A DNA stretch of 64,000 nucleotides from Tetramitus jugosus. Its lineage: Eukaryota > Protista > Heterolobosea. The translations under genes and the position numbers were made by a program. Under the pieces are notes generated by a model that was not told the origin of the DNA, made no database searches, and worked only from the letters and a program-made list of their open reading frames with translations. How positions within the stretch are numbered: the stretch's first letter is position 1; the number at the start of each line of letters is the position of its first letter. The stretch lies in the NCBI GenBank assembly GCA_937625935.1, contig OW569368.1, positions 186,001-250,000 of the forward strand, given 5' to 3'. Below, piece after piece: positions 1-64,000 of this stretch.

Positions 1-1274
1 TCCATTGAAATCTTGATTCGATAGGAAAAGAAGTAATATGGCTCTACATTGTCTATATCTGAACTTTCTGGTCTGAATAGAGCATTACATTGTATTCGAA
101 CCCCATTGGTTGTAGTGTCTGAACCAATACTGCCATCCAGCGGGAACCGCTCAATGTATCCATCATTGAATTCGTACAAGTTCCTCTGTGTCAAATCAAT
201 TACGTATTTCTCGAACCATTCAATAAAGGAACCACTAAGAACAAACGGAGTTCCTCGACCTGAGATCTGAATCACCATACCACGACGATAAATTGTATTC
301 ATGAAAGTAAAGTCTTTCATAGCGATCGCGATCAACATACGGCCACCTCTGATAATGGGCAAACAATTCGTCATCCACTTCAGATTCTGACGAAAAAATT
401 GGTTCTCAAAGACAACACTGTCTAGCTTGAGAAACGTGAGGAAACTGAGCTCGTCATACACTATATACCCTCCGAACAAGGGCGAGGGTGCCTCATCTTG
501 AGTCGATTGACCGTTGTGCATTCTATAAAAACACTCGAGTTCTTTTGGAATTGAGCAAGCTTCATCAATCTGACAATCAGCCAAAAACTGCTGCATTTCC
601 TCACGAGAAGCACCATCTAACAGAGACTCAAACACTGAAGGGCAATTCTTGTGCAAGTAAGAATCCAACTGGTCGCTCAGAGTTTTAACTTTGCGGAACA
701 CGGAAGCCAACCCACCATACTGCAATTGATACTCTCTGTAGCAGAGCTTGTTCATTTTGGCTGCAAGAAGTTCATATTGATCATTCACAGGTTCACTATG
801 ATTATGCAACAATCCACGAGAGGGACTTGAGTTCAACTGTGCCCATACTTGATCGTCATTCACAATCTTTTGAACAAGTGCATAAAAGCCTCGATACGAA
901 GCAACATCACAACGTTCTTCACCCACGCGAGCCATCTTTGTCACAGAGGGAGACAAAGCATCACCTGTTCGAGTATCATCACCTTCCTCGTCCAGGTCGT
1001 CGTCCCTCTTCTCCGACAAACGTCGCAACACGTGGGCATCGGACAAGCCATGAGGAACGTCCAACAACCATACATACTTGCACAACCACTTCCACAAAGA
1101 AGCATGACCAGACAATTGATAAAATCTGTAGCTCACACTGGAACAGGCACACAAATCTACGGGACCGAGGAATGACAAGAGCGCGATGATCGTGTCATCC
1201 GGTAAATCTTTGGTGAAATCTTCTGTCATCAAAACTTGCGATGTCATTTTCGGAATGTGCTCGGACTTGTTCAT
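1..1274 (-). CDS. FBXO3: F-box + SMI1/KNR4(SUKH) + ApaG protein (FBXO3/SKIP16-like), 3' end outside window
   Basis: Not in the ORF track. Manual translation from ATG at 1274 is open to the window edge: F-box 'DLPDDTIIALLSFLGPVDLCACSSVSYRFYQLSGHASLWKWLC', SUKH-like 'SIPKELECFYRMHNGQ...LFGGYIVYD', start of ApaG 'GSDTTTNGVRIQCNALFRPE...YYFFSYRIKISM'. Confidence 0.85.
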   Translation of the reverse strand, partial: MNKSEHIPKMTSQVLMTEDFTKDLPDDTIIALLSFLGPVDLCACSSVSYRFYQLSGHASLWKWLCKYVWLLDVPHGLSDAHVLRRLSEKRDDDLDEEGDDTRTGDALSPSVTKMARVGEERCDVASYRGFYALVQKIVNDDQVWAQLNSSPSRGLLHNHSEPVNDQYELLAAKMNKLCYREYQLQYGGLASVFRKVKTLSDQLDSYLHKNCPSVFESLLDGASREEMQQFLADCQIDEACSIPKELECFYRMHNGQSTQDEAPSPLFGGYIVYDELSFLTFLKLDSVVFENQFFRQNLKWMTNCLPIIRGGRMLIAIAMKDFTFMNTIYRRGMVIQISGRGTPFVLSGSFIEWFEKYVIDLTQRNLYEFNDGYIERFPLDGSIGSDTTTNGVRIQCNALFRPESSDIDNVEPYYFFSYRIKISM

Positions 1275-1389
1275 ATTTAAACTTGATTATGATTTTTCGC
1301 TGACTCAACTCTCTGTGATGAGATGCGATGAGATTTTTGTTGTGGCGTCGATTAATACACACGTCCTCATTGCCATGTCAAAACAAAGA

Positions 1390-2095
1390 TCAAGTCCCAG
1401 TTAGGAAAAAGATTTCTCCGCCTCGGGAGAAACAGGAAATATTTTCCTGAAAGAAATAGTCCCTGGGTGAAATTGAGAAGGATTGATTAATAACAACGCA
1501 CAAGGAGCTGTTCGTGACACTGACATGACTGTTGTTGCATTCCACACACAACTTTCACTCCAACGACCAAGGTATGCTTCATCTCGACTCTCTTCGTATT
1601 TGGTCAATGAAGAGAGAGAGCAAGGGGTGAAGTGCACTGTGTACGGCACGTTGGATCCTTTCCACAAGGGATTGGACAACCCCGCATTTAATATTTGGAC
1701 TTTCCTGTATCAGAAAGAAAACCAAACAACCAACTCCAGAAAAATCGCAACAAGCCAGTATGAAGAGAAACAAGAACGGAGTTTTTTATAGTCTAACAAC
1801 AGGGTCAATTCGGATGAGATGATGAGGAAGTCGTGCTCGTGAGTATGTAAGCTACCAACGGCAGTGAAAAATGAGGTGGTTTCATTTTCTCGCGCACGAT
1901 TGGCCTCGTCATCTCTTCCAACAATTTGATCTCGTTGTTTGGATTCAAGTAAGAGAGAGCTGAAGGTCGAAGATCAGGAAGATGAAAGGCAACCAAACCA
2001 AGAACAACTACACCCAGCTTGCAAGCAAGTCCCCAGTGTGTGCACTTCAAGGTTCCAACTCACACGAAGCTATTAGAATTGTGTGAATGGAGAAA
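1390..2095 (+). ncRNA. Candidate long structured non-coding RNA (identity unknown)
   Basis: More than 10 hand-found helices, e.g. 1816-1827/1904-1915 (12 bp), 1830-1836/1894-1900, 1576-1585/1624-1633, 1588-1597/1607-1616, 1559-1565/1649-1655, 1491-1498/1530-1537, 2060-2067/2079-2086. Non-Watson-Crick positions are G·U on the + strand. AATAAA lies near 2099. No credible ORF. Confidence 0.5.
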
Positions 2096-2341
2096 CTAAA
2101 TAAAAACTAATACCAAACACCAAAATATGTATATAACAGTTAGTGTAACTGTTAGGGAACCGCCTCGTGAAAATGTTTCAACGAGCAAGACCTTCACTCC
2201 ACTGTGGTGATTTTCAGGTGCATTCTTGCAGAAGACGAGCAAGTTCGCCATGACGACAAAAAGTGCGGTCAGAACTCGTTGACAAAAAAAAATTGATCAA
2301 ATTTTGCACCAAAAGCCAAAAAGTCAAACTCAAGTAACAAA

Positions 2342-5300
2342 ATGTTGATTCTATTGAACAAGAGAGAGAACAGAGACGTGTTCTACTATATTCTATCATA
2401 CTTGTCTGTGAGTGACATATTCTTTGATTGTTCTCTCGTGTGCAAACAATGGTTTGAGTGTGTTCGTGGTGGTGGAGGCAGCAGTCTCAGCAATTGTGCT
2501 GAAAATGATTACTTTATTCGTGGGTACATGCCATTCCTAAAGAGTCAACATTCATCAATGATGAATCAACGCAAGCACATCTTGATGCAACAACTTCAGA
2601 TGTCTGGTGTTGTAGCTTCAGCACAGGATCTCAACCAGTATGGCATGTGGTTACCTATGAATGCCTATAGTGCTCTCAGTTGGGCAATGTTCATTCCTGA
2701 TCGACCCTATAAGACAGAGCAGAGTATTTATCAATTCATGTTGAAACATGTGAGCGTCAAGGAATTTTTGATGGTGGACGATCATGGTAATGATAATGAT
2801 GACAGTGGAGAGCAACAAGTGGTTGAGCGACAAATGATTCAGATCAATCTTCCTGTTTATCCCGATGTGGATCAAGGTGGATTGCCACAGCTTGTGAAAA
2901 CCATGTTTGAAAACTTTGGTCATTCGAGCAAGCAAGGGGCAGAAAATGGGAATGACAGTGTACGAGAGTTGAAATATGTGCCTGTGCTTGTGAATGCCCA
3001 ATCATCTGTATTGTATGAGAACGAGGCAGTTATACACTTGTTTGTTGATTCAGAGAGAGGTTCAATTGCCAAGATGGATGCAGAGCAGTGTCGAGAGCTT
3101 GACTTGGAAAATTTCATGGAGAAGGGTTACAGCGTAAATACTATAAGATTTTTGCCGCGCAGTCATGAATTATCGAGCAATAAGCCATCGATTCAAAACA
3201 GGAGATTGTTTCAGTCGTTGTTAGTTGCTTTGGGATTGTCAGAAATTGATGAATCGATTCCGTTGGCAACCTTTATCCTGACAATTGGTCAGTGTTTGAG
3301 GAGTGGTGCACTCAGAGATCAATATATGAGTCCAAAGGCTTCGATCAAGGCATTTGATCATTTGTATATTGATGATATGAGTCCATATTGGTTCCAGGTG
3401 ACCAAGAAATTGGTTTGCAAGCACGATCGATTATTGACAATCTCTCCTTATCATTTACCTCCAATAGAAAAGCTGTATCGTTCCATTAATGCAATAGTAC
3501 AGACGAAACAGTATGAAAACCAAATGCCGATCGTTCTTAAGCAGATTGCTACTCATGGAACGTCTGATATGCTTTCTCATTTCCTACAAACGATACAACT
3601 TGCGAATATTCAGGATCCATCAGCGCTGATGAAGTTATTCAGTAGCGGAAGAACAGTTGATCAATCGCCTCTAGTAGGATTGCTCGAAGGTCAACAGGAA
3701 CCTGCTCAGAAATTGAAAATGTTGTCGTGTATCCTTGATGAGGAAGATATGCGAAATTTGATTATTTCTCATAGAGTGCTGCATCATGCTACTCGGATAG
3801 CGAAGATATGTTCAAAGGATGTAGTGTCCGAGTATCACTCACTCATTACTGATATTCTGTTTGAATATCTCAGGTGGCAACAATTTCCCTCTGATATTCA
3901 CCCAGACTCGCTATGTCATAATAGTCTGATTCAAGTGTTCCCTCAATTTGTACACCTCCTTGCCAATTTACCAGAGAGAGTAAGGACTTCGTGCAGCAAG
4001 AGTATTAACACTCTCGTGAACTATAACAGAAATTCCAAACTCCCTACTCCATTGCTGCGAGCAGTGTTGAATTTCCCACAATATGTCAATTCTCTGCTTA
4101 CTTTTGGTGCAGATCCATTTGAGAGGAGCACTATGGAAATGGGATTTAATTCAAAGGCAAACCCCATTTGCAATTCAAGAAGCACGTTTTCAGCCGTTGA
4201 GGAGGCATGTTTGTGTCCACAACATCCTTCGTTAGAACGATTAGTTAGTCTCTCAAATAGTGAGCACTCCCAACCTACTTCACGAGCGGCATACGATGTC
4301 TCAAGCATATCACATATTCAAAAACCTATCAATATTGTACTTATTGGTCATCCAAAGTGCGGTAAGCGGTCACTCGTAGATCATGTTCTCAATCGTCCAT
4401 GCCAACACCTCAATAGTGAGGATTACATGTTTGCCCTATCTCCGAAAGAACAAATTAGAGCTATTCGCTATCGAAGTCAGTGCGGATTGTACAATAATTC
4501 TTGTTATGATGTTGAGTGTGATTTAACGTTTGATCATCAAGTCGTCAAAGTTCATATGAAGACTGTTCATATGTTCGAATTGGATGGCCTCATTGAAAAC
4601 CAACCAATCAAGACTGCAATTCATGAGAATGATCTCCACTCCTCAAGATGTTCTGTTCAGGGTGCAGATATTGTTTTTGTGTGCTATGATATCAATAATG
4701 AATACTCAATTCAAATACTAGAGGAGATTGAAGGTATCAAATCAATGTGCTCTAACAATACTGTAGTCTCAATATTGGGTCTAGGAGAGAGCGAACCAAT
4801 TCATCGACGAGTGTTTCGTTCTGTTGTTCACCAACATGCTAAGCACAATCAAGTACAAGCATACGAGTTAAATTGTAAGGTAGAGCGTTCACAAGTTGAT
4901 ATGATCATAAAGCGCTGCATGGGCCAGTTGAGCTCTGTTACGTCAGAGACGAGAGCGTATGAAAGGTCCTATCTGCCTCGGAGATGCTACCATGCCATTG
5001 ATCTCTCTGTTTTGAGCGCTAGAACGTTAACTCGCGCGATGTTGTCGTCCTTGCAGTCTGGTTTCAGCCAACCCATTTTGGGAATTAGATCTTGCCAAAT
5101 AACTATTGAGGAGTTGTACCAGTTTGTCCAAAATCTAACTGAATCAGACAAGTTATTATTATTTGACACACTACTGGGGTGTATCAATTCTTCCAAGTGG
5201 ACTGATGTTCAGCTACTGATGCTAACATTTATGCTTGAGTCTCCATCTCTGCTTCTTGAACGATTAACTTCTCTGTTTCACTCATTGGGCTCATCGCTAA

Positions 5301-6331
5301 ACACAGAGCAATGGCTCAACTTGATTGAGTGCATTGTCATTGCATCGGGTGGAGTTGATTCCAGTGCGTCAGACGTAGTTCATAGCCTTCTCTGTCAGGC
5401 CTATGATTACGTGCGAGCAGAGTGGCTACAAATTATCAATCGAGGAGACAGCGATGATGCTCAACAAATCGAAAGATATCTTATTCAAAGATTGTATGAT
5501 GCAGATTTTAGGACTAGCACCTCCCTCCAAACCGTCACTCAAACAGTTTTATTCTTGCTTCAGAATGGCTTCCTAGATGACATTACATTTATGAATCAAT
5601 TTTACGCTGTCATGTTTGACAATGTGCTCAGAGATCAACTAAGCATAGTCGAATGTGACTTTGTCGAGTCGGTCTTCTCTATTTGTCATTCAAGAATAGC
5701 AGAGCAATGTTTGTATTTGATCAAGCAGTATAAGAGCAAAGATGCGCACATGGACAAGGTGAAGAAGACTCATTCGCTTCCTATTGACTCGAGTGTGATG
5801 GTGTTAGTCGACGGTCTAACATACCACCAAGATGTCTCTCACGCACATCAATCTGCGAATGCGATTGGAGCGATGTCTGATATTACTGTTCCGTGCAGTC
5901 AGGTATTCTCTGAACTTACCTTCCAAAATGAAATGAACTTCCTTCGCATAACGCCTGCGCCGGACTGCAAACCAAGAATCTCATGGTTGCACCAGTATGG
6001 AACAGCTGAGATGCGATTTCATACGAATTACGATGTGAAGAACATATCAGTAAGCACAGCGCAAATGGCAGTTCTGCTTTTATTTAATGATGCAAATGTG
6101 GCAAAAACAGGACTGACGCTGTCACAAGTGCTGGACAAGCTATTGCCAACATCCGTTCGTTCTTGTGAGAAAATTGTGAGCACGTACAAGTCACAAGTGC
6201 AACCATTGATACAATCAGGAATATTGGTTACACTTGATGAGTCTCCCTTTGAAGAAGCATCTTCTGTTTTGACAGTGACAACCAAGAATTGGTCTTCAAA
6301 CCGCAAGAAGATCTCCATTCCCACAAATTAA
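2342..6331 (+). CDS. F-box / ankyrin-like / degenerate Ras-family GTPase / truncated cullin fusion protein
   Basis: 1329-aa ORF. F-box 'DVFYYILSYLSVSDIFFDCSLVCKQWFE'; ankyrin-like 'TPLLRAVLNFPQYVNSLLTFGADP'; P-loop 'IVLIGHPKCGKRSL' and 'GADIVFVCYDINNEYS'; cullin-like 'IEELYQFVQNL' and 'RISWLHQYGTAEM...VSTAQMAVLLLFND...LTLSQV'. Confidence 0.8.
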   Translation: MLILLNKRENRDVFYYILSYLSVSDIFFDCSLVCKQWFECVRGGGGSSLSNCAENDYFIRGYMPFLKSQHSSMMNQRKHILMQQLQMSGVVASAQDLNQYGMWLPMNAYSALSWAMFIPDRPYKTEQSIYQFMLKHVSVKEFLMVDDHGNDNDDSGEQQVVERQMIQINLPVYPDVDQGGLPQLVKTMFENFGHSSKQGAENGNDSVRELKYVPVLVNAQSSVLYENEAVIHLFVDSERGSIAKMDAEQCRELDLENFMEKGYSVNTIRFLPRSHELSSNKPSIQNRRLFQSLLVALGLSEIDESIPLATFILTIGQCLRSGALRDQYMSPKASIKAFDHLYIDDMSPYWFQVTKKLVCKHDRLLTISPYHLPPIEKLYRSINAIVQTKQYENQMPIVLKQIATHGTSDMLSHFLQTIQLANIQDPSALMKLFSSGRTVDQSPLVGLLEGQQEPAQKLKMLSCILDEEDMRNLIISHRVLHHATRIAKICSKDVVSEYHSLITDILFEYLRWQQFPSDIHPDSLCHNSLIQVFPQFVHLLANLPERVRTSCSKSINTLVNYNRNSKLPTPLLRAVLNFPQYVNSLLTFGADPFERSTMEMGFNSKANPICNSRSTFSAVEEACLCPQHPSLERLVSLSNSEHSQPTSRAAYDVSSISHIQKPINIVLIGHPKCGKRSLVDHVLNRPCQHLNSEDYMFALSPKEQIRAIRYRSQCGLYNNSCYDVECDLTFDHQVVKVHMKTVHMFELDGLIENQPIKTAIHENDLHSSRCSVQGADIVFVCYDINNEYSIQILEEIEGIKSMCSNNTVVSILGLGESEPIHRRVFRSVVHQHAKHNQVQAYELNCKVERSQVDMIIKRCMGQLSSVTSETRAYERSYLPRRCYHAIDLSVLSARTLTRAMLSSLQSGFSQPILGIRSCQITIEELYQFVQNLTESDKLLLFDTLLGCINSSKWTDVQLLMLTFMLESPSLLLERLTSLFHSLGSSLNTEQWLNLIECIVIASGGVDSSASDVVHSLLCQAYDYVRAEWLQIINRGDSDDAQQIERYLIQRLYDADFRTSTSLQTVTQTVLFLLQNGFLDDITFMNQFYAVMFDNVLRDQLSIVECDFVESVFSICHSRIAEQCLYLIKQYKSKDAHMDKVKKTHSLPIDSSVMVLVDGLTYHQDVSHAHQSANAIGAMSDITVPCSQVFSELTFQNEMNFLRITPAPDCKPRISWLHQYGTAEMRFHTNYDVKNISVSTAQMAVLLLFNDANVAKTGLTLSQVLDKLLPTSVRSCEKIVSTYKSQVQPLIQSGILVTLDESPFEEASSVLTVTTKNWSSNRKKISIPTN

Positions 6332-6524
6332 ATGAAAACTTTCTTTTGTATTATGTTAGCTCCTCAAACCTTGGTTCACAATTCGGTTGAACTGACGGAG
6401 AAAATTCACACCGCAACTTCAAAAACGCGCACAAAGTGCAACCACAAAAAAAAACAACTAAGCACAACAAGCGTACACGCAAAATTTAATCCATCAAATA
6501 AATTCACCAAACAACATCAATAGA

Positions 6525-8543
6525 ATGATAGACGATGATATAATCAGAGATATTGGTGGATTCTCCGACGAAGACCTCGAAGGCGTCGATATTAACTCCG
6601 CCATTTCCGCGCCACAAACTTCCACTACAGCCCCTTCCTCCTCCTCCTCATCATCAAGCACCACCACCACCACCACAACAGCATCATCATCATCAACTAC
6701 ACCTCAACAATCATTTAACATTGATCGAATGAGTGATGATGAGAACAGTGATGACGATGATCATGATGACCTTGGTACTGTACCACTGGACAATGATCCC
6801 AACGATCCCATTGTTCGTCGATACGAAGTCTTTCTCACCAACAACCTTGCCAATAATTTATTTTTGTTTCAGTACCCTTTGCGCGCCAAAACGAGACCTT
6901 ACGATTTCAATCAATTGACTGAAGTTCGTTTCAAGAAGGAACATAAAAAGATGGAGATGGAGTTTGAGTTGAATACGCAGAGTGAGCACTATGATCAAGA
7001 CAATCCACAGTCCATGTCCTCATTCACGCTGGCCTCCAAGGTTGTTCCGCTGCGAACGAATTATGCAGTCGGAGTAACGAGAGGAAATCATTTGCATATT
7101 ACTCCGCTGCAAAATATTTTACAGTTCAAGACGAGTCTGGAGCATTTGGAGAGAGATGGTGGATTTGCGGGTATAGGTGAAAAAGTGGTCAACAGAGAAG
7201 ACAAGGAAAAGGGACAAGCAAGTGCCTCTTCTGCTTCTTCTTCCACCGGAAAAGCACAGCCTCAATTGGTGCAAACAACGTATAGATCTCAGGCCGATGA
7301 GAGAGCCAGACAAAAATCATATGAATACATGAAACAACAAGAGCAGGCAGAGAAGGATATGACCATGGAGTTTTATCCATCGGATCATTCGACTGCAAGA
7401 CAAGTGTTTGAGCGATTGTTTGCCACGTATGATAATCCAGTGAGCTTTGACATGTCACCGGCAGCATATCTGGAAACGTTGGTGCCGTATAAGCATGATG
7501 TCATGGCACGGTTGAAGGGAGAACAGATATCGATGGATATCATTCAGAAGATGCCTGGTGCAAAACAGGTTCAATTTGCCCTGTTTGCAGCCAATATTCT
7601 CAACTTTGATCGTATTAAACAAATGGCTACCAACGTGAAGGACGATGAACAATTGATTAGCATAATTGAAGACAATGCTGATTTAGTGAGAGGATGCTGG
7701 GTGTTGAAGAGTCACTTGAAACAGTTGAATCCGAACAATCCGAATCAAAAGTTCACAATGACAGTGGAAACTGCTTGTCGCGATTATCTAATGTACCTGT
7801 TCCACAAACAGCCTCTAGTCGATCGTATTGCATTCACAGAAAAGACAAAGTTAGATACGGAAGTGGCAAAAGAAATGCTCGAAGAGATTGCACTCATCAA
7901 GGAAGACAAATCCAGCTCAAGAAGACACGGTTATTGGTCGTTGAAGTTACCACCTGATGAGAAGTTTATGGCAAAGTATCCAGAAGTTGTCGAAAGACAG
8001 AATGAAGCATGGAAGATGAGAACACAGCAAATTTTGAATAATGTCGAGTCAAGCTTCAAGAACATTAAGCCGGCAGTGATTAGTGCAGGAGCAGGAGTTA
8101 CGAGACCACAAGATATCAATAAGGCCGTAGTGAACTTTATTAGAACTCAGTTCCAACAACATGGTGTCTGTACATTTGCAATGCTTGCAGATGCGTTCAG
8201 AACGAGCCGAGCAAACAGTGAGGCACTCTCTAACGTTGGCAATGACCATTTCAAGAATGTTTGCCAACAAATTACCAGATCATTTTGCACTGATCAATAT
8301 CTGATTTTGAAGCAAGCAGATCTACCAGAGGCCGAAGCACCAATGAGAGATGCAATCATAGAAATTTTGGAGGAGCGCAAGGATGAAAAGCTAACCAGAC
8401 AAACGATTAGTGACGAAGCCAAACAGCGACTTCCATCAGACAGCAAGCCACCACAACTTGGTACAGTCATGAAGATTTTGAACGAACTGGCTGTGGATAC
8501 CCAAGACGGTTTCTACGTTGTCAGAAAACCTGCAATCCAATAA
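6525..8543 (+). CDS. POLR3E: RNA polymerase III subunit RPC5 (Sin-like)
   Basis: 'DPIVRRYEVFLTNNLANNLFLFQYPLR', 'TNYAVGV...LHITPLQNILQFK', 'ADLVRGCWVLKS' match the RPC5/Sin_N family. Confidence 0.9.
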   Translation: MIDDDIIRDIGGFSDEDLEGVDINSAISAPQTSTTAPSSSSSSSSTTTTTTTASSSSTTPQQSFNIDRMSDDENSDDDDHDDLGTVPLDNDPNDPIVRRYEVFLTNNLANNLFLFQYPLRAKTRPYDFNQLTEVRFKKEHKKMEMEFELNTQSEHYDQDNPQSMSSFTLASKVVPLRTNYAVGVTRGNHLHITPLQNILQFKTSLEHLERDGGFAGIGEKVVNREDKEKGQASASSASSSTGKAQPQLVQTTYRSQADERARQKSYEYMKQQEQAEKDMTMEFYPSDHSTARQVFERLFATYDNPVSFDMSPAAYLETLVPYKHDVMARLKGEQISMDIIQKMPGAKQVQFALFAANILNFDRIKQMATNVKDDEQLISIIEDNADLVRGCWVLKSHLKQLNPNNPNQKFTMTVETACRDYLMYLFHKQPLVDRIAFTEKTKLDTEVAKEMLEEIALIKEDKSSSRRHGYWSLKLPPDEKFMAKYPEVVERQNEAWKMRTQQILNNVESSFKNIKPAVISAGAGVTRPQDINKAVVNFIRTQFQQHGVCTFAMLADAFRTSRANSEALSNVGNDHFKNVCQQITRSFCTDQYLILKQADLPEAEAPMRDAIIEILEERKDEKLTRQTISDEAKQRLPSDSKPPQLGTVMKILNELAVDTQDGFYVVRKPAIQ

Positions 8544-8586
8544 ATGAGTTGAATCGTTAATCACAGTCTTACAGTCAATCAACCAA

Positions 8587-9825
8587 TCAACCGTTCATGT
8601 CATCTACGATTCCAGTCGCATCAATCCTAAACTCTACAGGCTCGCCCAACAGTGGTGCATTGATCGACTTGGACAAAAAGGCTCTTCTTGTGATGATCAT
8701 TGGCTGATCAGTGCTCGTGGGTGCTCGATTATTGTGGAATCGACCAGCCACCATTGCGCTCTGTTCTGTCTTCAACAAGAACAGTCGAGTACTCGGCACA
8801 GACTTCCATATCTCTCCCAATGTGGGCTTAAATAACTTCAAAGGATGGGTCAATGTGTTGGATTGATTCGAATCCAATCGAGCCTGTGTCGCCAGATTGG
8901 TGACCAAAAAGGAAATGTTGTACTCGCTAGCCAAAATTCTCATTTGCTGCACAATGTCATACATGAGCGTATCGCCCACCGGTGTCTGAACCGATGGCAA
9001 CAATATTTGACCAATCGAATCAATCACAATCAATCTCAACGACGAATAAAACAGTTCATTATCTGATTGAATCTCCTGAACAACCATGGCCAAAATGTCC
9101 ATCAATTGAAAAATATCAAACGCTTTGGCACAACGAATCTTGCTCATCATTTCCATTAGTGTACAAAACTCTCCTGGTGCTTGAGAGGAGTAGGATGACG
9201 CTTGAGATACAGATGCAAAGTGCTGTGCTCTTCTTCTCTCATACATGGTGGCCAATTTTCTCTCACAAAACGAATTTTGTGAATCAATGTACAGTACACT
9301 ATAATTGGTTCGATATTGTGTCAGAGAGAGTGCTGTACTGAGACAAAACATGGTTTTTCCTGTTGCCTGAGGACCAAACAATTCTGTAATTTGTTTGGGC
9401 GCGATTCCACCACTCGTCAAGATTGGATCATTGTCCATCATTTGACTATTCGTATTAGCACCAGAGGAGACGGAACCAGTGGTCAACAACTGATCTAATC
9501 GATTGGATCCACATGATAATGGAAACAGTGCCAAATCTTGATCATGCTTCAACAATTGTTCTGCCGTTGTGATGGAACAAGCATAAAATTCCAAAAGCTT
9601 TTTGCGTATGGAGGGAAGAGAACTCGTGAGAGCTTGATGATCAATCAATGGTTGTTGTTGTTGTGTTGTCGTTGTGGCACAGTATTTTTGAATTTCGAGA
9701 ACGAGTTTTGACTGAGGCGAAGAAAGAAATTGTTCGACGCTGGTGATGCGGAGGGAACATTTTTCGAGTACGTTGAGTAAGTCTTCGGAGAGGATGGAAG
9801 GTGAGTGTGATCGTAATTTGGGCAT
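8587..9825 (-). CDS. RAD51D: RAD51 paralog D
   Basis: RecA fold: 'GGIAPKQITELFGPQATGKT', 'VLYIDS', Walker B 'LRLIVIDSI', and paralog-D-like 'KPTLGEIWKSVPSTRLFL'. Confidence 0.8.
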   Translation of the reverse strand: MPKLRSHSPSILSEDLLNVLEKCSLRITSVEQFLSSPQSKLVLEIQKYCATTTTQQQQPLIDHQALTSSLPSIRKKLLEFYACSITTAEQLLKHDQDLALFPLSCGSNRLDQLLTTGSVSSGANTNSQMMDNDPILTSGGIAPKQITELFGPQATGKTMFCLSTALSLTQYRTNYSVLYIDSQNSFCERKLATMYERRRAQHFASVSQASSYSSQAPGEFCTLMEMMSKIRCAKAFDIFQLMDILAMVVQEIQSDNELFYSSLRLIVIDSIGQILLPSVQTPVGDTLMYDIVQQMRILASEYNISFLVTNLATQARLDSNQSNTLTHPLKLFKPTLGEIWKSVPSTRLFLLKTEQSAMVAGRFHNNRAPTSTDQPMIITRRAFLSKSINAPLLGEPVEFRIDATGIVDDMNG

Positions 9826-10098
9826 CTTGTTGAGCTTTTAGTCTGTGGTGTGTTGGCTTTGGAATGATCACTCGTGCTGTGCTGGTTGATTGAAATTTTT
9901 GGTTTTTGTTTTTAGTGTTCGAGAAATTTCTGGAATTGGGATTCGGCGGGGGAATGACAGTTGATGTCAATGTCAAGCGCGTCCGAAACACAACAGACAG
10001 AAGCCTCTTCCAAACCAATCCCAAAAACCAAAAAAACAAGAATCCAAAAACAATAGCTTTCAAACACAAAAACAACAACAACAGCAGCAGCAACAACT

Positions 10099-13000
10099 AT
10101 GAGCAAGATCACCCTCGGTTCTCGAAGAGTAGTTGTCAAGAGTGCTACTACAGCCTCAAATGCCCCCACTTTCACACCTCAACAAACACAGTGTGTTGCC
10201 TCGTGGATCGAACACGTCGTTGAACAACCGTTGATCAATGCAAGTGACTTGCACCAGTCACTGAAAAACGGTTCTGTATTATGTCAATTAATCGGTGTGT
10301 TAAACGGTACAAAAGATATGGGTCCACACAGAGAGCCTTCCGTACCATTGAGAGAACTGGAGAATATTGCCAGTTTTATGAAATCATGTCAGGATTTTGG
10401 TGTAAAGTGTGGTTGGACGTTGAGTGCGTTGCACAAGGGATCAGATATGAACTCTGTATGTTATTATTATCACATTGTTACAAAACAGCATTTTTTCCAC
10501 TCCAGTGTCATCACCTTTCATTGAGACCTGGTGTTGCGGAGTCCATTTTTTTCTAGTTCATCAGACATCAAGCTCACACAAACTTCCTCTTGTCCGCAAC
10601 TACAATTTTTTTTTCTTTGTGTGATAAAATGTAAAAATGAATGTAATGTGTAATGATGAATCACCAGGTGATTGATCATTTGGTGCAACTATCAGAGAAA
10701 TCAAAGCAAAATGCAATTGAACAAACAACGGCAGAATATAGAGGTCCATTCCTAGACTTCAACTCACCACTGCCAACACCATTCAACCTCTCTGCATGTC
10801 AAAAACTAAAGGTTGAATGTGCCAAGAGTAAGCCTACACCTACTATTACTACGGCTACTACTACTACCACTACCACCACACCTACTACTACACCCACTTC
10901 TTCTTCTTCTTCTTCACCTACTACACCTACTTCTACTTCGACTGCTGCATCCGCAGCAACACCTGTAAAAATGAATAATTTAGCTACGAGTGGTGGTAGT
11001 GTTGATTCACCATCACCAGCTACTCCTCCTCCATCTTCAGCATCATCGTCGTCGTCAACAACGAACGCATCTCCAGTGCTACCGAGAACTGGTTCTGGTA
11101 TTTCTATGTTAGGTAAGAGACCAATTATTAGAAAAACAACGACAACAGATTCCTCTGCTGTCAATTCGCCACCTCCTGCAGATAGTAGTAGTAGTAGCAG
11201 CAGCAGCAGTAGTGCATCTCCATCAAATTCATTGAGTCCTAGTAGAACAGTGATTGTCGCTTCAAAGAGAGCCAGTATTTGCTTAAAATCATCTCCTCTG
11301 TCAAACAACTCTGCTACGGGTGGAGCAGCAACTCATGAAGCTGGAGCTTCGGGCAATAACGGAAGTCCTATCACCAAGTCAAAAGTTGTGATTGGAAAGA
11401 AGCCTGTCAGGGTAAGTATTTTTATTGTTGGCATGCAATCGGTTTAGCAAATTTGTTTACAATTTATTTGTTGTTGTTTCTTATTTTTCGTGTGTGATTG
11501 ATTACTTAGGTTGTGGGAAGTCGTCCTGTATTGTCTCAAAAGGAAATTGAGAGTGTGAATGTTGATATTGGAGACGATAGAGCCGTTTCCTATCATATTA
11601 CACAGTTGAAGACAACAAGTGGTAATGCTTCTCCAGAATACTTGCAGTCATTGGTCACTGTGATCACTCAACAAAACCGTGAATGGGTTGAACAGTTTGT
11701 CAAGGATGGTGCCATCAAGATTTTGGGAGAGATTCTGAACAAGAATGAAGCATCTTTCAAGACTGTGAAGCAAAACACAATCCAAGAGAACTGTATTGGC
11801 TGTTTGAAGGCCATTGCTGACAGTGAAGTATTTTATGGATTCGTGAAGAATTCAAAGACTGTTGCTTCTGTTGCCTTGCTATTGGACATCAAACTGAGAA
11901 GTGCCAGTCACTACACCATCAAGTCAAAGATTTGTGAACTGTTGGCTCTGATTTGTACTTTTTCCGAGGATGGTTTCTGGTGTGCATTGGATGCTATGAC
12001 AGCATACAAGAATACAAAGAAGGAAACTGCAAGATTCAGTGATTTGGTGGGCAGTTTGGCCCCTCAATTCAGATCTGATGCCAAGGTCGTAACCGCCATT
12101 GGACAGATTCCATCAGAGTTGAAGCAAGACACACAAGGATACGCACTTTTGTTTATTAATGCACTCATTAATTCGCCAAAGGATCCTTCAACTCGTTCCT
12201 TCATTCGTGAGGAGTTTACCAAGCTTGGAGCTGGCAAGTATGTTGAGCAGATGAAGGAGGATATTTCCACAGGAGTTATCACTAGCAAATTGCTCATTTC
12301 GCAGGTGAAGGAATACGAAGAAGAAATGTTGAGTGCATTGATCGATGAGGAGATGACCACCAATACAACAGATGCTGCAGAGGCTGACGATGATCATGAG
12401 GATGGTGTATCAGCCGAGTCACCTACAGAGGAAGTGAACATAGAGGATGTCTTGAGATCATTGAAGTTAAAACTGGGCAGAGCCGCTGGAGGTACGAGTT
12501 CTCTTGCTGATGTGCTCAAATCTCTGTTGAAGCTTTCACAAGTCACAACCAATGATTCTATCCTATCTACCAGTTTGAAATCAATCAGTGGTATGTTGAA
12601 ACATCTTGTGGAGCAATCAATGAGCAAACAGGACAAGGGTCAAGTTGAAGATGTACTGGGTGAAATCAGCACATTGAACAAGAGAATCAAACAACTTGAA
12701 AAAGATAAGGAGCTGTCGAAAACCAGCGACAAAGTGCTAGACAAGTTAGCAAGTGAAAAGAATGAACTGATATCTGAAGGCAACAAGCTGAAAACAGAAT
12801 TGAATGTTTTGGCGGATCAGATTCAAAAGATTACCACCGAGAAGAATTCTTTATTGAATCAGTTGAAGACAAAAGAGCAGGACTTGGAAAACTCCAAGAA
12901 GGGTGATTCTGAACAAGTTACACACCTGAAAACAGAATTAGATAATCTTCGAAGAGACATCTTGGAGAAAGAGAAGTATGCTGTTCAAAAATTCGAAAAG

Positions 13001-15070
13001 GAAGTCATCTCAAAGATAGAAGGACAGCTGACAGTGATCGATAGACACACTGGTGATATCCCAATTGCGTCCTCACTCAATGATCTCCCTCCACTCGAGA
13101 AAGCAATTGCCAGAATCTCCAATACTCACTTTATCGTTCTCGACAGAAGTATTCAAGAAGCATTGGACAATGAGGCCAACACCACTAACACTGATGATGA
13201 TAGCGCAATTACTAATTTGAAACTTGAAGTTAGGATGTTGAAGCAACAGAGAAATACTCTGTTGAAGAAGTTGGAAGAAGGTGGCTCTTCTTCAACTGAA
13301 GTGAAGAAGCTCCAAGGTGAGATTGAACAACTTCGCAAGCAACTGGCAAGTGCTCAGTCAATGTCCGCTTCCGTTCCGCCACCACCCTCCATTAATGTTG
13401 TTGATACCGAATCCACTGATACCGCAGGTGACATGCCTCCCCCACCACCACCAATGTCTGGCGTTGCACCACCACCTCCTCCTCCTCCTGGTATGATGGG
13501 TGGCCCTCCACCTCCACCACCAGGTCCAATGATGGGTGGCCCTCCTCCACCACCGGGCATGATGGGAGGACCTCCACCACCTCCTGGTATGATGGGTGGT
13601 CCTCCACCTCCAGGTATGATGACAGCCAAAGCTGGTCCTTCTCTTCCACAACTTCCATCGATCGGTACCCCTTCAAAACCAATGAAGAATTTCTATGGAG
13701 ATGCCATTGCAAAGAATAAGGTTTCTGATACAATTTGGGTCAAGGGTGGTATTATTGATGAGATTAACTCTGTCAATATTGATGTGAATGAAGTCGAAGA
13801 GCTGTTCTCTAACGAGACGACAACAAAGGCTAGCACCTCATCAGAGGTTGACACTCCAAGAAAAGCCAAGAAGGAGCTTGTGTCATTTGTTGAACCTCAA
13901 AAGTCTACCAATGTGGCTCTACTTCTCGGTTACATGAGAATGGAACCAAAGCAGATCAAGGATGCTATTGTCAATATGGACGAGGAAAAGTTGTCTCAGG
14001 CAAATATTGAGGCATTGAAGGACAAGACTCCAACGCCTGATGAAATTGAACAATTGACAGCATATACTGGAGATTACAATCTCTTGTCAAAGACCGATCA
14101 ATTCTACTTGGAGATCAAGGATATTCCAAAATTGAGCACACGGTTGAATTGTTGGGCATTCAAATTTAAGTTTGCCAATGATGTCACTCAATTGTTGCCT
14201 GATATTGATACCCTCACATTAGCTGTTACTGAAGTTCTGGATAGCAATAGATTTAAGCGATTCTTGTCTGTTGTTCTAGCCGTGACAAACTTCTTGAATG
14301 CCAAGTCATCAAAGAAGGACTCCTATGGTTTCAAGCTGAAGTCACTTGTTAAGTTGGCCGATACCAAGTCATCTAAGAACAACATGTCTCTATTGCAATA
14401 TATTGCTGTATTCTGTGAGAAGAATGAGCCTGATCTGCTCGAACTGGGTAAGGATATGGCACATTTAGATGCTGCTACTCGTGTCAGTTTACCAGACGTC
14501 GTGAATGAAGTGAAGAAGCTGCAAATGGGTGTCAAGCTTGTGGACTCTGAAGTGAAGAACAATGAATCAAGTTCTGACAAGTTTTCCAAGGTGATGAAGA
14601 GTTTCTTGAGTGATGCACAGGAGAAACTTGATGACATTACAGGTGCTTTGATTAATTTGGATGAACAATTGACCACATTAACCAACTCGTATGCTGAAGA
14701 GGCTGCCATGATCAAGAACCCTACAGAGTTCTTGCAGAATTTGAAGAAATTCATCGACCTCTACCACGAAGGATACAGAGCCTATCTGAGAAGAGTTGAA
14801 CTTGAACGAAAGAAGCAGATGCAAGCAGCCACAGAAGAAAAGATGAAGACACAATTAGCAGAGGCCATGAACAGAAGAAAGTCGATTCGTTTGTCAGAAG
14901 TGCACCTAGACACAACCGAAAAGAGCTCTGGAATCAGATCAGCTCTTGTCAATGGTGACGCCTTTAGACACAGAAGATACTCCAGATTTGAACAACCAGG
15001 CTCCCAAATGCCCGTCAATCCATTCCCAGGTACCTCAGGGCTGAGGAAAACGAGCTTCTCTCAAAAATAA
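10099..15070 (+). CDS. Diaphanous-type formin with N-terminal calponin-homology domain; exons 10099-10455, 10668-11411, 11510-15070
   Basis: CH domain 'LHQSLKNGSVLCQLI...LENIASFMKSCQDFGV'. Phase-0 introns 10456-10667 (GTATGT..CAG) and 11412-11509 (GTAAGT..TAG) join three ORFs in frame. GBD/FH3 'LLFINALINSP', poly-Pro FH1, FH2 'VLAVTNFLN...YGFKLKSLVKLADTKS'. Confidence 0.88.
13434..13620 (+). repeat. FH1 tandem repeat (GMMGGPPPPP)n within the formin
   Basis: Repeated ggtatgatgggtggccctccacc-like units encoding profilin-binding polyproline tracts. Confidence 0.85.
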
Positions 15071-15112
15071 AAGATTGGTGTTGCTCTCCCACTTGTTCCA
15101 CTTAATAATGCA

Positions 15113-15185
15113 AAAGCTCACACGCACCCAACCTGAATTGGCAGTAGTCACAGAAGATGGTCCAGATCGGGCGAATGCGAACTCC
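15113..15185 (-). ncRNA. Candidate small hairpin RNA (pre-miRNA-like), copy 1
   Basis: 5' arm GGAGUUCGCAUUCGCCCGAUCUGG pairs with 3' arm UCAGGUUGGGUGCGUGUGAGCUUU at 23 of 24 positions, with 9 G·U pairs and a 25-nt loop. It ends in a U4 run. 28/31 nt recur at 63970-64000. Confidence 0.55.
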
Positions 15186-15494
15186 ATTCCGAGGAATATT
15201 GGTTTTGTTAACTTTGAGAGATGTGTGAATTGAATTGCTGTGTATCTTCTTAGGCTGCTGCCTGAACGTTTAATGACCATAGAACAATTTTATATCTTCT
15301 TCTTCCTCTACATCCAGAAACGATATGGTTCCTCTCTGCCCCATCAACTATTTTTGGCGTTTCAGATCCTTCAAAAACTTGTTTTGTATTCCTCAACTCG
15401 GAGAATTGCACAAAAAATTTTCACACGCGGGAAACCCAATGCCGACTATGCAAAAACAAACACGCATTCTTATCACAACAAACATCAACAAAGC

Positions 15495-16493
15495 ATGGGC
15501 AAGCACTCAAAGGACAAACGAGACATTTACTATAGAAAAGCCAAAGAAGAAGGATGGAGAGCCAGAAGTTCATTCAAGCTACTTCAAGTCGACGAAGAAT
15601 TCAACATTTTTCAAGGTGTGACGAGAGCTGTTGATTTGTGTGCGGCACCCGGTTCATGGTCACAAGTCTTGCAAAAAAAATTGTTTGAAGAAAATGCAAA
15701 AATTGACTCGACAACAACAGCAACAACAATAACAAGTGAGGATAATAATAATAGTTGTCATTCGATCGAAGGTAATAATAATCATAAACAAACTGCTGAA
15801 AAACCAATTATTGTAGCAGTGGACTTGCAAGAAATGGCACCATTGGACAATGTGATTCAAATTCAAGGCGATATTACTAGTGAAAAAACAGCGCAGGAAA
15901 TTATTGATCATTTCAAGGGTGAGAAGGCACAGTTGGTTGTTTGTGATGGTGCACCTGATGTGACGGGTATGCACGATATTGATGAATACATTCAGAGTCA
16001 ATTGATTTTGGCTGCGTTGAGCATTACGACTCAAGTGCTTGCCAATGGTGGAACATTTGTGAGTAAGATTTTTAGAGGAAAGGATGTGAGTTTGCTGTAC
16101 AATCAAATGGGAATTTTCTTTGAGAAGGTTCATGTGACGAAACCAAAGAGTTCTAGAAATTCGAGTATTGAATCGTTTGTTGTGGGACAGGGATTCAAGA
16201 TGCCAACAAGTGATACATCAAAGTACGCCAATGATATGCTGTTGTATGCTGGTGATGTGTACGGTGAAGGAATACAGAAGCATAACATGCAATTGGGACT
16301 GAATAGAGTGATCGTGCCGTTTATGGCATGTGGAGACTTGAATGGATTTGATTCTGATATGAACTATGCGTTGTTGGATGAAGAAGGTGAACAAAAGGAA
16401 AGAATAGAACCGATTCAACCACCAACGAATCCTCCGTACAAGGAAGCGCTGCGTCTTAAGCACAGCAACGACGAAAAGATGAGATTAAAGTAA
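15495..16493 (+). CDS. FTSJ1: tRNA (C32/N34) 2'-O-methyltransferase Trm7/FTSJ1
   Basis: True start '[29 protein letters not shown]'; '[13 protein letters not shown]', '[13 protein letters not shown]', '[11 protein letters not shown]'. Confidence 0.95.
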
Positions 16494-16520
16494 ACTTGGT
16501 TTTCATTCATCGCCTACTAC

Positions 16521-19500
16521 TCAGTAGCCAAAATCTCTGACAAGGTTCGCATACGAGTCTTGTTGTGACGCTGCCTGTGGTTTTGTCGCTAGATTGACGT
16601 TCATAGATTTCTTGACTAACACAATCTTTTGTACTCCTAATAGATTGTACAACTCATCCACTTTCGTTATAATATCGTCCAACTTGTTTGTCCAGTTGGT
16701 CGAAGATAGAATGTCAAACACGTCGTCCGTCACTTCTTCATCTAGGAAGTCGGCAATCTGCAGCGTGCCGTAAATCTGTTGGCCAGCGTATTCACGTACC
16801 TTGGGGTATCTGCTCATCAGACCAGATGTAAATAATCTTTGAATGGATTTCATTCTGGTTGGATCTTCAAAACGCAATAGCTCACACAATACGTCGATAC
16901 AGATGAATATCTTGCTGATATTCTTTGTTTGTTTCATCTCTGCCGTAATGCTCACAATAATTTGTTCTGTTAACGAGTATTGATCAGGTGTAAGAAAATC
17001 TAAGCAATCGTGGGAGAAAAGATGACCTAATGACTTAAGCAGAGGCACCACGACACGATCATCCAACTGATTAGTCTGCAATATTCTCAATAGATCCTCG
17101 CTTATCTTCGCTGTGACATTCTTATTGCCACCTCGGTTCAACTCCTTAATAAACTTCACAAGAGCCTCTGCACTGTACTTGAATACGTGACTAGAGAGAC
17201 CTCCTACACTAATCACAAGACCACTCAATAGGCTACTCCTGTATTCATCAAAGTTCAAACATTTCACAAATATTGGGAATGTGACCTCTGGGGAAGACCA
17301 ATCAATTAGATCGGTTTCTTGTTCGCCTTCACTAATTAACTGTCTCAATGTCTCCTTTTGTGGAATATTAATAATAACTGGATTTTCAGACAGCAAGAGA
17401 TTCTTAAGAATGTTGCCAGCATGATCTCTAACTCGGTCAATCTTCTCCACTGCTTGTTTTAAAATACAACTGATGACAGATGATGCCATTTCGACCGAGA
17501 ATAGATCGTTTCTGGCATCATTAGCACACAACAGCTTAGCCCATCTATGAAGAGCTTGAATCGATGCTTCGCGTACCAATGATCCTATGTCTCCTCTCTT
17601 ATCGACAGAATAATCGTTTGCTCCAATAAGGAAAGAAGCAAAGATTGACCCTAAATTTGAAACATTAACTCCAGAATCACCAACACCCGAGGTTTCGCAT
17701 AGAGCTATGAGTCCCAAGACGGCGTTTCTTCTGGACTCTGCATCATGCAATTCAGGATTACTCTCAATAGAAATCTTTTGGATCAGTGTTGAGCTTACAT
17801 CTCTGAATGTATTTTCATCAATCAATTGTTTTGGAATAGAGCCTAGAGCAAGAGAATATCCCCTCCGTGTAGCAGGATTGATATCAGTTTTGAGAGTGTC
17901 TATGTACTGATAGATCACGCTCCTACCTAACTCTATATTCTCTCGTACATAATATTGAGAAGTGAATGCTTTGAAGGCACGAATGGCAATGTCAATAATT
18001 TCTTCATTTGGATGTTTGAGGTTCGTGTCCAAGGTTTCCTGAAATACGTTCAATGTTCGCTTTTTCAAGACTCGTGGTCCAACTGCGGCATGATAGTTAC
18101 TGATTTCCGGTAAGTCCAATCTACTTAGGGCTATTCGTTCTATAAAATAGCAAACGGCTTCTCGAATTATCTCTCCTCCTTTTCCTCGATATAATCTCTT
18201 CGCTTCAATCGTTGGAATAACTTCTTTCAAATCAGTTTTGAGTTGACTAGAAAAAATGTGTCCCTGCTTGGCCAATCCATACATAACGTCAGCCGCAGCT
18301 ATGATCGATCCATGTCGAATGTTGATGTCATCAACAAAACAACGCAGTAATAGTGATGGCAGAACAGTATTAGCCATATATGGCACATCAAGCTCACAAA
18401 GTCTATGCAATGCTTGTGCAGATAATTCTCGCACAGATTTGTCCCAATGAACAGACTTCACCTCAACTAAATGATCAACTAAACTCTGACAATATTCAGG
18501 ATATTGAGCTATAAAGTAACTCACCTCCAAATATGCATTACTCCTATTAGAGAGAGTAAAATAGTCTGCCTTTGTTAATATATCAATACCATGAGGAAAA
18601 TTACCTTGTCTTCCAACGTTCTCTTGGAATGCCGCTGCTGCAGCTCTTCTACAATTGACCTCTCTATCGAAAACAGCAGTCTTAAGCAGCCCTCTGGCAA
18701 GCGAGGAAACATAAGGGGACATGACTTCTGGTGCATAAGCTCGAGAGAAAGCCCAACACACGTAACATGCAGAATCTCTAACATGAGATCCAACGCTGTG
18801 CGCTCCCTTTCGCTCATCATACTCTAGCGCTTTTTGCAGTACTGGAACTACTGTATCGAGTCTTTCAGGCAGGAGTAATCCACGCCGAGCTAACTCTGCT
18901 AAAGCGAGACAGCCGCCATGCCATGCATTGTCACCCTCTCCGGGACTCAGTAAGTCGAGCACTGAGCCGACAACCTCGTCTCCAAAATGCTTCGGTAATC
19001 TCATTGTTATTCTACCGACTCCCTTTGCTGCGCTCCATCTGACAATTGTTTCTCTATCACGGAGACCCTCAAGCATTTTACCAATAACCTCTTCAATCTG
19101 CTCAGGTACATCCACATCTTCGTCGTCCTCCTCGCTCACATCTGATTCCATGTTGTTTTGATTCTTCGATAGAGAAGTATTCGTTGATCTTAAATTCTGA
19201 AGCAATGATTTTCTACCCTTCTGGTATCGCCAGCTCACAACTCTTGGTCGTAAGTAAATCAATCCAATCCTCTGGGCAAGTTTAACCGTTAGTTGTCGTA
19301 TCAAACCATTACCTACATCAGAGGTATCTGCCACTGCAAAAGGTAAGATCGTAGCTACCACAAGTATCATCTCGTCTCTCCGGCCACTCTTGAAAATATC
19401 GATGAGGGTAGCAAAAATGCCTGATCTTAAAACCTGATCATCAGAATGAGCCAAAGAGTCACTTGCCCAATTTAAGAATGTGATTAATTGACCGTGCAAA

Positions 19501-20223
19501 TCATGCCTTGTCAATAATTTTGATAGAAACACTGATGCACCATCTCTAGTTTTTCCAGAGTCCGACAACGCCTGCGTTGCTGCGTTCATCATTCGCCTCG
19601 TGAGTGATGTCTCTGATTCAGGGTTGACATCAACAGCAGAAAATGGAAAAGGATTCATTACAATGAGCGACAACCAGAGCATAATAACATATCGAGTTTC
19701 CCATTCGAACACTGGAATTGTTGCATAAATCGAATACAACGACTCCAATTGACTTAAATCATGCGGAAATTGTTTCACTATAGCCTTGTATCCTCTCACC
19801 TTTGTCAACAAGTACAAAACAGTGAATAAGCTACGACGCAAACTCTCTACACTGTTCATTTGAACGTGTCGACCAATCTTAGTGACCTGCTTCATTCCCA
19901 ATACTTGTTCAACAAGATCCATTACGAGTGATATGATTCCCTCGAGATGAGGATCCAGTAATTGCCCCTTTTCCAAATACTTTTCAAACTAGGAGAAAAA
20001 GTCAATATGATATAAAACAACAACAGTGCACTTATGAATTCCATACAATTCTTTGTAGCTTTTGAGTGTGTTTTTTGAGCTGTGAAATCTCTGTTATGGT
20101 TGCATAATCGCTAACGAGTGCATTCACTTGGTCTGCCTCCGCAAAGAAGCTTTGGAATTGGTGGGTTGTTTCTTCCTCCTCATCGCCGTCAATGTTCATA
20201 GGGTCATTAAAACCTGACATCAT
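16521..20223 (-). CDS. TBCD: Tubulin-folding cofactor D; exons 20223-20047, 19988-16521
   Basis: 'QLLDPHLE', 'KVRGYK', 'WETRYV', 'VRWSAAKGVGR', 'AWHGGCLALAELARRGLLLP', 'FDREVNCRRAAAAAFQENVGR'. Phase-0 intron 19989-20046 (GTATGG..TAG). Confidence 0.95.
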
Positions 20224-20407
20224 TTTTAAATTCAAGATAAGTTTTTGCTTCCAGCAGTAAGAAATTGAATCGCACCGAAAATGGCGCCAATAGAAAAGCG
20301 CCAAAACCTTTCATGTCCGATTGAAACTTCAATTCTTCTATCGGACATCTTTCCAAAACAAACAAACATTTGTCCTGCATGTTGTGACGACGCCTAGCAA
20401 AACATTA

Positions 20408-22857
20408 ATGTTCGACCATAAGAACCAAAAGACGGACCATGACATCACAGATGCCACCGTTCAGACACTACTCCGAGTAACCAATCAACAAGTTGCTTCT
20501 CCCTCTGAATACGAAGCTAAAAAGCGAAGAAGAAGAAAAAGGGCTCAGAAAGAAAAGGAAGACGAAGAAGAAGAAGAAGAAGATGAAATTGACATTTATG
20601 CAAAGGATTTTCTGCCTTCTGCCTATCAGATCCATGAGAACATTCGTATGGGACCTCTAGCAAAATGGAGAAAGAAGAGAATGATTCCTTGGAAGATTAT
20701 TCTTCATGCCATTATTGTGACATTGGTCACCGTACTTATTTTGTTGTATACTCAAAAGAGACAACCATTTTTCAGGAGACAGGGAGAGGGATTTGCGCAA
20801 TTGTTTCTGCCTGAGTCTCACAAAAATATTGAAGAATCTGGTTATGACACCTATATTGCATTCCTGAGAAATATAGACGATGTAATTGATGATGTCAAGA
20901 AAACTGTTTCTACCTATTATTCACTGTCGAATACGAGTGTAGATTCAGTATTATACTTGCCAAAGAGTAGATCGGAGCCAAATATTATTCGTCCGATTAA
21001 GGCTACAGCTAAACTCTGGAATCAAAACCCAAGACATTATCTCGAAGCGGGCCACGATACACATAATGTCGACGATCTGAAATATTCGGTTGTCCGTGAT
21101 GATTTGAGTGATGAGAATCCTCTTGGGTTGACTTTGAGTAACATCATAACCAATGATACCAGATTGTTTTTTGACAGGTTGAATCAGTTAAAACTTGAGT
21201 TTGATTATCAGAGCTTAGATGTCAGTTCATTCAGTACATCCAAGATTGCAGAGTGCATTCAATGGACCTTGTACAAGACGTATGAGTTTCATGGATCGGG
21301 ATCACTTGCTGTTACACTATTTTATGAGTACAATGAGTGTGAGAATATCAAGTCAGCTCCTAAAGCTCAATTTCGTAAGGCAACCACGTGGATCAGTCTC
21401 TTCTTGATGATCTGCTCCTTTATATCTCAATTCTTGACATTTAAGTCGATCATTAAGAGAATTAGATACTTTTTGCATATCAGAAAGGGAACAAAGCTCA
21501 TAAGGCGATCCAGTGGAAGATTTAGCAAGTCTCTGATGCCAACTCTGGATCTTGCGCAAAAAATTGGATTGCCATTGGGAGATATCAAATTGAGTGACCT
21601 CCCAAAGTTTGTGTCTCTGTGGTATCTGGTTCAGTGGATGGCCGACATTTGTAACATTGTTTCCTTCTTTTTGCTCATATTGGATCATATCGATACTGTG
21701 TTTCCTCCACTGTTTCTAGGTGCAGGTGCGTTCATATCCTGGCTATCTATTCTCAGATTCTTCCAATATGCACCCTCATTTTATGTATGTATCATCCATT
21801 GATATTGAACATTTACGTCCTAACCGAAACTAACTTTACAATCCTTTAGGCATTAATTGTCACAATCAGAAACGGTATACCCAATGCGTTCAGATACTTT
21901 GTTTGTGTGTTACCCATTTTCATTGGCTTCTCAATCGCTGGTACAACCATTTTTGGTCACTACAATAGAAATGTATGTAGCTCAAATTAATAGAACGTAC
22001 TTGATTCAATCATCCACTAACCTTTGACCAACAACAAACAGTTTGATGATGTTCAAGAAGCATCCATATCTCTATTTTGTATGTTAAACGGAGATGCCAT
22101 CCATCACATATTCGATGGTCTGTCGGGAATCAACGGGTTCATGTCCTTTAGCTCTCGAGTTTATGTGTATGTATTCTGTATACTATTCATTACAACTATT
22201 CTCAACATCTTCATTCTGATCATGCAAGACGCGTTCGAGAAGACGCGTCAGGAGTTCGCGGAGAAGAGTGAAGCTGAGAAGTTGTTGTTCGACAGAGCTG
22301 CAAGTGAGAATGAGAATCCAGGTGAAGGAAGTAGAGCTGACTGCAGCAGTGACGACTCAAGTGACGTTTACAGCTACTCGAGCGATGAACTTGACTTGGA
22401 AGATAACGTGACCCTGTTTCGTGAAGACAGCTCAGACAACAACGAGCAAGGAGGAAAGAGATCGCTCACTAAACTGTCCCGAACCAAGCGACTCCAAGAA
22501 CAGTTGCAAGAAATCGCGGATGAACAAGCCAAAAAAGATGGTGCTGAACCAAAAAGTCTCAAGTATATATTTGATGAAGAATCGCCGTTGGAGAACATTG
22601 ACCGGATTCAAAGCTTTGTTCGAGAACTTGCGCGACAGAGAACTTTGCAATCTACCGAAGATGCATTGATCCGAGAATTGCTGGATAAACTGGATGAAAC
22701 TGCAGAGTCTCTGAAGACGGCCACGCTCGACTTCAGAGGACATACAATCGGTAACCACATCATCGATGAGAATTACTACGAGGCACCTGAAGAACAAAAC
22801 TATCGCCTGTCGCGAACGAACACCTTTTACCACAAACTCAAAAATCAACAGCGATAA
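20408..22857 (+). CDS. MCOLN: Mucolipin (TRPML) cation channel; exons 20408-21784, 21850-21972, 22042-22857
   Basis: 'MGPLAKWRKKRMIPWKIILH'; spliced S5 'NGIPNAFRYFVCVLPIFIGF'; pore 'SLFCMLNGD'; S6 'ILNIFILIMQDAFE'. Introns 21785-21849 and 21973-22041 have GTATGT donors and CTAAC branch motifs. Confidence 0.88.
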
Positions 22858-23521
22858 ACAATTATAATAACACGCATCAACCGTCTCGTTTTTTGGACAT
22901 CGACCCAATTTCGGTAAATTCAAAAACCATTTTGGCGTCATTATCTCACCGTTTGCACAAAATTCTTGTCGGATATTTGTCCTTAGAAAATATCTTGCGT
23001 ACCCAAAAGCTCCCTCGGACACAGTTACGATTTCGCTTCACTATATTGGGTCAAGATGACCAGAATGGAAACCTGCTGAATAATTTGGACCCCACATCGC
23101 CCATCAGCACAAGCATGTAAGTTCGTGCACTAATTATTTTGTGCAAGACGTCCGTTCTAACCTGGATTCCTGTGATTGTCTCGCCTCCAAAAAGGACCCA
23201 CACCTCCTCGCCCAAATCCACTCAGTCTTTCTTCTCGCACGAATCGTGAGGTGTGTTCACAAAAAACAAAAAAGAGTTCATTCTTCAGAAGACAGAACAA
23301 CCTATTTATTTTCCTCCAAGAGTCACATCACAAGACCACTGGCCAAGAAAAAGAAAACCAACTCCTTTGAAAAAACCAATACGTCCTTTCAACCTCCCAA
23401 ATACTGGAAACGTTCCTCTGTGCTCAAGCTACCCAAATAATCACTGAAATCTTTCCGCAAAACTACCGCACCACCAAATATTGCAATTTAGCTCCATACT
23501 GACCAACCAACTGACTGAGTC

Positions 23522-25405
23522 ATGAACCACCATACGACATACCATCCATCACAACAACCACTACCACCACCTCCACAGCACTCCCAGTTTGCTTCTCATT
23601 CACCTGACTCACACATGAACCATTACAACAATAGCAGCAACGGTGGTCACCTGCAAAACAACAACAATAACAGCAGCAGCAATACAATATTGCCTCCACT
23701 GAGAGAAATGACTGAAGGTTTCTCAAGTGGTGGTCATGGTGGTCATAGCTATCATCACCACCATAACTATCCACAGCAACAACCACAACAACAGCAAAGC
23801 TATGGTCACCATCATCATCATCATCACCACAGCAGTCGACATTCTCCAATGGACAGTCGTCATAGCTATCATCCACAATCACATTACAATAACAATAGCT
23901 CTCCTTATCCACCAGCACTGCCATCATCTTCATCATCAGTAGGTAGTGCTCATGGTAACAATCATCCTCTTTACCAACAACAACAATACAATCATACAAC
24001 AACGACATCAACAACAACATCCACAGCACCACTACCACCTATAGCAGCAGCAACAGCAACATCAGTTCATTCACTGCATGTCCCATCCGTTGCTTCGATT
24101 CATCATCATTCACATGATGGCTCTCCTATGCCGCGCCACCATGTTTCACCTTATCCTGTATCTGGTGGTGGTGTTGCTGCTCAAAGAAGAGACAGCAACA
24201 ATGAAGTTGCCTACTATCCATCTTCGTCTTCGTCAGACTCGTCACTTGTTGTTCCACATTATCCTCAACAACAACAGCAACAACAACAACAGCCATATCA
24301 TCATAGCCAACCACCACCACCACAACAACAAGCACCAATGATGAGCAATAGCAGTAGTAGTAGTGGTCCAACCACTGCTATGCAACAGCAACAAACTACA
24401 TTCTCTCATACCAACAACAACAACAACAATAAGAAGGTTATTGCCAACAGCAATATCAACAACAATAACAACAACACAAGTAGTACTAACAACAATAGTA
24501 CAAGCAGCAACAGTTCGAGTACAAAGAGAGAGGGACTCTCTTTTACAAACACGATATTTGCAGAGTTTATTGACTATGCTTCCATTGAAGCAAACAATAA
24601 CAATTCTTCTTCTTCTAGTTCAACAGATTTGAACAATGGTGATTTTGATCACAATAACAACAATAACAGTGTTGTGGCTGCTGTTGTTCCAAGAGACCAT
24701 GTGACAACTGTTCCATCGTCATCATCGATTGATCCTGAACAAGTCAAGTTTTTTACTCGAAATGCCACCTTTATCGAGTACAACAATGGAAAATTGTTGC
24801 TCAGTTCAGTGAAGCACGGTGTGACATTGGAGGTGCCACAGACGGATGACTTTGATGAGATGACTTCACGAGTGCGACTAGTAGATGCACTCACACACAG
24901 AGAAGTCTTCTGTTCCACTAGTTCTTCACTGAGAAGTAAGGGACAGAGAGTGGTGTACGGACAAACGTTATCTCTGTTTGACCAGTGCTCAAACGATCAC
25001 ATGTCCACAGAGTTGGAATTTAGGTTCCGTGAGTCCACAACGACAAACAAGAGGCCGTATGTGCTCAGGATTGAGATTTGCAAGGCCAGTGATATTATTG
25101 GTGCCTTCCAGACTGAGCCGTTCAATGTTGTCTGGAGAGATCCCGCCAAGACGAGCAGAAAGTCTCGAGGTTCAACATCGACCATTGGTGTCAGCAGCAA
25201 CGCTGGAGCAGCCACATCTCCTGCATCATCACCAAAGGGTGATAACTCCTCTAGACCCACCAAGAAGAGAAAGTTGAGTCAAGCAGAAGACAAGTTGTCA
25301 AAGAGTGACGATGACTCTTCAGTCGACTATAAGCAGTACATCTACAAGCAGTTGATTCAAAATGATGACCAAATCAGGAGTCAGAGTGAACTAAAACATC
25401 GATGA
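23522..25405 (+). CDS. His/Gln/Asn-rich protein with C-terminal beta-sandwich domain, putative transcription factor (CudA/STAT-like fold?)
   Basis: 627-aa ORF with a low-complexity N-half; folded region 'LEFRFRESTTTNKRPYVLRIEI...QTEPFNVVWR'; NLS-like 'PTKKRK'. Family assignment is weak. Confidence 0.55.
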   Translation: MNHHTTYHPSQQPLPPPPQHSQFASHSPDSHMNHYNNSSNGGHLQNNNNNSSSNTILPPLREMTEGFSSGGHGGHSYHHHHNYPQQQPQQQQSYGHHHHHHHHSSRHSPMDSRHSYHPQSHYNNNSSPYPPALPSSSSSVGSAHGNNHPLYQQQQYNHTTTTSTTTSTAPLPPIAAATATSVHSLHVPSVASIHHHSHDGSPMPRHHVSPYPVSGGGVAAQRRDSNNEVAYYPSSSSSDSSLVVPHYPQQQQQQQQQPYHHSQPPPPQQQAPMMSNSSSSSGPTTAMQQQQTTFSHTNNNNNNKKVIANSNINNNNNNTSSTNNNSTSSNSSSTKREGLSFTNTIFAEFIDYASIEANNNNSSSSSSTDLNNGDFDHNNNNNSVVAAVVPRDHVTTVPSSSSIDPEQVKFFTRNATFIEYNNGKLLLSSVKHGVTLEVPQTDDFDEMTSRVRLVDALTHREVFCSTSSSLRSKGQRVVYGQTLSLFDQCSNDHMSTELEFRFRESTTTNKRPYVLRIEICKASDIIGAFQTEPFNVVWRDPAKTSRKSRGSTSTIGVSSNAGAATSPASSPKGDNSSRPTKKRKLSQAEDKLSKSDDDSSVDYKQYIYKQLIQNDDQIRSQSELKHR

Positions 25406-25513
25406 ATAATAAGATGAAAATGATTAATTCTCTGAGAACAAAATTATTTATGAGCTGTACATAACATAGTAGATGTGTGAGCGTTAGAGGGATACCATGT
25501 AAAGAATAAACAA

Positions 25514-28500
25514 TTAATACTTACCAACAATGTGTATGTAGTCATTGATTTGAGCTTTCGTATTGTTCAGACTCTTCTTTATCTGATCTCGGAAGTGTTG
25601 AGCAGCTTCATCGGGATTCTTATCGAGCACCAAGCACTTTCTTAACCATAATACATCCTCAATCGATCTTAACTCTGGAATTCCCGTGGCTAACATCAAG
25701 AGGAACAAGTTCATGATCATCTTTCCGTGCTTTCTAATAATGTTGAAAGCTCGGGAAGCAAGGTCAGCGAATCGAACAAAGTTGTCACTACCCTCTCCTC
25801 CCATCACATGAGCATACATAGGAGTAAAGACAAAGGGAGAAGTCTCTCTCTTGTAGATCCCCTTGAATGTCTTGAAGTGACCCAAGAAGTGTCCAAAGTC
25901 AATGTGAAACAAATCTCCCTTTTTAGTTAACATAATATTGTCATTGTGCCTGTCACCTATTCCTAAGACATAAGTAGCGACACAGTATCCAGCACAACTA
26001 TACACAAAATTATTCACCACATTGTCCCATAGATCTAGTTTGGGATTTTGAACTTTTAACCATTCTGTTAGTGGAGTGTCACTAAAAGCAGCAGTTGCAC
26101 CACCACTTGCTGATGTAATATTGGCTATCGTATCTGAATTCAATACAATCTCTATCATTCCTATCATGTCGCCCAGACAAACACAACCGTAAGGTTGCAT
26201 ATGAAGATCTAAACCTTCTTGTTTCCACCTCTTATCCATGGTTTTTAACATTTGAAGTGTCAACAAATCTTGCCGAATATCATCTCCAGCCTTAAACATG
26301 ACATAGATAGGAGGAGCACTGGAATCTGCATTTTCAAACACGAGCCATAGAGGAAGTTTTTTGGAATCCATAACTTTGCACTTCTCAGGAAGAATACCCC
26401 TAACTTCTAATCGTGGGGAAAGAGGAAGTTTGAACTTGGGAGGATGTACAAGTTTAACAAGCTCACTACGGAGAATGTTGTGAATCTCTGCTTTCTTTGC
26501 TTCCTTCACTTTCATTGCTATCGAGTACAGTTGTTTTACAATGCCGTTCTGTTTGAGTAAATCCTTTCTATGAGCTCCGCAGTGGCACAAGTATTCCTCA
26601 AGTATTAGGCCGTATCTCTCTCTTATATATGGTACATGTAGCTCTCCTTTCAGATGCCAGAACAAGATATGGCCAATCAAGTGAGTGCACTGCAGTCCTC
26701 TCTGTAGTAGGAACCTTGAGAGTGAAGAATCGTGATAAGGTTCGTACTTCAATGTCTGAACTAACTGCAGAATAAAATCAGATAACTCATTGTCGTCCAT
26801 CCTGTTCAACATTTTCACCGCATATTCCCGAACACAAGCATCCCCATAGTGATAGTCTAATAATTCTATTGAATCAATGGGTTCCATTGGAGCCCATTCT
26901 TCCAATAGTTTATGAGAGATAAATATTGCATGGGGATTTCTGGACGGAACACTTGCTAAGAATTTTGGAAGAGCCTTGCTATTGGTTTTTAACTTTTCTC
27001 TGGAGTCCCATATTCTCCACATTTCCTCTTCATTCAAAGTATAGAGGGGATCTGAGTCTATGATTCTCTCTATTTCCTTATCTAGTTCTTCATTAGATAG
27101 GAAACCATAGAGAACTCTTTGTTGTTCCTCGTAAGATCTAAATTTATCTTGAAGTTCTTGTGGGGGTTCTCCTTGAGGAAACATAACCGGTAGGCAGAAG
27201 GTATCAAGTTCAAATGTGATACAACAAGGAGCAGAATCATCAGCTAGACCACCTGTTCCAACATTCTGTACACTGGCAAACTGAGGTTGGGAAGCTTCAT
27301 CTGGCCACATTCTGAGTTTGAGACCTCCTGTTCTTAGTTCTCCCTTATGATCTATCAATGGATAATTTACATAAGCCAGTGGTACATCTTTGGCTCTGCA
27401 GTAACCATCTCCATTTATTGACGTCTGCATAGGATCAGGTTTGTTCCTCTTGAACTTTTTAGCATAGACAGTGAGACATATTTTGGTTTCTCTTGGAAGT
27501 TCGGAGAGCAATAGGTTAGGAAATTCTACCCATTGATTCCATCTCACATATCGGGTGAAAGGAATCGCTCGGCTGAATCTACTGTTGGAAATACGATGAG
27601 CTCCATGAAACAGATCAATTTTTACATATGTACTGGTGGTTGTCGGATCGTATGTCAACTTCTCAACATATTGAGGTCGAAGATTCGGGGTCAGATTATC
27701 TGTTCCTAGTATTCTAACTCGAAAAGGTCGATGGAGATCCCAAAGGCTGATATACTCCATGGCAGACCATGATTTTGTCAACATTTTTAGCTCATCATGA
27801 TTAAACAGATAATGACTTGTTTCAAACTCGTAGGTAATCTTGTGTATCTATCATTCTCTGGTTAAGTTATTTGCTTTGAAAAGTTAACATCAATCAGTAC
27901 TAACCTTAACATCCTTCATTTCAATTTCCTCTTCGACCTTTCGTTTATTCAGCAAGGTTAACTCAACAATTTGATCTTTTGCTAGACATCTCCGGATATG
28001 TTCGAAATTAATCATCTGTACATCTCCATAAAGATATTCGGCAGTTCCACTCGCTTTAAAAACCCAATCATCCTTCTGTCTCCCCAGAGCGAGGGAAGTA
28101 TTAATCTTATTTAAAAAGAATATTGCGAAATCGTCGGCCGTCATCTCTCCCTTGCATATCACCATAGTTTTCACTTTTGTATCATCGATATCTAAATGAA
28201 TACGACATTTAAAAGACCCCTTATATGTGGGCGGTAGAGGGTCATTCGTTACATATACAGGGGGTAGGACATATGTGTTTTCGGTGACAATCTTCTTGGC
28301 GCTGTTCAGATTTTAGTGGTAAAGTTCTGGAAGATATTCAAAAGAGATCTACGTACTGTTTCATGCTCTCTCGAAAGGAAGAAGATTCTTCCTTTCCCGA
28401 ATCCCACTCCTTTGTGGAACCTAGTAACATTTCTATCTCTTCCTTGATTTGTTGGGAGTTCATGGTTTTAGCTATTAGCTCGCTGGTCTAATATTGAGAA

Positions 28501-28704
28501 AGCATTAATCTATCAGACATGATCCACCGTGAAAAAATTTGATATTTAACATACCTCATTGTCCTCAATCATTATTCGGGAATAACTTGAACTGAATGAC
28601 CGGTCACCACTAGGGCTATCCACATTTCGGAATCGAGAAAAACTCCTTGTAGAATTTCTTCGAACCCCAATAGTAGATTGGTGATGAAGAGATAGTACTG
28701 ACAT
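25514..28704 (-). CDS. Class I-type phosphoinositide 3-kinase catalytic subunit (RBD-C2-helical-kinase); exons 28704-28555, 28487-28357, 28301-27905, 27847-25514
   Basis: 'KVMDSKKLPLWL', 'FKAGDDIRQDLLTLQ', 'YVLGIGDRHNDNIM', 'FHIDFGHFLG'. Introns 28488-28554, 28302-28356 and 27848-27904 give a continuous frame through the Ras-binding-like region. Confidence 0.92.
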
Positions 28705-29011
28705 TTTTGATTTCTGAGATGCAAAGAACTCAGGAGATTCTGAGCTGAGTTTGAGCGAAAAGCCGTAGTATCGGCGCTGAAATTTTACAACACCCCTGGC
28801 CGCTCATGCAAGTCCGATGACAGGCGGACAATCAAAATCCCAACGGAAAACGATTAAGAATCACAAACCAAAAAGCTTTTCCCATTGATTTTCTCGAGCA
28901 ACGAGTCGACTGTTGCTACCGTACAGCTATTCATCACCAAACCTGTCCTCCTGACCACTGTGCTGTGTGCTCTTAAAACTTAACTTATTTTTTCATTCCT
29001 CACCAATAACG

Positions 29012-30556
29012 ATGCAACCACACCCTGTAGATTCGGACTCTGATTTATTGGAGCTTCTTGGACACCAAAAAAAACGTCAAAAAACAAGTCATCACATGAT
29101 GCTTCATGACTCGACAAATAACAATGGTGCTGGTGGGAATCACTTGGATGACAGTAACAATGGCAATGACACAACATTGTCTTCTCTCATGCTTCAACAT
29201 GCAAATTCAGCCTCACTCATGGGGCAAACGACGTCGTCAAACTTGATTCATCATCAGCAACATCACGATAGCTTGGGTAGACGAGGAAGCTTAGTCATTG
29301 GTGCTGCATCAACGAATAATAATAACAATAATAACAACAACAATACCATCAATTCTCATGCACAACAACTGATCAACACTGCAAACAGTGAATCAACTGA
29401 TTTGTCCTCTCCATTCTCCAACACGAGTAACAACAGCAGCAGCAGTAACAATACAAATGAACTATTGAAGCACCTTGCGAACAATACCAACAATAATAAC
29501 AATGGTTGCAACGGTACCAATAATAATAATAGTAACAATGGTGGTGGTGGTGCCAACAACCTTGTCACTCAACTAGCAACACTTGTTCAAGAAACTCAGA
29601 ATCAAATTCGAATGTACACCCAACAGCAATTGATGCTCCAATCATTGCAAACCATGGTTCTCGAACAACAACGTCAAATTAATCAATTGGAGTCTTCGTT
29701 GAGTGCGACCAGAGAACAACAAAACAAGTTTTTTACGGCGATACAGTGTGCACAGACTCTTCAACAGAGACAACAACAGACCAATCCTTCGACTGCTGTC
29801 ATGACAAGGAGATTATCAATGACTCTGGATGCAAACAACCAGCCTACCTTTACAGAGGCACCAAGTCCATTGTTGAATGCTGGGGCTGCTGCGTTGCAAG
29901 CAAGACGCGTGTCCATTCCAATGGTTGATGGAGGTGGTGCAAATGTTGTGTCACCTCATGCACCCACACCTGTTGTGGATCAGCAAGCTGCCGTGTTGAG
30001 CATGAGACGACTGTCTGCAGTGGGATTGGATCAAGCAGATACGGAGAATGCTCTCAATCCATTGCACTTGTTCCAACAACAGCAGCAACAGCAACAACAG
30101 TCACAACAAGCCAATTTGATCAGAAGGATGAGCATGGACCCATCTCAACTCATGGCACAGAGTGTTGGCATGGGTGTGAATGCCATGCAAGACATTGCCA
30201 ATATAACAAACATGCCTGCTCGAAGGATGTCAACTGTGATGGAGACGAATCAAATTCAAGAGAATGCGAGTATTGCAGCAGCCATGAATGCATACACATT
30301 CCCATCATCGCAACAACAACAACAGTTGCAACAGAGAAGAATGTCCATGGATCCAAATGCTCTTTATGTTGATCCTAATCAAATGTCAGTGCAATCCACA
30401 ACACAACAAGTAATGGAGGCTGTGAGAAGAGCATCCTTATCGCTCGATTCTGCAATGGGTGTTCCATTGGTCAATGCCAACAATGCGCAAGGACGTCGGT
30501 TGTCACTGTCCGTTGACGCAACGAGTTACCTTGCTGAAAATGCCTCACAAATGTAA
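29012..30556 (+). CDS. Low-complexity coiled-coil protein with nine RRxS motifs
   Basis: ATG 29012 ('MQPHPVDSD'); Asn/Gln tracts, a central coiled coil, and repeated RR[x]S[hydrophobic/small] motifs. Confidence 0.75.
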   Translation: MQPHPVDSDSDLLELLGHQKKRQKTSHHMMLHDSTNNNGAGGNHLDDSNNGNDTTLSSLMLQHANSASLMGQTTSSNLIHHQQHHDSLGRRGSLVIGAASTNNNNNNNNNNTINSHAQQLINTANSESTDLSSPFSNTSNNSSSSNNTNELLKHLANNTNNNNNGCNGTNNNNSNNGGGGANNLVTQLATLVQETQNQIRMYTQQQLMLQSLQTMVLEQQRQINQLESSLSATREQQNKFFTAIQCAQTLQQRQQQTNPSTAVMTRRLSMTLDANNQPTFTEAPSPLLNAGAAALQARRVSIPMVDGGGANVVSPHAPTPVVDQQAAVLSMRRLSAVGLDQADTENALNPLHLFQQQQQQQQQSQQANLIRRMSMDPSQLMAQSVGMGVNAMQDIANITNMPARRMSTVMETNQIQENASIAAAMNAYTFPSSQQQQQLQQRRMSMDPNALYVDPNQMSVQSTTQQVMEAVRRASLSLDSAMGVPLVNANNAQGRRLSLSVDATSYLAENASQM

Positions 30557-30599
30557 ATCGTGATAAACAATTACCTTGTAGTATGCCAATCAACGAACT

Positions 30600-31774
30600 T
30601 TATTCGTTTGAGAATGTTGATTCTGGATTGCTCTTCTTGGGCGACAAACTGTCGTAGACCGTCGGTGAGATATTCACCAAATCTGATCCAATTTTCTCTA
30701 GTGTCCTTTTAGTATTCTCCAGTCTCCTCTTTGCCTCCAGTTCTTGCTCCCTTAGGTATTCAATCATTTGGGCAATGTGTTTGGCTTGTTGTTCCTCCTG
30801 CAACATTTGAGCTTGGATAGCAAAAGCAACCTTCTCGTGCGAGAGTTGCCTCAAGTGGTTGTGAGTCCGTTCAAAGGTCATTCGACTGTCCTTAATATAT
30901 TTTACGACTTCCGATTTGCTCTTCACTTCATTATCCTTCATCTCATGGTATTGTTGCTCGTTTTGCTGTTAATATGAACAAAGTCGAGTTAGAATTGAGG
31001 AGTAATAAAATAATTGTATTAGGTGACATACTCTCCTATTCGTTCTTCTCTCCTCCAGCTTCATCTTCTTGAGCTTTTCTTTTGCTCGTTCGTTTTCTAG
31101 CCTTGCTTCTTGACGTTGTTTCCTCGTCGAATCAGCTCTCTCAATATTCGATGTTTTTAACTGCTCCTTCACTTGTTCGCTGAGCTGCTTGAAGTATTGC
31201 TTTTTCTGTCTAATTTCCTCCATATCCTTATTTCGTTTAATGTGATGAGACGTCATCTTGTCTCTCACTAACTTTCGCCGTTCCTTTTCGGTTTCACTCA
31301 GGTTTCTTACATGATCTCGATGAGCTTCTTCGATCTCTTCTCTTCTCTTCTTTGCTCTTTCGAATGATTCCTTCAGCTGCTTCGACTGTACGTGTCTCTC
31401 GTGTTCGGTCAGTGCCTTGGCTAACCTCATCTTTGCTTTCATTTCCTCCTCTTCGAGATATTTTACACGATTCAAGAGAATCTGCTGTTCCTTCTCCAAC
31501 CTCTTCTTATGGGATTTAGACTCCATAAGTTTGGAGGATAACAGGGGGGAAGTTAAGGGCTGAGAGGAATACCGATAAGGAGAGGAGAGTCGAGTCTTAG
31601 GGGATTCTTCCATGCTAGCCTATGGTCGATAACACAGAAGAAGAATGAGACATTATACACGACCAAACAACAACTACTAACAACTAACCCACATACAGAT
31701 AACATATGTCCTCGAGGTTTAACAGGGGACAGAGAGAAGCTCCCCGTCGCCGGGTTATGAGTAATACCTGACAT
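30600..31774 (-). CDS. Charged (K/E/R-rich) coiled-coil protein; exons 31774-31697, 31619-31032, 30965-30600
   Basis: Two phase-0 GTATGT..AG introns (31620-31696, 30966-31031) join three ORFs into one helical protein. Confidence 0.75.
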
Positions 31775-32025
31775 CGTAGTTTGGGATATCCTTTTTGTTA
31801 AAATTGCAAATAACGATCGAAACTCCTCACAAGTAATTCGTAGTTGAATCGGAGTATCGGCAACGCACCCGCTTGGTTTTATTCGTTAGTGAGTGGGGCT
31901 CAGCTCTCAAAATCGAATGAATTCATGTAACTACAATAACTTAGGTGTGAGGAGATCATCTCAATCCATGAGAAGCGTTAATGTGGTCGGTGACATTATT
32001 TAGGGTTCACGACATATCTGCCACC

Positions 32026-33374
32026 TTAATTCATGTTGTAGGGCAGGATTGCTACTGTCTTGTCATATGCAACTAAAACAGTTGATGTACTTGGGGATGC
32101 CTTGAAACACTCGATATGAGCTCTATTTGTTTTTGTGGATTCAGGGAACTGTTGAGACCAGATGAGCAGAGGATGAGCTTTGTTGCTGCTCTTCGACTTT
32201 TTCTTGGATGAGGAAGAGCTTGTGGTGGAGCTTGTCGTCTTTCCCTTCTTTTCAACTGCATAAAACTGGGCAACGTCCCACAGATTAATCACATTGTCAT
32301 AGCCGCAAGTGAAGAGCATTGTCTTATCACTCTGGTCAATAAATTGCCTACACCCATTTTCCATTTGTATGACAGATCCAAATAAAATGATTAGTATTTC
32401 AATGACACAATTAAAAGAACCTCAATATTCACATACATTTGATTTAGAATGTAAGAATGTGCGTCAATCGTACCAACAACCATACTCGATAGATCCTTAT
32501 TGACATTCAATAAGGCACACTTTCCATTTGCTAGTCCAACTGAAACTCTATTGTCATAACGATTCGAAACAGCCATACATTGGAGCAAAGGCGGATTGAC
32601 CAATTGCTTTGGATTGTTGACCTGCTTCTGCATCCTAGACTTTGATGACAAAACAGAGTCTTGCAGCTGCATTGTTTGGAAAGGAAGTGTCCAAATCGAT
32701 TTCCTCCCAACATCCATATTCTTTTGGTTCACAGAGTAGAGTGAGAGCTTATAGTCCAATCCAGCACTCAACAATTGAATATCATTCTTAATCAACTGTG
32801 TACCGATGCAAATATTTTCGTGAGCTCTAAAAGAACACACAACTTGTCCAATCGCACCCATCGTCGTCGTGCTACTCTTCTCGTCACTCACATTACTCGT
32901 CATCATAGTATCCATGTTTAACACGTAGACCATTCCAGAATCATCGCACAGACTCATTTTCGTTCCTTGCTTGTTCCAACTCATTCCATTCAACTCATTT
33001 TCATCACCATCATCACTATTCTTTTTCGAGGCATCACTACCTCCAGGAGACTCAATGAACTGAGAACATTGACTCGTTGGATGAATGACCCTGTTCATTC
33101 TCGTATCAAATCGATGTACTTGCATACCACTTGTCATATAGATCAAGTGAGGTGTCATAGGGTGGAACGATGCATTCGTGATCGTAGCAACAGAAGCACC
33201 TGTTGATGATGACGATAACATGAAACATTGAACACTTTTGCATGATCGAAGGTCCCACAATCTTCCAGTGCCATCCTCACTTGCTGTGAGCAATTCTTGT
33301 GAGTGATGATCCATGCATGTGATGGTGTCCTTGTGACCTGTGCATGTGCGAATCGTTGGTGATGTTTCGTTCAT
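32026..33374 (-). CDS. WDR53: WD40-repeat protein, WDR53-like; exons 33374-32437, 32347-32026
   Basis: 'GHKDTITCM...LLTASEDGTGRLWD', 'AHENIC', 'LVNPPLLQCMAV', 'FTCGYDNVINLWD'. Phase-2 intron 32348-32436. Confidence 0.7.
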
Positions 33375-34161
33375 TGAATTGTTATTTTTTGCCAAGAAAA
33401 CTTGTGTGAAATGTTTGAGCGATCTTTATGACGGAGATGGGAAGAGCTCTACACACAAGACTTGGTAGCTTTTCAGACATTGAGACAGTAATTGTTGTGC
33501 TCTCGGATGACATCACTCGTTGATGTCTCGGAAGTCAAGACTTGGGAGACATTCGAGAGTTCCCCAAATGCAAGGAATCGGACGGCTTTTCTTCTACTTG
33601 TGTCTAAGCGCTTCCCCTCTGGTTTCTAATTGATAAATTATGTTTTGGAATGGCCGTTCGACAACCAAGAATAAAAGAACTAAGTCAGAAACGAACAACC
33701 AACTCACAACAAGTAACCTCCTATTGATTAGTCCATTGCCCATTGTTCATTCTCAAAAAAGATAGCTTGAGAAGAAAAACGCTCCAGCAGGCCCAAACTT
33801 TAGAAAAATTCTAAGACTGGGGATTCCCTCTCTGGACCCCTGAACACAGATTCATTTTTTTTGGCTGTTCCTTTAAAATCGTTCTATTCTGAATACCCAT
33901 CGTAGTGGGACGTTAGACAAAAACTACAGGACCATCTTTGTCGCAGGCAGCGAATCACAAGATATCTTCCGGCAGCGATGTTGTGAAAATTGTTGAACAA
34001 TACATAATGCGCAGCATCTCTGCCCGCTTGAAGTTCCCCTTCAAGAGTTTGTTGAAGATCTAAAAGCACGGGAAATTCATCACACACCATGCAGCATTGA
34101 ATCATTTTCCGCTGCTCCAAATCTCGAAAGTCCTTTTTTTTGCCCACCGAAAAACACCACA

Positions 34162-35976
34162 ATGACAGCAAATATGCCAAAAATGTCGCCACAAGGACCA
34201 ACGTCATCGAATGTGAGCCACAATCCCGGTGAAAATCCAACAACGCCCACAACGACAACAACAACAACCACCACCACTACCATTCCATCTTCAAGTCATG
34301 TCGAAGAAGACAACAATAGTAGTACTGAGGTCTTTACAACGGAATGGCTCCAAGAACCATTGCAGGCTTTCCACTCACCTTCGGTTCTCACAAGTTCTGG
34401 TTGTTCCTCTTCCTCCTCTTCCTCGTCGTTGCCACACCAACATCAACACCACCACATGATGAACAGTAGCACCTCCATGCAGTCCTATCTCCATCCATCG
34501 TATCAACAACCGCAAGCCTTCCTCTCCTCACAAAACGGTCATTATTATTATTCTCCTCAGCAGATGCATCACAACAACAACAATGGTTCCCTTTATTATA
34601 ACAACAACCATAGTCATACTCCTGCTACTACTACCAATAATAATATTAATGATTATCCGTATGTGGATCATCATCTCCACCATAACAGCAACAACATGAT
34701 TTCTCAACATCATCTCCACCAGAATCATCATCGATCAGCACTGGACTATTCACCACTGTTGATGGCCAACTCGGCAGCTGCCAATCCAGCCATGGTACAA
34801 CAACAACAACAGTACCATCAAATGATGATGAATGATGCTTCGTCCTATTTGCAACACAAGGTACCTGTGCACTCTCAAGTAACACCAGTTGCACCACCAG
34901 TTGTGCAACAAGAACCACCACAGGAACAAACATATCGTATCCAACAACCGGAATTCAAGTTTTGCAAGAAGAGAAATGAGTTTTATTCCAATCAATATGA
35001 ATCCATATGGTATAAATCCCCTTACAAATACCATATGAGATTGAGAGTGATGACTACTTTGCCCATTTTGACTGATAATATGGCAGTCAAGTTGCACTTG
35101 TTGCATGAAGATGACACTGAAGTCGTCGTGTCTGACTCAACAGAAACCATTACCTTTAGCAGTGAAGATTCACCAAGCAGTGATAAGCCAGCCAGTGGTA
35201 AGCGCAAGGGAAGAAAGAGAAAGAACTCGACGGGCAAGGAGTCAACAACTGCCAAAAGAACAAAAAAGGAGAAGCAGTTGCCACCAACGTCACCAGCACA
35301 ACCACCAGTGGTCGATTCTGTGATACAGAAAACTGAAACTTGTCAGCACGATATCATTGTTGGACCATTCCAATTCAATGTTTGTTCTTACAAGTACAGT
35401 GGACGCAAGTTCAAGCTTGTTATTACCCTATCCAACATTATTGATGGCGTCGATGTGTGCAACCTCACCTCACCTCCATTTTTAATCAAGGCCAAGAAAC
35501 CAATTGTCAAGCCAGGTATCAAGTCCAAGAAGGCTTCAGCTAAAACCACAGAAGACTCATCCGATGATGCCACCAGCCCAACAACTCCTTCAACTCCTGC
35601 AACACCAGCATTCACTGAATCTATGGCTCGTCCTGCTGTTGCTGCACAATCTTGTTCAAAATCTGAAACGACTAACGATCAAGTCAAGCCCACAACACAA
35701 TTGAAAGCTCAAGAAGATTCATCACCCGTGTTCGACTTCAATCCTGGTGACTGCAGTGAATCACTTGATGATATTGTGCTTGGAATGAGCAGCTCAGCTG
35801 CAAACAAGAACACAAAAGTCGAGTCATCATCATCATCATCGCAATCAATTGACTACCATTCATTTGGCTTGTCAGAACTGAACGACGATGAAATTGAGCT
35901 GCATGACACATATCTGGATGAATTGCTCAACTCTGATCTATTTATGAGTGGAACGGACCAGTTCTCCTCTGCTTAA
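34162..35976 (+). CDS. Putative CudA/STAT-like beta-sandwich transcription factor
   Basis: Gln/His-rich N-terminus; basic NLS 'KRKGRKRK'; core 'GPFQFNVCSYKYSGRKFKLVI...TSPPFLIKAKKP' resembles the CudA-family core; acidic C-terminal tail. Confidence 0.55.
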   Translation: MTANMPKMSPQGPTSSNVSHNPGENPTTPTTTTTTTTTTTIPSSSHVEEDNNSSTEVFTTEWLQEPLQAFHSPSVLTSSGCSSSSSSSSLPHQHQHHHMMNSSTSMQSYLHPSYQQPQAFLSSQNGHYYYSPQQMHHNNNNGSLYYNNNHSHTPATTTNNNINDYPYVDHHLHHNSNNMISQHHLHQNHHRSALDYSPLLMANSAAANPAMVQQQQQYHQMMMNDASSYLQHKVPVHSQVTPVAPPVVQQEPPQEQTYRIQQPEFKFCKKRNEFYSNQYESIWYKSPYKYHMRLRVMTTLPILTDNMAVKLHLLHEDDTEVVVSDSTETITFSSEDSPSSDKPASGKRKGRKRKNSTGKESTTAKRTKKEKQLPPTSPAQPPVVDSVIQKTETCQHDIIVGPFQFNVCSYKYSGRKFKLVITLSNIIDGVDVCNLTSPPFLIKAKKPIVKPGIKSKKASAKTTEDSSDDATSPTTPSTPATPAFTESMARPAVAAQSCSKSETTNDQVKPTTQLKAQEDSSPVFDFNPGDCSESLDDIVLGMSSSAANKNTKVESSSSSSQSIDYHSFGLSELNDDEIELHDTYLDELLNSDLFMSGTDQFSSA

Positions 35977-36163
35977 ACCCAACTAACATACAATTCTCCC
36001 GTTTATTTTGGCAGTCCTGATGTGCTAGGAGTGTACAGGAACTGCCCACATTACTATTATACCTACCGACAATACAATCATTTTTGTTCCATCAAATTCT
36101 CGATCTTTTCAGTTTCGCGCCTTTTTATTCAACCAAAAACCACCAACACAAAAAGCCAAAGTG

Positions 36164-38116
36164 ATGAACCGAAACTTTCATACACCACCATGGATACTAT
36201 CCTCGTTACGCAAGCACATTGAACAAGAGAATGAACAACAACAAGAAGAACATGATGATAATGATGATTTCACTCAACAAACCGTTGATCAACAAATAGC
36301 TCTATGGGTCAGAATGGACAGTGACCTCGTCTATATAGCACCACCACCACCTCCAACAACCACTGCAAATGCTGCTGAAAGCAATGACTCCTCCTCATCA
36401 CCATCACTCGATGACACTTCACGTGAAATTACCATATCGGATGATTTGCACTACATTACATGCAAAATTCGCAACAGTGCCATTGAGAGCTTATTGAACG
36501 AGAGACCAGAACTCAATAACGTTTTTGAAAAACTCAGAGGCACATACTTGAAGCTACTGAACTATCATTTTCACAAGAGAGTTGTGATTGATCAATCATC
36601 GAGTACTACTACTACTACTGCTATTACTGCCAAGAATACGAAGAAGAAGAAGAAGCAGAAGCAGCAGAAAAATAAGAATATTGTCGTTGAAAATGATAAG
36701 AATGCCGAAGTAGAGTATGAACTAGTGGTGGATCGTTTAGGATTTGTATCATTTGAAAAATTTGCTCCTGATAAGCGACGATTAAAGGATGCTAACGACG
36801 TTATTAAGCCTCTGATAAAGTCATTAAGGTCCAGTAGTAAAATTACCGAAACAGAAGAAGAAGAAGAAAATGGAAGAGTACACTTGGGAAATGCTGCCAT
36901 GTTGAGTGATCATCAGCATGCTGTTGCTGTGTCGAATAAGTCACCACAACAACAAAAACAACAAGAACCACAGAAAAATCAGGACGCGGCAGCGAACATC
37001 ACTGTACAACAACCATCCAAAGTCACTGTGGCTGAAGAAGACTTGTCAAACAGTGAATCCATACTCTTCTATCCTCAAACAAAGGAAGATGAAAACAATG
37101 TTCGCATCAGTGTGAAGGAATTGGAGACTTTGCGACGGTTATGTATCGATGGATTCGACACTGGAGATGTCGGTTTCTTACAGAGTCGAACTGAACCTTC
37201 TCAGCCACACGAATCAGAGCAAGCACACTCATCTGCATCCAGTGTATTCAGTGAGAATCGATCTAGTGCATCCACTGCAGAGGATAACGACTCCTCAAAA
37301 TCACAGGACTCTTGCTTTGGTTTAAGAAATGTGATACATGAGGTGGGTGATGTAATCATACAAAGCATACAATCAACCAACGAGGATTCAGCAAGTTCGC
37401 CGTCGAGGATCGTTAGCATTTCTTCAATTGAAACACCAGTTGCAAGCAATCGAAACGAGAGGAACAAAGAAGTCAACATGACTGAAATAGGGAGTCACCC
37501 GGAACCATCAGAGATCATTCAGTCACAAACTGATTTTATGGAAGAAATGGTGGATATGCAACAAAGTATGGAGGGAGAGACCAGCAGTCAACCATTTGAT
37601 GACGGTATTGCTCTCGCCCAGCAGATTCCAAGTTTTCCAAGTATGAGTCCTGCCTCTCCACCGTTAATCAGTAGCGGTGAAGAGAACCGGAGTAGAATAG
37701 ATGAGGATGAAAATGCAATGCAAGACGACGAGGATGAGAATGAAAACGATGAAGATGTTCTTATGACTTCGGATGATGATGGACCTACCAATGCAACAAC
37801 AATGCGTTTTCGGGATCAATTATGCACCCAGATGCAATCCCAACCGAGCAATATCGATGAAAATGAATATTTGAGAATGTTGATTGACAGCGAAACATTA
37901 GAGACTGGTACTGTACAAACTATTAGCAGCGACCAAAACACCTGTCCAGCTTTGTCACCTGACGGAAGACCATCCAATGTCCGCTCGTCCTCTCCACACA
38001 ACAATCAGCAACATGATGAATCTAGCTCTAACTCATCCTCCAAGCAATTACCTCCAAGGTGTTCAATAGACCTGGAAGCTTGGAACAACATTATTCTAAT
38101 GTGGAAAACAAGGTGA
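36164..38116 (+). CDS. TPP1/Est3-like OB-fold telomere protein
   Basis: N-terminal 'PPWILSSL', 'ITISDDLHYITCKIRNSAIE...LRGTYLKL', 'EYELVVDRLGFV' parallel human TPP1 'RPWIRELI / LVSDGTHSVRCLV / EFYLQVDRFSLL'. A long acidic disordered region follows. Confidence 0.65.
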   Translation: MNRNFHTPPWILSSLRKHIEQENEQQQEEHDDNDDFTQQTVDQQIALWVRMDSDLVYIAPPPPPTTTANAAESNDSSSSPSLDDTSREITISDDLHYITCKIRNSAIESLLNERPELNNVFEKLRGTYLKLLNYHFHKRVVIDQSSSTTTTTAITAKNTKKKKKQKQQKNKNIVVENDKNAEVEYELVVDRLGFVSFEKFAPDKRRLKDANDVIKPLIKSLRSSSKITETEEEEENGRVHLGNAAMLSDHQHAVAVSNKSPQQQKQQEPQKNQDAAANITVQQPSKVTVAEEDLSNSESILFYPQTKEDENNVRISVKELETLRRLCIDGFDTGDVGFLQSRTEPSQPHESEQAHSSASSVFSENRSSASTAEDNDSSKSQDSCFGLRNVIHEVGDVIIQSIQSTNEDSASSPSRIVSISSIETPVASNRNERNKEVNMTEIGSHPEPSEIIQSQTDFMEEMVDMQQSMEGETSSQPFDDGIALAQQIPSFPSMSPASPPLISSGEENRSRIDEDENAMQDDEDENENDEDVLMTSDDDGPTNATTMRFRDQLCTQMQSQPSNIDENEYLRMLIDSETLETGTVQTISSDQNTCPALSPDGRPSNVRSSSPHNNQQHDESSSNSSSKQLPPRCSIDLEAWNNIILMWKTR

Positions 38117-38146
38117 GAGAATAATACACGTAAACAAAACTTTATA

Positions 38147-38902
38147 TCAGATCGTGTGTGCTTTGGAACCCACAATACTATCACTGTCATTAACAAGAGC
38201 AGAAATTGACATCTTCCGTAAACAATTTTGTCTCCGTCTTTCAATCTCTTCTGACGTCAACTCCCACGAACCGCTATCAAAGAGTTGTTTGTTGTTGAAA
38301 GGTATTTGGATCGGTTCTGATTGTGGAGCGCTTGAAGTTTGAATGCCGAAATTCGTCAAATTTTCGTCCCTGTCATTTGCAGGGGTGCTCATTAGAGGAA
38401 CCAAAGGGACATTCTGTGACGTGGCTGCTCGCTTCGTGTGAAGTGGAAAGGGGAAAGATTTGGGCGACTCAACTGTTTCGCTCGAATACTTGTCTGGGCA
38501 GTAGGGTGGGAAGTATTGCTGTGTTTGGGTAAAAGTGTTGTTCGTTGTTGTAGCTGCTCCTAGTTCACACAATTCACGAGGTGATTGATAGTGGTGTTGT
38601 TGTTCTTGGTGGTGATATGGATGAAATTGTGGGAATGATTGCTGGTATGGCGACCTTGGAGAAGTAGGTAGGCTTGTGGAATTGTGGTGGTATGTGTCTT
38701 GAACATGGAAATTATGAAAGTAAAGGTGTTGATTCATGGATGGAGAAGGTGGAGGTGATCTTTGAGGTGGCTCTCCTCCATGTGAAGTTGTGGCATAATT
38801 AGATGAGGATGACGACGAGGGATTGCTGGTATTGATTGCATTCTTAGCTCTGCGACCACTGCCACCTGGGCCTCTGTTAAACCATTGGAATGAGTTTTCC
38901 AT
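38147..38902 (-). CDS. Disordered protein with C-terminal 'MSISALVN' short linear motif
   Basis: 251-aa ATG-initiated ORF, Pro/Gln/His-rich, ending 'RKMSISALVN'. Confidence 0.6.
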   Translation of the reverse strand: MENSFQWFNRGPGGSGRRAKNAINTSNPSSSSSSNYATTSHGGEPPQRSPPPSPSMNQHLYFHNFHVQDTYHHNSTSLPTSPRSPYQQSFPQFHPYHHQEQQHHYQSPRELCELGAATTTNNTFTQTQQYFPPYCPDKYSSETVESPKSFPFPLHTKRAATSQNVPLVPLMSTPANDRDENLTNFGIQTSSAPQSEPIQIPFNNKQLFDSGSWELTSEEIERRRQNCLRKMSISALVNDSDSIVGSKAHTI

Positions 38903-39273
38903 TGCAGTTGATTGTTCTCTGTTTCTGTGCGTGTTGAATGAACCAATAATCAGATCGTACGTTCTTTTGGTAAACAGAGTGCTGCTATCTCGTGTTGTTT
39001 TGAGCTTTACCCAACCACGATTGTCACAAATTGGCGCTACGCTCGCACACAGGGAAAACCTGCGGCTGTGTTTTTGATTGACATAATTTAAGGGGTGGGC
39101 CCATCGCCTCCTTCCAAAGACATTTGGTTAATCAATGCCTGATTTGTATATCCCGAAAATTTTTTGAAGCAGCTTCTTGGAATCTTCATTTTCAAAGCAA
39201 GGTATTCTGCGTTCTTTAGGCAGTTTTTTTGGAGTGACACCAAACGCATGTGGACCATACCGAGAGAGTTCCT

Positions 39274-40668
39274 CTAAAGATGTTGACGTCGGATGACTTT
39301 CTGGACTACAGTCTTTGTGAGGGTTTGATATCCAAGGTTGTTGAAGGCTTGAATCTCACAAATCTTTCGTTTGTGCAGCATAAACTGCAATTGTTTCTTG
39401 TACACACCATTCCGATACTTGTTCACATATTCATATTGTAACAACCTGTGTATGACCTGCTCATCCTTGTCATGCAGTTCGCTAGTCACAAGATTGTACT
39501 CTGAAATATCTTCCGAATGCACTCCCAACCATTTCATTTCATTCACAGTGTATTGATAGGTTGCAGGATTGAGTTCACTAGGGGTACCCACTGTGTATGT
39601 GAGGAAGATGTGAAACCCGTACGGGTTATAGTCCACCAAGCAATACACAGGAATGTTGAGTTTTTTCCAAAGTGTGTACACCATGTATCTTGTAGCTACA
39701 TCAGGGAAGCCACATGCAGTGATGACAATACAAGGAAGTGTTTTACATAGACCATCTTCGATCAATCGTCTGTAAACACCATCCTTTTCAACAACGAGAA
39801 TAAACCTTGCATCTGAACAAACCTTAATTTCATCCATCGAATGGGTCACCAAAGAACCAGGAATGTTCATACCAGGTGAACTCAACGACAAAACATCAAT
39901 GACAGATGCCTTGAGTTGAATCTTCACCGGACCATACAAGTAACCTTTTGCAGAAGCGACCACACCAACACATTCTCGAGGACAATTCAGCATCAAACAA
40001 GTTTCAACAATTCTGAGGTTACATTGATCCTGATCTGGCCAAGAATCCATCGTCATGTAATACAATTCCCTCTGTGTCACCGTTTTCTTCTCCTGAAGAA
40101 GCTGATACATCTTTGACATTAGTTGCCATATTTGAAAGTACGATTTGCACGTGTTAGTATTCTCTAATGATCTGTAGCTGACATTTTCTATCCAATCATG
40201 GTTTCTCGAGAGTTTCTTGTAATCAAGCTCCTCGTTCAACTGGTGGATTAGAGCTTGTTTCTCTGTTGAGAGGAAATGAGTAGTACTCATCTTTCTGTAT
40301 TTTAACAAACGAACACTGTGGAAGTCTAACTGAACTGAGCGACCAGTTCTATCAGCCAAGAGAGAACTTTTGTTTGGATCTTGGAGGCCAACACCTTTCC
40401 CCTCATCCAGCTCTTCTTCTTCTCTTTTTTCCCTGAGAGATTGATTCACTTGAGAATCAGTGAGTGGAATGAGAAAAAAATGTCGCTGCAGTTTTGGTGC
40501 CATTTTGGACCTTGTTGTTGTATTGTTGTTGAGCTCAGAGCTTTTCTCCTCGTTGCAAATAATTCTGAGCATGTTCAAGACATGACACTCGATAAGTCTT
40601 GAAATCTCAGTGGGATTGGTTGTATTGGAGTGAAGACAAAATTGATCAAGCACGAATTGTTTATTCAT
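39274..40668 (-). CDS. SPO11: Meiotic Spo11/TopoVIA transesterase (SPO11-2-like)
   Basis: Catalytic 'TQRELYY'; 'VVASAKG'; TOPRIM 'ILVVEKDGVY', 'ITACGFPDVATR', 'LVDYNPYG'; C-terminal 'CEIQAF'. Probable start 'MNKQF' at 40668. Confidence 0.92.
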   Translation of the reverse strand: MNKQFVLDQFCLHSNTTNPTEISRLIECHVLNMLRIICNEEKSSELNNNTTTRSKMAPKLQRHFFLIPLTDSQVNQSLREKREEEELDEGKGVGLQDPNKSSLLADRTGRSVQLDFHSVRLLKYRKMSTTHFLSTEKQALIHQLNEELDYKKLSRNHDWIENVSYRSLENTNTCKSYFQIWQLMSKMYQLLQEKKTVTQRELYYMTMDSWPDQDQCNLRIVETCLMLNCPRECVGVVASAKGYLYGPVKIQLKASVIDVLSLSSPGMNIPGSLVTHSMDEIKVCSDARFILVVEKDGVYRRLIEDGLCKTLPCIVITACGFPDVATRYMVYTLWKKLNIPVYCLVDYNPYGFHIFLTYTVGTPSELNPATYQYTVNEMKWLGVHSEDISEYNLVTSELHDKDEQVIHRLLQYEYVNKYRNGVYKKQLQFMLHKRKICEIQAFNNLGYQTLTKTVVQKVIRRQHL

Positions 40669-40847
40669 GTTGCATGAAATGGTGAGAGTTGTAGATGGAC
40701 AGGTGGTGCAGGGAATTGTTGTATGTTGGCGATGACGGCAAGATTTTGGAGCCAAAAGGAAATATTGCGTCGGCTATTTTGGGATACCAAAGGAGGAAAC
40801 CGGCCTGAAAGCTGAGTCTGGGTTGGGCGACATTGGGGCAAGAATGC

Positions 40848-41375
40848 TCACGTTTCGTGAATCACCAAATCAGAGACTTGAGTAATGGGGCGCTGTCGTG
40901 CTTGCGATTGCAGAAAGCGTCGCTCGATGTTTCTCAATTCCTCTTCACCTGTTAAGGCAATGAACATGCGTGTGTACAGTGTCGTGGTTAAGTTGTTGTT
41001 TGAATCGATTGGAGAAGAAGGTGTTGAGTTAGAGACACGCTCCTGCCTAGTTGGGGAAAAGTGTTGGTGTTCTTTTTGTCGCGTCTGTTGGTGCTGAGGA
41101 GCCTCCTGAGCAGTAGATAAGCACCAATGACTCATCACTCCCTGATTTCCAATATTGACTTGTTGCATGTGGTTGTTGTTATGACTTGGACTTTCTTGTG
41201 ACCTTTGACTCAATGTCTTGTAGTGCGTGGGTTTTGAATAAACTTGAAAAGTCCACTCTTGGTGATTACTTTTAGGCTTCACTTTTCCGTGCTGTGGGAA
41301 ACTGAAAAATTGTCGAGATAAATGAGTACCCTGAGGGCTTGTAGAGTGACCTTCTTCTGCTTGCTTGCGGGACAT
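40848..41375 (-). CDS. Small disordered protein, unknown function
   Basis: ORF from 'MSRKQ', Gln/His/Ser-rich, ending 'RPITQVSDLVI', similar in style to 38147-38902. Confidence 0.45.
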   Translation of the reverse strand: MSRKQAEEGHSTSPQGTHLSRQFFSFPQHGKVKPKSNHQEWTFQVYSKPTHYKTLSQRSQESPSHNNNHMQQVNIGNQGVMSHWCLSTAQEAPQHQQTRQKEHQHFSPTRQERVSNSTPSSPIDSNNNLTTTLYTRMFIALTGEEELRNIERRFLQSQARQRPITQVSDLVIHET

Positions 41376-41455
41376 ATGTATGCTCTTTCGTTTGTGATAA
41401 TCTGAAAAGTGGGATATTGGCAGGTCATGCACGGCCTCGAATAGTCGAAGGATCC

Positions 41456-42742
41456 TTAATCGGGAGAGACGGAGCTTTCTGGGGAGTGTGCGATTGATTG
41501 ATAGTCGCGAGCAGGTTGGAAAATATCGAGTATTTGATGCTGGAGGAGGGGCTGAAGAACTACTCTTTGGCCAAACACAGCACTCTCGCCATCAATCAGT
41601 GAATCCCTTGGTAACATAAAGCCTCTGGAAACATGAGATTCGCCTTTCTGTCTTTGAACAGCGTTGGCATATAGTGATGCAATATTGAAAACATCAGGTT
41701 TGCATGCCCCTGTAAGGCGAGGAGCTTCAAAAACTTTCCCCAAATGTTTGATCGGAGAGATTCCAGGAATCATTTTCTGACAGTTCTCCGATCGTCCTTT
41801 CCGAAATTTCACCTTGGAACTCCGTAAGAATAAGATTGCAGCAATGAACGAGAGAACTGATAGACCACCACTCAGCAAGTGACGTGCAGAAATAGAGGAC
41901 AATAGGACCAAATACAGATCGAATGAGACAAAACTGACTGGTAGATACCACAAATGTCTCCAAAGATTCAAAAAAGCGTGGATGTACATGTGAGCCATGA
42001 TGTCGGAGGATATTAATCCCTGTGCAACACAAGAGTAACAACGCGACCAACCACTCTCCTCCAAGAAAACAGCTGAATACCGATGAACAAGCAATTTGTT
42101 CTTCGCATCAACAAACTTGTCAATCGCAAGCTCAAATCGACCACAACAATACTCAATCGTCGCGTCTACAACGCCCCCCAAGCACTCACAAAGTATGATG
42201 TGCATCTTGTTCGATGATTCATTGCCGTTATTGTTCTTGCTGTAGTTGCACCAATTACGCAACAAAACACGAGCTGTCTCAAAATCTTTGTTCACTTCGA
42301 TGCACGAACAAATCTCAAGATAGGAATCAATGAATTGTTGCTCTTCTTCTTCTTCGTTCACTTGACTTGACGTCAAGCAAGAAACAAGTGAAGATAATTG
42401 CCAACTCAAGTGCACAACAGGAGAGTTAAATTCCTCTTCATGAAGCTCAAACTTTTGTAAAGTTGAACGAGTGCGCAATGTGCAATTTGAGCTCGGTCTC
42501 ATTGATTTTGGCTTGGTTTCACCACGATCATGAGAGCTGCGATGAGATTTTGCTACGGCATTGCCGGATCTCAGAGTTGATGAGCTTTGCTTCACGTGAC
42601 TTGATGTGCTTGTCGCATTGTGAGTTGCTTGTGGTTTGGTGATTGTTCCGAGTCTTTCGTTTGTTTTTTGTGTAAGGAGATTGATGAGCACTTCATGATT
42701 CATATCAAACAGATTGCCACCTGCAACGGAGCGTCGTTCCAT
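41456..42742 (-). CDS. Hypothetical protein (helical, no recognised domain)
   Basis: 428-aa ATG-initiated ORF; no family recognised. Confidence 0.55.
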   Translation of the reverse strand: MERRSVAGGNLFDMNHEVLINLLTQKTNERLGTITKPQATHNATSTSSHVKQSSSTLRSGNAVAKSHRSSHDRGETKPKSMRPSSNCTLRTRSTLQKFELHEEEFNSPVVHLSWQLSSLVSCLTSSQVNEEEEEQQFIDSYLEICSCIEVNKDFETARVLLRNWCNYSKNNNGNESSNKMHIILCECLGGVVDATIEYCCGRFELAIDKFVDAKNKLLVHRYSAVFLEESGWSRCYSCVAQGLISSDIMAHMYIHAFLNLWRHLWYLPVSFVSFDLYLVLLSSISARHLLSGGLSVLSFIAAILFLRSSKVKFRKGRSENCQKMIPGISPIKHLGKVFEAPRLTGACKPDVFNIASLYANAVQRQKGESHVSRGFMLPRDSLIDGESAVFGQRVVLQPLLQHQILDIFQPARDYQSIAHSPESSVSPD

Positions 42743-43123
42743 AATTGCTCTGTGTGAAAACTGAGGGAAATCCGAATACGTGGTGATTTGTTGAACTGGA
42801 ATTGTCCAAGGTGTGTAATCGGCCGGACGCTCGGGAGTTTGGTTGAAATAAGAGAGGGCTTTTTAGCAATAGAAAAAAAAAGGATTAGTTATTCCGAACA
42901 ACAAACGCACAAACTGAACGCAACAGTCTTTGACGAACAAAGCGCGTTGTTTTTTTTTGTATCGATTGAAAATCTGTTGAAGAACAACACTGGGCTCAAA
43001 CGATACTCACACTAGTCGTAGACTGCTGGAACTTTTTTCAGAGTAGTTCTCCACCATCCATCCACCCCACCGCCACCACCAACAAACAATTGAATCCAAC
43101 TCACAACAACAACAACCACAAAT

Positions 43124-45523
43124 ATGCAGCATTCATCATCATCCAATCATCATCAACAACCACCACAGGAATCTTCATCATCCTCTCCAACAACAAGTTC
43201 CCAATTTTCCTATCCCTATCACTCCCAACAACAGCAACAACAACCCTATCAACAACAGACACAACCGCAATCGCAACCACAGCATCACATTATTAAACAA
43301 ACAACGATATCACAACAACAACCTCAACAACCTCATGACATGATGTATCAACCGCAACAACAACAACAATCCATATCCTCATCATCTTCGTCATCATCAT
43401 CATCCTATCAAAGAATGGCACCACAACACCATCATCATTCTCCTCCTCCTCCCCCTCTTCAACACCACAATTACCAACATTATCCTTCTACGAATGCTCC
43501 TCAAGCAAGGATGGAGTCATTATCATCATCATCACAACAGCAGCAGCAGCAACAACCACTATCACAACAACAAATGGTGCATGCGCCAGCTACATATGCA
43601 TCACCTCCCAATGTCAATTCACCATCCGTCACGACAACCATACCCAAGAAGGGTCCTAGTTGTCATCACTGCAGACAATCTCATATTGGATGTGACGGAA
43701 ATCGACCATGTCAAAACTGTGTACGAAAAAACAAGATTTGTTTCGATTATGACAAGAAATTGATACGGAAGAGTGTAGGTGGAGGTGGTGGTGGTGGTGC
43801 CAGTAGTAGCACACCTGGTGCTACAAAATCCAAAGTACCACCTCCATCAACAAGCACTCCACCACCACCACCACCAACATCGTCATCATCAGCAACCACT
43901 CCAACTCCAACAACAGTCAATGAGCAAGTGTACCATAGAAACAACAACAACAACAACAATAGTAATATTGGATCGTTTCATTATGTAGAAAACACAATGG
44001 ACAACAACAATCAAGCTCAGAATATGGGTAGCGGAAATATTAGTCATAATAACAGTAGTAGCAATCATCAGTTTCATGCGATTCAAATGATGGAACACGA
44101 GATGGAGTCGATTCGAGAGCAGTTGAACAAACGAGATGAGCAAATGAAGGATTTGGCAGTGCAGAACCAGTTTTTGATGAAGGTGGTGAACGAGTTGAAA
44201 GAACTTGACAATCATCATCAAAAACAATCACCATCCTTGCAAGGCAGTAGCAGTACAGGTATTAGCAATGTGAACAAGACGAGTAGTGGCAACAATAATG
44301 ATGATTTTTACATGTTTCAGACTCCGCAACAACATGAATATTCGCTCATGGTGTGGGAACCACCACAGGAATTATTGAGACCATGTTACATGTTTGATAC
44401 AGTCACGTTTCGTATCATTGGATGCAATCGAGCATTTTGTGAAATGACTGGGTACTCTGTGGAGCAATTGAAGAGAACTTCATTGTTTTCCCTGTTACCG
44501 GAGCGTTTGAGAGAACCATGGAAGGTTTTACTACAGTGGGCTGCTTACAGTTCCATTCAAACTGTATGTCGCGTTTTTTAATTTCGTTGTCTTTTTTGTG
44601 GTGTTTTCTTCTCGTCTAACACAACGTTCATATTTGGTTGAAAATTCATGGTGTATTTATTACTACTACTACTACTATGACTACTACAACTACAGTTGGA
44701 TGGAACAGGCATTGTGTTGTTTAGTGGAAATCGAGAGAAGTGTGTCAAAGTGAGACGCGTGATTGAGAAGAATTTTATGCGAGTAGAGTATGAGCCGACG
44801 ACGATATTCACCGATAGTTTTGTTGTGGATGGCATTCAGATTCCAGAGACTTTTCGGATCATGTACAATGAAGTGTTGCATCAAAACATGTTGGCCATTC
44901 CGACAACGTCCTATCAACGCCTATTAGATTTGTTTGTCAAGCTAAAGTCGCTACGGGAGACACATTATACTTCATTGCCCGAGTCATTGGGCAATGTTCA
45001 TCGTCCTTCGCCATCTGCTTCTCCGCAACAACCACAATCGCAACAACAATACTCTCAATCACAACAATCGCAACAACCACAGACGCAGCAACAGGTACAA
45101 CAGACAGGAAGAAGTAGTAGCGATAGCAACGGTGAACAAGGTTATAGCAATACGAGCTGTAACAGTATGAGCAATAACGCTAACAGTTCAAGTGCGCACG
45201 GAGCAAGCGGTAGTTCTTTGGGCTACCAAGCTACAGTACATCCTCCAGAGTACGAATTTCAGCAATTAGCAGACAAGTACGGTGCAAAAATCTACTCTCA
45301 GATGATTGCTGATCAACAGCAACAAAGCAGCGCACAAGTAATTCAACCTCAGTACTCTGCGACTCAACCAGTCACATACACGTACACGCATACTCCCTCC
45401 GGTACCGTCATTAGTCTGCCTCATTCGATGGAAACGTTCTCAATTTCTATGGCGAACGATCAATCTGTCCCGATTGTGCGACCGGCGTTGCCCTCTCATG
45501 TATTTCTAGGAAAACCAACCTAA
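43124..45523 (+). CDS. Zn(II)2Cys6 binuclear-cluster transcription factor with PAS domain; exons 43124-44563, 44696-45523
   Basis: 'CHHCRQSHIGCDGNRPCQNCVRKNKIC', coiled coil, PAS 'RIIGCNRAFCEMTGYSVEQL'. Phase-0 intron 44564-44695 (GTATGT..CAG). Confidence 0.85.
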
Positions 45524-45568
45524 TATTATTATTTCTATACATTATGTATTGAGTTTTATTGTACAATC

Positions 45569-46996
45569 TTACACTTCGCCCATGTAAGAGGCATGTTCGA
45601 GTGTTCCTCCAATTTCAATCTCACTGATTCGTTCCTCGCCAATCAAGTTCAACACATGATCCAACGACTCAACGTTAGAGAATTGAACAGGAACATATCC
45701 CCATCTAGAGTATTCTCGCGCCCATGTTATGGTACCAACATCGTATGCATTCTTTTCTCGTGCTACCTCAACATTAGTGGCATGATGTAAGTACAGCATC
45801 TTTGCCGATTTAGAGAAAGGTGTCTGATACAACTTGACCAATCGCTTGTTTGTTATGACATACTCTGTCGTCAAACTAGGTAGCAATAACGAAAAGATGA
45901 CGCTTGCAAACGAACAGCACACAAACACCCACAACACTAAAATATTCCATAACATTTGATCCATGTGCATTACGATCCATACAGGAACAATCACAAAGAA
46001 CAATCCTGACAATAAACAAAATAGAACCAAGACGGCAATCCACACTTCCTTTTGTTTCGTAATCAACACACTCAAACTAGGATGATAATGCCACTCCAAA
46101 GACTCGCCTTCGTCCAAATGTTCGTGCAACAATCGTTGATACCTGCTCGATACTTCTGCCACATGAGTTGTCATCGCACTATTGTCTTCACCTCTCAGTT
46201 GCACCGTGTAGCTCTTCTTTGCTACCAAACTCCTTCCATAACACAGGTAATGTACCATTTGTCGTAACGAGGTTTTCACAAAAGAAGATCCAACTCCTTG
46301 TTCTTCACCTCCGTCTGCTTCTTCCTGTTGATCAACACCATGGCGATCACACATCATTGCCACCCAAATGCCCACTAAACAAAACAATGGAATTGCAAAT
46401 CCTAGACCGATCGAGGCATACAATATTCGGGCAAATACCAGGCCTGAAGTGTCCACTTGGGCCAAATCTCTGACTTGTGCACTTCCAATGCGATTATAAG
46501 TACAAGTGAGGTTCTGATTCTGCTTGTATTTTGCGTTGACACACTGCTGAATCTTTTCACGTGTTACACTGTTTCCACAGACACTGAACCAAGCCAGTTT
46601 CTTCTCTCCTGCATCCGTCTCCTTTGAAGAAAAATAGTCCGATGGCTTCATCGGAGAATCTTTTTGACTATCAAAAGGATAAACGACATAGATGTGAGCG
46701 TGATACTCGACATAATCCTTCACAATGGTCACATTATGAACACCACAAGGCACATTAGTCCATGTGATTGGATTGTGAGTCGTTGGCATCATAATCCAAA
46801 CCAAGGGAACAAAAAACAGGACAAAGAAAAAGCAAAAGGCGGCTATCAGGTAAATCCAACCAGGACAGTTGAGATGAGAGACAATTTTGACTGTGGCCTT
46901 GTTGGAAATGTCATAGTGACGACCCGCATGACGGTTGTTCCTGGAAGAAAAACACCGATTGTAAAGAGAGGAAAATGGCGCCAAAATTGATTGCAT
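45569..46996 (-). CDS. Multi-pass membrane protein with C-terminal bacterial-PH-like domain
   Basis: About 4 hydrophobic segments; 'LDEGESLEW...EYVITNKRLV...VGTITW...FSNV' resembles bPH_2-type domains. Confidence 0.6.
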   Translation of the reverse strand: MQSILAPFSSLYNRCFSSRNNRHAGRHYDISNKATVKIVSHLNCPGWIYLIAAFCFFFVLFFVPLVWIMMPTTHNPITWTNVPCGVHNVTIVKDYVEYHAHIYVVYPFDSQKDSPMKPSDYFSSKETDAGEKKLAWFSVCGNSVTREKIQQCVNAKYKQNQNLTCTYNRIGSAQVRDLAQVDTSGLVFARILYASIGLGFAIPLFCLVGIWVAMMCDRHGVDQQEEADGGEEQGVGSSFVKTSLRQMVHYLCYGRSLVAKKSYTVQLRGEDNSAMTTHVAEVSSRYQRLLHEHLDEGESLEWHYHPSLSVLITKQKEVWIAVLVLFCLLSGLFFVIVPVWIVMHMDQMLWNILVLWVFVCCSFASVIFSLLLPSLTTEYVITNKRLVKLYQTPFSKSAKMLYLHHATNVEVAREKNAYDVGTITWAREYSRWGYVPVQFSNVESLDHVLNLIGEERISEIEIGGTLEHASYMGEV

Positions 46997-47483
46997 CTTA
47001 GGCGTGTTTGAGGGATGCACCAAAGGCTGCAGAGCGTTGTTTGTGTTGCTTTTGTCTTGTTGACTTTGTTCAACAAAAGGGGAGAAAAGTAGGTGAAACA
47101 TGGAATTTCCATCCGCCCAAGTTCCTTAGATATCCATGATGTCAGACAGCCAACTACGGGATAGATTCCACACAGGAAAAAGGTGCCAAGGAGGTCGGGC
47201 GCTCGACCAATGGTTCGAAAGGAGCAACACACAAGTCCAATTAGTTCAGAGCTCGTACTCTGACTTCCATCAAGTTTGCAAGAACCAAGGAAATATATCC
47301 ATACTGCTTTCCTCAGGAATGATCAGATTATTTTCATTTGTTGATCAACAGAAATAGGTCGAACCTTTCGCCCAAATCTTCCTTATGAGATATTTCAGAG
47401 ATAATCCCCGAATACAAACAGCACAAAAACCGGTTTCGAAACCATTTGAGACAACAGATACACTACTCAATCACGTGACTATA

Positions 47484-48068
47484 ATGTCAAGCATGTTCAA
47501 TCGTCTAATACATTCGAGTTCCGAAAGCTCACTGCGTCATGAAGGAGAAGTGGCTGAATGCTCACAAGCAGGAGTGTGTGACTCCATTCAGATCAAAAAT
47601 GTGTCTGTCCAAGATTGCGTTCAAGTGATTACCGATTATGAGAAGTATCCAGAGTTTATGTCTCTGTTCAGTTCTGTGTTCGTCAAACAACACGGAATAG
47701 ACAGATCGACTTCCGCGAATGACGAGATGTTTGTCGTGGAATACAACGTTCAAACAACTTTTAAGAACGCATGCTATGTTCTACAGGTCAAAAAACATTG
47801 TGATTTGAACAGACAGCATGCTATTATCAACTGGACATTGGTTCAGGGGCCATTCCGCTACAATAATGGATATTGGGAGTTGACACAAATGGGATCGGAT
47901 GTCTTAGCAAAATACTCACTAGATATGGCCTTCTCCATCCAGGTACCAAAGATGATCAAATCATGGATCATGACAAAGGTTCTGCAGAATTCAATGATGT
48001 CCATGGAGAACAGAATCAAACAGGTAGCCCTTGAAAGATCGACCATTCATGGCACAACACTCACTTAA
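47484..48068 (+). CDS. START/SRPBCC (Coq10/RatA/polyketide-cyclase-like) protein
   Basis: 'VITDYEKYPEFM', 'INWTLVQGPFRYNNGYWEL', C-terminal helix. Confidence 0.8.
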   Translation: MSSMFNRLIHSSSESSLRHEGEVAECSQAGVCDSIQIKNVSVQDCVQVITDYEKYPEFMSLFSSVFVKQHGIDRSTSANDEMFVVEYNVQTTFKNACYVLQVKKHCDLNRQHAIINWTLVQGPFRYNNGYWELTQMGSDVLAKYSLDMAFSIQVPKMIKSWIMTKVLQNSMMSMENRIKQVALERSTIHGTTLT

Positions 48069-48133
48069 AAATCGATAATACAATAAAGATAAACTCATTC
48101 TGTTGTTGTTGTACACATAAATAACGACTATCT

Positions 48134-49879
48134 TTAATAACCTCCTTGGTTGCCAAACTCCTTTTCAATTTGACCATTGAATGGATTGACTGGACCAACG
48201 AAGCCTGGATAAGCATCATTAATGTGCTTCCACAAAACAGCTGACAAAATCGGGTCGCCATTCTTGACAGAAGGATGGAATCCATCAACTGGGTCAATCA
48301 ATTGGCTCAATGGCTTGCCTTCTTGTTCTGCAATATCGAATGCCTCATCCAACAACTCTGCAAAGTCAACAAATCCAATTTCAAAGTTCTTGAACTTAGC
48401 ACTGCTTGCAGTGGTTCGAGCAATAGAATCGAGTTCCATTGCACGAGCAGAAGCAGCAGCTCTTGAGGCAGCATCACTGGTCAACCAAGTGTTACATGGG
48501 TTAACACCAGTGCAGCTCAAGAATTCATAGAATTGAGCATAGGTAATGTTGGATCCCAAAGGATGTGGCAACTTACTCATCAAATCATAAAGGATGCTAC
48601 CATCAACGAGACCAAAGAGAAGAACCTTGGAGTCTGGTGGGAGGACAGTGTCCAACTTGGCCAAACCTGCATTCAACTGTTCAGTGTACTCGTCTGGAGT
48701 AGTCATCTCTGCAAGAGTCTTGGCACAGATATCATTTCCAATGTAGGCAATAGTGACCAATGCAGGCTTGCTATCAGCATCAATGGAGATGGTGTCAATC
48801 TGTGGAGAAAGATCATAAATGTCACCACCATTCTTGGCAACATTTTGGAATTGTCTGTGATAACATCTGTTGTTGTTTCTCAGTCTCAAGTAGAGAGAGT
48901 CGGAACACTTGTTGTTATCCCAACCACTGCCCCAGACTTGATCAGGGTGATCCAACTCATCAATGACACCAGACAAAACATGAGTCAAGTTCTTCAACTT
49001 GATCCATTCGACAGGAATACCGAATCCAGCAGTAGCACTGTCACCCAAGTTGATCAATTGTCTTGGTGCATTTGCTCCGGAGCAGTACTTTTGCTCAGCA
49101 TTGGCAGGAATACCGTTGCAATCACGATCCTTCTTACCAGATGCGTCTTCCTTCTTTCCAGGTCTAACATTCTTGTCAAAGTCATTGCAGTCTCTGCCTC
49201 TCCAGTTGGCACCTCTTGGAACAAAGTGAACAGAAGAGAACCAGTCCTTGTCCAAATCAATCTTTGGTCTTGCACCGACGTGAGCAGGCTCAGTTGGGTG
49301 AGCCTTCCACTGATAGAACATGACATTACTGATCACTCTTGATTGCATTTGCAAGAGCTCGACCAATGGATTCGTGCTCATACGAACAGATCGATCAGTG
49401 TAGTAGTTTGGACCTTGAGAGATGTGGCAGTTAGGGCAGAGCTTGATCTTGGAGCAGATGTAATCTGGTGTTTCATTGGAAAGGATCAATGAAACAATAT
49501 CCTCAGTAAAGTTCTCGACAACAAACTTGCAGACGTCCTTTGACTTGTCGTTTGGCAAAACATCACAAGCCTTCTTCAAAAGACTTCTGACTGGGATTGT
49601 AGCTGTTGGGAGGTTGACAATAACCTCTTGGACAGCAATCACACAAATAGCACACTTTATACCATCCTCAGCTATCATTCAATCAACAAAAAAATAACAA
49701 GGTAAGCTGTCATCTACAACTTTTTAACCGGCAAGAGTATTTTGGCGCAAAAAAAAGAACATACCTTGGGCGGTAAAGTCGTTTTTTCTCTTATGAGAAA
49801 TGTTCTTGGCACTGGTGAAGGTTGCAGTCAACACCAGGACAATTGCCAGAAGGAGTACAAGAGTAAACTTGGTGCTCAT
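48134..49879 (-). CDS. AOAH: Acyloxyacyl hydrolase (signal peptide + saposin-B + SGNH lipase); exons 49879-49765, 49671-48134
   Basis: Signal peptide in exon 1; saposin 'CAIC...C...C...PDYICSKIKLC'; 'NWRGRDCND'; nucleophile 'LGDS'; 'IGNDIC'; 'DPVDGFHPS'. Phase-1 intron 49672-49764. Confidence 0.9.
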
Positions 49880-50409
49880 AGATGTGTGCGAATTCGTTTT
49901 TTGTGGTGGGTGTTGATGTGCGTGTTTGGATGGGGTAGTTGGTCCTTTGGAACCTAATCCACGCAGCCGGGGTAATTGCACATGACGTGGATCGAGCGCG
50001 ATAGCAGCAAGCACAAATCTGAATGGACTGACCTATCAGTTTGTTACTGAACAGTGCTGAGCTACAGTAATTGCTTCGAAATGTAAAGAAAGGTATTTCT
50101 CCTGTTGGAAGGAACTGGTGTATTGGTGGTTGCCGAGATAGTCCGCTATGAGGGAAACTCAGCCTCGATATTCTTCCTAATGCGAGAAATTCAGCTGTTC
50201 TTCTTCTGTTCAAAACAACTATCAAGAATCTGTCACACTGTCTCTTGCATGTGCTTTGTTCCCAGAGATCACCCAAGCCCAACAAATTTACATCTTCAAC
50301 GAAATCGAGGAACTTTCGGAGAAAAGCCCACATACAATAAATCACAAAACATCAAAACAAAAAGCTCTGTCAAGACCAGTCTGATCCGAAGAGTTGATAC
50401 CTCAAAAGA

Positions 50410-52677
50410 ATGCATCGCACAACTACAGTCGATATTGACTTGAATGATGTTGCATTTTCTGATGATGATGAAGACGATGAAGACAACCACTATGTTACAC
50501 ACATTCCATCACCAATTGCCCCTGTAGTTGTAGCAGCTCTAGAGTCATTTGAATCACCACCACCACCTCTTCCTCCATCACCATCACCACCACCACTACC
50601 AACAATACAAAAATTATTATCATTCTCACCATCTCCACCATCAGCCAGCGCTCAAACACCTCATTGTGATACAGATTTAACAACAAACGATACACCATTT
50701 CATCATCATTCCCCTCTTGCCACTTCGAATGAAAGTAGCAATAGTAACAGTAGTAGCAACACTATGAATCATTATCATCATAACAACATTGATAACAATC
50801 GTCAAACAACGACTTCAAAAACAAGAAATCATGCACAACAACATTTCACCACCTTGCAATCAAATAGTAGTAATGCCCTCAAGAGAAAGCGACCAACAGA
50901 ATCTGAATCATCTACAGAACAAACAATAAACAACAACAATAATGATAGTAGTAGTAGTAGTTCACCGAGACCAAAGAAACAAGTTCGTTGGAGTCCCAAT
51001 TTGGATCAAATACGTTGGATAGAATCACTTGAGGCCCATTCTGACAACAATACCAATAATAACAACAACAATCATAATATCTCTCCACCTCCCATCAATA
51101 CTACTGCTATTGCTACTCACATGCACAATGATATGCACCCGAATGCTCTTCACAGGAAATCACAAGGTCTCACTGTACAAACCCAATCACATTCAGCAAC
51201 AATTTTGAGCCATAATAACAGCAACAATAGTAGTCATCATCATCATAATGGATCACCAATAATGTCAACCACTTCTCCAACAAACGGTACTCCCTCTCCC
51301 AATACGACTCCAACTAGTAGTAGTAATAGTAGTAGTAGTAGTAGTGGTGTATTGGGTAGTGGACAAGTAATTGGTCCACGCATATTCGTAGAAAAGAGAG
51401 TCATACATGACATGGAATCTCAGATTCAACAATTGAAAGACACAGTACAAGAATTGAATCAGATGATAACCGAACAGGACAAGAAGATCAAATTTCTCGA
51501 AAGCGTGAAATGTCCTGATTATAAGCTTCATTTGAATCAGAACAACCATAACAATAGCAATAATAGTAGTGCTAGTCCACCTAGTAGTAGCATTGCCAGT
51601 CGTAGTAATAGCAATAATACGATCAACTATCTATTTTCTGCTCCGGCAAAAGAAGGAAAAGTGATTGCATATGATTTGTGGTACAAGGATCAAAAGTATC
51701 GAAAAGCAAATTTGGATGCCAATGGAGTGCAGTACGATATACCTTCCTCGATCGACTGCAATCGATACAATAGTAGTAATCGATTGATGGATGATCGTTG
51801 TCTTGGAATGACACAGTGGGACAATGAACACATGTTGATTAGTTATCTTCAAAATAATCAATTGATCAAGTGGAATGTGATGAAAGAGAAACCAGTGTTG
51901 ATCGAGCCTCGGTTATCGTCCAAATCTGTGACAAACAGTGTATCGGCGTCTGCAAGGTCGTTTAGAGCAGGAAAGATTTTTCGGTTTCGGGACAAGTTGG
52001 TCAATATCGTCAATTCTTCTCGGAGGCCATGCTGGCTTCAGTTGATTAATGTCGATATGGGGCAGGTGGTGCTGGACGCGGAGCCATGCTCGAAATGGAT
52101 CAACTCTGCATGTGTAGGTGGTCAATATGACACTGGAGTGCACAACAGCTATATGGCGTCCAATGCCAACAGAGACATGTATCTTTTCAGTTGCTCGCAA
52201 GATTTGTCCGTACAAAGATATCACATGGATCAGGGCACAAACGATTGGACAGTGAAGGTTGAACATGATCCACGGTCTATCATTTGGAGTTACACACATC
52301 AATTGTTGTTCTGTGGCCTGAAGAGTGGTGTGATCAATTGCTATGATACGAGACAATCAAAAATAGCTTTCAGCATTGGCACTAAGAGTCACAGTTGTGG
52401 TAGTTTGTTGGAACACAAGGGTATGTTGGTCAGTGGCGCATGGAAGCAAGTAGCCATCTGGGATGTTCGACAGTCAGGTTCAAGTGCCTTGAGTAAGTTT
52501 GAAACACCCGAGCGCGTACAGAGTATTGTTCCAGTATTCAATAATCAAGAGATATGTGTGAGTTCTGGTCATGAGGCGTACATCTATAGTGTTTCCTCGG
52601 GAAGAGCTACCCGGAAGCAATTCGTTTACGGCGAGACACCATTTTACACTGTAGGTATTTTTGAAGCAAACCGATAA
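50410..52677 (+). CDS. Disordered + coiled-coil + WD40 beta-propeller protein
   Basis: Low-complexity N-half with 'KKQVRW'; coiled coil 'IQQLKDTVQELNQMI'; WD repeats 'FCGLKSGVINCYD', 'VSGAWKQVAIWD'. Confidence 0.75.
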   Translation: MHRTTTVDIDLNDVAFSDDDEDDEDNHYVTHIPSPIAPVVVAALESFESPPPPLPPSPSPPPLPTIQKLLSFSPSPPSASAQTPHCDTDLTTNDTPFHHHSPLATSNESSNSNSSSNTMNHYHHNNIDNNRQTTTSKTRNHAQQHFTTLQSNSSNALKRKRPTESESSTEQTINNNNNDSSSSSSPRPKKQVRWSPNLDQIRWIESLEAHSDNNTNNNNNNHNISPPPINTTAIATHMHNDMHPNALHRKSQGLTVQTQSHSATILSHNNSNNSSHHHHNGSPIMSTTSPTNGTPSPNTTPTSSSNSSSSSSGVLGSGQVIGPRIFVEKRVIHDMESQIQQLKDTVQELNQMITEQDKKIKFLESVKCPDYKLHLNQNNHNNSNNSSASPPSSSIASRSNSNNTINYLFSAPAKEGKVIAYDLWYKDQKYRKANLDANGVQYDIPSSIDCNRYNSSNRLMDDRCLGMTQWDNEHMLISYLQNNQLIKWNVMKEKPVLIEPRLSSKSVTNSVSASARSFRAGKIFRFRDKLVNIVNSSRRPCWLQLINVDMGQVVLDAEPCSKWINSACVGGQYDTGVHNSYMASNANRDMYLFSCSQDLSVQRYHMDQGTNDWTVKVEHDPRSIIWSYTHQLLFCGLKSGVINCYDTRQSKIAFSIGTKSHSCGSLLEHKGMLVSGAWKQVAIWDVRQSGSSALSKFETPERVQSIVPVFNNQEICVSSGHEAYIYSVSSGRATRKQFVYGETPFYTVGIFEANR

Positions 52678-52754
52678 AACATATCAATTTGCAGCTCATG
52701 GATTCATCAATTTGTGTTTGTTGTTTATTGTTAGTTTGGTAGGAGATAGATGAC

Positions 52755-54137
52755 TTAGAACTTCATTTGTCTAACACTCATGAATTCTCTGACTTGATCG
52801 TCAGTAATCTTTGCTCTAGCTTCTTGATGCTCCTTCACCAAAGCTTGCAATACTTCAATCAACTTTTTCTTGACTTCACCAGTCAACAACTCTCCCTTTC
52901 TGTACTTCTCAACAATATCATTCAACTCGTCATCATCCTCCAAGAAGAAGCTGAGGTAAGCAATACTGATATCAACCTCAACTCTAGCTCCGAGTGCGCG
53001 TTGCTCTTCCAATGTGTTTCTTCCACCAGAGAATGCATATCGATTGATGCTGTTCTTGATTTGATTTGGTGTATCGGTCAAGAAAATACCAGTTGGAATA
53101 TTGCCCTTGCCAACCACACTAGCACTCATCTTTGTTTGATGACCTTGCAGTGCAGGGAAGAACTTGCTGTGCAACAGAGCTGGCTTCTGGAATCCGAGAC
53201 GTGGTGCCACATCACGTGTCATTCTAAAGTATGGATCTTGATCAATGGCACATGGAATCAAGCACAAAATGTCTTCTGGCTTTGGTGGTTCATCCTTCTT
53301 CTTAATATCGTCTCTTTCTCTCTTGGATTCATTCACCTTCTTATTTGACTTTTTCTTTCCATCATCAACGGCAACATTTGTGGCTTTTGTCGGTGCTGGG
53401 AACATGTGAGGGAACGCACTAGGGAATGATGGAGCAGCTTGAATCGCAGGGAAGCCAAACTTTCCAATACAGTCACTGTCATTGAATCCAAAGATGCCCT
53501 TGACTTGATTGGCAGTCACACACTTTTGAATACGGCACACTGTTGGATACATGTGACCCAAGTACTCCAAATCAGAAAAGATAAAAGTCTTGTTGACATC
53601 AAAGCCACATGCAATAATATCCTTGACATTCTCAATGCACATCTGCTTGGCCTCCTCTACCGTAATATTCTTCCACAATGACTTTTCATCATCAGTCATT
53701 TGAACCACCAATGGAACACCAAATGCATCTTGCAAGTACTTTGTGAACAGGAAGGGAACCAAGTGACCAAGATGCATACTTGTGCTGGATGGTCCACGAC
53801 CAGTGTACAAGTAGAATGGAGGTGTTTGAATATCTGGGTGTTTTTCCCTTCGGAGTTTCACATGATCCAAAATCATTTTCATGTCTCTGTGTGAAAAAAA
53901 GATGCCTCTTCGGAGAAATCGGTGCGGCTTTTGTCCGGTGATTTGTTCAATTTCTTTAATGAGTGATTGATCAATGAGGGAGCTGCCAAATCTGTTGACG
54001 AGTTTCATGTAATCGATGCCTGTTTCACTCGATGATTGAACAGTCCATGGATCCAAAATGTCTTCTTGTGGAACAGTTTTTTGTTCTTCTTCTGTTGGTG
54101 TGGATGTGGCCACAGCAGGTGGTGCGCTTTCACTCAT
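52755..54137 (-). CDS. WARS1: Cytosolic tryptophanyl-tRNA synthetase
   Basis: '[16 protein letters not shown]', 'QMTDDEK', '[14 protein letters not shown]', 'KMSAS'. Probable start 'MSESAPP'. Confidence 0.97.
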
Positions 54138-54415
54138 TGTTTTTTTGTATGTGTGTGTTTTGTTGTTTTCTTGGTCTTTTTGTTTGTTGTTTTTCGCACG
54201 GAACAAAAAGAAGAATTTCGAGTGTTTCTTCGTGGAGGAAGATTCTTTTTCCCGATTGCAGGATGCATTTTTGTGTTGGAATTGGTGAATTCGAGAGAAT
54301 TTGCCCACGGAACTGTAGACGGATGGTCAAGTGTCGATCACATGTCACATATTTTGGGATCCACAGGAACATCATCACCGGTCGCAGCTGAGAGGAAACA
54401 AACAACAAAACAATC

Positions 54416-56647
54416 ATGTCATCGACAATTTCTTATGATGAATCCTCTCTCACACCATTCCAAAAGGAAAGAATATCAAAGCTCAAAGAGTTCCGTCTCA
54501 AGGGCATTCTGACATCCAAGGATTTTGATAGAAAGTTGTCCGAAGTGTTGAAAACAACATCTGGTCCTACGACTAGTACTTCAGCGACCACCCCAGCAAC
54601 TACAACTACCACTACTACCGCACCAACCCGATCAGCTCCGACATCTGCTCCGACAAGACGGCCAATTACACCAAGATCTTCAACAACTACAACAACACCT
54701 GCTGTTCACACTCCTGTTCCTGTCCCTGTGACAACAACAATTACTACTACAACCACAAGTACTGCAAAAACAACAAGTGCACCAGTAGCTCCTGTGATCA
54801 ATAAGGCTCCACCAGTGAATGCAACAAATGTGTCATCTCCACCACATCCACCGCCACCTCCACCATCATCGTCAGTAACGACTCCTCCACCTGCACCAAA
54901 AGCACAGCACCAAGTTCTTGATACGCAGAAAGTATCTGTAAAGAAGGAGGAAGTGAACCCAAGGGGCAATCTGTTGGAGAGTATTCGAGCTGGAGCTGCG
55001 CTGAAAAAAGTGAACTCTAACCCTCCAGCACCAACAGTAGTGGAGAAGAAACCAGCGATCGCGATGCCAAAAGCGACTGCGACAACGACAAAAACTGCGA
55101 CGACAAATGTTGCTCCAGTTTCTTCCACAGCTACAACAACATCATCCAAGGTGGCTACTGTTGAAAAGACTGTATCATCATCACAGTCTCCAACATCGCC
55201 TACCTCGCCTACATCTCCAAAATCACCCAACGCAGCAGTTAGTCTTGTTGTTCAACAAAAACTGTCAAAGGCAACCGACTATTTCCAACAGGCATCAGCT
55301 GCCATGTCTAGCAGAAATATGAACAAGGCAATTCAATTGTTCACAGATTGTATTGGTGTGCTTGAAAAGGATGGTAAAAGTAGTCGAGAGCTTTTGCTCC
55401 AAATGAAATCTCTATTAGCCAGAGGTGTTTGTTATCATTCATCGAAGCAATTTCATCTTGCAGTTAACGATTTTTCCAAGAATATTGAAGCTTACAGGTC
55501 AAATTCCAGTGTTTTCGAAAGCGACTCTGCGATTGCTGCTAACGATGCAAGCTTACTCATGTTGAGATCTCACATGTCAAGAGGCAACTCCTATGACAGT
55601 TTGAGTCAGTTCTCTGATGCAGTGAATGACTTTACAGTGTTCATTGATCTGTTTATACCGAGTGAAGATGAGAGTGATGAACAGTTGGTGAACTCTGCTT
55701 CACTTTACTCTGCTTATCACAATAGAGGTTACGCCTTCTCAGCTTTGGGTGATGACAGCAAGGCAATTGATGATTTTTCAAGCGCGATTCAACAGTTTGA
55801 GAGAGTGAAGAACAAGTCAGACACCGTCAAGAACAATAGTGTCATTATTGACACATATTTCCAAAGAGGTAAAGCGTATGAAATGGTGGACAGAGTGAGC
55901 GATGCAATGAAAGACTACATGACTGTTGCTCAATATAGTCCTAATCATCACAAGTGTCACTTCAGAATTGGACAAATTGCTTATTATAACAATGATTATG
56001 CACAAGCCAAGAAGAGCTTTGACAAAGTGATCGATAGTAGTCCATCTGATTGGCAATCAATCTTCAACAGAGCTCAATGTAACAAATTTTTGTCTAACTT
56101 TGATGAAGCCATTGAAGATTTTAAGAGGACAATATCTGCGAAGCCATCTTTCTCAAAGGCCTATATTGAACTGGCTCGATTGTTGCAACGAACAAATACC
56201 GGTAGCTCAGAACAATTGGTCCAACTATACAATGATGGTATCAAACGAGCTCTGAGTGGAGAGGAAGAGAAGCCAAGCAATTCTGTTCTCTTCTCCATGT
56301 ACTTTGAAAGATCACTCGTACTCTCTGAAGTTGATCCAGAGAAAGCAATTGAAGATTTGGATCAGTGCATCATGATTGACCCCTCGAGTATCGACGCTTA
56401 TTGCAACAGGGGACTCGTCTATTATCAAAAGTTGAAGAAGTACAAGGAGGCGATTGGAAACTTTAATGTCGTTCTCGAACACAATCCAAAAGATGAGGCA
56501 ACCCTGCTTGACAGAGGATTTGCCCTTGCACGATCATCAGAGTTTGAGAAGGCCCTTGTTGATTTCACACAAGTACTCAAGCTTGATCCAGAGAACTCTG
56601 CCGCTCTCAAGGGAAAGACCTTCTGTGAACAACAATTGCAGCAATAA
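54416..56647 (+). CDS. SHOCT - Pro/Thr-rich - WH2 - TPR-repeat protein
   Basis: 'ERISKLKEFRLKGILTSKDFDRKLSEVL' (SHOCT-like); 'RGNLLESIRAGAALKKV' (WH2); about 9-10 TPRs such as 'AYHNRGYAFSALGDDSKAIDDFSSAI'. Confidence 0.8.
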   Translation: MSSTISYDESSLTPFQKERISKLKEFRLKGILTSKDFDRKLSEVLKTTSGPTTSTSATTPATTTTTTTAPTRSAPTSAPTRRPITPRSSTTTTTPAVHTPVPVPVTTTITTTTTSTAKTTSAPVAPVINKAPPVNATNVSSPPHPPPPPPSSSVTTPPPAPKAQHQVLDTQKVSVKKEEVNPRGNLLESIRAGAALKKVNSNPPAPTVVEKKPAIAMPKATATTTKTATTNVAPVSSTATTTSSKVATVEKTVSSSQSPTSPTSPTSPKSPNAAVSLVVQQKLSKATDYFQQASAAMSSRNMNKAIQLFTDCIGVLEKDGKSSRELLLQMKSLLARGVCYHSSKQFHLAVNDFSKNIEAYRSNSSVFESDSAIAANDASLLMLRSHMSRGNSYDSLSQFSDAVNDFTVFIDLFIPSEDESDEQLVNSASLYSAYHNRGYAFSALGDDSKAIDDFSSAIQQFERVKNKSDTVKNNSVIIDTYFQRGKAYEMVDRVSDAMKDYMTVAQYSPNHHKCHFRIGQIAYYNNDYAQAKKSFDKVIDSSPSDWQSIFNRAQCNKFLSNFDEAIEDFKRTISAKPSFSKAYIELARLLQRTNTGSSEQLVQLYNDGIKRALSGEEEKPSNSVLFSMYFERSLVLSEVDPEKAIEDLDQCIMIDPSSIDAYCNRGLVYYQKLKKYKEAIGNFNVVLEHNPKDEATLLDRGFALARSSEFEKALVDFTQVLKLDPENSAALKGKTFCEQQLQQ

Positions 56648-57090
56648 CTTTTTGGTTGGCCGCTACCAATTAAAAATTTTCGAAACATCAAGTTGGGCAT
56701 GCACACAACTGAATTTGAGCAAACGAGCGACCCCGCCTTCGCACGTCACCTGTCGCATTCCCACCAGACAAATTATCGGGACACAGCAATCAGATGTTTT
56801 TTTTTCTTGACAAGAGAGCTGAACACAAGATAGAATTAACACCCCTACACACACACACAGAGCAAGCACACCCTCCCAATTTTCCATTCTTGTGATTGTT
56901 TCATTCTGATTGGCGTCAGTACGAAACCCCAATTCTCCCACTTGACACCACCACCACAACAAACAACAAACAACAACAACATTGACAGAAAAATCACACA
57001 CATCACCATTTTCATCAAATACTTTCGTTTCGATTGACTACTGCTCGATTTTTGTATACTAAAAGTTTTATCACCAACGTCATCATCATC

Positions 57091-60000
57091 ATGAGTCAAT
57101 CTCCCACAACACCTACAACACCTACATCGTCACATGCCATCAACATTTTCAACAGAAAGAGTACTGGTGGTGGTAGTGGTACCTATTCACCACTGTCATC
57201 TTCTCCATCATCACCACGTTCTTCTTCCAGTGGTGGTGTCAAAGTACCTGCAATCGTCAAGAGAAATAGTACTTCCTTTATGATGACGAATAACAACAAT
57301 AACAATAACAATATTGAAAACAATATTATGGCTGCTACTGCAGTGAATGCAGCACCAGTGAGATTTCGATTTCAGAACGGTAGACCACACAGTGGTGAGA
57401 TGAGTGCAAAATTGTCACCTTCGCAGCGCAACAGTCTATCCTCTTCATCGCCATCCTCTCAAGGCAACAATCGAAATTCTGATCCAGTACTCTCACAGTC
57501 GCTCAACATGCTGAGTAGTTCTCCACCTGTAACGACAAGTACAAGTACAAACACTGCGACAATGACATCGAGTGAGAGAACAGAGAGACAAGTGAGCATA
57601 CGACACAATCAAAATCAGAAAAATAGACATGTAGTGCTAGTTTCTGCCTCAACAGCGACACCAACCACACCCAGCACAGCTTCGACGATATCCACAACAC
57701 CTAACTCATCATCATCATCAATACAAAAAAATCAACAGAGCAGCTTGCAGCGCGATTTACAGAGGTATAATTCTTCCGCGCGATTTTCTTCAGTCATTTG
57801 GCGATCTTCTCCGTACAAGCCTCCAGCTCAACAGCTCAACCACAACCACAATAGCAATGCTCAACAATCTACATGTAACACTAACGATAATAATAATAAT
57901 AACAACAACAACAATATGAACAATGATATCAGCAACGATAATCAACAAACAAATGCAAATGGCACAAAATCATTGAGCTCTGTCATTCAATCAATGAAAA
58001 CTAGGAACCAAAAACAATACATTGACCAAACTACTACTACTTTGAATCATAACAACTATAGCAACTTGGCAAACAACAGTGGTAAGAAGAACAATGGTAG
58101 TTATACGATTCATTTACGGTCGGGATCCAGTGGAGTCTCACCTACCAATGAACAAGGTGTAGAAGATCAGTTTGGCATGTTTGAGTTTAGTGATGATTTC
58201 CAAATTCAGTCTGTTGAGATCAAGGCTGCTCCACAATACTTTACAGGGAAGGAAGAATCTGCTGATTCTGCAATACAAACGCCCAAGAAATCAACCGCCG
58301 TGTCGAAACGACCCATTAATTTGCAACAACACCACAATGATAGAAAGTTTAGTGTGATGAGACCGATTGGCTTCTCATCTCCCATGACCTCTCAATCATT
58401 GAATACTGGTGTGGGTGCGACTGGTGGTGGTAGTGGTGCCGGTGGAACTAATCGAAATGGAGATGACTCGGAAGCTGATTCGATCAATATATTGTATCAA
58501 CACTTTTTGCAACAATCTATTCTCAAGGAGAGACAATTGTTGAGTCAACAACAGGAACAATTGATGAAGATGAAGTCGTTGAAGTCGCAGGAGCTGGCAG
58601 TGACATCATCCGAGACGAATAGAACTAGGAAGAGATCGTTTTCAATGTATGATCACGATCAATATAAGACCAAGGAGAACATGAAGAGTGAGTTGAGCGA
58701 TTTGATTGCGAGATTAAACGATTTTGAAAACAAGGTGCGAGGTATGGTTCTAGTCACAACGATTCAATCCTCTGATTCAAAAATCATGGAGCGAACCACG
58801 CAGCTAGAGTCGCTGAGAATGCACGAGACTGGTTCGACTGCATTCTTCTTGATGAATAGTACAACGGCTGTTGGAGATCATGAGTATTCATCTCCTTCAG
58901 CCATAGAGAATAGTTCCATGTTGTTCCACAACGATGAAGACAATGACAAGATTACTATAATCAAGGTTGATCTGACAGCTGGTGTAATCAGGGAAGAAGT
59001 AGTTACAAATAATCCATCGGCACTTGTTGACAGTGATAAAGATGGAGACAATGAGGACAGTGATGACGATGACATGAACGAAGATAAGGAAGAAGATGAT
59101 ATTCGAATGGAGTTTGATGAAGAAGTGAGTGGTTCTGATGCAACAGATGTAGATGTCTCCGGAGAGGAGAACTTTTTGTTAAACGTGAATCCATCAGACA
59201 AATTAGAGTTTATTCACTTGGATGGGTTGTTGGAGAATTGTCTTGTTCCCTTGGCTTTCCGAAGTCAGGCATTGCAACATGATGAATTACTTGGAGAGGC
59301 CAGAATCGCAAATGCTCATAGGGAAGATTATAAATTCTATGTACAAGTGCTATCCACCAGTATCTCAACAATTTTGCACATACACTCGGTTGATGTAGTT
59401 ATACAGAAAATAGAAAACATATTGAAGACCTGGGAGTCGAGAAACGAAACTGATTTGATTCATGAAGTTGTGATCAACCGGGCTCTTGTACTGGTGGGTG
59501 AGTGGGTCTTTTATGGATCGTACCTGTTTCCAGTTGATTTTCTCGCACGTCTTCTCAATGTTATCGAGCCATATCTGAGACAACCTCAGTATATCGGATC
59601 CAGTACCGAACTTGTGCAACGATTATTCAAATTACGACATATTCTCTATTTGAGAGAGCAAGCACAAGAGAATATTTTGAAATCCATTGGCAACACGCCA
59701 CGACTGAATATTTTGAGAATTGATATGCTCAAATTGAGCATGGAGTTAACGTTGATTGAGTATGATCTGTTTCAAATGGTACAACCACACGAGTTTTTCG
59801 CTTCATCTTGGATGAAGGGTGATAAGCTCACGATTGCACCCAATTTGACTGCAATAATTCAGTGCTACAATTTAGTGTCTCAATGGGTGGTGGAAACAAT
59901 TTTGAATCACAAGGATGTCAATGAGCGCTACAAAGTGTTGTGTCGATTCATTTCTCTGGCTTGGAACTGTGTTTCTGTACGAAACTACAATACCTGTTTT

Positions 60001-60468
60001 GCTATTATATCAGGACTGTATACTACACCTATTCATCGTTTGAAGAAAACATGGGCCATGCTGAACGAAGATTACACCAAACTTGTTGAAAAACTAATGT
60101 TCATCTCAAACGTTTCAGCCAATTACAAGAACTATAGAAACGAGCTGCTCAAGGCCAAAACACCTTGCATACCGAATATTGCTGTTCATTTGAAAGACTT
60201 TGCATCGCTGGATGATGCTCAGGTCGATGAGCGGGAGGATTGCCCAGGAATGTTGAACATTTCCAAGAGACATGCCATGGCAGTGCTTGTACGTTCTCTT
60301 TTGAGATATCAACAATATCCGTTTTCTTTCAAGAGTAATAGCAGTCTTCGGGATTTGGTTTGGAACGAACTATTGACCCTCATCAATCCGTCTGAAACAG
60401 TGAAGGCAAGATCATCGCGCCACCTTGAGCTATCACGCGAGATTGAACCACCACCCAAGAAGAAATAA
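57091..60468 (+). CDS. Ras guanine-nucleotide exchange factor (CDC25 domain)
   Basis: 'LSMELTLIEYDLFQMVQPHEF', 'NLVSQWVVETIL', 'NYNTCFAIISGL...IHRLKKTW', 'NYKNYR', 'PCIP'. Confidence 0.92.
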   Translation: MSQSPTTPTTPTSSHAINIFNRKSTGGGSGTYSPLSSSPSSPRSSSSGGVKVPAIVKRNSTSFMMTNNNNNNNNIENNIMAATAVNAAPVRFRFQNGRPHSGEMSAKLSPSQRNSLSSSSPSSQGNNRNSDPVLSQSLNMLSSSPPVTTSTSTNTATMTSSERTERQVSIRHNQNQKNRHVVLVSASTATPTTPSTASTISTTPNSSSSSIQKNQQSSLQRDLQRYNSSARFSSVIWRSSPYKPPAQQLNHNHNSNAQQSTCNTNDNNNNNNNNNMNNDISNDNQQTNANGTKSLSSVIQSMKTRNQKQYIDQTTTTLNHNNYSNLANNSGKKNNGSYTIHLRSGSSGVSPTNEQGVEDQFGMFEFSDDFQIQSVEIKAAPQYFTGKEESADSAIQTPKKSTAVSKRPINLQQHHNDRKFSVMRPIGFSSPMTSQSLNTGVGATGGGSGAGGTNRNGDDSEADSINILYQHFLQQSILKERQLLSQQQEQLMKMKSLKSQELAVTSSETNRTRKRSFSMYDHDQYKTKENMKSELSDLIARLNDFENKVRGMVLVTTIQSSDSKIMERTTQLESLRMHETGSTAFFLMNSTTAVGDHEYSSPSAIENSSMLFHNDEDNDKITIIKVDLTAGVIREEVVTNNPSALVDSDKDGDNEDSDDDDMNEDKEEDDIRMEFDEEVSGSDATDVDVSGEENFLLNVNPSDKLEFIHLDGLLENCLVPLAFRSQALQHDELLGEARIANAHREDYKFYVQVLSTSISTILHIHSVDVVIQKIENILKTWESRNETDLIHEVVINRALVLVGEWVFYGSYLFPVDFLARLLNVIEPYLRQPQYIGSSTELVQRLFKLRHILYLREQAQENILKSIGNTPRLNILRIDMLKLSMELTLIEYDLFQMVQPHEFFASSWMKGDKLTIAPNLTAIIQCYNLVSQWVVETILNHKDVNERYKVLCRFISLAWNCVSVRNYNTCFAIISGLYTTPIHRLKKTWAMLNEDYTKLVEKLMFISNVSANYKNYRNELLKAKTPCIPNIAVHLKDFASLDDAQVDEREDCPGMLNISKRHAMAVLVRSLLRYQQYPFSFKSNSSLRDLVWNELLTLINPSETVKARSSRHLELSREIEPPPKKK

Positions 60469-60840
60469 AACATTTGTCTAATGAGTAACGTCAGCTTCTC
60501 TTTCAGATTTGATGTGGCTAGCACTTTTGCTGATAGGAGAAGCTTCAAGTAGCTTCAACATTAAATGAGAGGAGACCATGTTGTATCACAAAAATTTCCA
60601 GTCATAGCTCATGTTAGAGCCCGACTGAACGGTCAGTGGTTCAGACATTTCCCCATGCTCAAAGGTGGGTGACCACCGGCGAGGGACCATCTCTCATTTC
60701 CTCTAGCTGCGGAATTGGTGCAGTTGTAACAATTTCCGTTGAGACTGTCTGTAGTCCCCTTTACAACGGCAACGGCCATCTACCTCGGTTTAAAAAGTGC
60801 TGTCTTTTTCTCTGTTGATTTTTCAAAAACCAAACACAAC

Positions 60841-61374
60841 ATGACTCAACCAAATTTCAACAACTTAAGCCACCACCTCAAGGGTGTTATCAATGAAGTG
60901 CGACACTTGGACAACTATTCCAATCATCTGATGAACCAGGAACAAAATGTTGCAAACATGATCATTGCTGCATTGACCGCTCCCACAGGACCACTCACTG
61001 CTCTGAACAACCAATTAAACGGCCTTCAAACAACAGTGAATAACATTCAGACAACAGTGAACAACATTGAGACAACAGTGAATAACATTCAAACAACAGT
61101 GAACAATCATACAATTCAATTGAGTCGCTTGGAAATTGAAATGGCCCGTAACTCAAATGCAACCAAAGGTGTAGGCATCCCCAACCAGTTCACCAGTGTA
61201 CCTAATACACTTGGACAACTACCGCCCATCCAATTGGCCACCCTTCACGATTTAACTAACTTGACTGGACCTCAAGCCACTGACTTGTGTAATTTCTATG
61301 GAATTACTCCTATACCAGCCCTCATTGTAGATCAACAGGCGGCAATTGCCCAACATTGTGGTATCCGTCTATAA
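60841..61374 (+). CDS. Heptad-repeat coiled-coil protein with Mug135/DUF1773-like C-terminal domain
   Basis: ATG 60841; (Q/E)TTVNNI heptads; C-terminus 'LPPIQLATLHDLTNLTGPQATDLCNFYGI...AAIAQHCGI'. Confidence 0.6.
   Translation: MTQPNFNNLSHHLKGVINEVRHLDNYSNHLMNQEQNVANMIIAALTAPTGPLTALNNQLNGLQTTVNNIQTTVNNIETTVNNIQTTVNNHTIQLSRLEIEMARNSNATKGVGIPNQFTSVPNTLGQLPPIQLATLHDLTNLTGPQATDLCNFYGITPIPALIVDQQAAIAQHCGIRL
61027..61110 (+). repeat. 21-bp coding tandem repeat x4 (caracaacagtgaayaacatt-like)
   Basis: QTTVNNI-QTTVNNI-ETTVNNI-QTTVNNH at near-identical DNA level. Confidence 0.9.
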
Positions 61375-61528
61375 TCAGCTGTATGTTGGATTTTGAGGCA
61401 CACATTGTTTGCACGTCGAAAGGTGAGGATTGTTTCGAATTTGCAATACACAATAAATGGGGAAAATGCTTCTCCTTGAAGAAAATTGTTCATATCTTGG
61501 TTGTTCCTTGGTGCAAGACAAAAAAAAC

Positions 61529-63454
61529 ATGAGCAGCAATAGAGTAAATGTTATTGATCACCTGCCTGATGATGCCTGGTCCTACATTCTGTCCTTCTTG
61601 AAAGTGAAGCACATTATTCACAGAGTCAATCTCGTGAACAAACACCTGCACTCACTCATTACATGCAATGGTTTCTCGACAAACCAACTCTGGAAACATG
61701 TTTGTCAACATCAGCGAGTCACACTTGTGATTCCAGGGTACAACACCCCTGAGTACCCGGAGGCATCACTGTCGGTATTGCCAGGGATGGGTATTCCAAA
61801 GTTTACACTCGATAGATCGAGTAGCGATAGTTCAGTGGACGAACGCTGGCAACAAGCACTTGTGGATAAGCAATATTTCATTGATTACATGAGGGCAATA
61901 TCACCAATGGTGGAGGACTTGCGTATTGTTTGCCAGACCCCTTATCTCGCACTGAAAGTGGAAACAGTTGGTGAAAACGTGATGGAGATGTTTGATTTCG
62001 GCTGGAAGCCGTTTGAATTTTCAGACAGCGAGGAGTTGATCGAAAAGAATGAGGAGTTGAACAAGAAGCTGAATGCCTTACAGTTTCCACAACTTTCGAA
62101 TCTCTATTGGCGATTTTGTGACGCTTTTGAGTTGCATTCCATCTTTTTCAAAGATGGCAATTGTAGTCAGTATCGACAATTACCTTTGGTAGATCCAAGA
62201 TTCATTAACTTGGAATCGCTTAACATCAATGGGAAGAATAGCGAGTATTTAACTACAACTCTTTTGAACAACCAGAATACACTGAAGCATTTCGCAATGA
62301 TTCCATTTGCTTACAAGAATAGTAAGAAAAAAGTATTAGATATCTTGAGTTCGTGTCCAAAAATGAGCTTGGGAAATATGAATTGTATCTATACACCTCC
62401 CTGCTTTATTTCTCTGAAATCCTTGAATCTTCGTGCTACATATAACTCAATCATTGCGCTGCTCTCTGTGGAGTTTCCACAACTAACTCGATTGTGTATT
62501 CATGTTGACTGGAGTACCGATCGCAATAGTGATGCAGCTGGGATTAAGCCGCTTCGTTCCCTTGAGTATTTCAAGTTCTCTGATTCTGGTGTTGGTGCGA
62601 ATGCTCATCTATTGTTTGAAGCTATCAATCAAGATTTAAAGGAGTTGGTCGTACGTGACTACACTTACGATGGAAGTCTCTCTGATGTGATTGCGCGCGG
62701 TATAAATCATCTAACTAATATCGAGCAGGCTACGCTAAGACTTTTCTGGAAGTGTGAGGAGTTGGAGGTATTCTTGAAACAGAATGTCAATATGCATACA
62801 CTAACATTGAATCGCTATTCCCCTGCTATTCCTAAGTTGGTACAGCTCACTTCCCAACTCAAGAATTTGAATCTGGACTATGATGTCACTCCTGATGACT
62901 TTAAGTTACTACTTTCGAGTCTCCCATTTCTGAAACAGTTGAAAGTAACTACAAAAATGTCATTCGCGACAGTGTCATCCATTTTGGCAGAACACACTGC
63001 TACCAGTGTCAGAAACTTCGAAGTTCGATCTAGAGCAGCGAGCATCATCCAGTCCTCTATGAGTTATCCAACCGGGAGCATACATCAGTTACCTGCTCTA
63101 GACAAGTTACTTCTTGAGGTTGCATGTGGGACAATGAATGATTGGATTCTACTGATTCTCGCTTCTCATCAAGTGAAGTCAATTAAAATCCGATTGTATG
63201 ATCGTTGGGACGGTAATGTTAGTTATGTTACTTCAGTTCTACCTCTATCGGACATAATCAGAAGAGTTCAGACAGCACTGGTTCAAACTATTCCATCCGA
63301 CGCGTTGTTGATTCCAAGAGAGGAACAGAAGGAGTTACTTCAAATCTATCAACACTTATTCACTGATGAAGTTACTCTGACCAGTAGTGTAATCAACTTC
63401 CCAGGGGTTCGTAGTTTGTTGAGAGCCTACAAGACGAGCAAACAACCACAATGA
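61529..63454 (+). CDS. F-box / leucine-rich-repeat protein
   Basis: 'IDHLPDDAWSYILSFL...VNLVNKHLHSL'; LRR units 'FPQLSNLY', 'NLESLNI', 'SLKSLNL', 'QLKNLNL'. Confidence 0.85.
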   Translation: MSSNRVNVIDHLPDDAWSYILSFLKVKHIIHRVNLVNKHLHSLITCNGFSTNQLWKHVCQHQRVTLVIPGYNTPEYPEASLSVLPGMGIPKFTLDRSSSDSSVDERWQQALVDKQYFIDYMRAISPMVEDLRIVCQTPYLALKVETVGENVMEMFDFGWKPFEFSDSEELIEKNEELNKKLNALQFPQLSNLYWRFCDAFELHSIFFKDGNCSQYRQLPLVDPRFINLESLNINGKNSEYLTTTLLNNQNTLKHFAMIPFAYKNSKKKVLDILSSCPKMSLGNMNCIYTPPCFISLKSLNLRATYNSIIALLSVEFPQLTRLCIHVDWSTDRNSDAAGIKPLRSLEYFKFSDSGVGANAHLLFEAINQDLKELVVRDYTYDGSLSDVIARGINHLTNIEQATLRLFWKCEELEVFLKQNVNMHTLTLNRYSPAIPKLVQLTSQLKNLNLDYDVTPDDFKLLLSSLPFLKQLKVTTKMSFATVSSILAEHTATSVRNFEVRSRAASIIQSSMSYPTGSIHQLPALDKLLLEVACGTMNDWILLILASHQVKSIKIRLYDRWDGNVSYVTSVLPLSDIIRRVQTALVQTIPSDALLIPREEQKELLQIYQHLFTDEVTLTSSVINFPGVRSLLRAYKTSKQPQ

Positions 63455-63685
63455 TAAAACAGTAGCGCCTGTATTTACATGTAAAATACCAATACTCCAG
63501 ATGATGACATGTTTACGAGTCAAATGTGTCAATATTTTACTCTGTTAATGAATCGTCGCTGAGGCATGGGATAATAATACAAGTTAAGTTCTATAAATAC
63601 CACGCGACAAATTTTTGAATAAAAGTGTGACCTTCTTTTATTTTCTTTCAAAACAACAAAACATTGTAAAATACAAAAAAGCAAC

Positions 63686-63967
63686 ATGGTAGAAAAGAAT
63701 AACGCTGTCGATGAAGCAAAGGACCAAGTCAAGACTCGTGCTGGAGCCATCAAGGAACACATGTCGAATCCTGAATGGAAGAGTAACAAAGGTGAGAATG
63801 TAGTGGGTGACTTAACAAAGAGCAAGACCGATGTCAAGACTGATCAAGCACAAGAAGGTTGGAAGAACACTGGTATCGATGCTTATGAGTCAGTGAAGGA
63901 ATCTGTGTCCGAAGCAGCAATCAATGTTCGGGACTGGGTAACTGGAAACACTGAACAAAAGAAATAA
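63686..63967 (+). CDS. Small hydrophilic LEA-like stress protein
   Basis: 93 aa, A/K/E/D/T-rich amphipathic segments ('AVDEAKDQVK', 'AYESVKESVSEAA'). Confidence 0.55.
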   Translation: MVEKNNAVDEAKDQVKTRAGAIKEHMSNPEWKSNKGENVVGDLTKSKTDVKTDQAQEGWKNTGIDAYESVKESVSEAAINVRDWVTGNTEQKK

Positions 63968-63969
63968 AC

Positions 63970-64000
63970 GCTCACACGCACCCAAATTGAGTTGGCAGTA
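63970..64000 (-). repeat. Second (edge-truncated) copy of the 15113-15185 hairpin element
   Basis: gctcacacgcacccaaattgagttggcagta versus gctcacacgcacccaacctgaattggcagta (15116-15146): 28/31 identical. Confidence 0.75.

Follow-up and report, generated by a model that had tools for sequence, protein, structure and literature searches.

The window analysed here is a 64,000-nt stretch of the heterolobosean amoeba Tetramitus jugosus, corresponding to G000:C25:186001-250000 of an assembly of 26.35 Mb in 56 contigs. The genome is intron-poor, and the genes of the window are long, uninterrupted ORFs of eukaryotic type, among them those for RPC5, formin, tubulin cofactor D and class III PI3-kinase. 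For a protein flanking the locus described below, Willaertia magna and Acrasis kona supply the best named relatives. Repeats of (CCCAAA)n were found at the left ends of all 20 of the 20 contigs sampled (L002-L021), indicating that the telomeric G-strand repeat is TTTGGG and that the assembly is close to telomere-to-telomere. Six full-length SSU rRNA genes of 2,117 nt each are located on small contigs, five in alternating orientation on C53 and one on C55; identical, weaker SSU matches (508 bits) on C54 and C56 are possibly organellar and duplicated.

The locus of interest is a spacer of 1,067 bp (positions 1275-2341) separating two outward-facing, head-to-head F-box genes. On the minus strand lies an FBXO3-like gene (1-1339, ATG at 1274), the full ORF of which encodes a protein of 516 aa with F-box, SUKH and ApaG/DUF525 domains identified by Pfam. 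On the plus strand, positions 2342-6331 encode an F-box-cullin fusion protein of 1,329 aa, also recognized by Pfam and represented by the orthologues P0007 and P0008. A JGI contig of 1,640 nt (3300026424; L024) is 98.3% identical to window positions 1-1339, a level of identity pointing to a close strain of this amoeba in the corresponding sample. It covers the FBXO3-like ORF together with 66 nt on the 5' side and 23 nt on the 3' side and terminates just past an AATAAA; it would thus appear to be mRNA-like, and would place the 5' end of the FBXO3-like gene near 1339. The initial annotation had called the gap between the two genes unusually long. Searches of the spacer revealed no tRNA or tmRNA and no ORF recognizable by Pfam.

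The sole sizeable plus-strand frame of the spacer, at 1483-1791, is of doubtful status. A Pfam match is lacking, comparison with 1.84 billion representative proteins yielded no homologue, and in codon score the frame falls between real genes and spurious frames. A translated match of 22 bits, equalled by 1 of 400 shuffles, connects it with approximately 8152-8436 (minus strand) of L025, the contig of a relative that is described below, where the corresponding frame is open and has no ATG. The frame is probably non-coding, although the translated match and the codon scores leave a small doubt; it could represent a fast-evolving micro-ORF or residual non-coding homology. The open frame ends 21 nt before the hairpin that is the main subject of this report, and about 70 nt before its counterpart in the relative.

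Positions 1390-2095 of the spacer had been described initially as a non-coding segment densely folded over some 700 nt. Every one of the helices then listed was recovered in local minimum-energy folds, and the 706-nt segment as a whole folded better than its shuffles (20 shuffles for each strand gave z-scores of -3.4 for the plus and -1.1 for the minus strand), an excess that is driven by positions 1812-1919 alone. When every 120-nt window of the 64 kb was folded on both strands and the native MFE corrected for GC content, the stretch 1801-1920 (plus strand) ranked first among the 5,324 GC-corrected 120-nt windows, and the other plus-strand windows within the segment had a mean corrected score of -0.05. 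Shuffle tests yielded z-scores of -7.7 (plus) and -5.4 (minus) for the hairpin stretch 1806-1925, -0.51 (plus) and -0.84 (minus) for the upstream part of the segment at 1390-1790, where folding is ordinary, and -0.90 (plus) for the downstream flank at 1945-2244. Since the excess of folding derives from the hairpin alone and the flanks are at shuffle level, the original observation is only partly confirmed: a real, functional-looking hairpin does lie inside the segment, but the dense folding over its whole length comes down to this one element.

The other helices are less striking. The helix at 1491-1537 had a z-score of +0.9 in a post hoc window chosen from the initial annotation, and the remaining listed helices reached about -2.7 to -3.65 in windows that were likewise hand-picked post hoc. 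They include a second, moderately stable local stem system at 1559-1655 (plus strand; z -2.8 on the plus and -2.7 on the minus strand); the stretch 1561-1680 (plus) is in the top 1% of plus-strand windows, yet it is not conserved and is without a match in the relative. A small hairpin at 2053-2091 is followed by an AATAAA at 2098-2103 (2053-2103, plus strand; z -3.4 on the plus and -3.65 on the minus strand), and the latter signal could possibly mark the 3' end of a plus-strand transcript. Next in stability among the 120-nt windows comes 43777-43896, which consists of (GGT)n facing (ACC)n; it was rejected as an RNA gene, being a coding low-complexity artefact inside a Zn2Cys6 and PAS ORF (43124-44581).

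The element that accounts for the folding is a conserved long hairpin of about 108 nt at 1812-1919 (plus strand), with an MFE of -54.8 kcal/mol and a z-score of -7.7. It comprises about 32 conserved stem pairs and an apical extension. Within its 5' arm is an invariant 24-mer (1815-1838, plus strand) that starts with U and is identical at 24 of 24 positions in the relative, which makes it a candidate for a mature small RNA or for a sequence-specific recognition site. The 3' arm (1887-1919) is less conserved, with 22 of 35 aligned columns identical, and complementarity is kept through wobble and compensatory changes; the loop region, 1844-1886, is unalignable between the two species. A fold of 1750-1980 adds a lower-stem extension in which 1791-1808 pairs with approximately 1926-1944 (1791-1944 in all, plus strand). 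The relative possesses no equivalent of this extension, which is therefore a feature of this genome only. The hairpin is present in a single copy: the spacer, the 24-mer and a covariance model (R1) built from the two-species alignment each matched this locus alone, and no other genomic site resembles the 24-mer at up to 3 mismatches. A MITE or transposon inverted repeat was rejected on the same three grounds.

The relative is represented by L025, a 12.3-kb Logan contig from run SRR25266757. The two flanking proteins both have orthologues on it, at 38% identity in each case, and their genes are in the same head-to-head order around a spacer of 819 bp. The 24-mer is found at 8048-8071 of its minus strand, in the same orientation relative to both genes, and is the longest exact word common to L025 and the whole 64-kb window. 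A BLAST comparison of the two spacers gave an E-value of 3e-8, with nothing aligning apart from the 24-mer; for comparison, the coding stretches best conserved between L025 and the window share about 70% DNA identity. A homologous hairpin is located at L025:7937-8075 (minus strand) with a z-score of -9.3, and the 24-mer is again within its 5' arm. The hairpin stands at comparable distances from the FBXO3-like ATG in the window and in L025 (536 and 489 nt), whereas its spacing from the ATG of the cullin fusion is not kept (421 versus 191 nt). An AATAAA follows the hairpin by 179 nt in the window and by 167 nt in L025.

The two hairpins were aligned with the stem ends as anchors (alignment A2), and all comparative values refer to two species only. 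A common structure of 32 pairs on this alignment has 90.6% of its cells paired, as opposed to 31-53% in a slide control that shifts the 3' partners by 1-3 columns. In four of the 32 pairs both sides have changed with pairing preserved, and in one more a GC has become a GU. The compensatory pairs (1812/1919, 1814/1917, 1839/1891 and 1843/1887) are situated directly outside the invariant block, at both of its ends. Identity amounts to 27 of 33 positions in the 5' arm, including all 24 of the core, and to 22 of 35 (63%) in the 3' arm, and the loops measure 43 and 71 nt. In a shuffle control of covariation, 31 of 500 shuffles reached the observed score; this control is weak with two sequences, and it is hence the 24-mer, the conserved genomic position and the slide control that carry most of the case. 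Compensatory changes in the syntenic region of a relative are thus seen, limited to 1812-1919 and to two species, and conservation does not extend to the rest of the 700-nt segment, as nothing outside the hairpin is conserved in the relative. The hairpin is very probably a functional RNA structure.

The initial annotation had also taken the repeated G·U pairs on the plus strand as a sign of selection on an RNA. For the main hairpin in this genome, the bias is real: the plus strand contains three G·U wobbles, which are A·C on the other strand, and it folds 13 kcal/mol better (-54.8 versus -41.8 kcal/mol). The hairpin of the relative has no such strand bias (-71.1 versus -73.8 kcal/mol), with the consequence that the strand assignment is just moderately supported.

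We compared the locus with the known RNA classes for which it had initially been considered a candidate. For telomerase RNA, the longest template-like match was a 7-mer at 1993-1999, which is at the background rate (0.6 matches of 7 nt expected per 1,067 nt), and 1275-2341 contains no permutation of CCCAAA long enough (8 nt or more) to serve as a template for TTTGGG; this identity was rejected. RNase P RNA gave no covariance match at E<=10 in 1100-2500, and a candidate nuclear RNase P RNA (RF00009) is encoded elsewhere in the genome, at G000:C5:502463-502782 (plus strand), with a score of 60.4 bits that is above the family cut-off. RNase MRP RNA was not matched at E<=10 in 1100-2500, nor anywhere in the genome, and the SRP and U3 RNAs were likewise without an Rfam match at E<=10 in 1100-2500. 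Overall, Rfam returned nothing at gathering thresholds across the whole window and sub-threshold noise alone at E<=10 in 1100-2500. Two further classes were dismissed. A C/D snoRNA does not fit because the AUGAUGA at 1819-1825 is Watson-Crick paired with UCAUC in both species, no CUGA is present near the 3' end in either species, and the Rfam snoRNA matches are far below threshold. A SECIS element does not fit because no model matched at E<=10, the AUGA is inside a regular helix, and the upstream open frame ends in TAG and is without homologues. The suggestion of a new lncRNA or structured leader survives in a reduced form, in that the long arm 1816-1843/1889-1915 is conserved and co-varying, but not as an RNA of 700 nt.

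Outside the two species, neither sequence patterns nor the covariance model revealed the hairpin in L066, L070, L027 or L028. Upstream of the cullin-fusion orthologue it is missing both from L066, a JGI contig (3300062347) in which the gap measures just 83 nt, and from L070, where the 758 nt upstream fold with a z-score of -0.14. In Willaertia (L027) and Acrasis (L028), there is no hairpin at less than 10 kb from the FBXO3-like gene. These absences near orthologues argue against an obligatory leader element of either gene, and leave two species as the known carriers. When metagenomes were scanned with a 19-mer, 37 matches resulted, none of which extended into the flanking conserved bases and most of which were on GC-rich contigs; we therefore read them as chance. 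A viral scan for homologues of the hairpin gave one match, on the same contig, which is also attributed to chance. In comparison with window positions 2342-15070, L066 has kept the order cullin fusion, Rad51-like, CH-domain and formin; it is without the intervening RPC5 gene and has a Syja_N gene upstream in place of the FBXO3-like gene. With this arrangement, the block of conserved genes has its left edge precisely at the spacer that bears the hairpin.

A frozen arm, a partner arm that drifts yet continues to pair, and a loop free to change are the look of a small-RNA precursor, and the sequence comparison suggests that 1812-1919 is probably either a precursor of this microRNA-like kind or a regulatory RNA structure. 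More specifically, the reading to which we tentatively give the most weight, though at somewhat less than even confidence, is that of a single-copy, microRNA-like hairpin gene with its own non-coding transcript, in which the hairpin would be the only selected part. Several properties are in keeping with this proposal. The invariant block is weakly paired at its 5' end (a U x U mismatch here and a U-A pair in the relative) and rich in G-C at its 3' end, in agreement with the rules of guide-strand selection. In each species, mismatches and bulges affect at most 3 positions of the putative 24-nt duplex, namely U x U, a 1x2 internal loop and U x C in the window, and U x U and a 2-nt bulge in the relative. 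The duplex is accordingly within the limits for plant-type stem-loops (an unbranched duplex with up to 5 mismatches, few of them asymmetric). In the two species, the presumptive mature arm is conserved above both the partner arm and the loop. As for the machinery, there are two Piwi-domain ORFs (971 and 942 aa) and at least four ORFs with two RNase III domains. A target, on the other hand, was not found: a genome-wide search at up to 3 mismatches, rDNA contigs included, identified no site of extended complementarity and only chance-level hits, a wobble-tolerant target pattern also remained at chance level, and the flanking mRNAs of the two species share no duplex site for the 24-mer.

The transcription, strand, processing and any target of the hairpin are matters that we infer from such features of the DNA. 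In the proposed mechanism, RNA polymerase II would transcribe the plus strand from upstream of the FBXO3-like promoter towards the AATAAA at 2098; runs of T4-T5 inside the hairpin of both species argue against Pol III. A Dicer-like RNase III would cut the hairpin. One of the two Argonautes would then take up a 21-24-nt small RNA that has U1815 as its first base and comes from the invariant 5' arm, with the drifting 3' arm as the passenger strand.

An alternative that we consider possible, if rather doubtful, is that the hairpin acts in cis within an mRNA, as the binding site of a protein or the substrate of an RNase III, for which the invariant arm would be the recognition sequence. It could belong to a long 5' leader of the F-box-cullin fusion and affect translation or stability, or it could be located in the 3' UTR of the plus-strand ORF at 1525-1791. 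The leader is consistent with the hairpin having the orientation of the cullin-fusion gene in both species; however, its spacing from the cullin ATG has not been kept, and the short gap of L066 and the hairpin-free upstream region of L070 indicate that a leader hairpin is not a general feature of this gene. The 3' UTR draws on the open frame that precedes the hairpin closely in both species, with its weak translated match and intermediate codon scores, but the small ORF is without an ATG in the relative and without a Pfam match or a homologue among the 1.84 billion representatives. The AATAAA at 167-179 nt past the hairpin in both species and the failure to find a target in trans also count in favour of cis action.

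The hairpin might also be a structured non-coding RNA of some other, undescribed kind that is not processed by Dicer; it could, for example, be a scaffold for a dsRNA-binding protein or a hairpin RNA that base-pairs through part of the 24-mer. We regard this as unlikely. Selection on both sequence and structure, the lack of an Rfam family and the lack of a microRNA-style target in our searches would all be accommodated, but no positive feature of any specific class was seen, small-RNA precursors are typically marked by just such a long, near-perfect stem with a single invariant arm, and RNAi genes are present in the genome.

More improbable still is an inverted repeat acting at the level of DNA, as a cruciform or as a paired site for a dimeric factor in a promoter shared by the two F-box genes. 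The position in the shared promoter region of outward-facing genes, conserved at 536 and 489 nt from the FBXO3-like ATG, and the equal folding of the two strands in the relative are what such a repeat would lead one to expect. Paired protein sites, however, should be equally constrained, and the two arms are not (24 of 24 versus 63%); pairing in this genome is kept by three G·U wobbles, which do not stabilize DNA; and arms of 30 nt or more that are 43-71 nt apart are far beyond typical factor sites. Finally, a globally folded RNA of about 700 nt, whether a telomerase RNA or an RNase P/MRP RNA, can be set aside as extremely improbable, because the whole-segment z-score of -3.4 (plus) and the A/C-rich single-stranded tracts are outweighed by shuffle-level folding and a lack of conservation outside the hairpin, a 7-nt template match at background, an RNase P RNA encoded elsewhere and no Rfam match at E<=10.

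For animals and plants, there is ample documentation of conserved microRNA-type genes. Among protists, to our knowledge, most lineages have either no reports of such genes or read-based predictions that lack cross-species support, and we know of no deeply conserved microRNA family described earlier in the excavate (Discoba) protists. Returning to the microRNA-like reading in its strongest form, it is conceivable, although we would sooner expect otherwise, that 1812-1919 is a genuine microRNA gene that has retained an unchanged 24-nt guide across heterolobosean lineages whose neighbouring proteins are about 38% identical. If this were true, excavate protists would gain their first deeply conserved microRNA family, which would imply that long-lived small-RNA regulators arose outside animals and plants. 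The locus offers a concrete and cheap target for small-RNA work in heterolobosean amoebae, namely an arm frozen over 24 nt within surroundings that have diverged beyond alignment. Should it not be a small-RNA precursor, strong selection would still be acting on an RNA (or DNA) structure situated between two genes for ubiquitin-ligase adaptors. The analysis also removes a false lead, since the locus is not a telomerase or RNase P/MRP RNA and the apparent dense fold is one hairpin in an ordinary spacer.

Among known systems, telomerase RNA has in common with the locus an intergenic non-coding setting, stems and A/C-rich tracts, and differs in that the locus has no conserved global fold. Another parallel is provided by mRNA hairpins recognized by RNase III or by proteins, such as the Microprocessor-cleaved hairpin in the DGCR8 mRNA and the substrates of yeast Rnt1. 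Like these, the element described here is a conserved hairpin beside a coding gene, in the same orientation, with constraint on both sequence and structure. Unlike them, its membership in either mRNA is putative, and orthologues of the neighbouring genes elsewhere are without the hairpin; nor is there a conserved recognition loop, of the AGNN type or otherwise known, since the loops cannot be aligned. A further comparison is with Naegleria fowleri, for which microRNAs have been predicted with miRDeep2 from small-RNA sequencing (2025 preprint; PMC11761746). The supplementary file of that preprint that is in text form contains neither the 24-mer nor the hairpin. Judging from protein hits, N. fowleri would belong to the same broad group of amoebae, and the proposed class of RNA is the same; its predictions have reads without cross-species conservation, whereas the present candidate has conservation without reads. 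The hairpin is also comparable with microRNA precursors of the plant and protist type, single hairpins cut by a Dicer-like enzyme, as in land plants, Chlamydomonas and Dictyostelium. The hairpin differs from these in its invariant block of 24 nt rather than the typical 21 nt, in being known from two species only, and, relative to plant microRNAs, in having no near-perfect target in our searches, such targets being their usual mode. What it shares with them is a long, near-perfect stem-loop in an intergenic position, an invariant arm opposite a drifting paired arm, a loop of variable length, a U at the start of a weakly paired 5' end, and a genome that contains Argonaute and Dicer-like genes.

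Follow-up and report, generated by a model that had tools for sequence, protein, structure and literature searches.

The best-studied CRLs are assembled from a receptor, an adaptor and a cullin that can be exchanged as individual subunits, and NEDD8 on the WH-B domain gates activity; removal of the C-terminal tail of CUL1 reportedly relieves autoinhibition (Yamoah et al., PNAS 2008). Ras-type folds occur in the vicinity of this system in the RhoBTB proteins, where a CRL docking element (BTB) is joined to a domain of the Ras superfamily whose catalysis is impaired, and degenerate nucleotide motifs are seen in the pseudo-GTPase domain of the tandem Rab EhRabX3 of Entamoeba. In CRL7-FBXW8, the cullin is un-neddylated and its own RBX1 is catalytically locked, while the F-box/SKP1 lies exposed and can form a bridge to CUL1-RBX1 (PMC9507964), and a cullin-like platform therefore need not be active. 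The locus described here joins an F-box to a half-cullin in one chain, with a Rab-like pseudo-GTPase in between. It lies in a 64,000-nucleotide stretch of Tetramitus jugosus DNA (the window), where a gene at 2342..6331 (+) consists of one unbroken open reading frame (ORF) of 1329 aa with an ATG start and a TAA stop. Its features and surroundings are as follows.

2342..6331, + strand: whole gene, 1329-aa ORF plus TAA, apparently intronless, collinear with the orthologues P0001 and P0002
2369..2476, + strand: very probable F-box (aa ~10-45); Pfam near the cut-off, P0001 above it, N-terminal profile matching F-boxes
2477..2653, + strand: linker of variable sequence (aa 46-104), carrying an insertion specific to this species; 31-44% identity in alignment A1
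2654..3781, + strand: well-conserved N-terminal domain with no assigned fold (aa ~105-480), in which 112 residues are invariant and identity is 42-53%
3782..4261, + strand: ankyrin-like repeats (aa ~481-640), by hhalign to an Ank_2 alignment; clearest repeat at aa ~567-596
4304..4966, + strand: Rab-like pseudo-GTPase (aa ~655-875), by Pfam Ras, Foldseek, a PDB match and the G motifs
5099..5455, + strand: helical bundle, possibly equivalent to CR3 (aa ~920-1038), from the predicted model only
5456..5776, + strand: cullin 4HB (aa ~1039-1145), by hhalign; AF2 pLDDT 78-90, aligned to CUL1 from ~416 onward
5777..5971, + strand: cullin alpha/beta region (aa ~1146-1210) with a loop insertion of ~13 aa, by alignments A5 and hhalign
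5972..6328, + strand: cullin WH-A with the signature ISVSTAQMAVLLLFN and the tail KISIPTN (aa ~1211-1329), without WH-B, by Pfam, hhalign and the model
6332..6524, no strand: spacer of 193 bp between the ORF and the next gene, too short for a WH-B exon
6525-8543, + strand: RPC5, the next gene, without a Cullin_Nedd8 match

A preliminary description of the locus had proposed a fusion within a single ORF, in the order F-box, ankyrin-like repeats, pseudo-GTPase and cullin, and both the fusion and the order were verified. The ORF has no internal stop and can be aligned collinearly from end to end with the orthologues P0001 and P0002 (1355 and 1312 aa), with which it shares 37-39% identity, an identical domain order and an identical end, and this collinearity dismisses a chance ORF. 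It is also highly improbable that several genes have been read as one, or that a WH-B exon was missed, since 1329 codons run without a stop and the order and the end recur in three species in which the contigs and the downstream neighbours differ. The architecture had further been called unfamiliar, which agrees with the scarcity of relatives: a set of 1.84 billion representative proteins contains only three, namely the two full-length orthologues and one distant partial relative (P0003). The gene is single-copy, with no paralogue in the T. jugosus genome. Word-indexed searches of proteins, made with the entire sequence, P0003 and the module alignment A3, gave no further relatives, nor did pattern scans of metagenome contigs and viral contigs; a phmmer search of the PDB with the single protein returned no matches, and an NCBIfam scan of the protein returned no meaningful match. 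In the literature we found no F-box/GTPase/cullin architecture catalogued for Naegleria or other protists, in a search whose coverage was incomplete and which does not prove absence. Three candidate observations were rejected: retained introns as the source of the two insertions that are species-specific relative to the orthologues, as plausible splice sites are absent; P0003 as a stand-alone Ras-cullin protein, as an upstream piece with ankyrin-like and P-loop parts sits inverted on the same contig; and a weak cullin match beside a Ras gene on contig C22, which belongs to an intron-containing APC2 gene with an ordinary small GTPase gene downstream of it. We are highly confident that the family genuinely belongs to the cullin superfamily, is lineage-restricted and combines its domains in a new architecture; its range is a few, little-studied amoebae.

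The cullin part was identified by several comparisons. Pfam Cullin (PF00888) matches aa 1212-1263 at 35.2 bits (cut-off 33.2), and hhalign aligns ~300 columns with the cullins of the same genome at 96.8% probability (E 2.8e-10), pairing aa ~1017-1329 with residues 374-673 of a cullin of 761 residues, and protein-language-model features show a similarity of 0.92 with cullin clusters. Identity to the genome's own cullins is only 13-16%. AlphaFold2 (AF2) models were made of the C-terminal half of the protein; the first, built on an alignment of four sequences, was poor (mean pLDDT 55.8), and the second was moderate (mean pLDDT 62.1), with canonical cullins in the alignment that bias it toward a cullin fold. 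With this cullin-biased model, each of the best 50 Foldseek matches in the PDB is a cullin or APC2. VIA-align superimposes the model on residues ~262/336-680 of CUL1, CUL2, CUL4 and CUL5 with Z 10-11, which is within the chance range for helical proteins, and places the C-terminal end of the model at CUL1 ~679-683, directly before WH-B. Within the alpha/beta region, the motif IDSSVMVLVDG pairs with the cullin motif IDxSVxVLTxG, and the region has otherwise diverged, as the cullin WP is lost in this species, 13 aa are inserted and the AF2 pLDDT is <50 (aa ~1146-1210). Conservation among the orthologues is 43-54% identity in WH-A and the tail and falls to 25-33% in the helical bundle at aa ~920-1038, the least conserved part of the protein.

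To judge from these alignments, the cullin part is a C-terminal half only, comprising the end of CR3, the 4HB, the alpha/beta region and WH-A. The whole of CR3 is perhaps present at the level of structure, as the model residues 40-158 align with CUL1 ~262-415 (Z ~10-11) and form a candidate CR3-like bundle. CR1 and CR2 are absent, and in alternative hhalign alignments aa 92-890 matched this genome's cullins with a probability of <1%. The term "compressed cullin" used in the preliminary description must therefore be replaced by half a cullin, and the parallel it drew between the motif IEELYQFVQNL and cullin repeat 1 found no support, as no part of the sequence ahead of aa ~920 looks like a cullin repeat.

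At the other end, the ORF stops within about five residues of KISIP, the equivalent of the cullin KIKIP, exactly where Helix29/WH-B (Cullin_Nedd8) starts in the seven to eight ordinary cullins of the genome. All four members of the family (4/4) end 2-22 residues past the KI.IP motif. Cullin_Nedd8 (PF10557) occurs at eight places in the genome, all of them canonical cullins, and has no match on this contig (C25). The preliminary description had asserted the absence of the neddylation domain, and the common end and the lack of PF10557 on the contig agree with it; a downstream Cullin_Nedd8 exon was looked for and none was found, as RPC5 begins after the spacer, which likewise speaks against an artefact of the gene model. 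Sequence comparison thus indicates that the WH-B domain with its NEDD8 acceptor is missing genuinely and ancestrally.

The fusion shares with the canonical cullins (CUL1-5) the end of CR3, the 4HB, the alpha/beta region, a WH-A of the type VSTxQ..LLLFN and a linker of the KIKIP type, all in the same order. However, the adaptor-binding arm of CR1/CR2 and Helix29/WH-B belong to the canonical cullins and are absent from the fusion, which instead bears ~900 foreign N-terminal residues that include the F-box and the GTPase fold. APC2 is similar in having a cullin-homology C-terminal half and in being un-neddylated, and it is among the matches in the protein-language-model atlas and in Foldseek, but the genome's own APC2 (contig C22) carries TPR_ANAPC2 and the ANAPC2 WH-B, neither of which is found in the fusion. 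With CRL7-FBXW8, the fusion has in common an atypical cullin, a physically joined F-box and extra N-terminal domains, which in the fusion would serve as the receptor. The cullin region starts late in both: that of CUL7 begins with CR2, that of the fusion no earlier than CR3. CUL7 differs in that it has retained WH-B and associates non-covalently with an F-box protein, which is a separate chain, whereas the fusion has the F-box in the same chain and no WH-B; CPH, DOC/APC10 and ARM domains of the CUL7/CUL9 type gave no Pfam match in the fusion at E 1. As CUL7 is reported to be vertebrate-specific, the resemblance is convergent.

The N-terminal motif is very probably an F-box. Pfam scores at aa 12-42 lie slightly below the cut-offs (F-box-like 23.0 bits versus 24.3; F-box 18.5 versus 20.5), and the orthologue P0001 exceeds the PF00646 cut-off (21.7 versus 20.5 bits). 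A profile of three N-termini has as its best three PDB matches the F-boxes of FBXO42, FBH1 and FBXO44 (E 0.002-0.25). The T. jugosus motif does not have the leading Leu-Pro. The segment is 44-70% identical among the orthologues, and a Skp1 gene is present in the genome. Behind the linker comes a stretch (aa ~105-480) that is longer than any other well-conserved part of the protein; Pfam, NCBIfam and PDB searches gave no match for it, and language-model features of aa 100-640 reached 0.79 in the atlas, below significance. This domain of ~375 residues is probably the substrate-binding part, a candidate for the selection of substrates. For the ankyrin-like repeats, hhalign with a profile of aa 470-645 against the Ank_2 alignment of this genome gave 87% probability and a pairwise E of 3.7e-6; the alignment spans aa 481-596, and the score is mostly carried by the one clear repeat. 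Pfam Ank gave no match to the protein at a threshold of E 10, where HMMER filters discard most matches above ~0.1. An ankyrin-like region is also found upstream of the distant relative P0003.

The claimed Ras-fold pseudo-GTPase withstood the analysis. The segment shows the G-domain fold of the Ras superfamily, with 22.8 bits for Pfam Ras against a cut-off of 21.6 and with Rab and Rho GTPases as best Foldseek matches (TM 0.6-0.73 by target, at an only moderate pLDDT of the model). Alignment with five Ras-family GTPases of the same genome indicates that four of the five G motifs are degenerate: G1 reads GxxxxGK[R], where R replaces S/T (K in the distant relative), G3 DTAGQ has become KTAIH, G4 NKxD has become LGES and G5 SAK has become LNC; the degeneration is similar in the other family members. 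RhoBTB differs in providing an adaptor element only, without a cullin part, and the loss of these four motifs is a feature of the fusion. Among PDB sequences, EhRabX3 (PDB 5c1t) matches the region best (E 1e-3), with a marginal similarity; that protein too has a Rab-like fold, but no ubiquitin-ligase modules. As the GTPase resembles Rab proteins in fold and in its best sequence matches, and the N-terminal domain has no known relatives, one could imagine that the cullin-like and GTPase-like parts are structural relics in a protein that serves a purpose other than ubiquitylation, such as a membrane-traffic or cytoskeletal scaffold, and that the F-box governs the protein's own turnover only. We consider this improbable, since two independent ubiquitin-ligase modules are present in one chain, the F-box and WH-A both rank among the best-conserved segments, and to our knowledge cullin-homology domains occur solely in ubiquitin-ligase complexes (CRLs and APC/C).

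The protein is most likely a NEDD8-independent scaffold or receptor of the cullin-RING type, and for the mechanism we can offer only a tentative proposal, which we hold at somewhat less than an even chance. The genome has a single Rbx1 gene, N-terminal strand included, and also an APC11-like gene. The alpha/beta region would take up the N-terminal strand of Rbx1, as cullins do; this docking is putative and unproven, because the region has diverged and is modeled at low pLDDT. As WH-B is absent, the closed state of the RING would have no support, and the RING would then need no neddylation to be free and would escape control by CSN. CR1-2 and the adaptor would be replaced by the N-terminal domain, the ankyrin repeats and a GTPase fold that works independently of nucleotide, which together would form an integral stalk and a receptor for substrates, and the F-box would bind Skp1, possibly coupling the protein to CUL1-Rbx1 in the manner of CRL7-FBXW8. 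We thus infer that the protein binds Rbx1 and Skp1 and acts as a ligase. In its fullest form, the proposal is a single-chain scaffold independent of NEDD8, CSN and CAND1, with receptor, stalk and RING platform in one and CUL1 coupling added by the F-box, and this form is possible but rather doubtful.

Alternatively, the protein would be a substrate receptor only, a very large F-box protein of the canonical SCF, with the half-cullin as a non-catalytic interaction module, Rbx1 absent or locked, and neddylated CUL1-Rbx1 performing all ubiquitin transfer. The conserved F-box, the presence of Skp1 and the diverged alpha/beta motifs would suit such a role, as would the precedent that CRL7-FBXW8, once purified, shows neither neddylation nor ligase activity by itself and serves CUL1-RBX1 as a receptor (PMC9507964). 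However, WH-A and the tail motif are conserved equally with the F-box and the order of 4HB, alpha/beta and WH-A is kept, which fits a retained Rbx1 platform at least equally well, and we regard the receptor role alone as unlikely, at perhaps one chance among several. A decoy or regulator that titrates Skp1 and/or Rbx1 off the canonical cullins, without ubiquitylation and beyond the control of neddylation, CSN and CAND1, would be consistent with the two putative docking elements and the absence of CR1 and WH-B, but ~900 conserved residues not involved in docking (N-terminal domain, ankyrin-like repeats, pseudo-GTPase) are hard to account for in this way, and the gene is single-copy; we consider such a role, which the preliminary description had offered as an alternative, very improbable. 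As the best explanation, we slightly favor the architecture combined with the proposed NEDD8-independent mechanism.

With an F-box hard-wired to a RING-docking half-cullin that has no WH-B, the fusion would be a natural experiment on the minimal catalytic cullin platform, and it bears on the questions of what neddylation and CAND1 exchange are needed for, and whether assemblies of two cullins, of which CRL7-CUL1 is one, arose repeatedly in evolution. It adds a conserved pseudo-GTPase as a structural module within a putative E3, together with a conserved domain of ~375 residues and unknown fold. If the proposal is true, these amoebae would have a naturally "always-on" CRL, a one-chain counterpart of the vertebrate two-cullin assembly of CRL7-FBXW8 and CUL1.

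The T. jugosus genome is eukaryotic (26.35 Mb, 56 contigs), and the window (C25:186001-250000; G+C ~41-42%) carries dense, long and mostly unbroken ORFs on both strands, with RPC5, a Rad51-like protein, a formin, an FtsJ methyltransferase, tubulin cofactor D and a Vps34-type PI3-kinase as ordinary eukaryotic neighbours. The proposal of a single 1329-aa chain was borne out: the fusion gene reads open through 1329 codons, starting with ATG and stopping at TAA. The features discussed here are:

2342-6331, plus strand: fusion ORF with F-box, N-terminal domain, ankyrin-like region, pseudo-GTPase and half-cullin
2567-2653: in-frame insertion of ~29 aa (aa ~75-104), species-specific relative to both orthologues
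2765-2827: in-frame insertion of ~20 aa (aa ~142-162), likewise species-specific, acidic and of low complexity
6525-8543: ORF of RPC5, an RNA polymerase III subunit
10099-15070: small CH-domain gene, then formin

When aa 131-1329 were searched exhaustively with HMMER against 1.84 billion representative proteins, only three relatives came back, which appear in the source records as 'hypothetical protein' or 'GTPase SAR1 family protein':

P0001: 1355 aa, full-length orthologue, Logan assembly
P0002: 1312 aa, full-length orthologue, JGI record
P0003: 688 aa, partial distant relative, JGI record

Aligned over its full length with P0001 and P0002, the fusion ORF shows 37-39% identity and an unchanged order of domains, and there is no paralogue in the T. 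jugosus genome. The CH-domain gene and the formin also follow on the P0002 contig (10337-15177); synteny between the two loci is partial, and this shared arrangement is the reason to regard P0002 as an orthologue. Retained introns were ruled out as the origin of the two insertions, as neither has plausible splice sites, and the fusion gene therefore looks intronless. Next to the open frame and the collinear orthologues, the reading that the ORF is an artefact of the gene model is hardly credible.

The distant relative P0003 could be taken for a bare Ras-cullin protein, and this is ruled out by its own contig. The minus strand of contig positions 1-543 encodes an ANK-like stretch and the P-loop 'GRPNVGKKG' in a product that is collinear with ORF aa 502-678 (BLASTP E 3e-7); this inverted piece lies directly before the GTPase-cullin ORF (555-2621, plus strand) and, if flipped, would run in frame into the first residues of P0003. 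It stems either from a fold-back chimera of assembly or amplification, or from a real inversion. The gene call, which uses a GTG start, is truncated, and since the inverted piece supplies the ANK-like and P-loop part, this member, too, has the module of ANK-like region, pseudo-GTPase and half-cullin.

The claimed C-terminal cullin homology is well founded. Pfam Cullin matched aa 1212-1263 with 35.2 bits (gathering score 33.2), precomputed Pfam assignments contain Cullin_AB in all three relatives (weakly in P0002), and the protein-language-model features of aa 900-1329 fell into cullin clusters (0.92, 193 features in common). The profile built from all four family members aligned with a profile of seven canonical T. 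jugosus cullins over 272 columns (96.8% probability, E 2.8e-10), pairing ORF aa ~1017-1329 with cullin residues 374-673 of 761. The matched motifs of the ORF and the cullins are 'IDSSVMVLVDG' and 'IDxSVxVLTxG', 'RISWLHQYGTAE' and 'RKLxWxxSxGxA', 'VSTAQMAVLLLFN' and 'VSTxQxxxLLLFN', and, at the C-terminal end, 'KISIP' and 'KIKIP'. The second of two AF2 models covers aa 880-1329 and is biased because 10 of its 14 input sequences were canonical cullins; its mean pLDDT was 62.1, with 78-90 in the four-helix bundle (4HB), 60-82 in the first winged helix (WH-A) and <50 in the alpha/beta domain. With this cullin-biased input, all 50 top Foldseek matches in the PDB were cullins or APC2, and VIA-align placed model residues 88-444 on residues 336-679 of CUL1 and 40-444 on 262-680 (Z 10-11). 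The cullin part is the end of cullin repeat 3 (CR3), 4HB, alpha/beta and WH-A, and the model suggests that it possibly includes the whole of CR3. No resemblance to CR1 or CR2 was found on the N-terminal side of aa ~920, and for this reason neither the 'compressed' cullin of the preliminary description nor its parallel to cullin repeat 1 could be upheld.

The second winged helix (WH-B, Cullin_Nedd8, PF10557) is indeed missing, as had been proposed. From the KI.IP-type motif to the chain end there are 5 residues in the fusion ORF, 2 in P0002, 13 in P0001 and 22 in P0003. RPC5, the next gene, begins 194 bp further downstream and lacks a Cullin_Nedd8 match; its ORF has an acidic N-terminal extension of ~92 residues ahead of the Pfam domain. 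Significant PF10557 matches occur at eight places in the genome; all coincide with canonical cullins, and contig C25 has none. All eight cullin loci have a Cullin_Nedd8 match, and in six of the ordinary cullins the C-terminus is the usual WH-B sequence '...Y.A'. For one canonical cullin (C5:100239-102332), Cullin_Nedd8 is encoded by a short frame of its own, ~200 bp past the main ORF. This implies that an intron precedes WH-B there and shows that T. jugosus genes can carry WH-B as a split-off exon. No such exon was found near the fusion gene. Since the relatives end alike, their downstream genes differ and PF10557 is absent from C25, the truncation is ancestral to the family and no artefact.

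The isolated GTPase-fold segment passes the Pfam Ras cut-off (22.8 versus 21.6 bits), the corresponding part of the first AF2 model matched Rab and Rho structures with target TM values of 0.6-0.73, and the best sequence match of the family profile in the PDB was EhRabX3, the Entamoeba tandem Rab. Alignment with five genuine Ras-family GTPases from T. jugosus showed that the P-loop reads GxxxxGK-R in place of GK-S/T, and that DTAGQ, NKxD and SAK are lost in every family member. This agrees with the pseudo-GTPase of the preliminary description and, on sequence grounds, with a catalytically dead domain.

The claimed ankyrin-like repeats stood in part: Pfam detected no ANK repeat in the ORF, and a profile of aa 470-645 matched an Ank_2 alignment from T. 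jugosus ANK proteins over aa 481-596 (87% probability, pairwise E 3.7e-6), mostly through one repeat around 'TPLLRAV...LLTFGADP'. Ankyrin-like repeats are thus probable in this region, not proven. The preceding N-domain (aa ~105-480) is strongly conserved, with 42-53% identity and 112 invariant positions; it has no match in Pfam, NCBIfam or the PDB, and its Atlas features hint at Ank/Arm repeats below threshold only. The F-box is among the best conserved segments (44-70% identity). In the T. jugosus protein, it has no leading Leu-Pro and lies slightly below the Pfam cut-offs (F-box-like 23.0 versus 24.3 bits, F-box 18.5 versus 20.5), P0001 exceeds the PF00646 cut-off, and a profile of three N-termini matched the F-boxes of FBXO42, FBH1 and FBXO44 best in the PDB. 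Set beside this F-box and the cullin homology, a role outside the ubiquitin system appears improbable.

The genome encodes Skp1 and a single Rbx1 (C43:273296-276472), in which the intron between the two exons separates the N-terminal strand region from the RING; this strand and the cullin alpha/beta domain are known to fold together (PMC9507964). A second zf-rbx1 match (C24:279058-282225) is an APC11-like protein with an acidic, His-rich C-terminal extension of ~170 residues. APC2 is a separate gene, split by introns (C22:361404-363166; TPR_ANAPC2, cullin-homology exons and ANAPC2 winged helix), and the gene for an ordinary 229-aa Ras-family GTPase directly downstream looks like a coincidental neighbour.

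In cullins, WH-B together with Helix29 displays the NEDD8 acceptor and holds the RING back as long as it is unmodified, and loss of the CUL1 C-terminal tail reportedly relieves autoinhibition. A half-cullin without WH-B would dock Rbx1 with its RING free and without a need for neddylation; it would escape CSN, and probably also CAND1, as CAND1 depends on both cullin ends. In place of the CR1-CR2 arm, adaptor and receptor, the protein would use its 900 foreign N-terminal residues, and the F-box, as its conservation suggests, may bind Skp1 and possibly couple the protein to CUL1-Rbx1. We lean towards such an autonomous E3 as the somewhat more probable function. In CRL7-FBXW8, an un-neddylated cullin serves as receptor, and FBXW8-SKP1 forms the bridge to neddylated CUL1-RBX1 (PMC9507964), which is the same logic as that proposed here for the F-box; a CRL7-like receptor is rather unlikely, and a decoy that would sequester Skp1 or Rbx1 very improbable. 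By its homology domain, the fusion protein is a member of the cullin superfamily, and it lacks two defining features of a canonical cullin. In the literature searched, no description of an F-box/GTPase/half-cullin architecture was found. The family occurs only in a few obscure protists; its architecture is genuine and conserved, and comes as a surprise to a specialist on CRLs.
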